A DNA stretch of 44,784 nucleotides. Source: a virus (lineage: Duplodnaviria > Caudoviricetes). Below, in pieces: positions 1-44,784 of the stretch; the first letter of the stretch is position 1, and the number at the start of each line of letters is the position of its first letter. Below the pieces are notes generated by a model, which saw nothing but the letters and a program-made list of their open reading frames with translations, did not search any database and was not told where the DNA came from. Location of the stretch: positions 1 through 44,784 of the IMG/VR virus record IMGVR_UViG_3300028400_000012; one strand, given 5' to 3'. The translations under genes were made by a program, and so were the position numbers.

Positions 1-136
1 CATTCTCTAATAACCGCGCCGGGTCTAAAAGTCCCAAGAATCCCGGCTTCACGTGCTGCAACTGATTTATTGAACCAAACTGCCCGGTTGTTGCCGTCGG
101 CATCTTCCAATACTTCAAAGTCATACCCAGCTTTGA
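1..136. repeat. Terminal direct repeat (left copy); circular/assembly overlap
   Basis: 1-136 is identical to 44649-44784 except C127 vs A44775. Confidence 0.97.
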
Positions 137-371
137 AAAAGACACCGTAACTTTTTGAGCTATTATTTTTGTCCTTTTTAGGCTTGTTGATAAAGAGAAA
201 AGAGTGGTTTCCTTTGTCGAGTGTCCCTAAATTCAAATTATAACCTATATTTGCGTCAAAATCGACGCCTGTCTTATTAATGATTACAAGGTTTCGGCGT
301 GTAGCCCCTGCCTTATAATCTTTTGATCTTTCATATTCTGGTATATTTACATTAAATACAATGTTTGCCAT
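1..371 (-). CDS. 5' part of a 164-aa hypothetical protein spanning the circular junction (MANIVFNVNIPEY...; continues 44648..44525)
   Basis: ATG at 371 with AGGAGG SD and promoter cassette; the frame stays open through the repeat into ORF 44525..44776. Confidence 0.85.
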   Translation of the reverse strand, partial: MANIVFNVNIPEYERSKDYKAGATRRNLVIINKTGVDFDANIGYNLNLGTLDKGNHSFLFINKPKKDKNNSSKSYGVFFKAGYDFEVLEDADGNNRAVWFNKSVAAREAGILGTFRPGAVIRE

Positions 372-377
372 GTTTTT

Positions 378-431
378 CCTCCTAAAGTTTTTTATATTTA
401 CAATTATAACAAAAATGTTATAAAATGTCAA
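378..431 (-). promoter_or_regulatory. Sigma70 promoter/operator cassette 1
   Basis: TTGACA(431-426)-17bp-TATAAT(408-403); palindrome TTATAACA-N4-TGTTATAA; leader AACTTTAGGAGG. Confidence 0.9.
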
Positions 432-436
432 GTGCT

Positions 437-793
437 TTAAATTCCAATGCCTTTTAAAAGGTTGTTTTTGTAATTTCTCGTCAAAAGATCAATATAAAAC
501 TCAACGCTTTTAACCGGCATCGGCACCGTTCCAATAATCTCACTCCATGCCATTTCGCTAAACCATTTTGATTTTCTGGCATAGTACTCAACTGCCAGAT
601 CATCGCAAATTTGATTTTTGTCTAGCAGGAAATTAATCGCCTTAACTATATCCCGGTGAAATGGCTGTATAAAGATGTCCGGGTCTAATCTTTTTGAGGT
701 GATTACTTTTTCGTCCTCTTTGTCGTACCAATAACTATTCATAAAGCTTATCAGGATAACTTTTTCATAAGCTGCCGGATTATTGTAAGTCAT
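437..793 (-). CDS. Stand-alone DnaB helicase N-terminal-domain-like protein
   Basis: YEKVILISFM...LDPDIFIQPFHRDIVKAINFL...DDLAVEYY resembles the DnaB N-domain pattern (E.AVLG..L...L..EDF....H..IF.A...L......D...V). Confidence 0.6.
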   Translation of the reverse strand: MTYNNPAAYEKVILISFMNSYWYDKEDEKVITSKRLDPDIFIQPFHRDIVKAINFLLDKNQICDDLAVEYYARKSKWFSEMAWSEIIGTVPMPVKSVEFYIDLLTRNYKNNLLKGIGI

Positions 794-1040
794 TTTTTTT
801 CACCCAATGAACTATTTTACTGCACCCCTTCGTACAGATAAAAAAATTATAGTCCTTCAAAAATTCCTTAAAGACACCGGAAATAAAATCCCCGTCATCC
901 GGTTCGGTTCTTTCAAAGTACCACCTTTTTTTACCCGTTTTCGGGTCGATGACAATTAAAAGGCACTCTATATTGAACGCCGCCTTGACTTTTGACGGCG
1001 TTATATTTTCTTTTGGTTCGACTTCTAGCAAATAGCGCAT
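780..1040 (-). CDS. Hypothetical protein
   Basis: Tightly packed 86-aa ORF in the operon. Confidence 0.7.
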   Translation of the reverse strand: MRYLLEVEPKENITPSKVKAAFNIECLLIVIDPKTGKKRWYFERTEPDDGDFISGVFKEFLKDYNFFICTKGCSKIVHWVKKNDLQ

Positions 1041-1346
1041 TTACGCTCTCTTTGTTTTTGCCAGTTTGATAAAGGCTTTTACTGCTGGGATAATACTTTT
1101 ATAGGTATGAGCATCCTGAAACTTGTAAAACTTATCAGTATTATCAAGCTCCCAGTTTGTAATACTAAAAAAATTATCATTTTCATAGTAAACCAAAGTA
1201 TAATTTTGGTTATACTGCTCGCCTATAATATTTATCCATGTATCATCAATATGAAGGTTATAAGCATCTTCTAAATATTTTTTCCCAGCTTCCGTCTTTG
1301 CCAATCTGTCTAAAATATCTTGTAATTTAATTTCAACTTTTTTCAT
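1041..1346 (-). CDS. Hypothetical protein (cassette-driven)
   Basis: AGGAGG SD and promoter cassette directly upstream. Confidence 0.8.
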   Translation of the reverse strand: MKKVEIKLQDILDRLAKTEAGKKYLEDAYNLHIDDTWINIIGEQYNQNYTLVYYENDNFFSITNWELDNTDKFYKFQDAHTYKSIIPAVKAFIKLAKTKRA

Positions 1347-1352
1347 TTAAAA

Positions 1353-1406
1353 CCTCCTAAAGTTTTCTTATGTGTTAATTATAACATATTTGTTATAAAA
1401 AGTCAA
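1353..1406 (-). promoter_or_regulatory. Sigma70 promoter/operator cassette 2
   Basis: TTGACT(1406-1401)-17bp-TATAAT(1383-1378); TTATAACA-AATA-TGTTATAA; AACTTTAGGAGG. Confidence 0.9.
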
Positions 1407-1411
1407 GTGAT

Positions 1412-1723
1412 TTAACACATATTAATCTTATTCCTAAGCTCTCTTAAGCTCTGTTCTTTTTCAACTAAGTTATTAGTGCCATATTTTCCCTTATGCTGCT
1501 TCAAGGCTCTCTGAATAAAAATCTTACCCGCCTTATCCCACATTCTGGTAAAACCCATATCCTTTTTGTTTTGTGTTTTTACATATCGCTTTAGTGCTAT
1601 CGCTGCTCTTTCAGCACACTTAACCGCCCAAACTGCATAATTTTTACCATTAAAACGATTTATTTCTTCGATCTCTCTTTTAAGTTTTGTGATTTCTTTT
1701 CCCAGTAAATATTTGGATTTCAT
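1412..1723 (-). CDS. Hypothetical basic protein
   Basis: ORF with ACTTTAGGAG SD. Confidence 0.75.
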   Translation of the reverse strand: MKSKYLLGKEITKLKREIEEINRFNGKNYAVWAVKCAERAAIALKRYVKTQNKKDMGFTRMWDKAGKIFIQRALKQHKGKYGTNNLVEKEQSLRELRNKINMC

Positions 1724-1733
1724 TTTTTTGCTC

Positions 1734-2246
1734 CTAAAGTCTTTCCAAGGCTGCTTTAGCCAAATTATTCATTTTAATCTTGTCAAACAGGCTGAAGCCC
1801 GCTGCGTCCAGCGTATCGACAACCAAGCTATATTTACTTTCATCCGTAAACTGTTTAAAGTTTCTGTGCATTATCTCACGTTTTACAAAGTTGTAAAAAA
1901 GCAGGTACATGGCTAAAATCTCCAAGCTCACACTTTCATTTTGGAACAATTTTAGAATATCCGGTAATCGCGTTTTCACTTTTGTTTTTACTCGCCCGGC
2001 TATCGGCAAATGTTCTTTCCACTGCATAAATTCAAAAAGTTCGTTTTTCAGTCCGGCAATATGCTTATCCAGCATCTCTTTGAAGCCAGCCGGGTAATTA
2101 AACTCTTTTTGGATAACGCCGTCTTTTTTAATATCATTCTTTGCTAAATCTTCGGCTACATACAAGAGTGCATAAGCTAAAGAGATAACAAACAAATCGT
2201 TCACATAATGCTTACTTGTTATTTTTATTCCGGTTGTAAATTTCAT
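1734..2246 (-). CDS. Hypothetical protein
   Basis: 170-aa ORF, GAGGAG SD, operon packing. Confidence 0.8.
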   Translation of the reverse strand: MKFTTGIKITSKHYVNDLFVISLAYALLYVAEDLAKNDIKKDGVIQKEFNYPAGFKEMLDKHIAGLKNELFEFMQWKEHLPIAGRVKTKVKTRLPDILKLFQNESVSLEILAMYLLFYNFVKREIMHRNFKQFTDESKYSLVVDTLDAAGFSLFDKIKMNNLAKAALERL

Positions 2247-2252
2247 CTCCTC

Positions 2253-2825
2253 TTACTCGCCTTTCATTAGCTTTTCAATTCTTTTTTTATGTCGATTAAA
2301 GTCTTTTTCTGCTTCTTTTAGCCCCTCATCTGAAAATCTAGCCTTATGATAATCTCCATATCTCAAATATGTTGTAGTCGTACCAGCGGCTCCACCAAAC
2401 CCATCATAGAAACAGTAATATAAATCTTTTGATATTTCATAGTAATATCTTTTCTGTCCGGCAAAAACTCTATTTTTATCAAAGACAAAATTATATCTCT
2501 TAATCCCATCAATGGCGCTCTGTGGAATACGATAACCAGCTGCTCGCAATTCAAAAAGCCTTTCAAGTGCCTCTCTCGGTGTCAGATTGTAAAAAGACTC
2601 TCCATCATAGGGCAAACCATTTTTTTTGTACTTTGCAGTAGAAATAGCCTTTTGTTGTTCAATAACTTGTTTAGCAAATTTTTTAGAGTCGTTATAATCC
2701 GTTACTTTTGGAACCTTACTTGCAACTCTTGATGTGGCAACATGTATTGTAATGCCGCCTCCGACATCATCATAAACATATACATCGCTTTTATAATTGT
2801 TAGTTGAAAATCTACAATAACTCAT
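2253..2825 (-). CDS. Conserved phage hypothetical protein (MSYCRFS...SDVYVY type)
   Basis: N-terminal motif recurrent in phage proteins; ATGA overlap with the upstream gene. Confidence 0.8.
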   Translation of the reverse strand: MSYCRFSTNNYKSDVYVYDDVGGGITIHVATSRVASKVPKVTDYNDSKKFAKQVIEQQKAISTAKYKKNGLPYDGESFYNLTPREALERLFELRAAGYRIPQSAIDGIKRYNFVFDKNRVFAGQKRYYYEISKDLYYCFYDGFGGAAGTTTTYLRYGDYHKARFSDEGLKEAEKDFNRHKKRIEKLMKGE

Positions 2826-3082
2826 TGCATACCTCCAAGCCCAAGCGCATCACCCTCGCTAAAACTTATCCTTAACTCAAAAAAAGTGAAATTTTCATAC
2901 AATATATCGGTAATCTGTCTTACCGCCTCTCCGTCTGTCGGGTTTTCTAATAATCTATAATATTTTTCTGTATCGCACATATTGCAAACAGGGATAATCT
3001 TACCTGTTCTTTCGGACGCATCCTTAAAAATCTCATACAGTCTTTTTCTTTTTTGTCTGGTTGTATATTTATAAACTTTCAT
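2822..3082 (-). CDS. Hypothetical protein
   Basis: TTTAGGAGG SD; CxxC motif. Confidence 0.75.
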   Translation of the reverse strand: MKVYKYTTRQKRKRLYEIFKDASERTGKIIPVCNMCDTEKYYRLLENPTDGEAVRQITDILYENFTFFELRISFSEGDALGLGGMQ

Positions 3083-3155
3083 TTTACCTCCTAAATTCGA
3101 TTTTTAGCGTTTTTATTCTCTAGCTATACAAAACTACCAACAAAGGGCAGATCGT

Positions 3156-3482
3156 TCAAATTTGCCCCTGTTTTGTCAAGCCTGAAAATATAATTTTCAA
3201 ATTTTCTTCATAGTTGTCATGCAGACTGAAGCATCTGTTTAATCTACTATAAACTGGCAAATACCCATCATATTTCAAAAGTGGATATTTTGCATTTTCT
3301 ACATGGTACCTAAGAATATTTATAACCCTGTCCATTCTATTGAATGGGTGATCTATTTTTGGTATTCTTAATCCTGCACCACTAAAAATTTCTTCAACTG
3401 CATACAGCATATCTCTTGATAAACAACCATCTTCTTTTATTCTTTCTGCGGCTATTATTGCGGCTTTATAATGCTTTTTCAT
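3156..3482 (-). CDS. Hypothetical protein
   Basis: Likely start MKKHYK at 3482 with G-rich SD. Confidence 0.65.
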   Translation of the reverse strand: MKKHYKAAIIAAERIKEDGCLSRDMLYAVEEIFSGAGLRIPKIDHPFNRMDRVINILRYHVENAKYPLLKYDGYLPVYSRLNRCFSLHDNYEENLKIIFSGLTKQGQI

Positions 3483-3501
3483 CTTCTGCCACCCCCTTTT
3501 T

Positions 3502-4341
3502 TTATCCAAACATCACCGTATTAAAAGTTCCAATACCATTCGGCATCGGATTATTTGCAGGCTTGTCCCTATATGTACCCTCTAAGACTTTTATATAATT
3601 ACTGTCGTTTTTTATAAGCCAGTCTAAATCTATTTTCCAACCCCTATTGTTTTCACCTTGTAAAAAACTTGATTTTTCTATTTCCTGTAAAATAAGTTTG
3701 AAGTTAAAATCCGGTTCATTTAGTCTTGCTTTTAGGTGCTTTAATCTTGTATTTGTAAGTTTTCTAATTTTAGATAAGCTCAATTTACTAGCTAAGTTAT
3801 TCCAGCCATCAAGTATCTCTTTACTACTTGCTTTTTTGCTTATAGAGGATTGAACTTCAAATAAAGCTTGTTTGCTTTTTGGGCTGTGTGCTTTTTTTTC
3901 ACTATAAGCTTTTACGCCTTCGGCGTTTTTATTCTTTTGTTCTAGTGTATTTTGTTCTATTGTATTTTGTAGGTTAACGTCATTTACTAGGGGTGGTAAA
4001 TGAGATTTACTAGGGTGGTTAACGTCATTTACTAGGGGGTCGTTAATTTCATCTATGATTTTTCCTGTAAGCGTATAAGAATTATAGGAGTTTGCACCGT
4101 TTTGAAGTTTGTGTTTTTGTATCTCTATAAGCCCTCTGGAAGATAACTTTTTCAAGGTGCTTATCACTTTAGGTCTCGATATTCCTAAATCTTTTTGAAA
4201 CTGGCTCAATGAAATACCATCAAAAGTTTTACCCCATCCGATTGTTTTTCTTACTATGTGAGTAAGTATAGCACGCTCATAAATATCTAAGTCCAAATCC
4301 CATAAGTAATTTGGCATTTGAAAAAAACCGCTATTTTGCAT
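3502..4341 (-). CDS. Phage replication initiator (lambda O-like, N-terminal wHTH)
   Basis: ILTHIVRKTIGWGK..DGISLSQF...LGISRPKVISTLKKL; C-terminal SSFLQGEN.RGWKIDLDWLIK...YIKVLEGTY; internal iterons. Confidence 0.9.
   Translation of the reverse strand: MQNSGFFQMPNYLWDLDLDIYERAILTHIVRKTIGWGKTFDGISLSQFQKDLGISRPKVISTLKKLSSRGLIEIQKHKLQNGANSYNSYTLTGKIIDEINDPLVNDVNHPSKSHLPPLVNDVNLQNTIEQNTLEQKNKNAEGVKAYSEKKAHSPKSKQALFEVQSSISKKASSKEILDGWNNLASKLSLSKIRKLTNTRLKHLKARLNEPDFNFKLILQEIEKSSFLQGENNRGWKIDLDWLIKNDSNYIKVLEGTYRDKPANNPMPNGIGTFNTVMFG
3931..4045. repeat. Replication origin: iterons and AT-rich repeats inside the initiator gene
   Basis: GGTTAACGTCATTTACTAGGGG at 3972-3993 and 4017-4038, variant GGTAAATGAGATTTACTAGGG at 3995-4015; adjacent TTTTGTTCTA repeats. 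Confidence 0.8.
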
Positions 4342-4607
4342 TTTGAATCTCCAATTTTAAATTTTGGAGTAGGTAGAGTCATTGGAAGATTTTAGTACTT
4401 TCGACATGACTGCTCAAACTCCATTTTTAAACCTTTCTCCTCTAAAAAACCTAAGCGGGGGAGCTACCGCCCGCCTAAAAGGTTGTTTTTGGAGTCATGT
4501 CAAGCCGTACTAAAGGCTTAAAAAAAGAGTTTTACACATGTTTAGGTGCCGCCCAAAAAAGAGCGGCTTCACATCATGTAGCCCACAAAGGCAACCAAAT
4601 TATAACA
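4342..4607 (-). promoter_or_regulatory. Extended -10 promoter and ~250-nt structured 5' leader of the initiator gene
   Basis: TGtTATAAT (4607-4599); nested inverted repeats 4391-4514; CTCCAA/TTGGAG hairpin over the SD (4349-4369). Confidence 0.6.
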
Positions 4608-4709
4608 AACATTGCTTTAAACAAGCTTTAAAAACATTCTAAAGCGGCAAAAACACAAGTGAACAGAAAAATTAAGTGTAATTTTATGGCATTTTGATAT
4701 AATTGTTTT

Positions 4710-4827
4710 GCGGGTTTTGGGAACCTGTAAACTTCTAGCCTCCTAAAGTTACAAGTTTTTTCTCAATCCTTTTTTTGATGGGCACTTCTCTCTAAGGGGC
4801 GTTAAGCCCCGCCCATCTCTCTTTTTT
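4710..4827 (+). ncRNA. Candidate small RNA with an anti-Shine-Dalgarno loop
   Basis: TGaTATAAT at 4695-4703; hairpin 1 4708-4730; hairpin 2 4729-4758 with loop CUCCUAAA; terminal stem GATGGGC/GCCCATC plus U-run; G-U pairs favour the + strand. Confidence 0.7.
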
Positions 4828-5039
4828 GCACTATCCCCCCACTTATTTTATTATAATTTTTGTCTTTTGTGTAGGGAAGTTTTTGCATATTTTTTTATCG
4901 AAAATATACCTATACAAATTCTATATTTTGATATATAATACTCTTGTTTTTTTGTATGCACTCCAATATAGCGGCTATTGTTTTGTACTTTCGCGTAGCC
5001 GCTATATATTACTTCTTTGTTATAAAACTTTAAGCAAAA

Positions 5040-5079
5040 CTTTCTTATAATACACTATATCAAAACTTTAGGAGTTAAT
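5040..5079 (+). promoter_or_regulatory. -10 promoter with the shared AAAACTTTAGGAG leader (no -35 or palindrome)
   Basis: TATAAT 5046-5051; leader identical to the 6870 leader (AAAACTTTAGGAGTTAATATG). Confidence 0.6.
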
Positions 5080-5946
5080 ATGCAATATAATATGGAAGTA
5101 TTTAAAAAACCGGAACATACGCTTACTCAATCGGAGCGTATCGAAAAACTTGAACTTCTTTTAAAGTCAAAAGAGGTAAAAGGCAAAGCTTTCCATATGC
5201 TGGGGTCGGCTGATAAGGCTAAAAGCCTTTTGGCAAAAATTACCCAGATTTCTGACATGTACGCTGTTAAGAGTTGTACTTTAAAAAGTGTTATTGATAC
5301 AGCTATCACGATTGAGGCTCTCGGGCTAGAAATTATCCCGGAACTAGGTGAAGCATGGATTATCGGATACAAAGGCAAAAGCGGCTTCCAGACCGCCAAG
5401 CCGGACATTTCCTATAAAGGTTGGAAAAAGCTTGCAAAAAGACAAGGCTACGCGGTTGATGCTGAAGGCGTTTTTACTGAAATTGCCGATCAGCTAAAAG
5501 ACTGGTCAGATGTTTTTTCTTTTCAGTATAGACGAAAAGTAAAATCCGGTAACGTTCAATGGGTAAAAGAAAATTTAGAAGGCGTTGTTGTAAAAATTGA
5601 AGATTTGAAAAGCAGACATACAGAGTATCGCTATGTAGATATTTCAAAACTCGACCAGATTATGAAAGTTTCCCCCTCTGTAAAAAAAGGCGGCGAAACT
5701 CCCTATAAAGAATGGTATTATGAAATGGTCGTTTTGGCAAAGGCTATGAAATACATTTTGAAAAAGGAAATTTCCTTTGACGAAAATATCTCGGCTGCAC
5801 TTGCTGAAATTTACAAAACTGACGCTACTGCTGCAAAAGAGATTAAGCCGGAACCGGAAACAGAGGACGCGCCATCAATTCCGTTTGCAGAAGTACAAGA
5901 CACAGAAGTTACAGATGTACCAGAAAATGAAACAGACGCTAAGTAA
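5080..5946 (+). CDS. recT: RecT/Redbeta-family ssDNA annealing protein
   Basis: LGLEIIPELGEAWIIGY...PDISYKGWKKLAKRQG...PYKEWYYEMV..AKAMKYILK; acidic tail. Confidence 0.85.
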   Translation: MQYNMEVFKKPEHTLTQSERIEKLELLLKSKEVKGKAFHMLGSADKAKSLLAKITQISDMYAVKSCTLKSVIDTAITIEALGLEIIPELGEAWIIGYKGKSGFQTAKPDISYKGWKKLAKRQGYAVDAEGVFTEIADQLKDWSDVFSFQYRRKVKSGNVQWVKENLEGVVVKIEDLKSRHTEYRYVDISKLDQIMKVSPSVKKGGETPYKEWYYEMVVLAKAMKYILKKEISFDENISAALAEIYKTDATAAKEIKPEPETEDAPSIPFAEVQDTEVTDVPENETDAK

Positions 5947-6796
5947 CAAAGATTACCATGCTCACCCCGCACTGGGGTCGAGTACACTAAAAGGATTTTT
6001 GGATAATCCGGTACTTGCATACAATCGTTATTTAAGAAAAGAAAAAACAGAGCCGACGCCTGCAATGGTTTTTGGTTCTCTTGTCCACACCTTAACGCTG
6101 GAGCCGCATCTTTTGGAAAAGGAATATTGTATTATCCCCGATCATCTTTGCACTGCCAGCGGCGTTTTAAGCAAATCAAAATTAGCTATTGAAGAGCTTG
6201 AAAAACTTACATGCAAAGGTGAAAAGCCTGCAATTTTGAAGGAGATTTTAGAAGGCGCCGAAAAAATTGCAAATATAGCCAAAAACTACAAATTTGAATT
6301 ATCATTCGGCTCAAAAGTTGTCAGGTTCACGATTGACGATATAAGAGAGTCCGATCAAGTAGAATTTGAACCATCCTACTTTTGCAAAATCGACGGCATA
6401 GAGCTAAAATGCAGACCGGACATGCTGATACATACCGATCAAGGGGCTATTGTTATCGATCTTAAAACGGCTGAAGAGAGCACCCAAAAAAGCTTTATTC
6501 GGGCATCGGTAAATTTTAGATACCACGTACAAGAGGAACATTATCGCACCGTATTGGCTGAAAATGGCATAAAGGTATTAAGGTTTCTTTTTCTAGTTGT
6601 CGGCAAAAAAGACAAAACCGCCCAGCAGTACGAGTTTCTACCCAGTACAAGAGAATTAGCCCAAAGCCAGTGGTTAAAAGCCTTCAATCAGTTCAAAAAA
6701 GCAAAAGAAGGCAACCTATCAAACGCGCCCTTTGAAGATAACCAATACAACAAAGAAGTATTGATAGATTTGCCAACTTATGCTTTTTATGATTAA
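5927..6796 (+). CDS. PD-(D/E)XK exonuclease (RecE/ExoVIII C-terminal, DUF3799-like)
   Basis: YHAHPALGSSTLK, PTPAMVFGSLVHTLTLEP, LKCRPD, IDLKT, YHVQEEHY; start reassigned to MKQTLSN. Confidence 0.88.
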   Translation: MKQTLSNKDYHAHPALGSSTLKGFLDNPVLAYNRYLRKEKTEPTPAMVFGSLVHTLTLEPHLLEKEYCIIPDHLCTASGVLSKSKLAIEELEKLTCKGEKPAILKEILEGAEKIANIAKNYKFELSFGSKVVRFTIDDIRESDQVEFEPSYFCKIDGIELKCRPDMLIHTDQGAIVIDLKTAEESTQKSFIRASVNFRYHVQEEHYRTVLAENGIKVLRFLFLVVGKKDKTAQQYEFLPSTRELAQSQWLKAFNQFKKAKEGNLSNAPFEDNQYNKEVLIDLPTYAFYD

Positions 6797-6810
6797 AATA
6801 TTAAAAGTAC

Positions 6811-6869
6811 TTGACATTTTATAACTTTTACGTTATAATTATACTACAAATAAAACTTTAGGAGTTAAT
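6811..6869 (+). promoter_or_regulatory. Sigma70 promoter/operator cassette 3
   Basis: TTGACA(6811-6816)-17bp-TATAAT(6834-6839); TTATAAC-N6-GTTATAA; AAAACTTTAGGAG. Confidence 0.9.
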
Positions 6870-7361
6870 ATGAACACATTTAAGGCAGTTTACAACAACA
6901 AGGGGTTTACAATAGAGTCAAACGGAATTGACGCGGCTAAAATAGCGTTTGCTATAAGTCTATTGCTATTTGAGAGGAAAGAGGATTTTGATATTTTTAT
7001 AGATATTACAAAATTAGGCATTGCAATCATGGAGAAAAAAGAGGATATACAAAAAACGTTTTTTAAAGCCGCACGCAAAAGTATCGGCGATATAAATGAA
7101 CCACTATATATGATTATTACTGAAAGTGGTTTTCTTGATCTCAATGTAAATAGTATATTCTTGCATACTCTTTTAAGTGCGCTTATTGTAGAAATTATAT
7201 CCGAAAATATGGATAAATCAGACTATATTCTTGAAAAATTTAGCCAAACATTTTATGGGCTACTTGAGATAAAAGACAAATCCGCTGAAGAAAAAGGCAA
7301 AGAATGGAGCAGAGAAGATTTTGTAGCTGCCTATCTGGGAACTGTTTTAGCGGAAGATTAA
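6870..7361 (+). CDS. Hypothetical protein (cassette-driven)
   Basis: 163-aa ORF with strong SD and promoter. Confidence 0.8.
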   Translation: MNTFKAVYNNKGFTIESNGIDAAKIAFAISLLLFERKEDFDIFIDITKLGIAIMEKKEDIQKTFFKAARKSIGDINEPLYMIITESGFLDLNVNSIFLHTLLSALIVEIISENMDKSDYILEKFSQTFYGLLEIKDKSAEEKGKEWSREDFVAAYLGTVLAED

Positions 7362-7849
7362 GATATAAAATCAGAGGTTTTATAAAGGAAACGATTCGAC
7401 ATTTTTATATAGTGTTTAATCGTTCCTTTCCCCAAATAAGTATTGTAGTACTTCTTCCAATATTTGGCACGTCCTTTTATTGTCGTTGGTATTGGTTTTG
7501 GTATATGGAAATAATACAACCTGCAAAACAATAAACTCAAAAACGGGTTGTATCGCAAATCCTCCCACTCAACCAAAGTCAAATCAATTTTGATCTTTTC
7601 AATTATGTTTTTTCTGTATTTCATAGATTTATCACGCACATAGTAAAAGGGCTTTCTATCAAATTGACATAGCCCCATACCTGCATAAACTGTTTTGTCT
7701 ACAATCGTACCCAAAGCTGTTTCGGCTGCTGCTGTTTCTAAAAGCAAAGCCACCGCATAGTCTACATTAAAAGGATTTATAGCCATTGAAACAATTTTGG
7801 CCTGTTCTCTTAAGTTTCCGATATATCCATAATTGCCCAAAATTGTCAT
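7358..7849 (-). CDS. Putative endolysin (lysozyme/transglycosylase-like)
   Basis: LLLETAAAETALG, GMGLCQFD, AKYWKKYYNT..GKGT motifs; downstream of holin-like genes. Confidence 0.7.
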   Translation of the reverse strand: MTILGNYGYIGNLREQAKIVSMAINPFNVDYAVALLLETAAAETALGTIVDKTVYAGMGLCQFDRKPFYYVRDKSMKYRKNIIEKIKIDLTLVEWEDLRYNPFLSLLFCRLYYFHIPKPIPTTIKGRAKYWKKYYNTYLGKGTIKHYIKMSNRFLYKTSDFIS

Positions 7850-8028
7850 TTTTTAGCCCTGTAAAAGTCGTACATATCTTTTATGACTTCCAGAGGCAAT
7901 GCTAAAATTTCGCGCCAAAGCTCAACGCCTGCAACTGGCAAACCCATAATGTTTTCCTCACATGCTTTTAAGCTACAATATCCGACACCTATTTTATTAA
8001 GTTCTGCCAATATCTCTATTTTGTTCAT
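7846..8028 (-). CDS. Hypothetical protein
   Basis: Start MNKIEIL at 8028 with GGAGG SD. Confidence 0.7.
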   Translation of the reverse strand: MNKIEILAELNKIGVGYCSLKACEENIMGLPVAGVELWREILALPLEVIKDMYDFYRAKK

Positions 8029-8246
8029 TGTTTTACCTCCAATAAACATGAAATTGCTGTCGCCAAATATAAAATTAGCACTACCGTCGCTACTGTAATT
8101 TCACCTTTTCTAAATTTTTCTTTTCTTAATTTCATTTCATGCCTCGATTTTTTACCAATCTGGTAATTAAATATATTTATTTTAACTTTGTCCCGTTTTG
8201 TAAAAAATACAAACCTATTAAAGAAATTTTTTATTAATTCTTTCAT
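8025..8246 (-). CDS. Small membrane protein (lysis region)
   Basis: C-terminal hydrophobic segment. Confidence 0.6.
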   Translation of the reverse strand: MKELIKNFFNRFVFFTKRDKVKINIFNYQIGKKSRHEMKLRKEKFRKGEITVATVVLILYLATAISCLLEVKQ

Positions 8247-8532
8247 TTTTTAGGTGCTCCAAAAGCAAATCAATCCCAGCTGTATGTAAAACAACTGATA
8301 AAGCAATATAAAACTGACTAAAAAACCATTCTAATACATTCCCAAAGCTTATAAAAACCGCAAAAATCATCAAAATCGTACTTATTAGAATTGATAAAAT
8401 AATTAAAATATGCTCATCTCTATGCCGTTTTGGCAAAGTTCTATTTTTAAACTGCAAAACAAGCTCTATTAACATTCTTCCAATTGAATAAACTACAAGA
8501 AAAAAGCTAATAGAAAAATAGACTCTATCCAC
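8218..8532 (-). CDS. Membrane protein (lysis region)
   Basis: About three hydrophobic segments. Confidence 0.65.
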   Translation of the reverse strand: MDRVYFSISFFLVVYSIGRMLIELVLQFKNRTLPKRHRDEHILIILSILISTILMIFAVFISFGNVLEWFFSQFYIALSVVLHTAGIDLLLEHLKNERINKKFL

Positions 8533-8866
8533 TTAAAAACCTTTTCAAAAGATTTGTAATATCCAAAGCATAGAACGTATCTAAAACTTTAGGTGACATA
8601 AACCCAGCCAGAGCCGTTAAAGGGTTCAAAAGCTGCTTATCTATATTGTAGTAAATTAATGTTTCTTTTGTCAAATAGCCCATAAATACTGCCAAAATTA
8701 CAATAAAGATAAACTCTTTTATACTAAGTTCAATTTTTCCGTTTTTGTGCAAATATATATAAGCTGCAAAGCCTCCCACACCCGCTGCCAAATAGGGCTG
8801 GATATAGGAAGTCAATACGACAATTATGGCGTTTAGGTAAAATTCTGCTACACTCCCTTTTTTCAA
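8525..8866 (-). CDS. Putative holin
   Basis: Three TM segments, AAGVGGFAAY...LTALAGFMSPKVL holin-like pattern. Confidence 0.65.
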   Translation of the reverse strand: MKKGSVAEFYLNAIIVVLTSYIQPYLAAGVGGFAAYIYLHKNGKIELSIKEFIFIVILAVFMGYLTKETLIYYNIDKQLLNPLTALAGFMSPKVLDTFYALDITNLLKRFLSG

Positions 8867-8885
8867 TATCCAGCTCCATGTTGAT

Positions 8886-9278
8886 TTATTTTAAAACGAC
8901 TTTTTTATCTGCCCGCTTGATACCGTATGCACCTAAAACAGTAAGTACGATTTGCAAAATTCCGACCCAAAGATCATGTACTTGCTGCCATTGTCCGGCA
9001 ATATCAGGCGGCAAAGCTTGTACCCCACCAGATAGTACGCCAAAAACCAGCGCTAGCACACCCATAAAGCCCAAACCGCTTGTATATTGCGTTACCCTTC
9101 TAAAGAGTATCAGCGTGCCTGTAATGGCTGCGGGGACACTCGTATAAAGATAGTTAAGCTGGTCGGCACTAATACCGACACCAGCCAAACCTAAAGCAAA
9201 GGCAATTAATCCTAGCCCGGATTTTACCCCCAGTGATTCATACCATTTTTTGAATCCTGTAAAAATATTTTTACTCAT
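8886..9278 (-). CDS. Holin-like membrane protein
   Basis: KKWYESLGV N-terminus, about 4 TM segments, LGAYGIKRA basic C-terminus. Confidence 0.6.
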   Translation of the reverse strand: MSKNIFTGFKKWYESLGVKSGLGLIAFALGLAGVGISADQLNYLYTSVPAAITGTLILFRRVTQYTSGLGFMGVLALVFGVLSGGVQALPPDIAGQWQQVHDLWVGILQIVLTVLGAYGIKRADKKVVLK

Positions 9279-9580
9279 TAGTAAATCTCCTCAATTTTGT
9301 CTTTGTGGTTTTTTAGAATCTCCATAACAAGCCCTTTGCTCATGGTGGTCTCATCAAATAATATTTCGTCACCTTTTTTAAATTTGAGTTTCGCATATTC
9401 ATCACCTTTATTTGTGCACTTAACAAGCTTTTTCTTATAAAGCTCCTGCCACTCCTTATCAAGATTTTCCGCATCTTCTTTAGGCAATGTTTGTGAATTG
9501 TATTCGACCTCAAAATCTTCCAAAACTCTAAACCCGTCCAAAATTCCATCATTAAAGACTGTTTCATTTTGTTTTACCAT
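9278..9580 (-). CDS. Hypothetical protein
   Basis: GGAG SD; TAATG coupling. Confidence 0.7.
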   Translation of the reverse strand: MVKQNETVFNDGILDGFRVLEDFEVEYNSQTLPKEDAENLDKEWQELYKKKLVKCTNKGDEYAKLKFKKGDEILFDETTMSKGLVMEILKNHKDKIEEIY

Positions 9581-9591
9581 TTTTTTACTCC

Positions 9592-10065
9592 TTATATTGG
9601 CATTACTTCAATTGTAAGAAATACGTTATCATTGTATTCTTGACTTGCAAAAGCGCGTATTATCAATTCTGTATTTGCTGATGCATTATATATTGCAGAA
9701 ATACTATATATATTGCCATCTGACGGTGCCGAAACAGTAGGGGTATAATTGCCTCCAAGACACTGTTGTATACTCATATATTTATCCTGTAATCTATGTA
9801 TATCTATTTTTACTACACAGTCAACTAATGGAACAATGCCAAGTAATTGACGTACGTTATTAGAGCCAAAATTAAAAATTACCTTCTTGTTTGACTGAAC
9901 ATTTTGTAGAGATGGCGGATAGTATGGAGTTTTGTTACATGTATAATCTACCATTTCACTTTCTGATGCTCTATCAATATAAACAATTTCTGGCAACTTA
10001 CTTTTAATAATAGGCAGGTATTTTTTTACCGATTCTCTAATATATTCCTTAAGAGTTGTAGCCAT
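9592..10065 (-). CDS. Putative fibre tip/receptor-binding domain
   Basis: N-terminus paralogous to 10065..10835; beta-rich C-terminus; last gene of the tail cluster. Confidence 0.5.
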   Translation of the reverse strand: MATTLKEYIRESVKKYLPIIKSKLPEIVYIDRASESEMVDYTCNKTPYYPPSLQNVQSNKKVIFNFGSNNVRQLLGIVPLVDCVVKIDIHRLQDKYMSIQQCLGGNYTPTVSAPSDGNIYSISAIYNASANTELIIRAFASQEYNDNVFLTIEVMPI

Positions 10066-10835
10066 TATGAATTATCCCAGTCCGTTTGTGCCTCTGATGA
10101 TGTGATATCGGTAAAAGCCAAACTATTTTTTATCTCGGTTGTAAAGTGTTTTTTTGTCGCCGTTTCTGCAATATTGTCAAGCGTCAAGCTTTCTAAATCA
10201 TCTCTGTTTGCCTTAATAAAATCAACCACCTCTTGTAACTCGTCCAGCGTTGTATCATCTGAAGCCAGAATTGCGTTAATGTCATCAATTTGCTGCTGTG
10301 TTGCATATGTTGCGTTCGGGTCTGCTGCTAGCTTGTTGACTTTTGATTTGTCGCCGTTTGTATAGTTATTATCGGTATGCACATACTCACTATCATGAAC
10401 TACATCAGCAGGTAAAACATAATGATTTGCATTTGCTTCAATACCATCAAGCTTATTTTTTAGCTCCGTTGTAAACGCCGCCGTAATAGCACTCAAAATT
10501 GTCATATTTGAGTGGGTATGCAGAGATGATAAATCGGGCTTGTTTTTGATATAGTCATCCGCTCCAGTATCTGTTTGTGCCCAGTCTGATTGTACGTTAT
10601 CGTCACCACCCATAGTTTTGGCAACCTCAACGCCTTTTTCAAGTTTTGAAATTGCTATTTGGATAGTATCATTTTCACCAACCGGGCTTTCGGCTGCTGC
10701 CATTGAATAGCTTACCAAATTTAAATTTGTGGCGTTTTTTCCGGACAACTCTTGTTTTGTCGCCATCGTATTTTTAATAATTGTTAAATACTCTTTTATA
10801 CTTTCTCTAAAGTAATCTTTCAAGTTTAAAGCCAT
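10065..10835 (-). CDS. Fibre protein
   Basis: NVQSDW...DDYIKNKP, HTHSN..IL, KLDGIEANAN, HTDNNYT, TLDELQEVV fibre motifs. Confidence 0.75.
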   Translation of the reverse strand: MALNLKDYFRESIKEYLTIIKNTMATKQELSGKNATNLNLVSYSMAAAESPVGENDTIQIAISKLEKGVEVAKTMGGDDNVQSDWAQTDTGADDYIKNKPDLSSLHTHSNMTILSAITAAFTTELKNKLDGIEANANHYVLPADVVHDSEYVHTDNNYTNGDKSKVNKLAADPNATYATQQQIDDINAILASDDTTLDELQEVVDFIKANRDDLESLTLDNIAETATKKHFTTEIKNSLAFTDITSSEAQTDWDNS

Positions 10836-10851
10836 TTTGTTACTCCTATTT

Positions 10852-11079
10852 TTATGAATTTGCCCAGTCGTCTAAAGCGTCGATTTGGGTAATTGTTTGT
10901 GCTATAACCAAATTATCTTCTATTTCGTCTTCTGAAACAAAACCAGAATCGTTGGTTAAATCACTTGTCTTTTTTGGAACTACTATACTTAACGCTGTTG
11001 TCGTTGTTTTAACAGAAAAGACAAACTTGTTAAAATTTATATTGTTTGTCGGGTCTATTTTTGTAATTATCGTCTTCAT
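10852..11079 (-). CDS. Small fibre/adaptor protein
   Basis: VPKKTSDLTNDSGF fibre motif; C-terminus like that of 10065..10835. Confidence 0.6.
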   Translation of the reverse strand: MKTIITKIDPTNNINFNKFVFSVKTTTTALSIVVPKKTSDLTNDSGFVSEDEIEDNLVIAQTITQIDALDDWANS

Positions 11080-11396
11080 GCCGTTATATCCTCTATAACA
11101 TCAATATAAAATGTATCGGTACTTTTTATATTGCCATTTTTGTTATACTGGATATCAGTCTTTATTTTGCCTATTCTAAAATCTGTATTATTTAGTTCAA
11201 TTTTATATTCTCCCTCTTCTTTATTTGTTATGGTTATCCCGTTTCCGGTTCTTAGAGAAAAAGCCAAATCATTATCAAGATATTTTCCATCCATTTTTAT
11301 AGTATAGCCAGTTAGGTCAATTGGCTGGTTATTGTCATCAACCAATTTAACCCCTAACTCCAAAGTATCGCCACGTTTTAAATTTAATACTGTCAT
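11076..11396 (-). CDS. BppU-N-like Ig-fold adaptor protein
   Basis: LKRGDT.....LVDDNNQPIDLTGYTIKM...G.ITIT....G.Y pattern. Confidence 0.65.
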   Translation of the reverse strand: MTVLNLKRGDTLELGVKLVDDNNQPIDLTGYTIKMDGKYLDNDLAFSLRTGNGITITNKEEGEYKIELNNTDFRIGKIKTDIQYNKNGNIKSTDTFYIDVIEDITA

Positions 11397-13147
11397 TTTT
11401 CACCCCATTCGATAAAATAAAGCCTACATACCGTCATATCTTTTTTATCTGCTTCTATTCTTATAGTTGTTTCATTATTGGATACATCAATCGTATTGTA
11501 AAATATTTTTGTTCTGTCATTTTTAATCTCCGTTCTATTTATAGTAAGCTCCTCTCCAAACAAATAAACATGGAAGTCATTAATATGCTCAATGCCGTCA
11601 ATTATTCCTATTTCAAAAATAGGTGTTATTTGTTTTGTTTCCTTTATTATTTTATACGGAATTTCAATATAAGCATTATCAGCAGTTGCAATTAGGCAAT
11701 GTTTATCAATACCATCTGTTTCATCAAAATTTTGATAATCTAAACCAAAGGTCTTGAAATACTCAAAGTCATATTTATCTATTGCTTTATAATTTTTGTT
11801 CTGCCCATAATCTATTTCTCTTGTTTCAAAATAAATTTTATATTTTGCACCGTGCGTTACAAAATATCCCCAAAAATAAAATTTTTTATCTTCTAATATA
11901 TCAATACTAAATTCTAAAAATTTTAAATTATCACCGCTTGTATAATATTTATCATCGTTGCAATATCCCCCAACTCTAATATTGCCAAAATATCCAAATG
12001 TACCATTCCCAATGCGTCCGTCAAGATCGCCTTTGTATGGCGTAAAGGACTCTATCCTTACAAAAAGCTCACCAGTAATAAGGGATTCAAAGTAAAACTT
12101 ACTATAAAACTGTTCAGCACCTCCTATATTTCCATAATAGAATATAGTTCCACTTGCTGGAAAATCTTTTAAGTGAATTGGATTTATTATAGTTCCCTCA
12201 CAATCTTCAGGTAGATTATCCAAACAATTGTCGCTTGCATCAGCATTTTTACAGCTTAAAATATACTCTTGTTTCCAATCGTCTTCAAACTTTATAGAAT
12301 CTCGATTATCTACCCATCCCCTCAAAGCTACTCTTGCTTCTGAAACAACTGAATTTTTGCCGTTAAAACTATAACTATCCAAAGAAAAAAGCCCGACTTG
12401 CTTCGTTGCGAAAGGGTCGATAAAAGTAACTTTTTTCATTATCCAGTCATTTAAATAGTTATTAGTACCGTCAATGTTTGCAAACTCTAAACGTCGATAT
12501 TTTGCTGAAAACAAACCTGATAACTTACTTCTTAAGTATGCTGCTGACGGGTCATCATTATTAGCCGCATCTTTAAAAACTGTATATGTTACATTATAGG
12601 TACTATCCCAACTCAAAAGATTTGTTTCTCCAGAATCCCTACCACCTGTAAGCTGTTTCGGAATAGATACAGCCTTAGCACTTTGTGAAAAATTCCAATT
12701 TAAGCACCCTAAAAATTCAGGTATCCCATAATCGATTCTTCCAATATAGCCAGTTCCGTTTAGCGGGTAGATATAAATTTCCATAAAACCGCTATTTTGT
12801 ATTGCGGTCATTTCAAGATAAATATTAATATCGTAAAAACTTTTTATCATTTCTCCACCGTTTATAATCGGTCTCGAAATAAGCCTTTCAGTCTCTTTTT
12901 CTTTTTCCTCTAAAAGATTTCCACTGTTATCAAAAACTTTGACTTTTACTTTTGAAGCTGAAATATTATGAAAAACTACAAATTGCATATCGTCATAAGG
13001 AACCTTCAAATAAAGATAATTTTCGCCATCTGGGATTTTTGTAACAGTATTGTATCTATCATCAAAAAGTTTAACTATCTCTCTCGTCGTTGTATTATGC
13101 TCAACAACATCACGCCACCCGATTTTCTGCTCTAAGATGTAATTCAT
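11393..13147 (-). CDS. Tail tip/structural protein
   Basis: 584 aa directly after the tape measure gene; beta-rich. Confidence 0.6.
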   Translation of the reverse strand: MNYILEQKIGWRDVVEHNTTTREIVKLFDDRYNTVTKIPDGENYLYLKVPYDDMQFVVFHNISASKVKVKVFDNSGNLLEEKEKETERLISRPIINGGEMIKSFYDINIYLEMTAIQNSGFMEIYIYPLNGTGYIGRIDYGIPEFLGCLNWNFSQSAKAVSIPKQLTGGRDSGETNLLSWDSTYNVTYTVFKDAANNDDPSAAYLRSKLSGLFSAKYRRLEFANIDGTNNYLNDWIMKKVTFIDPFATKQVGLFSLDSYSFNGKNSVVSEARVALRGWVDNRDSIKFEDDWKQEYILSCKNADASDNCLDNLPEDCEGTIINPIHLKDFPASGTIFYYGNIGGAEQFYSKFYFESLITGELFVRIESFTPYKGDLDGRIGNGTFGYFGNIRVGGYCNDDKYYTSGDNLKFLEFSIDILEDKKFYFWGYFVTHGAKYKIYFETREIDYGQNKNYKAIDKYDFEYFKTFGLDYQNFDETDGIDKHCLIATADNAYIEIPYKIIKETKQITPIFEIGIIDGIEHINDFHVYLFGEELTINRTEIKNDRTKIFYNTIDVSNNETTIRIEADKKDMTVCRLYFIEWGEK

Positions 13148-16100
13148 ACCGCCGCTCCATTCGCATAATTTACAGCTGCCAACTTGTCCATACTAGCTGC
13201 CAAATCAGCATTTTTAGCCGTTGCACTAGCCGCCGCCTCTTTAGCCCCGTTTGCCGCCTGTGCTGCCGCCTTTGCCGCTTCTGTCGCCGCTCTTGCACTA
13301 GCCGCCGCACCTTCGATCATCCCTCTTAAGCCACCAACCGCACTAGCTATCTGGCTTCCTGCGCTATAAACCGCGCTTGTTGTTGCATTTTCAGCCGCTA
13401 CAAGTTGACCAATTGAACCGGACATCTGGCTTACTGCTGCCGAAACAGGAGCCAAAGCATTTGAGACAGCTGAAGCCATTTCAGGCGCGATATTTGCCAT
13501 TGAAGCGGTCATAGCGTCAATACTTTGCGCTACTGGTGCCAAAGCATTTTCTATTGTAGCGGGTAAAGCTTCCATAGTGGCGGTTACTGGCTGCAAAGCC
13601 GCGCTAAAGCTTTCCGGCAACATTTTAACGCTTTCAATCATAGGCTGCATTGCCGTATTGAAGCTTTCCGGCAAAACCTTTATCGATTCGTTAACCAGCC
13701 CCATGCTATCAATCATCGGTGCCATTGCTGCGTTAAAGCTTTCAGGCAACATGGCTATTGATTCCGTTACTGGCTGCAAAGCTGCGTTAAAAGTATCCGG
13801 CAAAAGACTAATAGACTCATTTAGCGGTGCTAATGCTGTATTAAAAGCGTTTGGCAACTCTGTAACTGCTGTTGCAACTGGCTCCATGCTCGCGTTAAAG
13901 GCATCCGGTAGAGTTGCAATAGCTTGATTTGTAGCGTCAAGAGCCGCCCCCAAAGGCTGAAGAGCAGAATTAAAAGTATCCGGTAACTGTGACATCATAT
14001 CATTTAAGGGCTGCATAGCAGTACCCAGTTGATTTGGTATTTCTGCTATTCCTTGCCCGACCTGCTCAAAAGTCGCCGCCAAATTATCCGTAAGCCCATT
14101 CATAGATTGCGTTATTGCATCCGGTATAGTCTCAATCGTTTGGCTTATTGGCTGGATTGATTGCGCAATATTTTCCGGCAAAGCCTCAAGCGTTTGCGCT
14201 GTTTGGTCGTTTTTTAAACTATCCGCTAAGTTATTAATAGCATCCTGCAAAATCTGGTCTCCATTTGCCTGCTTATCGCTCAAAAGCCCTTCTATTGAAG
14301 ATAAAATAGCTGTTTGCGCTTGCAATTCACTGATTAAAGCCTGTTGTTCTGTAACCGCCTTGTCTTTTCCCATTTCGGCAATTTGTGCAATAGCTTTATC
14401 AAGCGCACCTTGAATTTCTGTCGCTATGCCTTTTGTTAAAGTTCCATCACTCAATTTGTTTAAGGCTGCTGTCATTTCAGCTTTTTCGCTATTTAATCGG
14501 TTAATCTCCTCTGTTAGTCTATTGATTGCGTCCGTATCGCCTAGCTTTTTAGCTTCGTCAAGCTGTCCGGTTTTTAGTTGTATATCTTTTAGTGTTTCAC
14601 TAAGTCCAACTTTCAAAGTATTGGTAATTTCTGCAATAAGCTTATCGTTCGCTTGTTGCGCACCGCTTGCTACTTCCTGTAATTTATTATCAAGAGTAGC
14701 TTTAAAGCCCTGTACTTCGGATAACGTCTGTTTGCTAAGGTCTAAAATTTCATTTGTTTTATCAGCTACCTGAAGTTTTGAAATTGTATCAAGTACATTT
14801 TTTAGTGTAGTCTCAATAACATTGTTTTGCTGTTCGTCAATTCCTCTAAGCTTGTTAATAAACGCATCAAACCCGGATATTACCCCGTCAAACTCTCCAA
14901 TCATGCCTTTTAGCGCATCAACAAAGCTTTTTGTTGCTGTCGCGGCATTTTCTAAAGCCGTTTGCGCTTCATGCCAATTTTGGATATTTTCAGGGGTAAA
15001 GTTAAAGCCTTTTAGTGCTTCATCTCTGATCTTTTGGAAATTTTGCAAATTGAAAGATTGCCCAACGGTATCAAAGGCTTCTTTGAGTTTTTGCCCGGCA
15101 TCTAGCGCCTTTTGTCTTAGCACTTCAATACTTCCATTAAGATCAAAGTAATCATTAAAGAAATTTTCAAATTGCGCTTTATCAACCTTAATTGTTTCTA
15201 GTCCGGCGTTTATTGCTTCTACAACACTTTGCCCTGTTTGCCTTGCCCAATTTTCCCAAGCTGATTTTACCTTTTCAAAATTTGCTGTTATTTCAGAAGT
15301 ATGGTCAACATTGAAAACATCAGTAATCACACCATTAAATTTTATCATAACAGTCTCAACCGCATTTTTTAGCTTATCGCTAAAACCTGTTATGCCCTTT
15401 AGTAGCATATCGGAAACATCGGCATCAAACTCTATCGGGGTTTTAAGCATAGAGTTTTTAAAGCTATCAGAAATTTTTTTGCTTATTTGTTTGCCCAAAT
15501 CTCCAAAAGCACCTTCTAAATTAATATCAAGGCTATCAATCATGCCCTTTTCAAACTTGAAACTCTGGCTGATTGCTTCAACGATTGTTTTATCAATACT
15601 CTTTGCATAGGCTTCAAATTTTGCTAAAGCCTCTTGCTTAATAGATTCAGACAGCATTTTATTAATTTGATTTTTGCCAATTGTAATACCTAAAATGCCG
15701 TGAGAGCTACCAACCGTATCATATTCTGTTTTAAAAGTTCCCAATATGGCTTCACCCACTTTTTTATCAAGGTCTTTGGCTGCGATTTTGCCTTTTAGTG
15801 CAAACTTATTGGCTCCGTCGATTGCGCTATCAATTTGCGCGATAAGCTGCTCAATACTCTTGAAGTAATTAACAATTTCGGCGCCCGCCGCTTTTGTAAT
15901 GGTTCTATGTTTGTCGTTGAAGCCAAACCATCGATCTTTTTTCCAACGCTCCCATTCAGTTATATTGTCAAAGCCCTGAAAGTTAATTCCACTATTTGTT
16001 TGTTCCCATTTTCCGCCTGTGAGACCACCTAAAATGCCACCAGTAATGCCACCCGCCACTGTACCTATTCCGGGCACTATACTTCCTAGTGCCGCTCCGG

Positions 16101-18321
16101 CGGCGGCATAATCGCTAGCATTTGTCCGTGTTCCGGCTAAGTTATCAAGTATATTTCCAGCTCCATAGGCAACGGTTCCGGCTGCTCCGGCTTTCCCCAA
16201 TATCCCGGCTGTCGCCTTACTAAGCCCAAAAGATGTTAGTAGTTTTGTATAGTCTCCTGACATGGCATCAAATCCGGTATTAAATCCTTTTATAAGATTG
16301 TCTAAAAAGCTTCCGGTTCCAGTCATTACAGCTTTTGCCATAGCTTTTGATAAACTATCAGCCATACCGTCGATAAAACTTTTAAAGGAATTTCTTATGC
16401 TTCCGGTTTTAAACAAATTCGCCAAAGAGTTTTCAAAGCTATTATTTATCTCTTTTGCCGCATCCTGCCAAATTTTAACCGCCTCTGAAGCCGCTTTACG
16501 TTGCGCTTCAATCATTTTGTCTGAAGCGTCCATAGCTAATTTTAGCTGTTCATCATTAAGAATTTTCCCGTACTTGTCAACTATTTCGTTACGTTTTACT
16601 GCCTTCTCAATTTCAATTGCTATTTCTTTGTCGCCGATTAGCTTGTAATAATCCTCCCATAACTTCATTTCCGCGTCTTGACTTTTGTATATTACATCAA
16701 GCCTTTGCTTTTCAAAGGTTTCGCTCAAAAGTTTTTTATCTGCTTCTAGCTGTTTGGCAATATTGCCTTTATGGAATTGCAAAGCCTGCTTTTCAAGCTC
16801 TTCGATTTTTTTAAACTTGTTTGCATATGAAGTTTCCAAATTAAATAAATCAAATTCTGTTTTGGAGCTTGTCGCTTTCATCCAGTCTTTTGTTATCGTT
16901 TCATTTAACTTTTGAACGTTACTAAGCATTTTCTTGTACGCTGCTGCTGCTCTTTTGGCTGCTGCTTCACTAGCACGCGCTTTTTTCTGCTCTTCGGTCT
17001 CCCATAGTTTTGTAGCCTGTTTGGTAAGCCGTGCCATTTCTTTATTATAAACCTGTAAAACCTGATTATATGCCTTTGAGTTTGGCTTTAAATTCTTTGT
17101 AAGATTATTAAATTTTTCTGCCATTTGCCCCATGACATCATCTATGGCGCTAAAGCTTGCTATTTTCATGCCTTCCAAAACAGATGTATTTATGCTTGAA
17201 CTTATTAATTTTGCCTGCCCTTGTATTGCTTCGTTTGTATATGTTCCAACGGTATCAGCTAAGTCTTTTAATTGCCTTTCAAGCTCGGCTTTTTTATCCT
17301 TTAGATTTATTTCGCTATCACCGAAAAATGTATCCCAAAGCCCAACGCCGTTTTTTAATTTGTTGTCTATTTCTTCGATTTGAGAATATAAAAGCTGTGC
17401 TTTTTTGTTAATTTCATCAATCCCGTTAAGCTCAAAAACGCCAGCATTTAATAATCTATTTTTTTGCGGGTCTCCAAAAATATCTATATTTAGATTATTT
17501 ATCCAGTCTGCCAAACTATCAAGAGCGGGCTTTATATCATCAAAAATACTTTGTGTTATATTGCCTGCAAATTGGCTCCATGCATTAGAAAGATTAGATA
17601 GAGATTGTCCCATCGTTCCAGCATCAAAGTCAAAGTCTTTTAGCGTATTAAGCACCGTCTCAACACTTTTGCCTTCTTTAGCCAACTCTCTTAATTTAGC
17701 AGGTGCCAAACCAATAGAAGAAAGAAAACGCCCCATTTCTGAATTTGCTTCAAAAGTACCATTTGCCAAACCGTCAACACTTGCTAAAAGCTGCTGGAAC
17801 TCTATCCCGGCGTTTCCGGCTGCAATAGAGATAAGTTTTGTCATCTCTACCATTTGCTTTTGTGTTGCGCCATATCTTTTAGCATTTGCGTAAAGAGCTT
17901 TATATATTTGCGCTGTCTGGTCTAAAGTATGTGGCGTCATCGCATTAATGCGATTCAACTCTCGCATAGTTTCAAGAGCTTCTTTTTGCGCTAAATTATA
18001 TTTTTGCTGAATTGATAATTGTCGCCCTAAGCTATCAAAATTTTCAGATGTTGCAACGATCAAAGAGCGGATACCGTTCGACTGCTCCTCCATCATCCGG
18101 TTAAAGGCTAAACCGTCATGAAGCACCTTTGTAAAAGCATCGCCAACTAGCTTAATGCCTCCAATAGCTCCACCTATCTTTTTTAGCTTCGTAACAAAAC
18201 CATCAAGTCCGGCACCCGCTTTTTTAATTGTTTCGTCAAGACGCTGCAAATCCTCACTGACAACTTTAATAGCTTCTGTTTTTGCATCTGCTTCAATAAC
18301 TAATTTAAGAGTTTTCGCCAT
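13144..18321 (-). CDS. Tail tape measure protein
   Basis: 1725 aa, Ala/Gly-rich helical; TPHTLDQTAQIY tape-measure motif; follows the tail chaperones. Confidence 0.92.
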   Translation of the reverse strand: MAKTLKLVIEADAKTEAIKVVSEDLQRLDETIKKAGAGLDGFVTKLKKIGGAIGGIKLVGDAFTKVLHDGLAFNRMMEEQSNGIRSLIVATSENFDSLGRQLSIQQKYNLAQKEALETMRELNRINAMTPHTLDQTAQIYKALYANAKRYGATQKQMVEMTKLISIAAGNAGIEFQQLLASVDGLANGTFEANSEMGRFLSSIGLAPAKLRELAKEGKSVETVLNTLKDFDFDAGTMGQSLSNLSNAWSQFAGNITQSIFDDIKPALDSLADWINNLNIDIFGDPQKNRLLNAGVFELNGIDEINKKAQLLYSQIEEIDNKLKNGVGLWDTFFGDSEINLKDKKAELERQLKDLADTVGTYTNEAIQGQAKLISSSINTSVLEGMKIASFSAIDDVMGQMAEKFNNLTKNLKPNSKAYNQVLQVYNKEMARLTKQATKLWETEEQKKARASEAAAKRAAAAYKKMLSNVQKLNETITKDWMKATSSKTEFDLFNLETSYANKFKKIEELEKQALQFHKGNIAKQLEADKKLLSETFEKQRLDVIYKSQDAEMKLWEDYYKLIGDKEIAIEIEKAVKRNEIVDKYGKILNDEQLKLAMDASDKMIEAQRKAASEAVKIWQDAAKEINNSFENSLANLFKTGSIRNSFKSFIDGMADSLSKAMAKAVMTGTGSFLDNLIKGFNTGFDAMSGDYTKLLTSFGLSKATAGILGKAGAAGTVAYGAGNILDNLAGTRTNASDYAAAGAALGSIVPGIGTVAGGITGGILGGLTGGKWEQTNSGINFQGFDNITEWERWKKDRWFGFNDKHRTITKAAGAEIVNYFKSIEQLIAQIDSAIDGANKFALKGKIAAKDLDKKVGEAILGTFKTEYDTVGSSHGILGITIGKNQINKMLSESIKQEALAKFEAYAKSIDKTIVEAISQSFKFEKGMIDSLDINLEGAFGDLGKQISKKISDSFKNSMLKTPIEFDADVSDMLLKGITGFSDKLKNAVETVMIKFNGVITDVFNVDHTSEITANFEKVKSAWENWARQTGQSVVEAINAGLETIKVDKAQFENFFNDYFDLNGSIEVLRQKALDAGQKLKEAFDTVGQSFNLQNFQKIRDEALKGFNFTPENIQNWHEAQTALENAATATKSFVDALKGMIGEFDGVISGFDAFINKLRGIDEQQNNVIETTLKNVLDTISKLQVADKTNEILDLSKQTLSEVQGFKATLDNKLQEVASGAQQANDKLIAEITNTLKVGLSETLKDIQLKTGQLDEAKKLGDTDAINRLTEEINRLNSEKAEMTAALNKLSDGTLTKGIATEIQGALDKAIAQIAEMGKDKAVTEQQALISELQAQTAILSSIEGLLSDKQANGDQILQDAINNLADSLKNDQTAQTLEALPENIAQSIQPISQTIETIPDAITQSMNGLTDNLAATFEQVGQGIAEIPNQLGTAMQPLNDMMSQLPDTFNSALQPLGAALDATNQAIATLPDAFNASMEPVATAVTELPNAFNTALAPLNESISLLPDTFNAALQPVTESIAMLPESFNAAMAPMIDSMGLVNESIKVLPESFNTAMQPMIESVKMLPESFSAALQPVTATMEALPATIENALAPVAQSIDAMTASMANIAPEMASAVSNALAPVSAAVSQMSGSIGQLVAAENATTSAVYSAGSQIASAVGGLRGMIEGAAASARAATEAAKAAAQAANGAKEAAASATAKNADLAASMDKLAAVNYANGAAV
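13500..14190 (-). repeat. ~18-aa repeats in the tape measure C-terminus
   Basis: LPDTFNAALQPVTESIAM / LPESFNTAMQPMIESVKM / LPESFSAALQPVTATMEA and others. Confidence 0.9.
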
Positions 18322-18655
18322 CTTTTACCTTTTTTGACCTTTGTCCGTTCAACCAAATTCTGCCCATAGTATGCAATAATGGGATATACTCTTTGTAATT
18401 TTTAATGCCCAAATTTTTACAATACCAAACAATTTGGTTAAAGTCTTTTCCAAAAGGCTCGCCCATGCCACCATAAGCCCAATCTATCTTAAAAAATAGA
18501 TTTTTCAAAAGATCAAATTCAGTACTATCGTCTAAAAATTCAACGTCGGAAACTCTTTCTGGATAGAGCTTATAGAGCCCGACAACCTCTTCATTTAGGC
18601 TGCCTTCGTTCGCTCCGTTTTGGTAAGCCCAGTTTTTTAATCTTTCAACTTTCCC
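18305..18655 (-). CDS. Tail assembly chaperone frameshift extension (gpGT-like)
   Basis: The -1 frame is open from the slippery site to 18305 (VERLKNWAYQNG...KNLFFKIDWAYGG...). Confidence 0.85.
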   Translation of the reverse strand, partial: GKVERLKNWAYQNGANEGSLNEEVVGLYKLYPERVSDVEFLDDSTEFDLLKNLFFKIDWAYGGMGEPFGKDFNQIVWYCKNLGIKNYKEYIPLLHTMGRIWLNGQRSKKVKDGENS

Positions 18656-19110
18656 GCCTCATACGCTTCAAAGGCTTGTCTAATAATTATACTAAGCTCC
18701 TGCCAGCTATTTTCTTCAGCTACCTTCTCAAAGAATTTTGCCGTTTTTTTGTTATCTCCAGCTACTAGTAAACAGAGTTCTTTTGCCTTCTCTTCTTCAA
18801 GCTCGTCTCGCTCTTTTTCCGTTTCTTCTTCAAGCTCAATAACGCGCTTTTTTGCTTCTTTTATTTCATCTCTAAGCTCTCTAATTCTATCGGCTTTTAA
18901 TCCGTCCGCGTTAAACTCTTTCAAAAGGAAAAGCAAATCTTCCTTTAACTCTTCAAGTTCAATCTCTTTCGGCGTCTTTTGCTTCTCATATTTTTTAGCG
19001 ATTTTTCGTATTTTTTTATCGGCTACTTTTATAATATCAACTTTTGTAACTGTATCACCTAGCATAATTGGAACATTTTTAATTGTAGGTTCAAGGTAAA
19101 GAGTTTTCAT
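18637..19110 (-). CDS. Tail assembly chaperone (gpG-like)
   Basis: Lies between the major tail and tape measure genes; slippery site at its end. Confidence 0.85.
   Translation of the reverse strand: MKTLYLEPTIKNVPIMLGDTVTKVDIIKVADKKIRKIAKKYEKQKTPKEIELEELKEDLLFLLKEFNADGLKADRIRELRDEIKEAKKRVIELEEETEKERDELEEEKAKELCLLVAGDNKKTAKFFEKVAEENSWQELSIIIRQAFEAYEAGKLKD
18649..18655 (-). promoter_or_regulatory. Programmed -1 frameshift site G GGA AAG
   Basis: Same heptamer as lambda G-T, in the correct phase, 3 codons before the stop. Confidence 0.88.
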
Positions 19111-19192
19111 TTATGTCCTTTAAATTTTTTTTAGTCCTTTAAGAAAGTAGGGTACAGAGTAAAGGACTGACAAAACCTCTGTACCCCGATTG

Positions 19193-20131
19193 TTATCTCG
19201 GTGTAACGATAAGCTCAAAAGCTCGACCGTTCGCGTCATCAAACAATCTAATATTTCGTCTTTGGAGCCACTTCAAGCCAGATTCTCCCGGCTCACCACG
19301 TTTTTCAAGCCCCTTGTTGATCTTCAATTCCATTTTGTAATTTTTGGAATAAAGCATAAAAGAAATAGTTACATCGCTATCATTCAGCCAGTTTGTAATA
19401 GGAACAAGGTTGCTATCGCCTGTCGCGTCCAATACCTCACTAAAACTAAGAGTCGGCGCGATATCTTCTAATACGATATCGGAGCATACCTGACTATCAT
19501 CACCAGTATTGATTTGCGGATTAAGTGCCAGAGAAATATCGCCAAACGGGCATTTTTCAATACCGCCGACAATAACCTTGCTATCTCTAGTCAAAGAGAA
19601 AAAAGATGTTTCGGTAAAGGTTGGAGTTACCCCACTAACATTCTGTAAATCAGCTGGATTGTACGCTCCGTTCATTGCAAGATTTCCGACAACCCTTGTA
19701 TTTGCTGCACTTGCTGTAATACCAAACCCGGAAACAATTCCATTGATAAGATATTTCATAGTTCCGCCTTTGTAATAGACGGCTGTACCCTTCTCAACAT
19801 CGAGTGACGGGTAGAGTGTAATTTTGTTGTTTGTCGTATCAATTTCCTGCTTAAAGCCCGCCGCCTGCAATAGTTCAAATTGCGGCATACCGCTAGCAAT
19901 ATCAACGGGTTCAAATAGAGAAATATTCGCCGTTGCTGTGATTTTGATATTGTCTTTTACTTCTTTTGTATCAGTTGCATTACCTTTTCCAGTTCCGACA
20001 TGATTGACATCAAACGTTACCGGATTTTCGCTAAGCTGCACATACCCATCTGTAAGGTATCCATTCGCTGCTGTCGGTTCGGTCGCCCCTGTTTTGTAAA
20101 GTAAAAAGTCTTTACTTTTTAATAGGCTCAT
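19193..20131 (-). CDS. Major tail (tube) protein
   Basis: 312 aa, LLQAAGF motif, position upstream of the chaperone. Confidence 0.8.
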   Translation of the reverse strand: MSLLKSKDFLLYKTGATEPTAANGYLTDGYVQLSENPVTFDVNHVGTGKGNATDTKEVKDNIKITATANISLFEPVDIASGMPQFELLQAAGFKQEIDTTNNKITLYPSLDVEKGTAVYYKGGTMKYLINGIVSGFGITASAANTRVVGNLAMNGAYNPADLQNVSGVTPTFTETSFFSLTRDSKVIVGGIEKCPFGDISLALNPQINTGDDSQVCSDIVLEDIAPTLSFSEVLDATGDSNLVPITNWLNDSDVTISFMLYSKNYKMELKINKGLEKRGEPGESGLKWLQRRNIRLFDDANGRAFELIVTPR

Positions 20132-20282
20132 CTTTTACCCCTTTTGCTTCTTTAAATTCTTTAGATTTTCTCAACTGTTCGATTTCTTCTTTATCATTAG
20201 TTTCGTAAAATCCACCTTTTGCCTGTTTGATTTTCCCGTTTAAGGTAAAAAAAACTTCATCTTTTAAATATTTAAACTTCAT
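20112..20282 (-). CDS. Small hypothetical virion-region protein (56 aa, MKFKYLKDEVFF...)
   Basis: Read manually; AGGTG SD; GFYETNDKEEIEQL motif; ATGA coupling. Confidence 0.7.
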   Translation of the reverse strand: MKFKYLKDEVFFTLNGKIKQAKGGFYETNDKEEIEQLRKSKEFKEAKGVKDEPIKK

Positions 20283-20428
20283 TTTTCACCTTTCGGCTTT
20301 CTGCCTCTTTTGGGCTTTTCTTCTTTTGCCGCTTTCTCTTCGACTTTTTTGAAGCCCTGTTTTAAAAAATAAGCTTCATAGCGGGGGTCAATTTCAACCA
20401 CCCGCCCGGCATTGTTAATCAGTTTCAT
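20279..20428 (-). CDS. Small basic protein after the capsid gene (49 aa, MKLINNAGRVVEID...)
   Basis: Read manually; KPKRGRKPK tail. Confidence 0.7.
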   Translation of the reverse strand: MKLINNAGRVVEIDPRYEAYFLKQGFKKVEEKAAKEEKPKRGRKPKGEK

Positions 20429-20430
20429 GA

Positions 20431-21315
20431 TTAAGCCTTGATTTGTGCGTCAATTACCAGCTTATCTTCAAGTGTTTCGACCGCATAGAGAATATCGGTA
20501 GAAAGTTTCTTTGTTTTTGTGTTGGCATCATACCAGTAGGTAGTACGCATGGTAATGCCATTTTTTTCAAGTACAGACATTTCAATAGTTTTGCTGTCCT
20601 CAACTGGCATCGGTCTATTTACAAAAATAATACCTTTTTCCTGCACTACAAGATCATGGTTTACACCGCTTACCTGCTGAATTGCACCGCTTCGGATAAT
20701 TTTAAAATCTGCATATTCTGGAATATCTTTAATAGTTTTTGCAACGCCATTTTCCATAATAACAACTTTATCTTTTGCGGAAATAATTCCGGCTTTGTAC
20801 ATGGAGGTATCATCGCGTGTAATGACAAATCTGCCAGTATCAAAAGCGTCGTTATCGTTTAGGGCTTTTCTTGCATCAAGGAAAAGATCAGCCGTCCACC
20901 CGGTTGTACCGTCTCCGATTGTAGTCCCGGCATTTGCATATTGAAGCCCGATATTTGTTTCAACATCTCTTACAATTGCCCGTGCTGCCTCTGTTGCAAA
21001 TTTTCCCAGAAGATCAAATCTATTTGTCGCATTAAAAACCTCTGTATTTACTTTAAAGGTGACATCTTTCAGCTTATCAAGCGTAATAGTCTTTTTGGTT
21101 ACATTTGGCTCTTGTTCCACTACTGTTCCGGTTGCTGTAAAATCTTTAGCTTCGAGTGCTTCAGGAATAAGGACATCTGCACTTTGTCCCAAATCTTTAA
21201 ACTCAAGCTGATTTGTATCAGTCATTACCGCACCACTTGTTACTAGTCCCGCATTTTCAGCGAAAAAATCCAATACCATTGCATTATATACGTTTACAAT
21301 TTCTCTTAATGTCAT
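20431..21315 (-). CDS. Major capsid protein (P22 coat-like, HK97 fold)
   Basis: TITLDKLKD.TFKV, EAARAIVRDVE, FLDARKALND, SxDILYAV; follows the scaffold gene. Confidence 0.88.
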   Translation of the reverse strand: MTLREIVNVYNAMVLDFFAENAGLVTSGAVMTDTNQLEFKDLGQSADVLIPEALEAKDFTATGTVVEQEPNVTKKTITLDKLKDVTFKVNTEVFNATNRFDLLGKFATEAARAIVRDVETNIGLQYANAGTTIGDGTTGWTADLFLDARKALNDNDAFDTGRFVITRDDTSMYKAGIISAKDKVVIMENGVAKTIKDIPEYADFKIIRSGAIQQVSGVNHDLVVQEKGIIFVNRPMPVEDSKTIEMSVLEKNGITMRTTYWYDANTKTKKLSTDILYAVETLEDKLVIDAQIKA

Positions 21316-22001
21316 TTCTTAACTCCTGCTGCCTTTAAAATATCATCGGCATTATTACTATTTCGTAAGGCTGCTGTAATGCCGCCACCTTGTACCCCGC
21401 TGCCTTCTTTGCCAAATCCTTTTAAAAGGTTCGGCTTTTCCTCTTTAAAAAACTCTTCGAGTCCGTCATCAAGCCCAACCAAAACGCCGTCTTTCGTTTT
21501 GAATTTGATACCGTCCTCTTCTACAACTATTCGGCTATCTAAATAAGCTTCGGTTGTTTCACGGTCAATAACATCGTATTTAGACAACTTCGTACCTAGC
21601 TCTTTTTGTTTCAGGATTGAAACTTTAGCCGCTTGTTCGCGTTGTAGCTTTTCTTCAAGTTCATTTCTTTCGCGTTCCACGCGCTTAAATTTTGCCTCAA
21701 ATTCTTTCAGCTTGTTGATATCTTCATCTTTAATGTTTCCGATTTCTTCAAGCTTGTCTTTAAGTGCTGTAATTGCGTTTTCATCTTCAAGATCAACGCC
21801 AAATTTGTCCGCCAACCCTTGCACTAGTTTCCCGGCTGTATCGGCTTTTTCTTTCAGCTCTTTTAATTTAACTCTCCGATCTGCTGCTTCTGTGCGTGCT
21901 GCATCTCTTTGAGAAATTACTTTTCCAAACTCCCCACTCAAAAGGTCGTAAACTTCCTGACTGATTTTACCTGCTTCTAACAAGTCCTTTAATTTATCCA
22001 T
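21312..22001 (-). CDS. Capsid scaffolding protein
   Basis: Coiled coil, RTEAADRR, KPNLLK...GSG; directly upstream of the capsid gene. Confidence 0.82.
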   Translation of the reverse strand: MDKLKDLLEAGKISQEVYDLLSGEFGKVISQRDAARTEAADRRVKLKELKEKADTAGKLVQGLADKFGVDLEDENAITALKDKLEEIGNIKDEDINKLKEFEAKFKRVERERNELEEKLQREQAAKVSILKQKELGTKLSKYDVIDRETTEAYLDSRIVVEEDGIKFKTKDGVLVGLDDGLEEFFKEEKPNLLKGFGKEGSGVQGGGITAALRNSNNADDILKAAGVKK

Positions 22002-22110
22002 TAAAAAGCTCCACTTTTTTATTTTACAAGTCGATTTTAGGACGTATAAGTATCTTTTTAGTTAACTTTTTAGTATAGAATATTATTAAAATTTGCAAAA
22101 AGGCGTTAAA

Positions 22111-22425
22111 ATGCTCTACGATTATAATGAAGATGATTTTTTAATTTCGACCGTTTCAAACCCAGAGGATTTGCAGGATTTTGAAAATGATTCAAAATCA
22201 GAAATTGAAAAGCTAAATATTAGCGACAACTTTTACAAAGAAAGGCTTATTAAGTTAGGCGTTTACAAAAGAATTGCAGGTGCCAGATTAGAAGCTGAAG
22301 GTGACGTTATGGATAAAAAACTCCAATACTATACAAGAGAGTGGGATAAATTTCTTACAATGTATAAAACCTCAAACGCTTCTGTTCAAAATTCTGTTTC
22401 ATCAGTTCCAATTTATAGAGGTTAA
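22111..22425 (+). CDS. Putative head-tail adaptor
   Basis: Helical 104 aa ending VSSVPIYRG; first gene of the neck block. Confidence 0.6.
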   Translation: MLYDYNEDDFLISTVSNPEDLQDFENDSKSEIEKLNISDNFYKERLIKLGVYKRIAGARLEAEGDVMDKKLQYYTREWDKFLTMYKTSNASVQNSVSSVPIYRG

Positions 22426-22427
22426 AA

Positions 22428-22805
22428 ATGTTTAATAAACTACTTGAAATAAAAAATGCTCTTTTGGAAATGCCCGGAATTGATACGGTTAAAATTGGTC
22501 TTGAGTCAAATCTTACCGCCGACGCATGCCCTTTTATTCGTATTATCGCCCAGCCTTCACGTCCAAAGCCAGATAGTTTTGGCATTACAGAAATGGAAAT
22601 TGAAATTGTTTATGGTGAAAAGGTAAACATTCGCACAAATTTAGAAGAGACTTATCAAAAGATTTACGAAACAGAAAAACTAATAAAAGACAGACTGGAG
22701 TCAATAGGCGCGTTTTGGATTGAAACCGTACCAGACGGTGATACGCTAACAAATCTAAAGGTTTCAAGCATTTATTTTAAAGTAGAGGTTTCATGTGGGC
22801 ATTAA
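22428..22805 (+). CDS. Putative tail terminator/completion protein
   Basis: IKNAL......TVKIG...PFIRI pattern; neck context. Confidence 0.6.
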   Translation: MFNKLLEIKNALLEMPGIDTVKIGLESNLTADACPFIRIIAQPSRPKPDSFGITEMEIEIVYGEKVNIRTNLEETYQKIYETEKLIKDRLESIGAFWIETVPDGDTLTNLKVSSIYFKVEVSCGH

Positions 22806-23244
22806 AATAGAGGGATTAAAAGAGGTTATAAACTACCTAAATAAACTTTTTAACGATACCGGAAAAAAGGCATATATTGAAAAGCTTACTGAAAGAGGTT
22901 ATCAGCTTTCAAAAAGAGCAGTTTCAAGACATACAAAAACCGGACGTATGGAACGAAACTTAACCAAAAGGGTGAGAGGAAACACGGGGGAAATTTTCTT
23001 CTTAAATCAAGGCATGATTAAAGGCGGGGTGAATTACGCGCTTTTTGTTCATTATGGAACTCGTCCACACTCTATTTATCCCAAAAACAAAAAAGCTCTT
23101 CGATGGAAAAGCGGCGGAAAATTTGTTTTTGCCAAAAGAGTCAATCATCCAGGCTACAAGGGCGACCCGTTCTTTGACAGGGTTCAAGCCCAGCTTGAAA
23201 ATGAAGCGCCTAACATATTTTACAATACAGTAGAAAAGGAATAA
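22795..23244 (+). CDS. HK97 gp10-like neck protein
   Basis: IKIEGLKE, TGRMERN, YALFVHYGTRPH, VNHPGYKGDPFF. Confidence 0.85.
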   Translation: MGIKIEGLKEVINYLNKLFNDTGKKAYIEKLTERGYQLSKRAVSRHTKTGRMERNLTKRVRGNTGEIFFLNQGMIKGGVNYALFVHYGTRPHSIYPKNKKALRWKSGGKFVFAKRVNHPGYKGDPFFDRVQAQLENEAPNIFYNTVEKE

Positions 23245-23246
23245 AA

Positions 23247-24524
23247 ATGAATTATAGACAGGCATGGAAATTTATTAACGACGCTTATACAGGCGATAAT
23301 GGGTTTTATGATGGCGGTGAAATAGATAAATACACAAGAGAGACAGACGACAAAATTAGAAATAGAAGAGAAATAGCCTACTATTCAAACCTTTTTGAGA
23401 GTAAAGTTAATAGGTACATAGGCTATCTTTACAAGCGACCACCATTAAGAAACGTATCTAAAAACAAACTTCTTGAAGGCTTTATTAATAACTGCAACAA
23501 TAAAGGCGATCATCTCGATGTTTTTATGAACCAATTTACAAAATTTGCCAAAGCAAAAGGCGTGAACATCCTCCTAATTGACAACGTTGCAGAAATACCG
23601 GGAACTTTCGAGGAACAACTCGAAAAACGCGCATATCCATATATCCAACAAATCAAGCCAGAAAATATTACAAACTACAAACTTGATGAATTTGGAAATT
23701 TTGAATTTGTAGCCTTCAAAGATGCTTTAGATGAATCGACATACCAAAAAAAAGATACAAAAAACGTAATAAGATATTTCGACAAAACAACATGGGTTAT
23801 TTACGATCAAAGCGGCGAAAAGATATTAGACAACGGGGAGCATGATTTAGGAGTTTGCCCGGTTATTTACTTTAGCGAAAAAGGGGAATTTGAGAGTTTA
23901 GGGGAATTTTCAAAACTTGCATGGCTTTCTAAGCGACACTACAACCTACATAGCGAACAAGATGAACAACTAAGAGGAAATACCTTTTCTATCTTGACGA
24001 TAAACGGTAGTGCAAACTCTGAAATTAAACTAAGCACTGACAACGCCCTATTTTATGAAGGACAAAAAGCCCCTTCATTTATTGCGCCGCCTAGCGACCC
24101 GATGGCGGCATATAGTGAGAAAATTGATAAACTTGAAATGCTAATGGATAAAATAGGGTATGATATTACTACCTCCAAAAGTGCCGAGTCAGGAATTAGC
24201 CTTGATATTAAATTTCAAGGTCTCAATAGTTCTTTGAGTGCCTTTGCCAGATCAGTAGAAATTTTTGAAATGAAGATTTTTAATATTGTCAAAAAATATC
24301 TCGGTATTGAAACAGAGGTAAATATCGCATACAAAAAAGATTTCAACCTTGTCGATGTTCACAAAGAGCTTGAAACACTTAAAATGGTTGACGATATTGC
24401 AGATATTCCAACATATCGCGCTCTAAAGCTAAAACAAATTATTAAATCCGATCTTCAAAATGTTACCGATGAAGAAATGGCTCAAATTATTGCTGAAATT
24501 GAAGATAGTCAAAAAGAAGTATAA
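23247..24524 (+). CDS. Portal protein
   Basis: 425 aa; AYYSNLF..KVNRYIGYLY, GEHDLGVCPVI, AESGISL portal motifs. Confidence 0.88.
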   Translation: MNYRQAWKFINDAYTGDNGFYDGGEIDKYTRETDDKIRNRREIAYYSNLFESKVNRYIGYLYKRPPLRNVSKNKLLEGFINNCNNKGDHLDVFMNQFTKFAKAKGVNILLIDNVAEIPGTFEEQLEKRAYPYIQQIKPENITNYKLDEFGNFEFVAFKDALDESTYQKKDTKNVIRYFDKTTWVIYDQSGEKILDNGEHDLGVCPVIYFSEKGEFESLGEFSKLAWLSKRHYNLHSEQDEQLRGNTFSILTINGSANSEIKLSTDNALFYEGQKAPSFIAPPSDPMAAYSEKIDKLEMLMDKIGYDITTSKSAESGISLDIKFQGLNSSLSAFARSVEIFEMKIFNIVKKYLGIETEVNIAYKKDFNLVDVHKELETLKMVDDIADIPTYRALKLKQIIKSDLQNVTDEEMAQIIAEIEDSQKEV

Positions 24525-24546
24525 AGCGGGGAACCCCCGCCTTTTA
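24524..24546. terminator. Bidirectional intrinsic terminator
   Basis: GCGGGG/CCCCGC GC hairpin flanked by A and T runs between the convergent portal and ArdB genes. Confidence 0.75.
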
Positions 24547-24933
24547 GTCAATAGCCCTATATATTTTCGAGGCTGTTTCTTTATCAAAAATATTGCTTAT
24601 TGCATCGCGCAACAAGTAATATTTGTCTGCCACAAATTGGCTTCTCTCTGCCAAAATGCCCAAAGCAAACAAAGTAATAACGGCTCCAAAGGCAACGCCA
24701 TCAAGCTCAATATCAGTGTAATTCATAGCATTTACAAATCTATAAGTATCTTTTTTGTCAAGTGCCATAAAAAAACCTCCGTTGTCAAGAGCGTAAAAAT
24801 CCCAGTATCCACCGTTATAGTTCTCTGAAAAGTTGTCGGCTAAATTGTAAGCCAACCCCTCAAATCTCAAAAACTGATTCCCGGTCATTTTGTGCAAAAA
24901 GTTTGATCTTCTATTATCTGCCACCTTTCTCAT
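24544..24933 (-). CDS. Antirestriction protein, ArdB/KlcA family
   Basis: YNGGYWDFYALDNGGFFMA, DGVAFGAVITLFAL, YYLLRD, IYRAID are family hallmarks. Confidence 0.9.
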   Translation of the reverse strand: MRKVADNRRSNFLHKMTGNQFLRFEGLAYNLADNFSENYNGGYWDFYALDNGGFFMALDKKDTYRFVNAMNYTDIELDGVAFGAVITLFALGILAERSQFVADKYYLLRDAISNIFDKETASKIYRAID

Positions 24934-25175
24934 TATACTTCCTCCCAAGCGTCTAACATATCTACCTCTTCTATAAGCTCTTCAATGCTTTCCGCATCAA
25001 AGGCGACGCCATCTTCATCATAAGCTTTAATTTTGTCATCATTTTTTACATTGACTATATAGCCATCATAGGTATATAAATGCCCATGCTCGTTCATATA
25101 GCCAGCAGGGCTTTGACCTAAATCAATTTCACCGCGTCCCTCAATCCAAATTTTTGTAAGTGGTAATCTCAACAT
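24933..25175 (-). CDS. Small acidic hypothetical protein (cassette-driven)
   Basis: AGGAGG SD; TAATG coupling to ArdB. Confidence 0.8.
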   Translation of the reverse strand: MLRLPLTKIWIEGRGEIDLGQSPAGYMNEHGHLYTYDGYIVNVKNDDKIKAYDEDGVAFDAESIEELIEEVDMLDAWEEV

Positions 25176-25181
25176 CTTAAA

Positions 25182-25233
25182 CCTCCTAAATTTATTTATA
25201 CTTAATTATAACATATTTGTTATAAAATGTCAA
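25182..25233 (-). promoter_or_regulatory. Sigma70 promoter/operator cassette 4
   Basis: TTGACA(25233-25228)-17bp-TATAAT(25210-25205); TTATAACA-AATA-TGTTATAA; TTTAGGAGG. Confidence 0.9.
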
Positions 25234-25296
25234 GGGAAAAGGCTAAAATTGATTTTTAAAGTATATTTTGTTACAATAAGAAGAAAAGGGTTTTGC

Positions 25297-25404
25297 ATGA
25301 TTGATATTCTAAAAGGTTTTGGATTCGGGATAATAGTGGGGATTATAAGCTTTACAATATTGTTCTTTATTATAAGAGCGATATTGCGACTTATGGCAGG
25401 CTAA
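25297..25404 (+). CDS. 35-aa single-TM peptide MIDILKGFGFGIIVGIISFTILFFIIRAILRLMAG
   Basis: Own TGtTACAAT promoter (25269-25277) and AAGGG SD. Confidence 0.6.
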   Translation: MIDILKGFGFGIIVGIISFTILFFIIRAILRLMAG

Positions 25405-27320
25405 TTTTCGCCTGCTAATTTTTTCTTTATCGGCTTAAGCGGTATTTCTTCCATAATTACCCGTCGTCTGCCTTCGTTGTCTATAAGCACATCCCTTACT
25501 TTAAAAGGCTGGTAGGCATCTATTAAAACCTCATCTTCAGACTGAAATTTTGACATTGTTTTTATATAATGTTTTGGCTCTTTGATCTTAAATTCAAAGA
25601 TTACACTTTCCCCGCTACCTGTGAAACTTCGCGCTACTGCTTCACGTGTTGAGAAGCTCAAAAATGATCTGTCGAAATAAATATCACCCGACTTTAATTC
25701 AGCTATTCTCCAGTCTGTTAGTCTCATACCCCTGTAAATCCTTTTGCCCTTTACATTGCCCGGCATAGCTTGATACAAATTAAGATTTTTAACCAAATCC
25801 TTTGTTTGAAATAGCTCGTACTCTTGAAAAAACTCTGTCGGGTCGTCACTTCTTAATAGTTTTCCTATATTGTAATACGCGCTTCCGGTATATGCCGTTA
25901 TAGCCTTCTTTGCTTCTTCTAGTTCTTTGCCCTTTAGCTTTAAATCGGTCAAAAGCCACTCTTTTGGAAGGTAACTATTGTTTGCTATGTCAACGGCTAA
26001 CAAGCTTGCCGCCTCTTCAATATCTTTACTCGTAACCGTATTTTCCTCAATCAATTTTTCTGCTGTTTTTGAGTTGTACTTTTTTAATACACCCTCTTGT
26101 TTTGTAATGCTTTCCTTTAGTTTTTTGGCTGTTTTCCTTAGATAGTCTTTTTTTTGTTTTGATTTGCCGCTACTAAGAATCTGCCTATATAGCTTATCAA
26201 TTATATCTTCTTCTTTTGTGTGTATCTCGTTTATTGCATCACGTAAAGGAACAAAATATTTTTCAATAGTTTCCTTTAACCTTTCAAAATCATTATAAGG
26301 TATTGGTTCATAGTCTGCTGCATGCAATGTAATACTAGCGGCTTTTAATTCATCTACTACTTTATGTATTTTGTATTTCGGTCTGGATTCGTTAAAAATA
26401 TCAAGTATCGGCTTTCCGCTTTTGAAGTCCTGTAACTTCTCTCTGCTTCCTAAAATTCTAGTCTGCTCATGTTTCGTAAAATTGCTAAAAAGAGTTTTTG
26501 CATAAGGGTCTTTAATGGGTCTTTTTTTGATGTTCTCGTAAACTGGTTCATATTTGCACATACAAAAAGGGTGTAGGGGTAAAGTTATCATTTTTTCTTT
26601 TGGTACTATTCCTTTTCCGTATCCGATATCAAGGGCGGCATAAAAATCACATATATCTGTCATCGGGTGCCTGCTGCTCATAGCATATTTAACAAACTTT
26701 ATTTCTTTGTCGTTTAAAATGTTATTTGCGTTTGTAAGGCTAAAGGCTCTTTGTTCTTCGGTATTGGCTATTCTTTGCGCGTAAAATCTAGCTTTCTCAA
26801 CTAGCGCCACCTTAAGATTGTTCCATGCTTCTTCGTCCGCTCTTGTATTTAGTAGTTGTAAATAGGCTTCTTTTAAAAACTTTGTTTTTCCGGCTATTTT
26901 TTTTGCCTTCTCAATGTCGCCAAATAGATATTTTGGCAATTTGTGCTTTATTTTCAAAAGCTCTTTCTTGTCAGGCTCGTATCCATCATACAATACCCTT
27001 TCGATTTCGTCAATCGCCGCCTTTCGTTCGTTAAGTTGTCTAATTGCGTACAAAGCCTGTTTTTCAACTTTTTTCACTTGATTGTAAAGGCGTTTTGATA
27101 GATGCAATTTTTTTATTTGATTTGTTCCTATATCTTTTGTAAGGTTGCTGTCAAGTTTTTTGTAGATGCTTTTTATGATCCGCTTTTTTGCTATCTCGCT
27201 GTAATTTTTTAGGTTCCATTTCAAATAATGCCCAAAGTGCCTTTCATCCTCTGTTAAAAATTCTGCCAGCGTCTTGTTATAGAGATTAACCGCTATATCT
27301 TCAAGTGTTTCCATCTTCAA
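25401..27320 (-). CDS. MuF/gp7 minor head protein fused to an ADP-ribosyltransferase
   Basis: RIANTE, DICD, PLHPFCMC (MuF); AYTGSAY, IYRG, FLSFST, QSEDEVLI (R-S-ExE ART). Confidence 0.9.
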   Translation of the reverse strand: MKMETLEDIAVNLYNKTLAEFLTEDERHFGHYLKWNLKNYSEIAKKRIIKSIYKKLDSNLTKDIGTNQIKKLHLSKRLYNQVKKVEKQALYAIRQLNERKAAIDEIERVLYDGYEPDKKELLKIKHKLPKYLFGDIEKAKKIAGKTKFLKEAYLQLLNTRADEEAWNNLKVALVEKARFYAQRIANTEEQRAFSLTNANNILNDKEIKFVKYAMSSRHPMTDICDFYAALDIGYGKGIVPKEKMITLPLHPFCMCKYEPVYENIKKRPIKDPYAKTLFSNFTKHEQTRILGSREKLQDFKSGKPILDIFNESRPKYKIHKVVDELKAASITLHAADYEPIPYNDFERLKETIEKYFVPLRDAINEIHTKEEDIIDKLYRQILSSGKSKQKKDYLRKTAKKLKESITKQEGVLKKYNSKTAEKLIEENTVTSKDIEEAASLLAVDIANNSYLPKEWLLTDLKLKGKELEEAKKAITAYTGSAYYNIGKLLRSDDPTEFFQEYELFQTKDLVKNLNLYQAMPGNVKGKRIYRGMRLTDWRIAELKSGDIYFDRSFLSFSTREAVARSFTGSGESVIFEFKIKEPKHYIKTMSKFQSEDEVLIDAYQPFKVRDVLIDNEGRRRVIMEEIPLKPIKKKLAGEN

Positions 27321-27567
27321 ATTTCCTTATTAGCTTATAAGCCCAGTGTTTACTGATATCATACTTGTTTATAAAAATCTTTACTATTTTGGAGCGCGGA
27401 ACATTCAGTCTGGTCTGTTCTCTCCATACATTATAAAGCTCCGATCTTTTTGCCTCTCTCTTAGAAACGTATATCGTCATCCCATTATAGCGATTCAAAA
27501 TAGTCTTTAGGGTTTCTTTGTCGAGGTCGTCATCTAACATTAAATCTTCTATCTTTAGCCGCATCAA
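27301..27567 (-). CDS. Mor/C-family-like transcription activator
   Basis: YNGMTIYVSK and C-terminal HTH KYDISKHWAYKLIR. Confidence 0.7.
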   Translation of the reverse strand: MMRLKIEDLMLDDDLDKETLKTILNRYNGMTIYVSKREAKRSELYNVWREQTRLNVPRSKIVKIFINKYDISKHWAYKLIRKFEDGNT

Positions 27568-28745
27568 ATCCCCCTTAAGATCGTACTTTTTACATTCGTT
27601 GCACCGCTATCGCCTACCACCGCGTATCTAAGCGCATCCATCGCATGGTCGTCGATCTTTACAGGCTCTTCAATTGGTTTCCCGTCGCGCTCCTGCCAGA
27701 CATACCCTTGCAACTCGGCAATAATGTTTGTTGATCTTTCGGTAACATGCAAATTATAGCTCTGTACACTTGTAATTCCAAACTTAACACTTTTGTTTGC
27801 CTTGCTTACCCAAAAACCTGCCTGCGCAAATTCCTTTATTCTGTCCGGTTCTGCACTATCAAGATAACCTTTTACTCTCATAAGTTCTGGCGCGGTTGCT
27901 TTTATAGAGGTTATTAGCTCACTGTTTGTTAAGTGCGTCTGGTACAGAATTTCATCAATAAAAAGATCACGTTCGCCGACTTTCCTAATAAGTACCGTCG
28001 CCGATGGATTATTAAAACCAAAGTCCTGACCCCAGCGCTGCTCATTAAACTCTTTTGGCAGTTCTTTTACTATTTTGTATGCCGGGTAAATAAGGTTTTT
28101 TAGACTACCCCACTCACCTAGTGCATAGATTCGATATTTATCCGGGTTCGTCTCTTTTAGACTTTCCAAAATTCTTTTATAGGCTTCATCAATAAAGCGA
28201 TTATCCAAATATGTTGTTTTTAAAATAAAAGGTTTCGGATTGAGCTTATAGCCATTATCAAAGAAATATTTTTTAAGCCAGTGGTTTTCGTCAATCGGGT
28301 TAAAGCTTAATATAATTTCCTTTTTATACTTACTTTCCCCTCTAAGTCTTAAATCCAGTTGCTCAAAGTCGTTTTGTGTTGTTTCGCTTGCTTCCTCAAT
28401 CCAAATAGATTCTATCCCGGCGATTGATTTTAACTTTTCAACATCATCAAGCCCGAACAGGATTATTTCAGCCCCGTTTCTACAAGTTATCGACATATCG
28501 GACTTGTTTATTACAAATTCATCTTCAAGATTTTCATCCGCGATAACTTTTCTAAAGAGCTTAAAAACAGAGTGCCTTAACGTCCTTGCTACTTTCCTAG
28601 CAATAAGCCAGCTTTTACCCTGCAATACGTCAATAACGATCTTTTGAGTAATACTGTAAGACTTTCCGGAGCCGGCACCGCCGTAAATTACTTTATATCT
28701 TGACTCTTCAGTAAAAAGCGGTTTGAAGGCGCGATTTATAATCAT
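27564..28745 (-). CDS. terL: Terminase large subunit, PBSX family
   Basis: YGGAGSGKS, WIEEASE, GQDFGFNNPSA, DDHAMDALRY. Confidence 0.96.
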   Translation of the reverse strand: MIINRAFKPLFTEESRYKVIYGGAGSGKSYSITQKIVIDVLQGKSWLIARKVARTLRHSVFKLFRKVIADENLEDEFVINKSDMSITCRNGAEIILFGLDDVEKLKSIAGIESIWIEEASETTQNDFEQLDLRLRGESKYKKEIILSFNPIDENHWLKKYFFDNGYKLNPKPFILKTTYLDNRFIDEAYKRILESLKETNPDKYRIYALGEWGSLKNLIYPAYKIVKELPKEFNEQRWGQDFGFNNPSATVLIRKVGERDLFIDEILYQTHLTNSELITSIKATAPELMRVKGYLDSAEPDRIKEFAQAGFWVSKANKSVKFGITSVQSYNLHVTERSTNIIAELQGYVWQERDGKPIEEPVKIDDHAMDALRYAVVGDSGATNVKSTILRGI

Positions 28746-29230
28746 ACAAATTTCACCTCAACGGTTTTAATTTCCTGCTTATTCTCATTATTTACCAAAA
28801 TTTCCGGTTTTGGGTTTGCTATTCTCTCAATATCCAAAAGGGCACTGGTTGCAGATTTTACGTCTTTTGCTTCATATAGTTCGTTATTTTTTGCCTTCTT
28901 TGCCAAAACGCTTTGAATTTTCAGAGCCACTGCACGATTATTTCTAATAAGCTTTTCGTTCATTTCTGCAACGCTCAATTTTTCTTTTACCGCTCTTTCA
29001 ATAGCCTGTTTCTCTTGTTTACTTTTTGTTACCTCAATGTGTTTACTTAATGCTGCTGCCGCCTCGACAATATCGGCGTTCTCGCCAAATTTAAACCCGT
29101 GTTTCTTTTCAAGCTGATAATATGTTTTTCTGCTTATTTTGTGATACTTGCAAAGCCCGCTTATGTTCTCAAAGCGTCCGGCTTTTGCATCGGCTATAAT
29201 AAGATTTCTTTTTCGGGTACTAAGCGCCAT
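28742..29230 (-). CDS. terS: Terminase small subunit
   Basis: N-terminal HTH, directly upstream of terL with ATGA overlap. Confidence 0.75.
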   Translation of the reverse strand: MALSTRKRNLIIADAKAGRFENISGLCKYHKISRKTYYQLEKKHGFKFGENADIVEAAAALSKHIEVTKSKQEKQAIERAVKEKLSVAEMNEKLIRNNRAVALKIQSVLAKKAKNNELYEAKDVKSATSALLDIERIANPKPEILVNNENKQEIKTVEVKFV

Positions 29231-29252
29231 AAAAAAACCTTAAGCAATTAAG

Positions 29253-29261
29253 TGTTACGAT
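29253..29261 (+). promoter_or_regulatory. Extended -10 promoter of the tRNA-like RNA
   Basis: TGtTACGAT ending 7 nt before G1 of the cloverleaf. Confidence 0.6.
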
Positions 29262-29267
29262 TTTATC

Positions 29268-29342
29268 GCGTACATAGCTTAATGGCAAAGCACCGCTTGA
29301 CCAAAGCGGGGAAGGGAGTTCAATTCTCACCTGTACGCTCCA
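29268..29342 (+). tRNA. tRNA-Gly-like RNA (ACC, non-canonical)
   Basis: GCGTACA TA GCTT AATGGCA AAGC A CCGCT TGACCAA AGCGG GGAA GGGAG TTCAATT CTCACC TGTACGC T CCA; G33 and a bulged T-stem. Confidence 0.85.
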
Positions 29343-30021
29343 ATTTTTCCCCTTTATACATTTCAATACCTAATTTCCTTATCTCGCTAAAAGGAATAAT
29401 TTCACCAGTAAAGTTTTTCTCTGCATTTTTGTCTATAAAATATATATACTTGAACATATGCCCATCCAATTCCTGCCACCCTTTATATTTAAAATCAAGC
29501 CACTGCCTTATGTTGGAAAATCCATCTCTTCTCATTTCTGGGTTATTGTCAGCCCTAAGGCTTATATGATGAACCACTCTCCCATCCGGTAATTTTATAA
29601 GAGCCTTGTTCTTTTTTATTTGAATAAGCTTAAAATTTGACGCTTGATATATGGTACCATGTCCGCACTGCGTTCCATCGGCAAAAGACAAAATCCATTT
29701 TACATGTGGTGCATTTTTCTTTATCCATTTTATAGCCATTGAAATTGCCCTGCTTTCACTAAAACGAGGAAGCGCGTCAGCAAAAGCCATCCTGTTAAGC
29801 TCCAGCATTTCATTCCACCCGGTGCCTTTTACAAGTGGCAACATAGCCCGTTTGTTTGTAGGACTTCCAAACTGCATAGCCCCCAATAATATTCCTTTGT
29901 AAAAAACACCAAAATTTAAATTACTGTTCTGTACCACTTTGCCGCTGTAATGATATTTTTGTACTATTTTATCCGCTATCTTTTTTGAAATAGGCTTAAC
30001 TATTATTTCCTTTGCACTCAT
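29320..30021 (-). CDS. mom: Mom-family (GNAT-fold) adenine modification enzyme
   Basis: KYHYSGK, LLGAMQFG, LELNRMAF, SESRAIS, ILSFADGTQCGHGTIYQASNF. Confidence 0.88.
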   Translation of the reverse strand: MSAKEIIVKPISKKIADKIVQKYHYSGKVVQNSNLNFGVFYKGILLGAMQFGSPTNKRAMLPLVKGTGWNEMLELNRMAFADALPRFSESRAISMAIKWIKKNAPHVKWILSFADGTQCGHGTIYQASNFKLIQIKKNKALIKLPDGRVVHHISLRADNNPEMRRDGFSNIRQWLDFKYKGWQELDGHMFKYIYFIDKNAEKNFTGEIIPFSEIRKLGIEMYKGEKLERTGEN

Positions 30022-30629
30022 TTTTCCCCAACCCTATTAATAAAAAATTCGCATATATAATAAAGCGCGTTCCCATTACTATTGTCGTTTACGCCTTGCG
30101 GGTCTTGCAACGGGAAAGTTTTTGCCAGTGAGAGACTTTTGGTTACTATGTCATGCTGTTCAGATGAAACAGTAAAGGTCATATTTGTTATTGGTGTCTT
30201 ATCACCAGAGGGCAAATCCAGCTCGACATCTTCAATGTTCTCAATATCTAAAATCTCATCATCGTCAAAGCCTAAAACGCCAATGTCAAAATCTTCTGAC
30301 TTTAAGTCAATAATTACCTGATCGAGCAAATCTTTATCAAAAAAACTTTCATCCGCCACCCGGTTGTCTGCAATAGCAAAAGCCTTCAATTGTTCCGGTG
30401 TCAAGTCGTCTGCTCTAATACAGGGAATTTTGTCTATCATTAGGCTTCTGGCTGCTTCAAGCCTGCCATTTCCCGCGATAACGATATTGTTTTGATCTAT
30501 GATTATCGGATTTTTGAAGCCAAATGCTTCGATTGATTTGGCAATTTTTTCGATTGATTTTGTAGAGTGAATATTTACGTTTTCATCGTTTAGGTGAAGC
30601 TCTGATTGGTCTATATATTCTATTTGCAA
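30018..30629 (-). CDS. ParB/Srx N-terminal domain protein coupled to mom
   Basis: SIEAFGFKNPIIID..NIVIAGNGRLEAA...AFAIADNR; TTG start with GGAGG SD. Confidence 0.88.
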   Translation of the reverse strand: MQIEYIDQSELHLNDENVNIHSTKSIEKIAKSIEAFGFKNPIIIDQNNIVIAGNGRLEAARSLMIDKIPCIRADDLTPEQLKAFAIADNRVADESFFDKDLLDQVIIDLKSEDFDIGVLGFDDDEILDIENIEDVELDLPSGDKTPITNMTFTVSSEQHDIVTKSLSLAKTFPLQDPQGVNDNSNGNALYYICEFFINRVGEK

Positions 30630-30708
30630 AATAACCCTCCTTTTTATAGGTTATTTTGCCTTATTTTAAGTTATTTTTCAAGAGTGGTTAAATATCTTTA
30701 ATTTTTTT

Positions 30709-30933
30709 TCATTTTATTATTTTGTAGTCCAGTATCGTTTGAACAAAACTTGTTTTATAAAAATAAAACAAATTAAGCACCGGGACATAGAATATTATAG
30801 CAACAACTGCAATTTCAAACAAATTTCTTACAGTAAGCCCGTCCAGAAATATGCCTTTGCGATTTGCATCAATAAGCAAATCAATAATATTGTATGTACT
30901 TATAGCCAATGAAATATAAATCAATAATTGCAT
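30709..30933 (-). CDS. Small membrane protein
   Basis: Two hydrophobic segments, PVLNL. Confidence 0.65.
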   Translation of the reverse strand: MQLLIYISLAISTYNIIDLLIDANRKGIFLDGLTVRNLFEIAVVAIIFYVPVLNLFYFYKTSFVQTILDYKIIK

Positions 30934-31319
30934 TTTTTCTCCTTTTTATACTCTTTATATAGCTTTATTATTCGTCTATACTTTTCAAACTTCGTTTTGC
31001 CTAACAAGCTTTTGCCCGTAAAGGCAAGTGCGTCCACCGTCGCTGCAAAGCTATTAGGGTGCTTATATTCGCCATTTTTAACTAAGAATTTGCCAAAGTC
31101 TATTCGGCTTCTATTTTTTGTAAGTTCATTTGATATTTCCAGAAGCCGATCTCTTAATTTTAGTTGCTCATACATATAATTCTCATGTGCAACAAGCGGG
31201 CTGTCACCAAACTTTTTGAAAAACTCGTAACTATCTTTATTGCACTTCATAACTGAAAAATAACTTTGATTTCTTTCTATCTTTCGCGCTGCCGCTGCAA
31301 AGTTGTATTTCTTATTCAA
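30921..31319 (-). CDS. Hypothetical protein, possible N-terminal HTH
   Basis: FAAAARKIERNQSYFSVMK. Confidence 0.6.
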   Translation of the reverse strand: MNKKYNFAAAARKIERNQSYFSVMKCNKDSYEFFKKFGDSPLVAHENYMYEQLKLRDRLLEISNELTKNRSRIDFGKFLVKNGEYKHPNSFAATVDALAFTGKSLLGKTKFEKYRRIIKLYKEYKKEKKCNY

Positions 31320-31680
31320 GATGCACCCCCCTCATGCTTTTTTCTTTTAGCCGTCTTAAGTAGTGCATTCTTTTGTTTTTCTCTCTTTCGACACTGGTGC
31401 CGTTATGCCTCAAACCTCTATTTATCCAAAAGGTTTTTAAAAAGTTTCCAAAATAGAAACTATCTCCCAGCCACTCGTTAAGGGTGTCAACATCTTCAAC
31501 CCATTCAGGAAACGCGTACCAACTCATAGCCTCCTTATTAGGTCGATACTCCCACCCCTTAATTAGGATTTTTCGTTCATCGCCACAAACCCCCAGCCAC
31601 ATAACAAGATCATCAAATGTTCTAACATAATCGGGGATAGCGTAAAAGCTATTTTTGCCCCCGTTATTTTGCCCGGTCAT
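31312..31680 (-). CDS. DUF3310-like protein
   Basis: GG.NSFY..P, FYFGNFLK...RHNGT...EKNK..HYLRR; internal duplication. Confidence 0.55.
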   Translation of the reverse strand: MTGQNNGGKNSFYAIPDYVRTFDDLVMWLGVCGDERKILIKGWEYRPNKEAMSWYAFPEWVEDVDTLNEWLGDSFYFGNFLKTFWINRGLRHNGTSVEREKNKRMHYLRRLKEKSMRGVHLE

Positions 31681-32000
31681 TTTGCCGCTCCTATTTTTTC
31701 AAAAAAACTCCTATGTATCAAAAGAGCTTCATATGCGTCTTTAGAAATTTTACCGGCTTTTGCCATTTTTCTGGCATCTTCTATCTTCCCGCCCGCCTTG
31801 ATATACTTGTAAGCCTCATTCTCTGCCAGAAGTGCTTTGTCAGCACCTAAATTTGTCATGTGCTTAGCAAACTCTATCCAAAAAGCCGCACATTCGTTAT
31901 CAATTGGAGCAAAGCTATATTCCTTTGCAATGTTAAAGTATTTTGCTCTTATATCCTCTGCCCATATGATCTGCTTTTGTGTTCCAAGCAACTTTTTCAT
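31677..32000 (-). CDS. Conserved phage protein (L.GT.KQI.WAEDIR...A.FWI type), cassette-driven
   Basis: Recurrent phage motif; strong SD. Confidence 0.75.
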   Translation of the reverse strand: MKKLLGTQKQIIWAEDIRAKYFNIAKEYSFAPIDNECAAFWIEFAKHMTNLGADKALLAENEAYKYIKAGGKIEDARKMAKAGKISKDAYEALLIHRSFFEKIGAAK

Positions 32001-32006
32001 ATTAAA

Positions 32007-32058
32007 CCTCCTAAAGTTTTTATAAGTATATTATAACAAATAAGTTATAAAATGTCAA
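32007..32058 (-). promoter_or_regulatory. Sigma70 promoter/operator cassette 5
   Basis: TTGACA(32058-32053)-17bp-TATAAT(32035-32030); TTATAAC-N6-GTTATAA; AACTTTAGGAGG. Confidence 0.9.
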
Positions 32059-32246
32059 GAGGCTTTATAGAGAAATTTCATAAGAGATACAATAAAAACA
32101 ATTCCAAAAACTGCTTTCCAGCTATATTGAAGATCAAAGCCCCAACATATGCCATACCAAAAAGCTGCAATTACTGAAAGATATAAAACTATTCCAGTTA
32201 CAGTGCCTAATATAAAGTATATTTTTTTCTTTGTTGACTTTTTCAT
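32055..32246 (-). CDS. Small membrane protein
   Basis: Two TM segments; GAGGTG SD. Confidence 0.7.
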   Translation of the reverse strand: MKKSTKKKIYFILGTVTGIVLYLSVIAAFWYGICWGFDLQYSWKAVFGIVFIVSLMKFLYKAS

Positions 32247-32437
32247 TTTACACCTCTATACTTTTCTTTATTGGCGATTTCTATATTTATTCTATAAATA
32301 GAATACTTTTTGCTTCCAGTTACAGACGTTGTAATCGGTGCTTCTTTTCCCAACCTTCTTAATGCCGCTTGTAAATCTTCTTCATTCTTGTACCTTACAA
32401 TATATTCTATTCTTTGTTCAACTATTATTTTTTTCAC
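32243..32437 (-). CDS. Hypothetical protein
   Basis: Coupled ORF. Confidence 0.6.
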   Translation of the reverse strand: MKKIIVEQRIEYIVRYKNEEDLQAALRRLGKEAPITTSVTGSKKYSIYRINIEIANKEKYRGVK

Positions 32438-32982
32438 TTAAAACCCCGCGTTATTTCTGTTTTTCTTTTGAAGATTTGTGCAATTCGCTTATAGTAGTCA
32501 ATGTCAAACTTGACAATTTCATTATTTGCTTCTAATTCCTCGACTTTCTCTAGTCCGTACTTTTTTATAAGTCCTATCCGGTACTCTGTCAAGTTCCCTG
32601 ATTTTACATTATTGCACTGTGCGCATTGCTTATTTACGTTATAAGTATTAAATCTTAAGCCCTCGTTTCTGCCAGCAGGACGATAATGCCCAGCATGAAA
32701 CTGACCATATGTTACACCGCATGAAATACAAGGCAAATATTTATCACGCTCCCGGATATACGCATTAAAAGCCGCTATCGCTTTCTTTTTCCAAAAGCTT
32801 CTATCCTGTTCTTTGAATCTTTGTTTTTCTTTTCGCTTTTTTGAAGCTTCTTTTTTTCGTTGCTTCTCGACTTCTTTCATAGCTTTTTTTTCAAGACATT
32901 CTAAAGCCCCACATGTTCGATGTATTGGTCTATACTGTGCTTCATATTTTCTTTTACAAATTTGGCAAACAAACTTTTTCAT
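32434..32982 (-). CDS. ninG: NinG/Rap-family recombination endonuclease
   Basis: AFNAYIRERD..LPCISCG, HAGHY, LRFN..NVNKQCAQCN..KSGNL.EYR.GLI. Confidence 0.92.
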   Translation of the reverse strand: MKKFVCQICKRKYEAQYRPIHRTCGALECLEKKAMKEVEKQRKKEASKKRKEKQRFKEQDRSFWKKKAIAAFNAYIRERDKYLPCISCGVTYGQFHAGHYRPAGRNEGLRFNTYNVNKQCAQCNNVKSGNLTEYRIGLIKKYGLEKVEELEANNEIVKFDIDYYKRIAQIFKRKTEITRGFK

Positions 32983-33176
32983 TTTCTCTCCGGCGGGTAA
33001 GCTTTAGTCCATGCGTCATCATGCCTAATAAAAATTTTTTCAAAGTTCCTATAAGTGCTATATTCTTTGTTTTTAAAGGTTATGCGACATTCATTCTCTT
33101 CTATATTGCTAAAAACCTCAATTACTTTGCTTAAATATGCAATACTCCCATTTTTATATTCTATTCTTACTTTCAT
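32979..33176 (-). CDS. Hypothetical protein
   Basis: Coupled ORF with AGGAGG SD. Confidence 0.65.
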   Translation of the reverse strand: MKVRIEYKNGSIAYLSKVIEVFSNIEENECRITFKNKEYSTYRNFEKIFIRHDDAWTKAYPPERK

Positions 33177-33388
33177 TTGGATTTTTCCTCCTGTAAAGAT
33201 TTTGCCTTAATCAACCCACCGCTTTTTTCAAGCTTTTCTAAAAGGTCTGCTATCTCTCTTAAGTCGTCCGGCGTCATAAGCCCGACCGTTTTAACTACAA
33301 AACTTTCCTCATCTGCCATTTCAATATCTGCAATTTTAATATTATATTCATCCAATACCTCAATATTGGTTATATATATTTTTATCAT
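33173..33388 (-). CDS. Hypothetical protein
   Basis: Coupled ORF; TPDDLREIADLLE. Confidence 0.65.
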   Translation of the reverse strand: MIKIYITNIEVLDEYNIKIADIEMADEESFVVKTVGLMTPDDLREIADLLEKLEKSGGLIKAKSLQEEKSK

Positions 33389-33594
33389 AGCTCGACTTCT
33401 TTTTTTATCATATCTTTTGTTGCTCTACCAGTCAAGGCGTATTTTATAGCCCCGGCAATAGTAAAACTTACCTCTACAAGACTGCAACGATATGTTAAAA
33501 GCCCTAAATCTGCACCTTCGCCACATGCACTATGTTTGCTGTTAAAGTATTTCGTTTCCTTCAAAAAAGGAAATACACATTTGCAAAATTTCAT
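33385..33594 (-). CDS. Hypothetical protein preceded by a G8 tract
   Basis: G8 (33598-33605) as SD. Confidence 0.55.
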   Translation of the reverse strand: MKFCKCVFPFLKETKYFNSKHSACGEGADLGLLTYRCSLVEVSFTIAGAIKYALTGRATKDMIKKEVEL

Positions 33595-33618
33595 ATACCC
33601 CCCCCTTTTTTTATATTG

Positions 33619-33717
33619 CTAGTTATCTTTTCTTCTTTCAAAAATTTCTCCCAAAAAACCGAATATTAACAAAACCACTGTAACCGGAAACAATAGAATA
33701 GCTAAAACATATTGCAT
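33619..33717 (-). CDS. 32-aa TM peptide MQYVLAILLFPVTVVLLIFGFLGEIFERRKDN
   Basis: AGGGG SD; upstream TGtTATAAT (about 33750-33758). Confidence 0.6.
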   Translation of the reverse strand: MQYVLAILLFPVTVVLLIFGFLGEIFERRKDN

Positions 33718-33785
33718 GTTATTCCCCTAAAATTAAGTTATTTAAATTCTAATAGAGAAATTATAACATATTTAGGGGTATTTTA

Positions 33786-34508
33786 CTATTTGTTTTTTAC
33801 AAACTCTTCCAAAAGGTATTTATACTCTTCTGGTATCGCATCAAAAACCTTTTTACTTAATTCTCTTATCTCCCAAAGTGCTGATTTGTCGCTCCTAAGA
33901 CTAAGAAAATTTTGAAGACTCCTAAGATTTATAGTCCATGTAAATTCTGTTTTGAACGCTTCAGGTAAACAATATTTTGCATAATCAACCGGAACGCCGC
34001 TTTTAAGTATTTTTTTTAGTGCTATCAACATATTGATATTGTATCTATCAGCCATTTCAAACCCGGTAAAAACAAGATAGTCTTTAAAATTATCGCTATA
34101 CTCAAAAACAGGCAAAAAGCGCACATTGAAATTTTCGTCTTTTAACCTTTTGAGTGTATATCGTGTTGACTTTACACTCAAGCTAGCTATCCGGTGCCGT
34201 GCCAGCTCTTGAAGCAATGCCCTTGAAACGCCCTTGATATAGAAAGTAAATACTATATGCTCTAAAGTGGAGCCGTGCTTAAATTTGTTTCCTACGCGCT
34301 CAATCAAATTATGATCTTTATCGCCCAATTGTATATCAGAAATTTCGCATCCAATACAAGCCGGGTCTTTTGTTCTATTTTTGTATCTAATACACCCAAT
34401 TTGCCCACACTCATTCTTTTTGTCGCTTTTATCGTGTGAATCCCAGCAGGTTCTAATAGCCTTTTCGCATACCTCCAAAGGGGTATAGTTCATTAAAATT
34501 ACTTCCAT
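33786..34508 (-). CDS. thyX: FAD-dependent thymidylate synthase
   Basis: HGSTLEH, SRALLQELARHRIASLSVKSTRY, NLRSLQNFLSLR..ALWEIR. Confidence 0.96.
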   Translation of the reverse strand: MEVILMNYTPLEVCEKAIRTCWDSHDKSDKKNECGQIGCIRYKNRTKDPACIGCEISDIQLGDKDHNLIERVGNKFKHGSTLEHIVFTFYIKGVSRALLQELARHRIASLSVKSTRYTLKRLKDENFNVRFLPVFEYSDNFKDYLVFTGFEMADRYNINMLIALKKILKSGVPVDYAKYCLPEAFKTEFTWTINLRSLQNFLSLRSDKSALWEIRELSKKVFDAIPEEYKYLLEEFVKNK

Positions 34509-34509
34509 T

Positions 34510-34716
34510 TTATTTTCCTCTCTTGAAACCAAAATAATCTTCGTATGTTATTTGATAATTACATACATATTTTTTAAGGCTCTCGTCCCATTCAGCTTCA
34601 AATCTTGTAAAGCTTAAAGCCTTAACTCCCTTTGGATATACAAGCCTCAAGCAGTCGTTTTTTAGCGGGCACTGTCGATCAGTGCAAAATGTATAATCAT
34701 TCGGTATCGTCTGCAT
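34510..34716 (-). CDS. Cys-rich conserved phage protein
   Basis: DYTFC....CPLKNDCLR; start MQTI with GGAG SD. Confidence 0.7.
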   Translation of the reverse strand: MQTIPNDYTFCTDRQCPLKNDCLRLVYPKGVKALSFTRFEAEWDESLKKYVCNYQITYEDYFGFKRGK

Positions 34717-35059
34717 CGTCGCTCCAATTATCCGGCAAAAGCAATTCCCCTTCACGCTGTGCGCTCAAAGGGGTTTTTTTGTCAAGCCCTCGCTCAATAT
34801 ACTGGTTAAACTTTTTTCGATCAAGTACTCTTCTATATTTGCCATTGCCGATATAAACCCAATCACTATCATTATCAACTACCCATTCACCTAAAAATTT
34901 ACCATATTTATTTGGTGTAACAATACCACCCAGAAAATCATCCGGGTGTATCCTTCTACTTTCCGCTACTGCCTCCGCGCCTGAAATACAAGCGTAAATT
35001 GGTGCCGCCAAAACGTCACCGACTTTATTTACTTTATCTACAAAGTCCCAAAATCCCAT
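34697..35059 (-). CDS. Hypothetical protein
   Basis: 120-aa ORF with AGGGGG SD. Confidence 0.7.
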   Translation of the reverse strand: MGFWDFVDKVNKVGDVLAAPIYACISGAEAVAESRRIHPDDFLGGIVTPNKYGKFLGEWVVDNDSDWVYIGNGKYRRVLDRKKFNQYIERGLDKKTPLSAQREGELLLPDNWSDDADDTE

Positions 35060-35061
35060 TG

Positions 35062-35379
35062 CTACCCCCTGCTTAAATGTTCGTATAAGTCACCGGGATT
35101 ATTTTCCCCCATCCTAATAATACTCTCCTTGATATCATCATCGGACAAATAACCGTCAAGATATTCGACTAGTCGCGATTTTTCGCTAAATTCAAGCCCG
35201 GTCAAGCCACTTAAAACAGACGTTAAAGATGGGTTTCCCATAACAATTCCGATAAGTGCACTTCTTCGCGCTGCCCAACTCAACTTCCCACTGACGATGT
35301 CTATCTCTTTTAGTTTATCCTTTATACCGCACGCCTCTAACAAATTGTTTTTTGAGTGGTCATATTTTACTTTTTCCAT
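35062..35379 (-). CDS. Hypothetical protein
   Basis: AAAACTTTAGGAG leader without the promoter part. Confidence 0.75.
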   Translation of the reverse strand: MEKVKYDHSKNNLLEACGIKDKLKEIDIVSGKLSWAARRSALIGIVMGNPSLTSVLSGLTGLEFSEKSRLVEYLDGYLSDDDIKESIIRMGENNPGDLYEHLSRG

Positions 35380-35406
35380 TTTTCTATCTCCTAAAGTTTT
35401 TTGTTT

Positions 35407-35607
35407 TTATATTTTTAAAAAGCGATCTTCCAGCTCTTTTTTGGTTGCATCGCTTACCGCTTGTTCATATAAAAGCCCCTTCTTTGCTAGCAGAATAAGT
35501 TGCTTCAGGTGTTCTCTTTTTTTCCAGTCATAATATTTTTTGTTTCCAGAAGGGGTGCCACCCAGCCCAATAGCATTTTTCAACATTGTATCATTAATAA
35601 TTTTCAT
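35407..35607 (-). CDS. Hypothetical protein
   Basis: AGGAG SD. Confidence 0.65.
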   Translation of the reverse strand: MKIINDTMLKNAIGLGGTPSGNKKYYDWKKREHLKQLILLAKKGLLYEQAVSDATKKELEDRFLKI

Positions 35608-35612
35608 TCTTT

Positions 35613-35891
35613 TTACTCCTTTATAAAATATTTGTGCGCAAAAAAGACATTGCCAACGCCATATTCATTTTTATACAGCTCGCCTTTTTTGCCTTCAATA
35701 TAACATGGTACTGTCTTTTTGAGCACCTCTATATCTCGCTTATTATAGCCAGTATCGAAGCATTTTAGCTCCTCCTCTATCTCGTGCCAATCAACACTTG
35801 CCGGAATAATTTTAACCGGGTCATTGATCTTCCCCTCTTTGTAAAGCTCGTTTGCATAGCTGCTCCTTAAGTCCTTAAGACATATCTCCAC
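35613..35891 (-). CDS. Hypothetical protein, paralog of 35875..36207
   Basis: GTG start at 35891 aligns it with the upstream paralog. Confidence 0.75.
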   Translation of the reverse strand: MEICLKDLRSSYANELYKEGKINDPVKIIPASVDWHEIEEELKCFDTGYNKRDIEVLKKTVPCYIEGKKGELYKNEYGVGNVFFAHKYFIKE

Positions 35892-36207
35892 TTGCTGCCT
35901 CCTTACACTCTTTGTCTTTTTTAATATCCACTTTATGTGGATAAAAAGCCCGCTGAAGCCCGTACAGGTTTGTAACAAGCTTTCCGTCTTTGTTTGCTAT
36001 CACCGATGGAATTGATTTTTTTTTCATGGTCTCAACTGCAATAGCCGCTGACTCTACATCAACAAGTCCACTTCTATTTAGTTCTTTTTCCGCCTCGTCC
36101 CAGTTAAAATCCTCAATCGGTACAATCTCAACACAATCGCCAATTTCCCCGCTTTCAAGTAGTGAAAAAGCATAGCTACTATTTAATTTTTCTACACGTA
36201 TATACAT
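35875..36207 (-). CDS. Hypothetical protein, paralog of 35613..35891
   Basis: Shared SSYA..L...G.I...V.I.P...W.E.E.EL and N.YG....F..HK motifs. Confidence 0.75.
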   Translation of the reverse strand: MYIRVEKLNSSYAFSLLESGEIGDCVEIVPIEDFNWDEAEKELNRSGLVDVESAAIAVETMKKKSIPSVIANKDGKLVTNLYGLQRAFYPHKVDIKKDKECKEAASGDMS

Positions 36208-36208
36208 T

Positions 36209-36631
36209 TTATTCCTTTTCTTTCAAGCCTTTTCCTAATTCGGTTAAAAGCATTTGTAAAACTCTTAATCGTTTTGCCTTGTCTTTAAACTCATTCTTAA
36301 AAGCGGTTGTCATAATCTCTCTTGTGCTATAAAAAAGATCGACAAAAACTTCTTTTGAAATATCGACATCATTAAAAATAGCTGCAATAATATTTTTTAT
36401 TTCTCCTTTTCTAATATTTGCCTCTATTTTAAGCTCTTCAGCAATAACAAGCTCAAAAGAGCTACTAGGGAACATAAACAACTCACGCTTCCCAATTGCG
36501 CTTAAAAGCTCGTCATCCGGCACCTCATCAGTAAACAAAAAAGCCGCTCCTAAAGCTGCCAGCACTTTGCTACCCTTTCCTTCAACCGTTATTTGTTTCA
36601 TATTGGCTGTTACTTTAACCCTTGTTTGCAT
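36209..36631 (-). CDS. Hypothetical protein
   Basis: 140-aa ORF with GGAG SD. Confidence 0.75.
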   Translation of the reverse strand: MQTRVKVTANMKQITVEGKGSKVLAALGAAFLFTDEVPDDELLSAIGKRELFMFPSSSFELVIAEELKIEANIRKGEIKNIIAAIFNDVDISKEVFVDLFYSTREIMTTAFKNEFKDKAKRLRVLQMLLTELGKGLKEKE

Positions 36632-36725
36632 TTTTTCTCTCTCCCTTTAAGTTCATAAATTTATATAGTGCCAATCCGCCGTAAACGGAAAAGCACGCTG
36701 CGAAAACATAGTCTAAAACCTCCAC
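36615..36725 (-). CDS. Possible 36-aa TM peptide (GTG start)
   Basis: Fills the gap; GGAGGGG SD; hydrophobic core. Confidence 0.45.
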   Translation of the reverse strand: MEVLDYVFAACFSVYGGLALYKFMNLKGERKNANKG

Positions 36726-36892
36726 TATTTCCCCTCCTTTGTTTCGTTTTGTTTTTTGACAAAATCCAAATAATCCTTTTCGGTTTTGTCGCCTCTGCGT
36801 ACCTCTTCTAGGATACGCATTTCTTCAAGCTCTTTTTTTGTAATTTCGGTCTGCCTTAAGCCTGCCAAAAGCTCAAAAAGAATCTCTTTCAT
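36725..36892 (-). CDS. 55-aa hypothetical protein (cassette-driven)
   Basis: True start MKEILFELL after AGGAGG. Confidence 0.75.
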   Translation of the reverse strand: MKEILFELLAGLRQTEITKKELEEMRILEEVRRGDKTEKDYLDFVKKQNETKEGK

Positions 36893-36898
36893 CTTTAA

Positions 36899-36951
36899 CC
36901 TCCTAAAGTTTTGATATACGTTATTATAACACATTTGTAATACAATGTCAA
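36899..36951 (-). promoter_or_regulatory. Sigma70 promoter/operator cassette 6
   Basis: TTGACA(36951-36946)-17bp-TATAAT(36928-36923); degenerate left arm; AACTTTAGGAGG. Confidence 0.88.
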
Positions 36952-36970
36952 GTGTTTTGTTTCTTTTTTG

Positions 36971-37363
36971 TTATATTTTTATGATTATTTCGTATCTTTT
37001 GCTAATTTCCAGTAAAATTGAAAGTAATATAGTTATATATATAATAGCTTTTTGGTATTTTTTTACCTCTTTCCCCAGAAGATACCTTTTGTAATTTTCG
37101 TATGTTTTTGGAGTGCATTTTACTTTAAAACCACCGTTCCACCTATGTAATCCGGTATGGCATTTAGAGCATAGGCAAACCCCGTTTTTTAACAAGTATT
37201 TCTTTTTTGGAAAATGCTCTTTTGAATAGAGGTGGTGCGCTTCGTTATGCCTGGAAATTGTCCCGCAAATCTTACATTCGTAATCGTCTTTTATTAGCAC
37301 CCACTTTCGCCACGTTGCTAAATTCCTAATTTTGGTCGGCGGTCGTTTTTTGGTCGGTCTCAT
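36971..37363 (-). CDS. HNH endonuclease with C-terminal hydrophobic segment
   Basis: WRKWVL.KD.YECKICG, EAHH, NGVCLCSKCH..LH; tail AIIYITILLSILL. Confidence 0.85.
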   Translation of the reverse strand: MRPTKKRPPTKIRNLATWRKWVLIKDDYECKICGTISRHNEAHHLYSKEHFPKKKYLLKNGVCLCSKCHTGLHRWNGGFKVKCTPKTYENYKRYLLGKEVKKYQKAIIYITILLSILLEISKRYEIIIKI

Positions 37364-37412
37364 GGTCGGTCGGCGGTCGGTCGGTCTGGTCGGTCGGTCA
37401 CGGACATGCCGA
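37333..37412. repeat. GC-rich (CCGA/GGTC)n tandem repeat cluster
   Basis: GTGACCGACCGACCAGACCGACCGACCGCCGACCGACCATGAGACCGACC on the minus strand. Confidence 0.9.
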
Positions 37413-38600
37413 CTATACCGCCTCTTCGGAGAGGGTAGGGGGGTTGTAATAATACTTGTTATCAACCTTTCGCAATACCCCACTTTCGACAAATCTAAAC
37501 ATCATACTAAGTGCTGCGGTCTCCTTTACTCCGACTATTTCGGCAAACTGTTTTTTTGTAACTCTATCACCACTGTTCAAGGCTGCTGCTAGTTTGCCGT
37601 GCGCTTTGGCATCTTTGATTCTGGTCTCATGCCCTACCTTTCTTTTTTCCGGTTCAAATTTAATAATATTTTTATTCTCTGGCTCATTTTTCAATGTCGC
37701 CGCTGGTTCGGCTTCTATATCTTTATGTCTGTTTTCCAGAGTAGGAAACATATTATAAAAAAGTCCTCTAAGCGTAAAGCCATCTTTGCTAGTAATTAAT
37801 AGTAAGCCATGAATAGAATATACCGCCGCCATAATTGTAACAATGATTTTAGCCCAGTGTTTTGCGTCCTTGCTAAACTGTAAAATTTCTTCCTTCTGTT
37901 TGCTCTCAAACTGTTTTTTATAGCTTCTTTTTTGTGCAATAGCCTCATCTTGTAACTTTGTATAATAGGCTATTTTAGCTTCTCTTCTTTGCAGAATTTT
38001 ATCCTCAATCTTTTTAATGTTTTTTAATGCTTCAGCTATTTGTCGATCAGCCTTTTTGGTTGTTGCATACTTGTAATTTTTTAATCTAAAGTTTTTTTCT
38101 TTCAAGGCTAATTCATACTTGCTTTTGTACTGCTTAATCATAAGTCTTTCGGCTTCAGTGCCTTTATAATTCTGCCAAAATTTCAAAGCGTTTTCAGCTG
38201 TTCTCCTTTTGCTTTCCGCGCTTTTGTAAGTATCATCATTTTTGTAGGTTTCCGTGTTTTTCAGAACATGTGATTTAATATAAGTCACCGTGTTAGCAAT
38301 AGACTTGTTTTCAATTTGCAAAGTAGTATAAACAATCATAATAACTACAATCAAGTGCCAAACATTTTTAAAAGCCACAATCTCCGTCACACCTGATCGA
38401 TGTATTTTGGCAAAAGTATAACTCAATGCTACTGCCAAAGCATAAAAGAAAAGTTTTGTTATTAGTGCAGTTTGTGAGTCGTTTGCATATCTGTCAAAAA
38501 AGATATTTACAAGGCTTATCAGAAGAAACGACATCATAGAAAAAGAAATAACCGCAATTATCATCCCTAAGTCATCAACAGACTTGTTTAACTTACTCAT
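37413..38600 (-). CDS. Membrane protein with coiled coil and C-terminal winged HTH
   Basis: 3 N-terminal TMs, coiled coil, a 4th TM, then VTKKQFAEIVGVKETAALSMM..FVESGVLRKVDNKY. Confidence 0.75.
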   Translation of the reverse strand: MSKLNKSVDDLGMIIAVISFSMMSFLLISLVNIFFDRYANDSQTALITKLFFYALAVALSYTFAKIHRSGVTEIVAFKNVWHLIVVIMIVYTTLQIENKSIANTVTYIKSHVLKNTETYKNDDTYKSAESKRRTAENALKFWQNYKGTEAERLMIKQYKSKYELALKEKNFRLKNYKYATTKKADRQIAEALKNIKKIEDKILQRREAKIAYYTKLQDEAIAQKRSYKKQFESKQKEEILQFSKDAKHWAKIIVTIMAAVYSIHGLLLITSKDGFTLRGLFYNMFPTLENRHKDIEAEPAATLKNEPENKNIIKFEPEKRKVGHETRIKDAKAHGKLAAALNSGDRVTKKQFAEIVGVKETAALSMMFRFVESGVLRKVDNKYYYNPPTLSEEAV

Positions 38601-38658
38601 TTTTATCCTTTGAAATTTTTTACTCTATAAAAAACTTAAAACGACAAAAAAGAGGGGA

Positions 38659-38871
38659 TTAGCGCCCCTCAAAAAGTTTTAGTGTTTCACGCTTTACCTC
38701 TGTAATCTGCTTTTTGATCTCTGTAAGCTCTTTCCGTGCATCTCTCGCCTCTGTTTTAGCGCCGTATCGACCTTCAATAATTCGCCTCAAAACTGCTGCC
38801 AAAATTTCAAGCCTTCCGGCAAACTCTTCGAGTCTATTTTTTGCCTGCTCGTTTACTTTATATTGCTTCAT
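38659..38871 (-). CDS. Small coiled-coil protein
   Basis: AGGAG SD. Confidence 0.65.
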   Translation of the reverse strand: MKQYKVNEQAKNRLEEFAGRLEILAAVLRRIIEGRYGAKTEARDARKELTEIKKQITEVKRETLKLFEGR

Positions 38872-38880
38872 GCTATCTCC

Positions 38881-39369
38881 TTATTTTCCGGTGCTACCAA
38901 AGCCACCGTTTCTGATTTTATTTGTCTCAAACCCTAGCATATAACTAAAATGCTGCTCTAGTACTAGCTGTGCAACTCTTTCGCCTTTTTTGATTTTTAC
39001 AATATTGGTATATGGATTATGCAAAGTAAGCATAAATTCACCCGGATAATCAATATCAATTATTCCTTTACCGTTTGGGATAACAAGCCACTTTCCTAAA
39101 GACGATCTAAGATAAAGCCCGCCGTATATTTCAAGGCTATAAGTCTCTATCGGCGAATTATCCTTATTGATCTTTTTTCTGTTCCACCATACCCCCAAAG
39201 GAATAACCGCACCATAGCCAGGCAAAATTTCAAAATCATCAGCCGCCCTAAGATCAATCCCGGCACTGTATTTTGTTCCACGTGTCGGCTCGCAAAAGTC
39301 CCGATAAATAAGCATCTTGTTGTCATGTGCGACAATATCATCGAGTCTCAAAGCCTCTTCATAATTCAT
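38881..39369 (-). CDS. dut: Trimeric dUTPase
   Basis: SAGIDL, RSSLG, GIIDIDYPGE, GERVAQLV, RNGGFGSTG. Confidence 0.95.
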   Translation of the reverse strand: MNYEEALRLDDIVAHDNKMLIYRDFCEPTRGTKYSAGIDLRAADDFEILPGYGAVIPLGVWWNRKKINKDNSPIETYSLEIYGGLYLRSSLGKWLVIPNGKGIIDIDYPGEFMLTLHNPYTNIVKIKKGERVAQLVLEQHFSYMLGFETNKIRNGGFGSTGK

Positions 39370-39372
39370 TTT

Positions 39373-39567
39373 TTAGCCCCTTATATATTCATTGTAATTA
39401 AAATAAACTCTCATTTTTTTATGATCGTTTATCGTCAAATAGGTACTATTGCAAATTTTGCAACGCTTCGGACACTCTTTAAGATTATTTCTTTTGTCGC
39501 CACATTGTCGGCAATAGTAAGAAAAATCTCTATAAATATCCTCTTTCGCTTGCTTTTTTTTTGCCAT
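39373..39567 (-). CDS. Zn-ribbon protein
   Basis: CRQCG...CKICNS. Confidence 0.7.
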   Translation of the reverse strand: MAKKKQAKEDIYRDFSYYCRQCGDKRNNLKECPKRCKICNSTYLTINDHKKMRVYFNYNEYIRG

Positions 39568-39601
39568 TTTGTACCTCTTTAAAATTATATTGGAAGTTTG
39601 T

Positions 39602-39973
39602 TTAAATTTGTGTTAAATTGGTTATATTGCTAATATCTTTCGCCGTTAAATAGTTTTTTGAAACATTATTGGCATATAGGACAAAAACCTCAAGACTACC
39701 ACATGCTTTTCCAACAAATTCATAGCCACGAGTTATTCGCTCGTATCTGCTAGGTTTTTGTATAAACTCTTTTTGGACAAAGTAAGTAAAAAAATTTTTA
39801 TCTGTTAGTAATTTATAATAATCTTCAATTTCTAACAATAAACCAACTATTTTTTCTTTGCATGTCTTTTGCAATTGACTTTCAATTTTACCCGCATCAA
39901 AATCGATGTAGGTACATTTATCATTTTTTGCAATAGCTTTAAAACATAGGTCTCTAAACTCGTCAACTGTCAT
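39602..39973 (-). CDS. Hypothetical protein
   Basis: Coupled ORF. Confidence 0.65.
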   Translation of the reverse strand: MTVDEFRDLCFKAIAKNDKCTYIDFDAGKIESQLQKTCKEKIVGLLLEIEDYYKLLTDKNFFTYFVQKEFIQKPSRYERITRGYEFVGKACGSLEVFVLYANNVSKNYLTAKDISNITNLTQI

Positions 39974-40611
39974 ATTTTGCCTTTTAATATTTTATATCGC
40001 CAGTAAAACCCTCTTTTGCACTTTCTGCCAGTTCTAATCCGACTTTCTACCGAATACCCCGCCGCTCTGCTTGCGCTACTTAATGATACGTATTCGGCTA
40101 CAAGCTTAAAATTACTGTCAAAGCACAAAACAGGCTTACACCTTTTTCCGCTTGTTCCTGTCCCATTCATTATGTCAATATACTGATGTTCTCTATTTTC
40201 TTTGTCTGTTACAAGTCTTATATTTTGAAAACTATACCCCTTAAAATCATCAATTCTATCAACACTAGGTTTTAATGATTTTTTGTAACCGCTTTTTTCC
40301 CAGTTGTCATATAGTTTTTTAAAGCCATTTTTATATAGCCATTGTGCAAATTCTTGTTTTGTATATTCCGGGCATGCATGCCCTCTTAACTTCGAGTTCC
40401 TTTTTTGGGTTTTATACATAACCCGTATAACACCTTTTTCTGTCTTATCATAGCTTTCCGGATGTTTTGAGCTTGTTTTTAGATTACTTTTTGAGTCTTT
40501 TTTTGTGCACTCTTTACATTTGTTCAAATACCCATCTTTCATTTCTTTATGTCTGTAAAACTCGTTTATACTCTTTACTATTCCACATTTAAAACATTTT
40601 TTATATTCCAT
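39970..40611 (-). CDS. Homing-endonuclease-like protein (Zn finger, HNH-like, NUMOD1-type C-terminus)
   Basis: KKCFKCG..KS..EFY...DG....CKEC; PSVDRIDDFKGYSFQNIRLVT..EN; AEYVSLSSASRA...GFYWRY. Confidence 0.85.
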   Translation of the reverse strand: MEYKKCFKCGIVKSINEFYRHKEMKDGYLNKCKECTKKDSKSNLKTSSKHPESYDKTEKGVIRVMYKTQKRNSKLRGHACPEYTKQEFAQWLYKNGFKKLYDNWEKSGYKKSLKPSVDRIDDFKGYSFQNIRLVTDKENREHQYIDIMNGTGTSGKRCKPVLCFDSNFKLVAEYVSLSSASRAAGYSVESRIRTGRKCKRGFYWRYKILKGKI

Positions 40612-40662
40612 ATTGTACCACCTTTTTTAAAATGGTACAATATTTCTACTTAATATCCCCTT

Positions 40663-41169
40663 TTAAAATGGTATTGTTTCATCATCATCGATATCAATCG
40701 CTGGCACTGTGCCCGGCTGCTGTATCGGATTTCCGTCGGCATCATAAACGGCTGCATTCCCCGCCTGCCTTTCCGGTCGTTCCTGTCTGCCAAAATCATC
40801 AGTTTTTTTAGGTTTGGGTGCCGAATAAGCAACCGTCGCGATAATCTCACGTTCTTTACCGTCTTTGCCTTTGACCTTTTCAGGTTCGTCAAGGTTGAAA
40901 ATCGCAAAATTGAATTTTCCGCCGTTCGCCAGCGGGTGTTCAATTGTTCCAGACTTGTACTTAACGCCGTTGTCGCTCGTTTTCTCCCATATGCCACCAA
41001 CTTCGGCATTAAATCCAAGAGATGCTTTTTTAACGATCTTGAAAATCGGTGCATTTTTTGTAGTATCTGTATTCTGCAAAAGCAGAAACTTTTCTTCATA
41101 TAAAAAAGGTATATCCAAAAACAATATTAACGCCTTCCCCGATCTATAAACCTTACCTATTGTCGCCAT
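40663..41169 (-). CDS. DUF736-like single-stranded DNA-binding protein
   Basis: MATIG, APIF, EVGGIWEKTS..G.KY.SG.I.HP; acidic DDDETIPF tail. Confidence 0.8.
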   Translation of the reverse strand: MATIGKVYRSGKALILFLDIPFLYEEKFLLLQNTDTTKNAPIFKIVKKASLGFNAEVGGIWEKTSDNGVKYKSGTIEHPLANGGKFNFAIFNLDEPEKVKGKDGKEREIIATVAYSAPKPKKTDDFGRQERPERQAGNAAVYDADGNPIQQPGTVPAIDIDDDETIPF

Positions 41170-41302
41170 TATTTTTACTCCTGTTTTGATTTGTATCTTT
41201 TAGCAACCTTTCGGCTATCGGCAATTTTAGCAGACGTTTGCTATTTTTTACCCTGCTTTCGCCTGTTTGGAGCAGGTTTTTACGATCTTTGTTTCTATTC
41301 AT
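41153..41302 (-). CDS. Small hypothetical protein
   Basis: Start MNRNKD after AAGGAGG. Confidence 0.55.
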   Translation of the reverse strand: MNRNKDRKNLLQTGESRVKNSKRLLKLPIAERLLKDTNQNRSKNNGDNR

Positions 41303-41315
41303 ATTCAACCTCCTT

Positions 41316-41528
41316 TTATTCAATATCCCGACACAAATTACACTTTTTGCCATCATTATCTATATAGTCAATATGCACCCTATAAGGTACTTTTAGCGGT
41401 CTAAGTCCATTATGTGGAGTTTCTATATAAACTATACCGTCCTCATCGACCAGAACGCCGTCGTATTTAACCCAGCTGCCCTTATTATTTCTAGCCCACG
41501 CATATATTTGTAGATTATTTTTTGCCAA
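41316..41528 (-). CDS. Hypothetical protein
   Basis: TTG start with GGAGG SD. Confidence 0.65.
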   Translation of the reverse strand: MAKNNLQIYAWARNNKGSWVKYDGVLVDEDGIVYIETPHNGLRPLKVPYRVHIDYIDNDGKKCNLCRDIE

Positions 41529-41671
41529 TTTTTAGCCTCCCTAATTGAAAATTTATACCGTCTTGAAAGGCTTTCATTAAAAGTTCTTCAAGCGGTTCTT
41601 TGCCTTTTCTGGACTTTAAAACTTGTTTTAGATAAAGACGATATTCGCCTATCGTCTTTATCTTTATTTCT

Positions 41672-42049
41672 TTATATGCTATCCCACACCTCCAATTTTT
41701 TATTTAATTCACTCTCGATCTCGCTCCTGAAAAGTTCAGCTTCGTCTATCCACACATCACCGTAAATATTATTTTCATTGTAGTAGTGAAGAGCATGGTT
41801 AATAGCTTCACCCCAACCCATTTCAATAGCATCTTTTATAGCCGGGTGATTTTCTGGAATAAAACTAAAATCACCTCTAATCGCCAGCCACGCCGCCAAA
41901 TGTGACGGAGTAAAACCGACCTGTGTCATTTCGTCTAATACAAAAGAGGTTAAGATTTCAAGCCCCTCTTTTGCCGCCTCTGAAAGAGTATTTTCATCAA
42001 CTCTTTCGCTTTCCTCTTTTTTTATCAAATCTAATTCATAAGCTTCCAT
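41672..42049 (-). CDS. Acidic hypothetical protein (cassette-driven)
   Basis: AGGAGG SD and promoter cassette. Confidence 0.8.
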   Translation of the reverse strand: MEAYELDLIKKEESERVDENTLSEAAKEGLEILTSFVLDEMTQVGFTPSHLAAWLAIRGDFSFIPENHPAIKDAIEMGWGEAINHALHYYNENNIYGDVWIDEAELFRSEIESELNKKLEVWDSI

Positions 42050-42058
42050 TTTTCTAAT

Positions 42059-42109
42059 CCTCCTAAACTTTATATACTATATTATAACATATTTGTAACA
42101 TAAAGTCAA
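42059..42109 (-). promoter_or_regulatory. Sigma70 promoter/operator cassette 7
   Basis: TTGACT(42109-42104)-17bp-TATAAT(42086-42081); degenerate left arm; TTTAGGAGG. Confidence 0.88.
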
Positions 42110-42114
42110 GAAGA

Positions 42115-42234
42115 TTAAATACAATTGTTGTCTTTTAATTCGCCTATTGTTTTTATTAGCCCTACTGCTAAGAAAAATCCAATAATAACGAAAACTAGTA
42201 TCAAAGCCCCACCAATTATTTTGTTTAAGCACAT
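42115..42234 (-). CDS. 39-aa TM peptide MCLNKIIGGALILVFVIIGFFLAVGLIKT...
   Basis: AAGGA SD; single TM. Confidence 0.6.
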   Translation of the reverse strand: MCLNKIIGGALILVFVIIGFFLAVGLIKTIGELKDNNCI

Positions 42235-42249
42235 TTCACATCCTTTTTT

Positions 42250-42603
42250 TTAATTATATGACCCGTCTAGGTTGATTTTTAGCACCGCTTTTGGTACACC
42301 TAGTGCTCTTCCTATTTCTTGAAAACTCTCGCCGTGAGGGTCTCCATTGTAGTTGTTATAGAATTGTATCGTATGTATGAATTCATGAAGCGCCACTTTT
42401 GACATATTTTTACCTAACGTACTTCGTATCCATATTTTGTTATAGTAGGACTGTCCCCAGTGCTCCATCCCGTCCAGTATAACGACAATAGTATTAGGCA
42501 CGCGAAACCCGACTCTTTTTGCCTTTTGATAATACGGCAAAATAACATTCAAAACATCCCTTTCGCTATACCGTTTTCTAAACATGGCATTGCCCATTTT
42601 CAC
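42250..42603 (-). CDS. SprT-like zinc metalloprotease
   Basis: VALHEFIH...PHGESFQEIGRALG. Confidence 0.8.
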   Translation of the reverse strand: MKMGNAMFRKRYSERDVLNVILPYYQKAKRVGFRVPNTIVVILDGMEHWGQSYYNKIWIRSTLGKNMSKVALHEFIHTIQFYNNYNGDPHGESFQEIGRALGVPKAVLKINLDGSYN

Positions 42604-42799
42604 ACCCGGACAGATCGAACTCTTTTCCTACGTCCAATTTTTTTTCCGGTATTTTTTGTACTGGCTCGTCATCTATAATAGCATTAACAATTTTTTCTCG
42701 CTTTTTCTTCGGTCTGCTTTTTGGCTCATACGTCATCGTCAAATGTATTCCAATAGCGACCAATAAGATAAAAGCTCCACCCCAACACTCTAAACACAT
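42578..42799 (-). CDS. Small membrane-anchored protein
   Basis: N-terminal TM; AGGAGG SD. Confidence 0.65.
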   Translation of the reverse strand: MCLECWGGAFILLVAIGIHLTMTYEPKSRPKKKREKIVNAIIDDEPVQKIPEKKLDVGKEFDLSGCENGQCHV

Positions 42800-42809
42800 T
42801 TTCTACCTC

Positions 42810-43796
42810 CTAAACATACGGCATTGTAATTTCATCTTTGTAGGTCTCTTCGACCACCTCAACCCCAAAAATGTCGCTATGATCTATTTCAACTGTAAAT
42901 AGTCGATCATAAGCTCTATTTTTGTGGCACTTCAAAAATCTTTTTGTTTCGTCATACTGTACTTGTCCGGCTTCATCCAAAATAGGTTTTCCGGCTGCAT
43001 CTCTCAAAATAGGCTTTAGCATATAGAAAATAAAATCACTGTCATATTCCGCTGCATTTCCATACTTCAAAGCCAGTACGCCATTTTTTTGATCTGCCTG
43101 TGAAAGTTGATTAATCAAGTAGATATTTATATTCAAGATACTTGTTAGCTCTTTCAAGGTATCACTAATTTTCATAAACAACTCAACACCGTCCTTACCC
43201 TTACTTCTGATTTTCATAGCACTATCTATCACAAAGTGTCTAACACCGTCGGCATAGAGATATTTAATCTCCTTTATGATCTCTTCCAATTCGCGCCCGG
43301 AATTGTAATAAAGGATATTTTTTTCTACTCTATCAAAAGCTTCAAGCTTCTCTAAAACCTGCTCATCGGACATCTCAAAGTTAAACCAACTCACTGGCTC
43401 GACCTTGCTAAAACCAGATAATATTTTCATAAACAGAGACGTTTTGCCACTGCCCGGACTGCCTGCCAGCTGGATAAAGTTTCCTAATGGGAACCCGCCC
43501 AGTTTTAGCCCGTTGTACTCTTTTTTTGGTACTAGCTCCCGATCAAGTTTTGCTATCCCGGTTTCTCTCGGTATCGGTCGTGGTTCATTCCTTTGCCGTT
43601 CTCTCAATACTGCCAAAGGAATTGATTTTTTGGCTTCGACTTCAGCATCAATCTCGTCTAAAATCTCCTGCCTCAAGGCTAAAAATTGACGCTCAAGCGT
43701 TTTCCCTTGTTCAAAATCATCGCTTGCATAGGCTTCCTTGTACTTGATCTCAAGCTGTTTTGCCTTTTGGAGTTTGATTTTGAGTTCATCTCTCAT
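42810..43796 (-). CDS. DnaB-like (SF4) helicase motor domain
   Basis: TGIAKLD, GSPGSGKTS, FNFEMS, FVIDS, INQLS, AEYDSD, KNR. Confidence 0.88.
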   Translation of the reverse strand: MRDELKIKLQKAKQLEIKYKEAYASDDFEQGKTLERQFLALRQEILDEIDAEVEAKKSIPLAVLRERQRNEPRPIPRETGIAKLDRELVPKKEYNGLKLGGFPLGNFIQLAGSPGSGKTSLFMKILSGFSKVEPVSWFNFEMSDEQVLEKLEAFDRVEKNILYYNSGRELEEIIKEIKYLYADGVRHFVIDSAMKIRSKGKDGVELFMKISDTLKELTSILNINIYLINQLSQADQKNGVLALKYGNAAEYDSDFIFYMLKPILRDAAGKPILDEAGQVQYDETKRFLKCHKNRAYDRLFTVEIDHSDIFGVEVVEETYKDEITMPYV

Positions 43797-44056
43797 AATA
43801 GCCTCAACTCTCTTTTTTCGTCTTCTGTCAGATATTCCCAGTCTGCAAAATCAATCTTATAAACATCAAATGTCCGACCATCTGACATTTCTGCTTTTAT
43901 AATTAGGTCTCCGTTTTTATCAACTACCGCAAACTCATTTTTCGCAACTTTTAATTCTTTATTTAACAGCTCCTCTGTTAGCTTTCCAAAGGCTCTTACC
44001 ACGCTTTCTGCAATATTTGCCTTAATTTTTACGTCATCTAAATCTATTTTCATCAT
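43793..44056 (-). CDS. Hypothetical protein coupled to the helicase gene
   Basis: TTTAGGAGG SD; ATGA overlap with the helicase. Confidence 0.75.
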   Translation of the reverse strand: MMKIDLDDVKIKANIAESVVRAFGKLTEELLNKELKVAKNEFAVVDKNGDLIIKAEMSDGRTFDVYKIDFADWEYLTEDEKRELRLL

Positions 44057-44528
44057 TTTCTAGCCTCCTAAAATATTTTTTTGTTCTTCTTAACTTTTCT
44101 GCTATTACAGGTGCACGGCTAAATATTATATCAGCCCCCTGTTTGTAATTATTTGGTTTTGTTTGCAATGCCCATAGATAAGCTTCATCTGCAATGTCAT
44201 TTTTCTCCTGTTTTGTTCTCGGCGTGTAACCATATCTTTTTAGCGCATGCCCGACAATTTTAAATCTATCTTCATATAGCTTTATTTTGTCGTCATAGCT
44301 TATACCCGCTGGTTTATTCACCGCTTCAAAATACTCTTTTATTTTTCTTGTAACATCACTATTCAAGACTTTTTCGATAACATCATCAGGATAAATTCCG
44401 CCACGCTGCTGCCACCCCAGCGTTATCCAGCCTCTATTTAAGGCTCTATAATAAACCGGACGCGATATAACGCCCAGCTCTCTCAATACTCCCAAATCTT
44501 TCTTTGAGACGCTTATTTTTGTTCTCAT
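44034..44528 (-). CDS. Hypothetical protein, possibly DNA-binding
   Basis: Start MRTKISVSK with AGGAG SD; ELGVISRPVYYR is HTH-like. Confidence 0.7.
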   Translation of the reverse strand: MRTKISVSKKDLGVLRELGVISRPVYYRALNRGWITLGWQQRGGIYPDDVIEKVLNSDVTRKIKEYFEAVNKPAGISYDDKIKLYEDRFKIVGHALKRYGYTPRTKQEKNDIADEAYLWALQTKPNNYKQGADIIFSRAPVIAEKLRRTKKYFRRLENDENRFR

Positions 44529-44784
44529 TCTATCTCCTGAATTTCGCACTCTAAACCCAAAATAGGATTTACTTCATATTCCTCAATGTTTTTCCATTCT
44601 TCGCCTGTGAAGTACCAGTAGATAGCTCCAGAGCGACGCTTAAAAGTCCATTCTCTAATAACCGCGCCGGGTCTAAAAGTCCCAAGAATCCCGGCTTCAC
44701 GTGCTGCAACTGATTTATTGAACCAAACTGCCCGGTTGTTGCCGTCGGCATCTTCCAATACTTCAAAGTCATACACAGCTTTGA
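44525..44784 (-). CDS. 3' part of the junction-spanning hypothetical protein
   Basis: YDFEVLEDADGNN... is in frame with the ORF starting at 371. Confidence 0.85.
   Translation of the reverse strand, partial: KAVYDFEVLEDADGNNRAVWFNKSVAAREAGILGTFRPGAVIREWTFKRRSGAIYWYFTGEEWKNIEEYEVNPILGLECEIQEIE
44649..44784. repeat. Terminal direct repeat (right copy)
   Basis: Matches 1-136 with one mismatch; unit length 44648 bp. Confidence 0.97.

Follow-up and report, generated by a model that had tools for sequence, protein, structure and literature searches.

The phage DNA analysed here (the window, a single stretch of 44,784 nucleotides) carries a candidate small RNA of about 118 nt. This RNA probably acts in trans, blocking the ribosome-binding sites (RBSs) of 13 early, recombination and replication genes that share a leader tag and lowering their translation as a group. 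The promoter, the terminator, the complementarity between RNA and tag, and the confinement of the tag to non-structural genes can be read directly from the sequence. If this interpretation is correct, one short RNA would play, for a set of scattered genes, the part that a repressor protein plays at promoters, by way of a tag that the phage has standardised.

The predicted RNA locus and its surroundings

The original prediction described an extended -10 at 4695 followed by hairpins and a U-run, and this arrangement was confirmed on the plus strand by sequence and by folding. The locus comprises the following features, to which a second copy of its -10 sequence is added.

4695..4703, plus strand: extended -10 promoter TGATATAAT of the predicted RNA, identified by sequence and without the operator palindrome
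4710..4827, plus strand: predicted small RNA, ~118 nt, with ends set by promoter and terminator
4710..4728, plus strand: stem 1, weak, with G-U in 3 of 8 pairs, competing with alternative folds
4729..4758, plus strand: stem 2 of the MFE fold, with arms 4729-4739 and 4748-4758 and loop CUCCUAAA at 4740-4747
4733..4750, plus strand: seed, the complement of the leader tag plus the tag's 3' extension (sequence matches, pairing energies)
4777..4827, plus strand: intrinsic terminator, with stem 4777-4817 and tail to 4827 (fold z -4.0; U-tail on the plus strand only)
4784-4795, plus strand: CU-rich bulge of 12 nt in the terminator (fold)
44125..44133, minus strand: second TGATATAAT -10, upstream of the top predicted target, the gene at 44056 (sequence)

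A TGnTATAAT is in itself no rarity, with 3.85 expected by chance on both strands; the genome has 11, and the site at 4695 is the only one on the plus strand. Among the 11 sites, the RNA's own version, TGATATAAT, recurs at 44125..44133 alone, besides one TGCTATAAT. The promoter may resemble a Campylobacter consensus. When both strands were scanned, the terminator proved to be the only hairpin in the genome at or below -18 kcal/mol with a U-rich tail after it.

Compared with shuffled sequences, the terminator half of the RNA is markedly stable (z -4.0), while the 5' half is not (z -1.15 on the plus strand, -1.12 on the minus strand) and has several folds within 1 kcal/mol of each other. The predicted three stems with an exposed loop are thus a reasonable model, though not the only one. 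Within the 5' half, CUC at 4740-4742 is unpaired in nearly all folds (0.91-1.0 at 37-60 °C); the rest of the stem 2 loop is unpaired at about 0.4-0.6, and the entire 8-nt loop is open in about 36%. The U-tail is confined to the plus strand; the fold as a whole is about equally stable on the two strands (z -2.66 and -2.73). No Rfam family matched the RNA (E <= 5 in 4300-5100; gathering score across the window).

Further structured elements surround the locus. The leader of the rep gene (minus strand, 4341-4607) runs for ~260 nt from an extended -10 at 4599-4607 and is strongly folded (z -4.7; -80.0 vs -70.8 kcal/mol for the other strand). Within it lie an upstream ORF of 10 codons (at 4424), a pair of long helices that exclude one another and lie within 4.3 kcal/mol, a hairpin resembling a terminator (4453-4472) and another that covers the rep RBS; the leader looks like a plasmid-style replication switch. 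On the plus strand, a second promoter-hairpin-U-run unit of ~75 nt (4933-5022, z -3.5) has a loop in which 9 nt are complementary to the last part of the rep upstream ORF (4395-4403), a match found nowhere else in the genome; targeting of the rep leader by the 4966-5010 hairpin was dropped as a candidate, the hybrid lying outside the 15 best genome-wide. Three 22-nt iteron-like repeats (3972-4038) lie inside the O-like rep gene and are the likely origin, and 4342-5079 was rejected as origin on account of this position.

The leader tag and its predicted pairing

The tag recurs in 13 leaders, each exactly complementary to the RNA over the length given below. All 13 match lengths in the original prediction (9-15 nt) were exact on recomputing.

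378..389, minus strand: 12 nt, leader of the gene at 371
1353..1364, minus strand: 12 nt, gene at 1346
1731..1740, minus strand: 10 nt, gene at 1723
3087..3095, minus strand: 9 nt, gene at 3082
5064..5074, plus strand: 11 nt, recT-like gene at 5080
6854..6864, plus strand: 11 nt, gene at 6870
25182..25190, minus strand: 9 nt, gene at 25175, upstream of an antirestriction gene
32007..32018, minus strand: 12 nt, gene at 32000
35388..35398, minus strand: 11 nt, gene at 35379
36899..36910, minus strand: 12 nt, gene at 36892
42059..42067, minus strand: 9 nt, gene at 42049
42806..42814, minus strand: 9 nt, gene at 42799
44058..44072, minus strand: 15 nt, strongest predicted target, gene at 44056, immediately preceding the DnaB-like helicase gene

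In these leaders AGGAG(G) stands 5-8 nt ahead of the ATG. The 11-mer CTCCTAAAGTT, with at most one mismatch, has 13 matches against 1.35 expected, a number seen in 0 of 100 shuffles. The tag precedes 13 of 46 non-structural starts and 0 of 26 structural ones (Fisher p 0.003, with gene classes and start codons being our own choices). The 16S end of the assembly that contains the contig, CCUCCUUUCU, is unable to pair with the AACUUU head of the tag, although this assembly may not be the host's. Matches had also been proposed for other CU-rich stretches of the RNA; the 11-nt match to the 42234 leader holds and is confined to that leader and the RNA, whereas the 8-nt match to the 36631 leader occurs five times.

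Binding energies that include accessibility were lower for the 13 tagged leaders than for 60 others (median -11.8 vs -6.2 kcal/mol, p 1.7e-6), a comparison that is partly circular because the match itself served to define the tagged leaders. The mean predicted binding of the RNA was -13.3, compared with -8.9 +/- 1.8 for shuffled RNAs, and none of the 60 shuffles was as good. Medians for the tagged and for 15 late leaders were -13.6 and -5.7 at 37 °C, -13.2 and -5.5 at 50 °C, and -11.9 and -4.8 at 60 °C. The best target is the 44056 leader, which pairs over 17 bp including G-U and whose promoter has the RNA's own -10 sequence; the recT leader is among the weaker ones (-8.1 kcal/mol). Two untagged leaders, 36631 and 30021, rank among the tagged ones via other CU stretches.

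Of the tag's 14 copies, the orphan one within the RNA locus is the copy whose complement binds the other leaders best (-18.6 vs -16.9 for the next), because it combines the AACUUU head found in the cassette leaders described below with the CUAGAA tail of the internal leaders. Rank 1 of 14 is a modest test, since five copies have an identical 12-nt core. In silico, the exposed CU segment invoked in the original prediction binds the tagged leaders best, but the fold that would expose it is ambiguous.

RNA pairing across a Shine-Dalgarno sequence normally blocks initiation. In the proposed mechanism, host sigma-70 RNA polymerase would start near 4710 and stop at 4818-4827. The CUC tip of stem 2, predicted to be always open, would nucleate on GGAG; stem 2 would then open, and 9-17 bp would cover the Shine-Dalgarno region. 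Because the loop is CUCCUAAA and differs from the 16S-type CUCCUUUC, the RNA would prefer the UUUAGGAG leaders of the phage to late and host leaders of the AAAGGAG type. As its promoter is without an operator, the RNA would build up during infection, and the accumulating RNA would end the early pulse or keep leaky early messages silent. A protein repressor bound at the palindromes of seven target promoters would act alongside it.

These seven tagged genes (371, 1346, 6870, 25175, 32000, 36892 and 42049) start with one cassette, in the order TTGAC, the palindrome TTATAAC-N6-GTTATAA (its right half serving as the extended -10), 13-15 nt, the tag and ATG. A promoter with an inverted repeat is thus linked to the tag in 7 of 13 cases. 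The palindromes are:

404..423, strand not assigned: operator-like palindrome TTATAAC-N6-GTTATAA between -35 and -10
1379-1398, 6819-6838, 25206-25225 and 32031-32050: further sites of the same palindrome
36924-36943, 42082-42101 and 5006-5025: imperfect palindromes

Over the target promoters, five palindromes are perfect and two imperfect, and the N6 spacer is free in the perfect five. Such palindromes with a free 6-nt spacer appear to be the mark of a dimeric DNA-binding protein, so a protein repressor is implied at the seven target promoters. The promoter-palindrome pattern was also found in 22 viral loci, each with at most 3 genes in common with the phage, and is therefore a common operator design. 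The suggestion that the RNA stands in for a missing CI repressor is consequently doubtful: no HTH_3 match was found on the contig, but the operator palindromes point to a protein repressor acting at the DNA level. Most likely, the RNA adds a second tier of control beneath the operators and does not replace CI. Separately, the protein encoded at 44034-44531 (minus strand) weakly resembles sigma-70 region 2, as judged from its features and a model, below the level at which it could be named, and is a candidate transcription regulator.

Phage and likely host

The uncultured phage comes from a deep-sea vent setting. Its DNA is present in one vent metagenome run, a possible source, and the DNA reads of that run show zero variants in the RNA region. 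The window makes up one entire contig; the genome is circular, with a terminal overlap of 136 nt, and encodes a tailed-phage gene set (O-like replication initiator, DnaB-like helicase, RecT, exonuclease VIII, terminase, portal, capsid and tape measure); ThyX, dUTPase, Mom-like and antirestriction proteins were also among the 79 proteins scanned. No match to a tyrosine integrase or to HTH_3 was found anywhere on the phage contig. The head-tail/portal gene block (22093-24524) runs in the opposite direction to the remaining genes of the structural operon. A tRNA-like gene (29268-29342, plus strand) lies between the small terminase and Mom-like genes, opposite to its neighbours; ARAGORN calls it Gly with the unusual anticodon ACC, and its loop is without the usual U at position 33.

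The contig was binned in an assembly of another phylum, whose 16S is Ignavibacteria-like and which we take to belong to the class Ignavibacteria. The phage is compositionally foreign to this assembly and probably mis-binned, judging by its tetranucleotide correlation with it (0.61, compared with 0.97-0.99 for six similar-sized contigs). No match was seen between CRISPR spacers of the assembly and the phage, and no close RecT or TerL relative was found in 400 (RecT) and 100 (TerL) genomes related to the assembly. All six RecT matches among phage records are to Campylobacter, Helicobacter or Nitratiruptor phages. Four of the best six TerL matches are Helicobacter pullorum prophages, with a Thermoanaerobacterium phage also among the best matches, and one nearest ThyX cluster is mostly Campylobacterota. 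Protein matches thus make Campylobacterota the likely host, in line with the setting assumed originally, although the contig was binned with an Ignavibacteria-like assembly.

Close RecT and capsid homologues exist (57-67% identity). Searches with RecT, Rep or capsid in viral contigs, metagenome contigs (where the phage contig alone was returned) and genome contigs yielded no relative, and TerL scans returned distant phages alone, with at most 2 genes in common with the phage. Three motif scans of viral contigs gave no homologous RNA locus, DNA matches for 4300-5100 among phage records did not go beyond one of 50 nt (E 0.07), and the phages DA10 and NrS-4 hold zero TTTAGGAGG copies.

Origin of the orphan tag copy

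The orphan copy (4739-4750; minus-strand tag at 4750) was scored with a matrix derived solely from the 13 leaders, the orphan itself being left out. It reached 22.2 bits and rank 7 in the genome, and the best other non-leader site reached 14.8. It is the only high-scoring copy without a start codon and without an upstream cassette promoter. The full 12-mer has five copies in the 45-kb phage and one in the other 3.76 Mb of the assembly.

The copy could be the leftover RBS of a lost minus-strand gene, with the plus-strand promoter and terminator serving some other purpose. Like most genes it lies on the minus strand, where a GTT that lies 6 nt beyond AGGAGG opens a frame of 34 codons whose end is hydrophobic, and a TATAAT-like site is present upstream (4850-4856). 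However, ATG, GTG and TTG are all absent at a usable distance, and within 70 nt upstream there is no trace of a cassette promoter (score -27, compared with 33-44 for the seven cassettes). A decayed minus-strand leader had been named from the outset as one of the findings that would overturn the RNA, and neither a relic cassette nor a start codon turned up there. Nor would one expect a decaying site to bind better than the rest of its family, or to sit in a hairpin tip between a promoter and a terminator of the opposite strand (36 nt past the plus-strand TGnTATAAT and 27 nt ahead of the terminator hairpin). We consider a relic rather unlikely.

The promoter at 4695 might instead be an upstream promoter of the rightward recT-exonuclease unit, with 4710-4827 a terminated leader that is read through under antitermination, and its pairing with leaders a side effect or one that concerns the recT message alone. 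The RNA unit does point at recT, 250 nt downstream, with the second promoter-hairpin-U unit (promoter at 4933, hairpin and tail at 4966-5022) between them, and the mirror copy of the tag in Cluster K mycobacteriophages, discussed below, sits in a late leader. Yet recT has its own -10 (5046-5051) and is one of the weaker predicted targets, and the RNA's best matches belong to genes that lie far away on the opposite strand, which makes an attenuated recT leader unlikely.

It is quite unlikely that the tag is a protein-binding or ribosome-enhancing element for which a minus-strand RNA serves as a sponge, or that the plus-strand RNA protects or activates its targets. The minus strand folds nearly as well, with the tag again at a hairpin tip, and RNA or protein partners were left open for the start-associated sequences (SAS) of Cluster K phages in the available text of Pope et al. 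(PMC3203893). On the minus strand, however, the strong hairpin is without a U-tail, and Shine-Dalgarno pairing is described as normally blocking initiation (PMC8687705, in the portion available). A chance match, which a post hoc search in an AT-rich genome might produce, is very improbable, as none of 3000 shuffled versions of the 709-nt intergenic region and no site in 150 third-order Markov genomes reached the score of 22.2; the orphan tag copy is a real, non-random feature. A trans-acting RNA directed at the tagged leaders remains our preferred explanation.

Comparison with known systems

The occurrence of similar arrangements elsewhere was assessed in 116 unrelated viral loci, which hold 51 orphan TTTAGGAG copies. 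An antisense -10 accompanies 18 of these and a terminator as well 7, and all seven belong to one phage family. The ~80-nt promoter-hairpin-terminator unit of this family is present in 21 loci, with CTCCTAAA kept in 17. Its loop is complementary to TTTTAGGAG leaders, a tag that makes up 16 of 187 distinct AGGAG leaders. Only the -10 is shared with the vent RNA, which makes the unit a looser analogue. It has no Rfam match; in a representative locus it lies at 19184-19290, and two twister-P5 ribozymes are found at 12520 and 13341. In the literature outside subscription journals, including the available text of a 2025 review (PMC12197685), no tested case of a dedicated tag with a mirror RNA was found.

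The c4 antisense RNA of P1 and P7, the classic phage example, is described as cut by RNase P from a precursor and as having three stems with a' and b' loops (PMC5320573, PMC12197685, both in part). As proposed for the vent RNA, its loops pair in trans with ribosome-binding regions of the phage's own message, but c4 lies upstream of an icd-antirepressor operon, the one operon that it controls, whereas the vent RNA has 13 dispersed predicted targets. Features of c4 were not detected at the vent locus: Rfam C4 was unmatched (E <= 5 in 4300-5100; gathering score in the window), no antirepressor was found among the 79 phage proteins scanned, and the genes downstream of the RNA encode RecT-like and exonuclease VIII proteins.

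In Campylobacter jejuni, CJnc190 represses a G-rich RBS through a C/U loop without Hfq and needs RNase III processing; RepG of Helicobacter pylori is a stand-alone gene in a lineage without Hfq and ProQ (PMC8687705, from the portion available). The vent RNA is similar in having a C/U-rich loop complementary, in silico, to G-rich RBSs, and in standing alone like RepG. CJnc190 and RepG differ in being host RNAs with one or few targets, and no sequence similarity was detected with Rfam. The small RNA of the Vibrio cholerae phage satellite PLE, which we take to be the one named SviR, differs from the vent RNA in being made by a satellite and aimed at its helper phage, and we know of no dedicated common tag among its targets. 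It is reported to act on several phage messages (10.1101/2022.04.08.487710, in part).

In layout, the closest counterpart is found in Cluster K mycobacteriophages, which carry 13-bp SAS, half of them with inverted repeats (Pope et al., 2011; PMC3203893, as far as available). In four K1 phages (Anaya, Adephagia, Angelica and CrimD), the same source describes a single reversed SAS that is not tied to a start. Freeman et al. (2024; PMC11373665, available portion) show the SAS-linked inverted repeats to lie in promoters and locate the late transcription start in the gap separating gene 92 from gene 93. Both papers, in the text available, state the role of SAS as unknown. Extended SAS (ESAS)-type tags are also described in Cluster EF Microbacterium phages (PMC7302621, in part).

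As in the vent phage, SAS and ESAS are extended RBSs ahead of dispersed non-structural genes, in at least 10 copies, about half of them with an upstream promoter holding an inverted repeat, and, in the four K1 phages named, with one mirror copy away from starts. Motif sequence, GC content and host phylum differ and there is no homology, so SAS/ESAS are analogues and not homologues. The mirror copies differ too, as that of the vent phage sits in a stand-alone promoter-terminator unit and that of Cluster K lies in a ~300-nt leader at the late transcription start.

In Adephagia we located the reversed SAS in the gene 92-93 gap, a region with matches in 197 records; on the transcribed strand, this reversed copy forms the loop of a long hairpin. 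Twelve Cluster K leaders, chosen to span the divergence and with LeMond and Paola left out, were aligned, and 7 of the 17 pairs in the stem of the anti-SAS hairpin have changed on both sides, in a structure derived from the same alignment of related sequences. The loop is exactly CCUCCUAUCCC in five leaders, degenerate but CU-rich in four and lost in three, and no anti-SAS-type loop was seen at the LeMond and Paola loci. The SAS itself is unchanged in all eight Cluster K phages read; covariation between SAS and loop is ruled out, the SAS being constant where the loop varies. No mirror copy was found in the right arms of TM4 or Pixie, nor in the whole genome of AnnaSerena, which has 10 SAS, so a pairing partner is common among tagged phages but not required.

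The same gap (Adephagia 30560-30860) contains, behind a conserved TAGACT -10-like box, a multi-hairpin RNA conserved in Cluster K, in which 14 of 59 predicted pairs have changed on both sides. The anti-SAS is among its loops, and several records place a hypothetical protein across this RNA.

By analogy, the vent RNA would work like c4 and like RepG and CJnc190 while being a member of neither group, and its layout matches that of SAS/ESAS. We tentatively propose that phages of unrelated hosts may repeatedly have evolved a private RBS tag with a mirror hairpin RNA as a translational off-switch for early genes. The vent phage would then be a compact stand-alone version, and the K1 reversed SAS would be the partner of the SAS, shutting early translation as late transcription starts. 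The uncultured vent phage, whose RNA has no relatives on record, is the weaker test case of the two. For the mycobacteriophages, the function of SAS, called unknown in 2024 in the available part of PMC11373665, gains a concrete test, as Adephagia grows on M. smegmatis.
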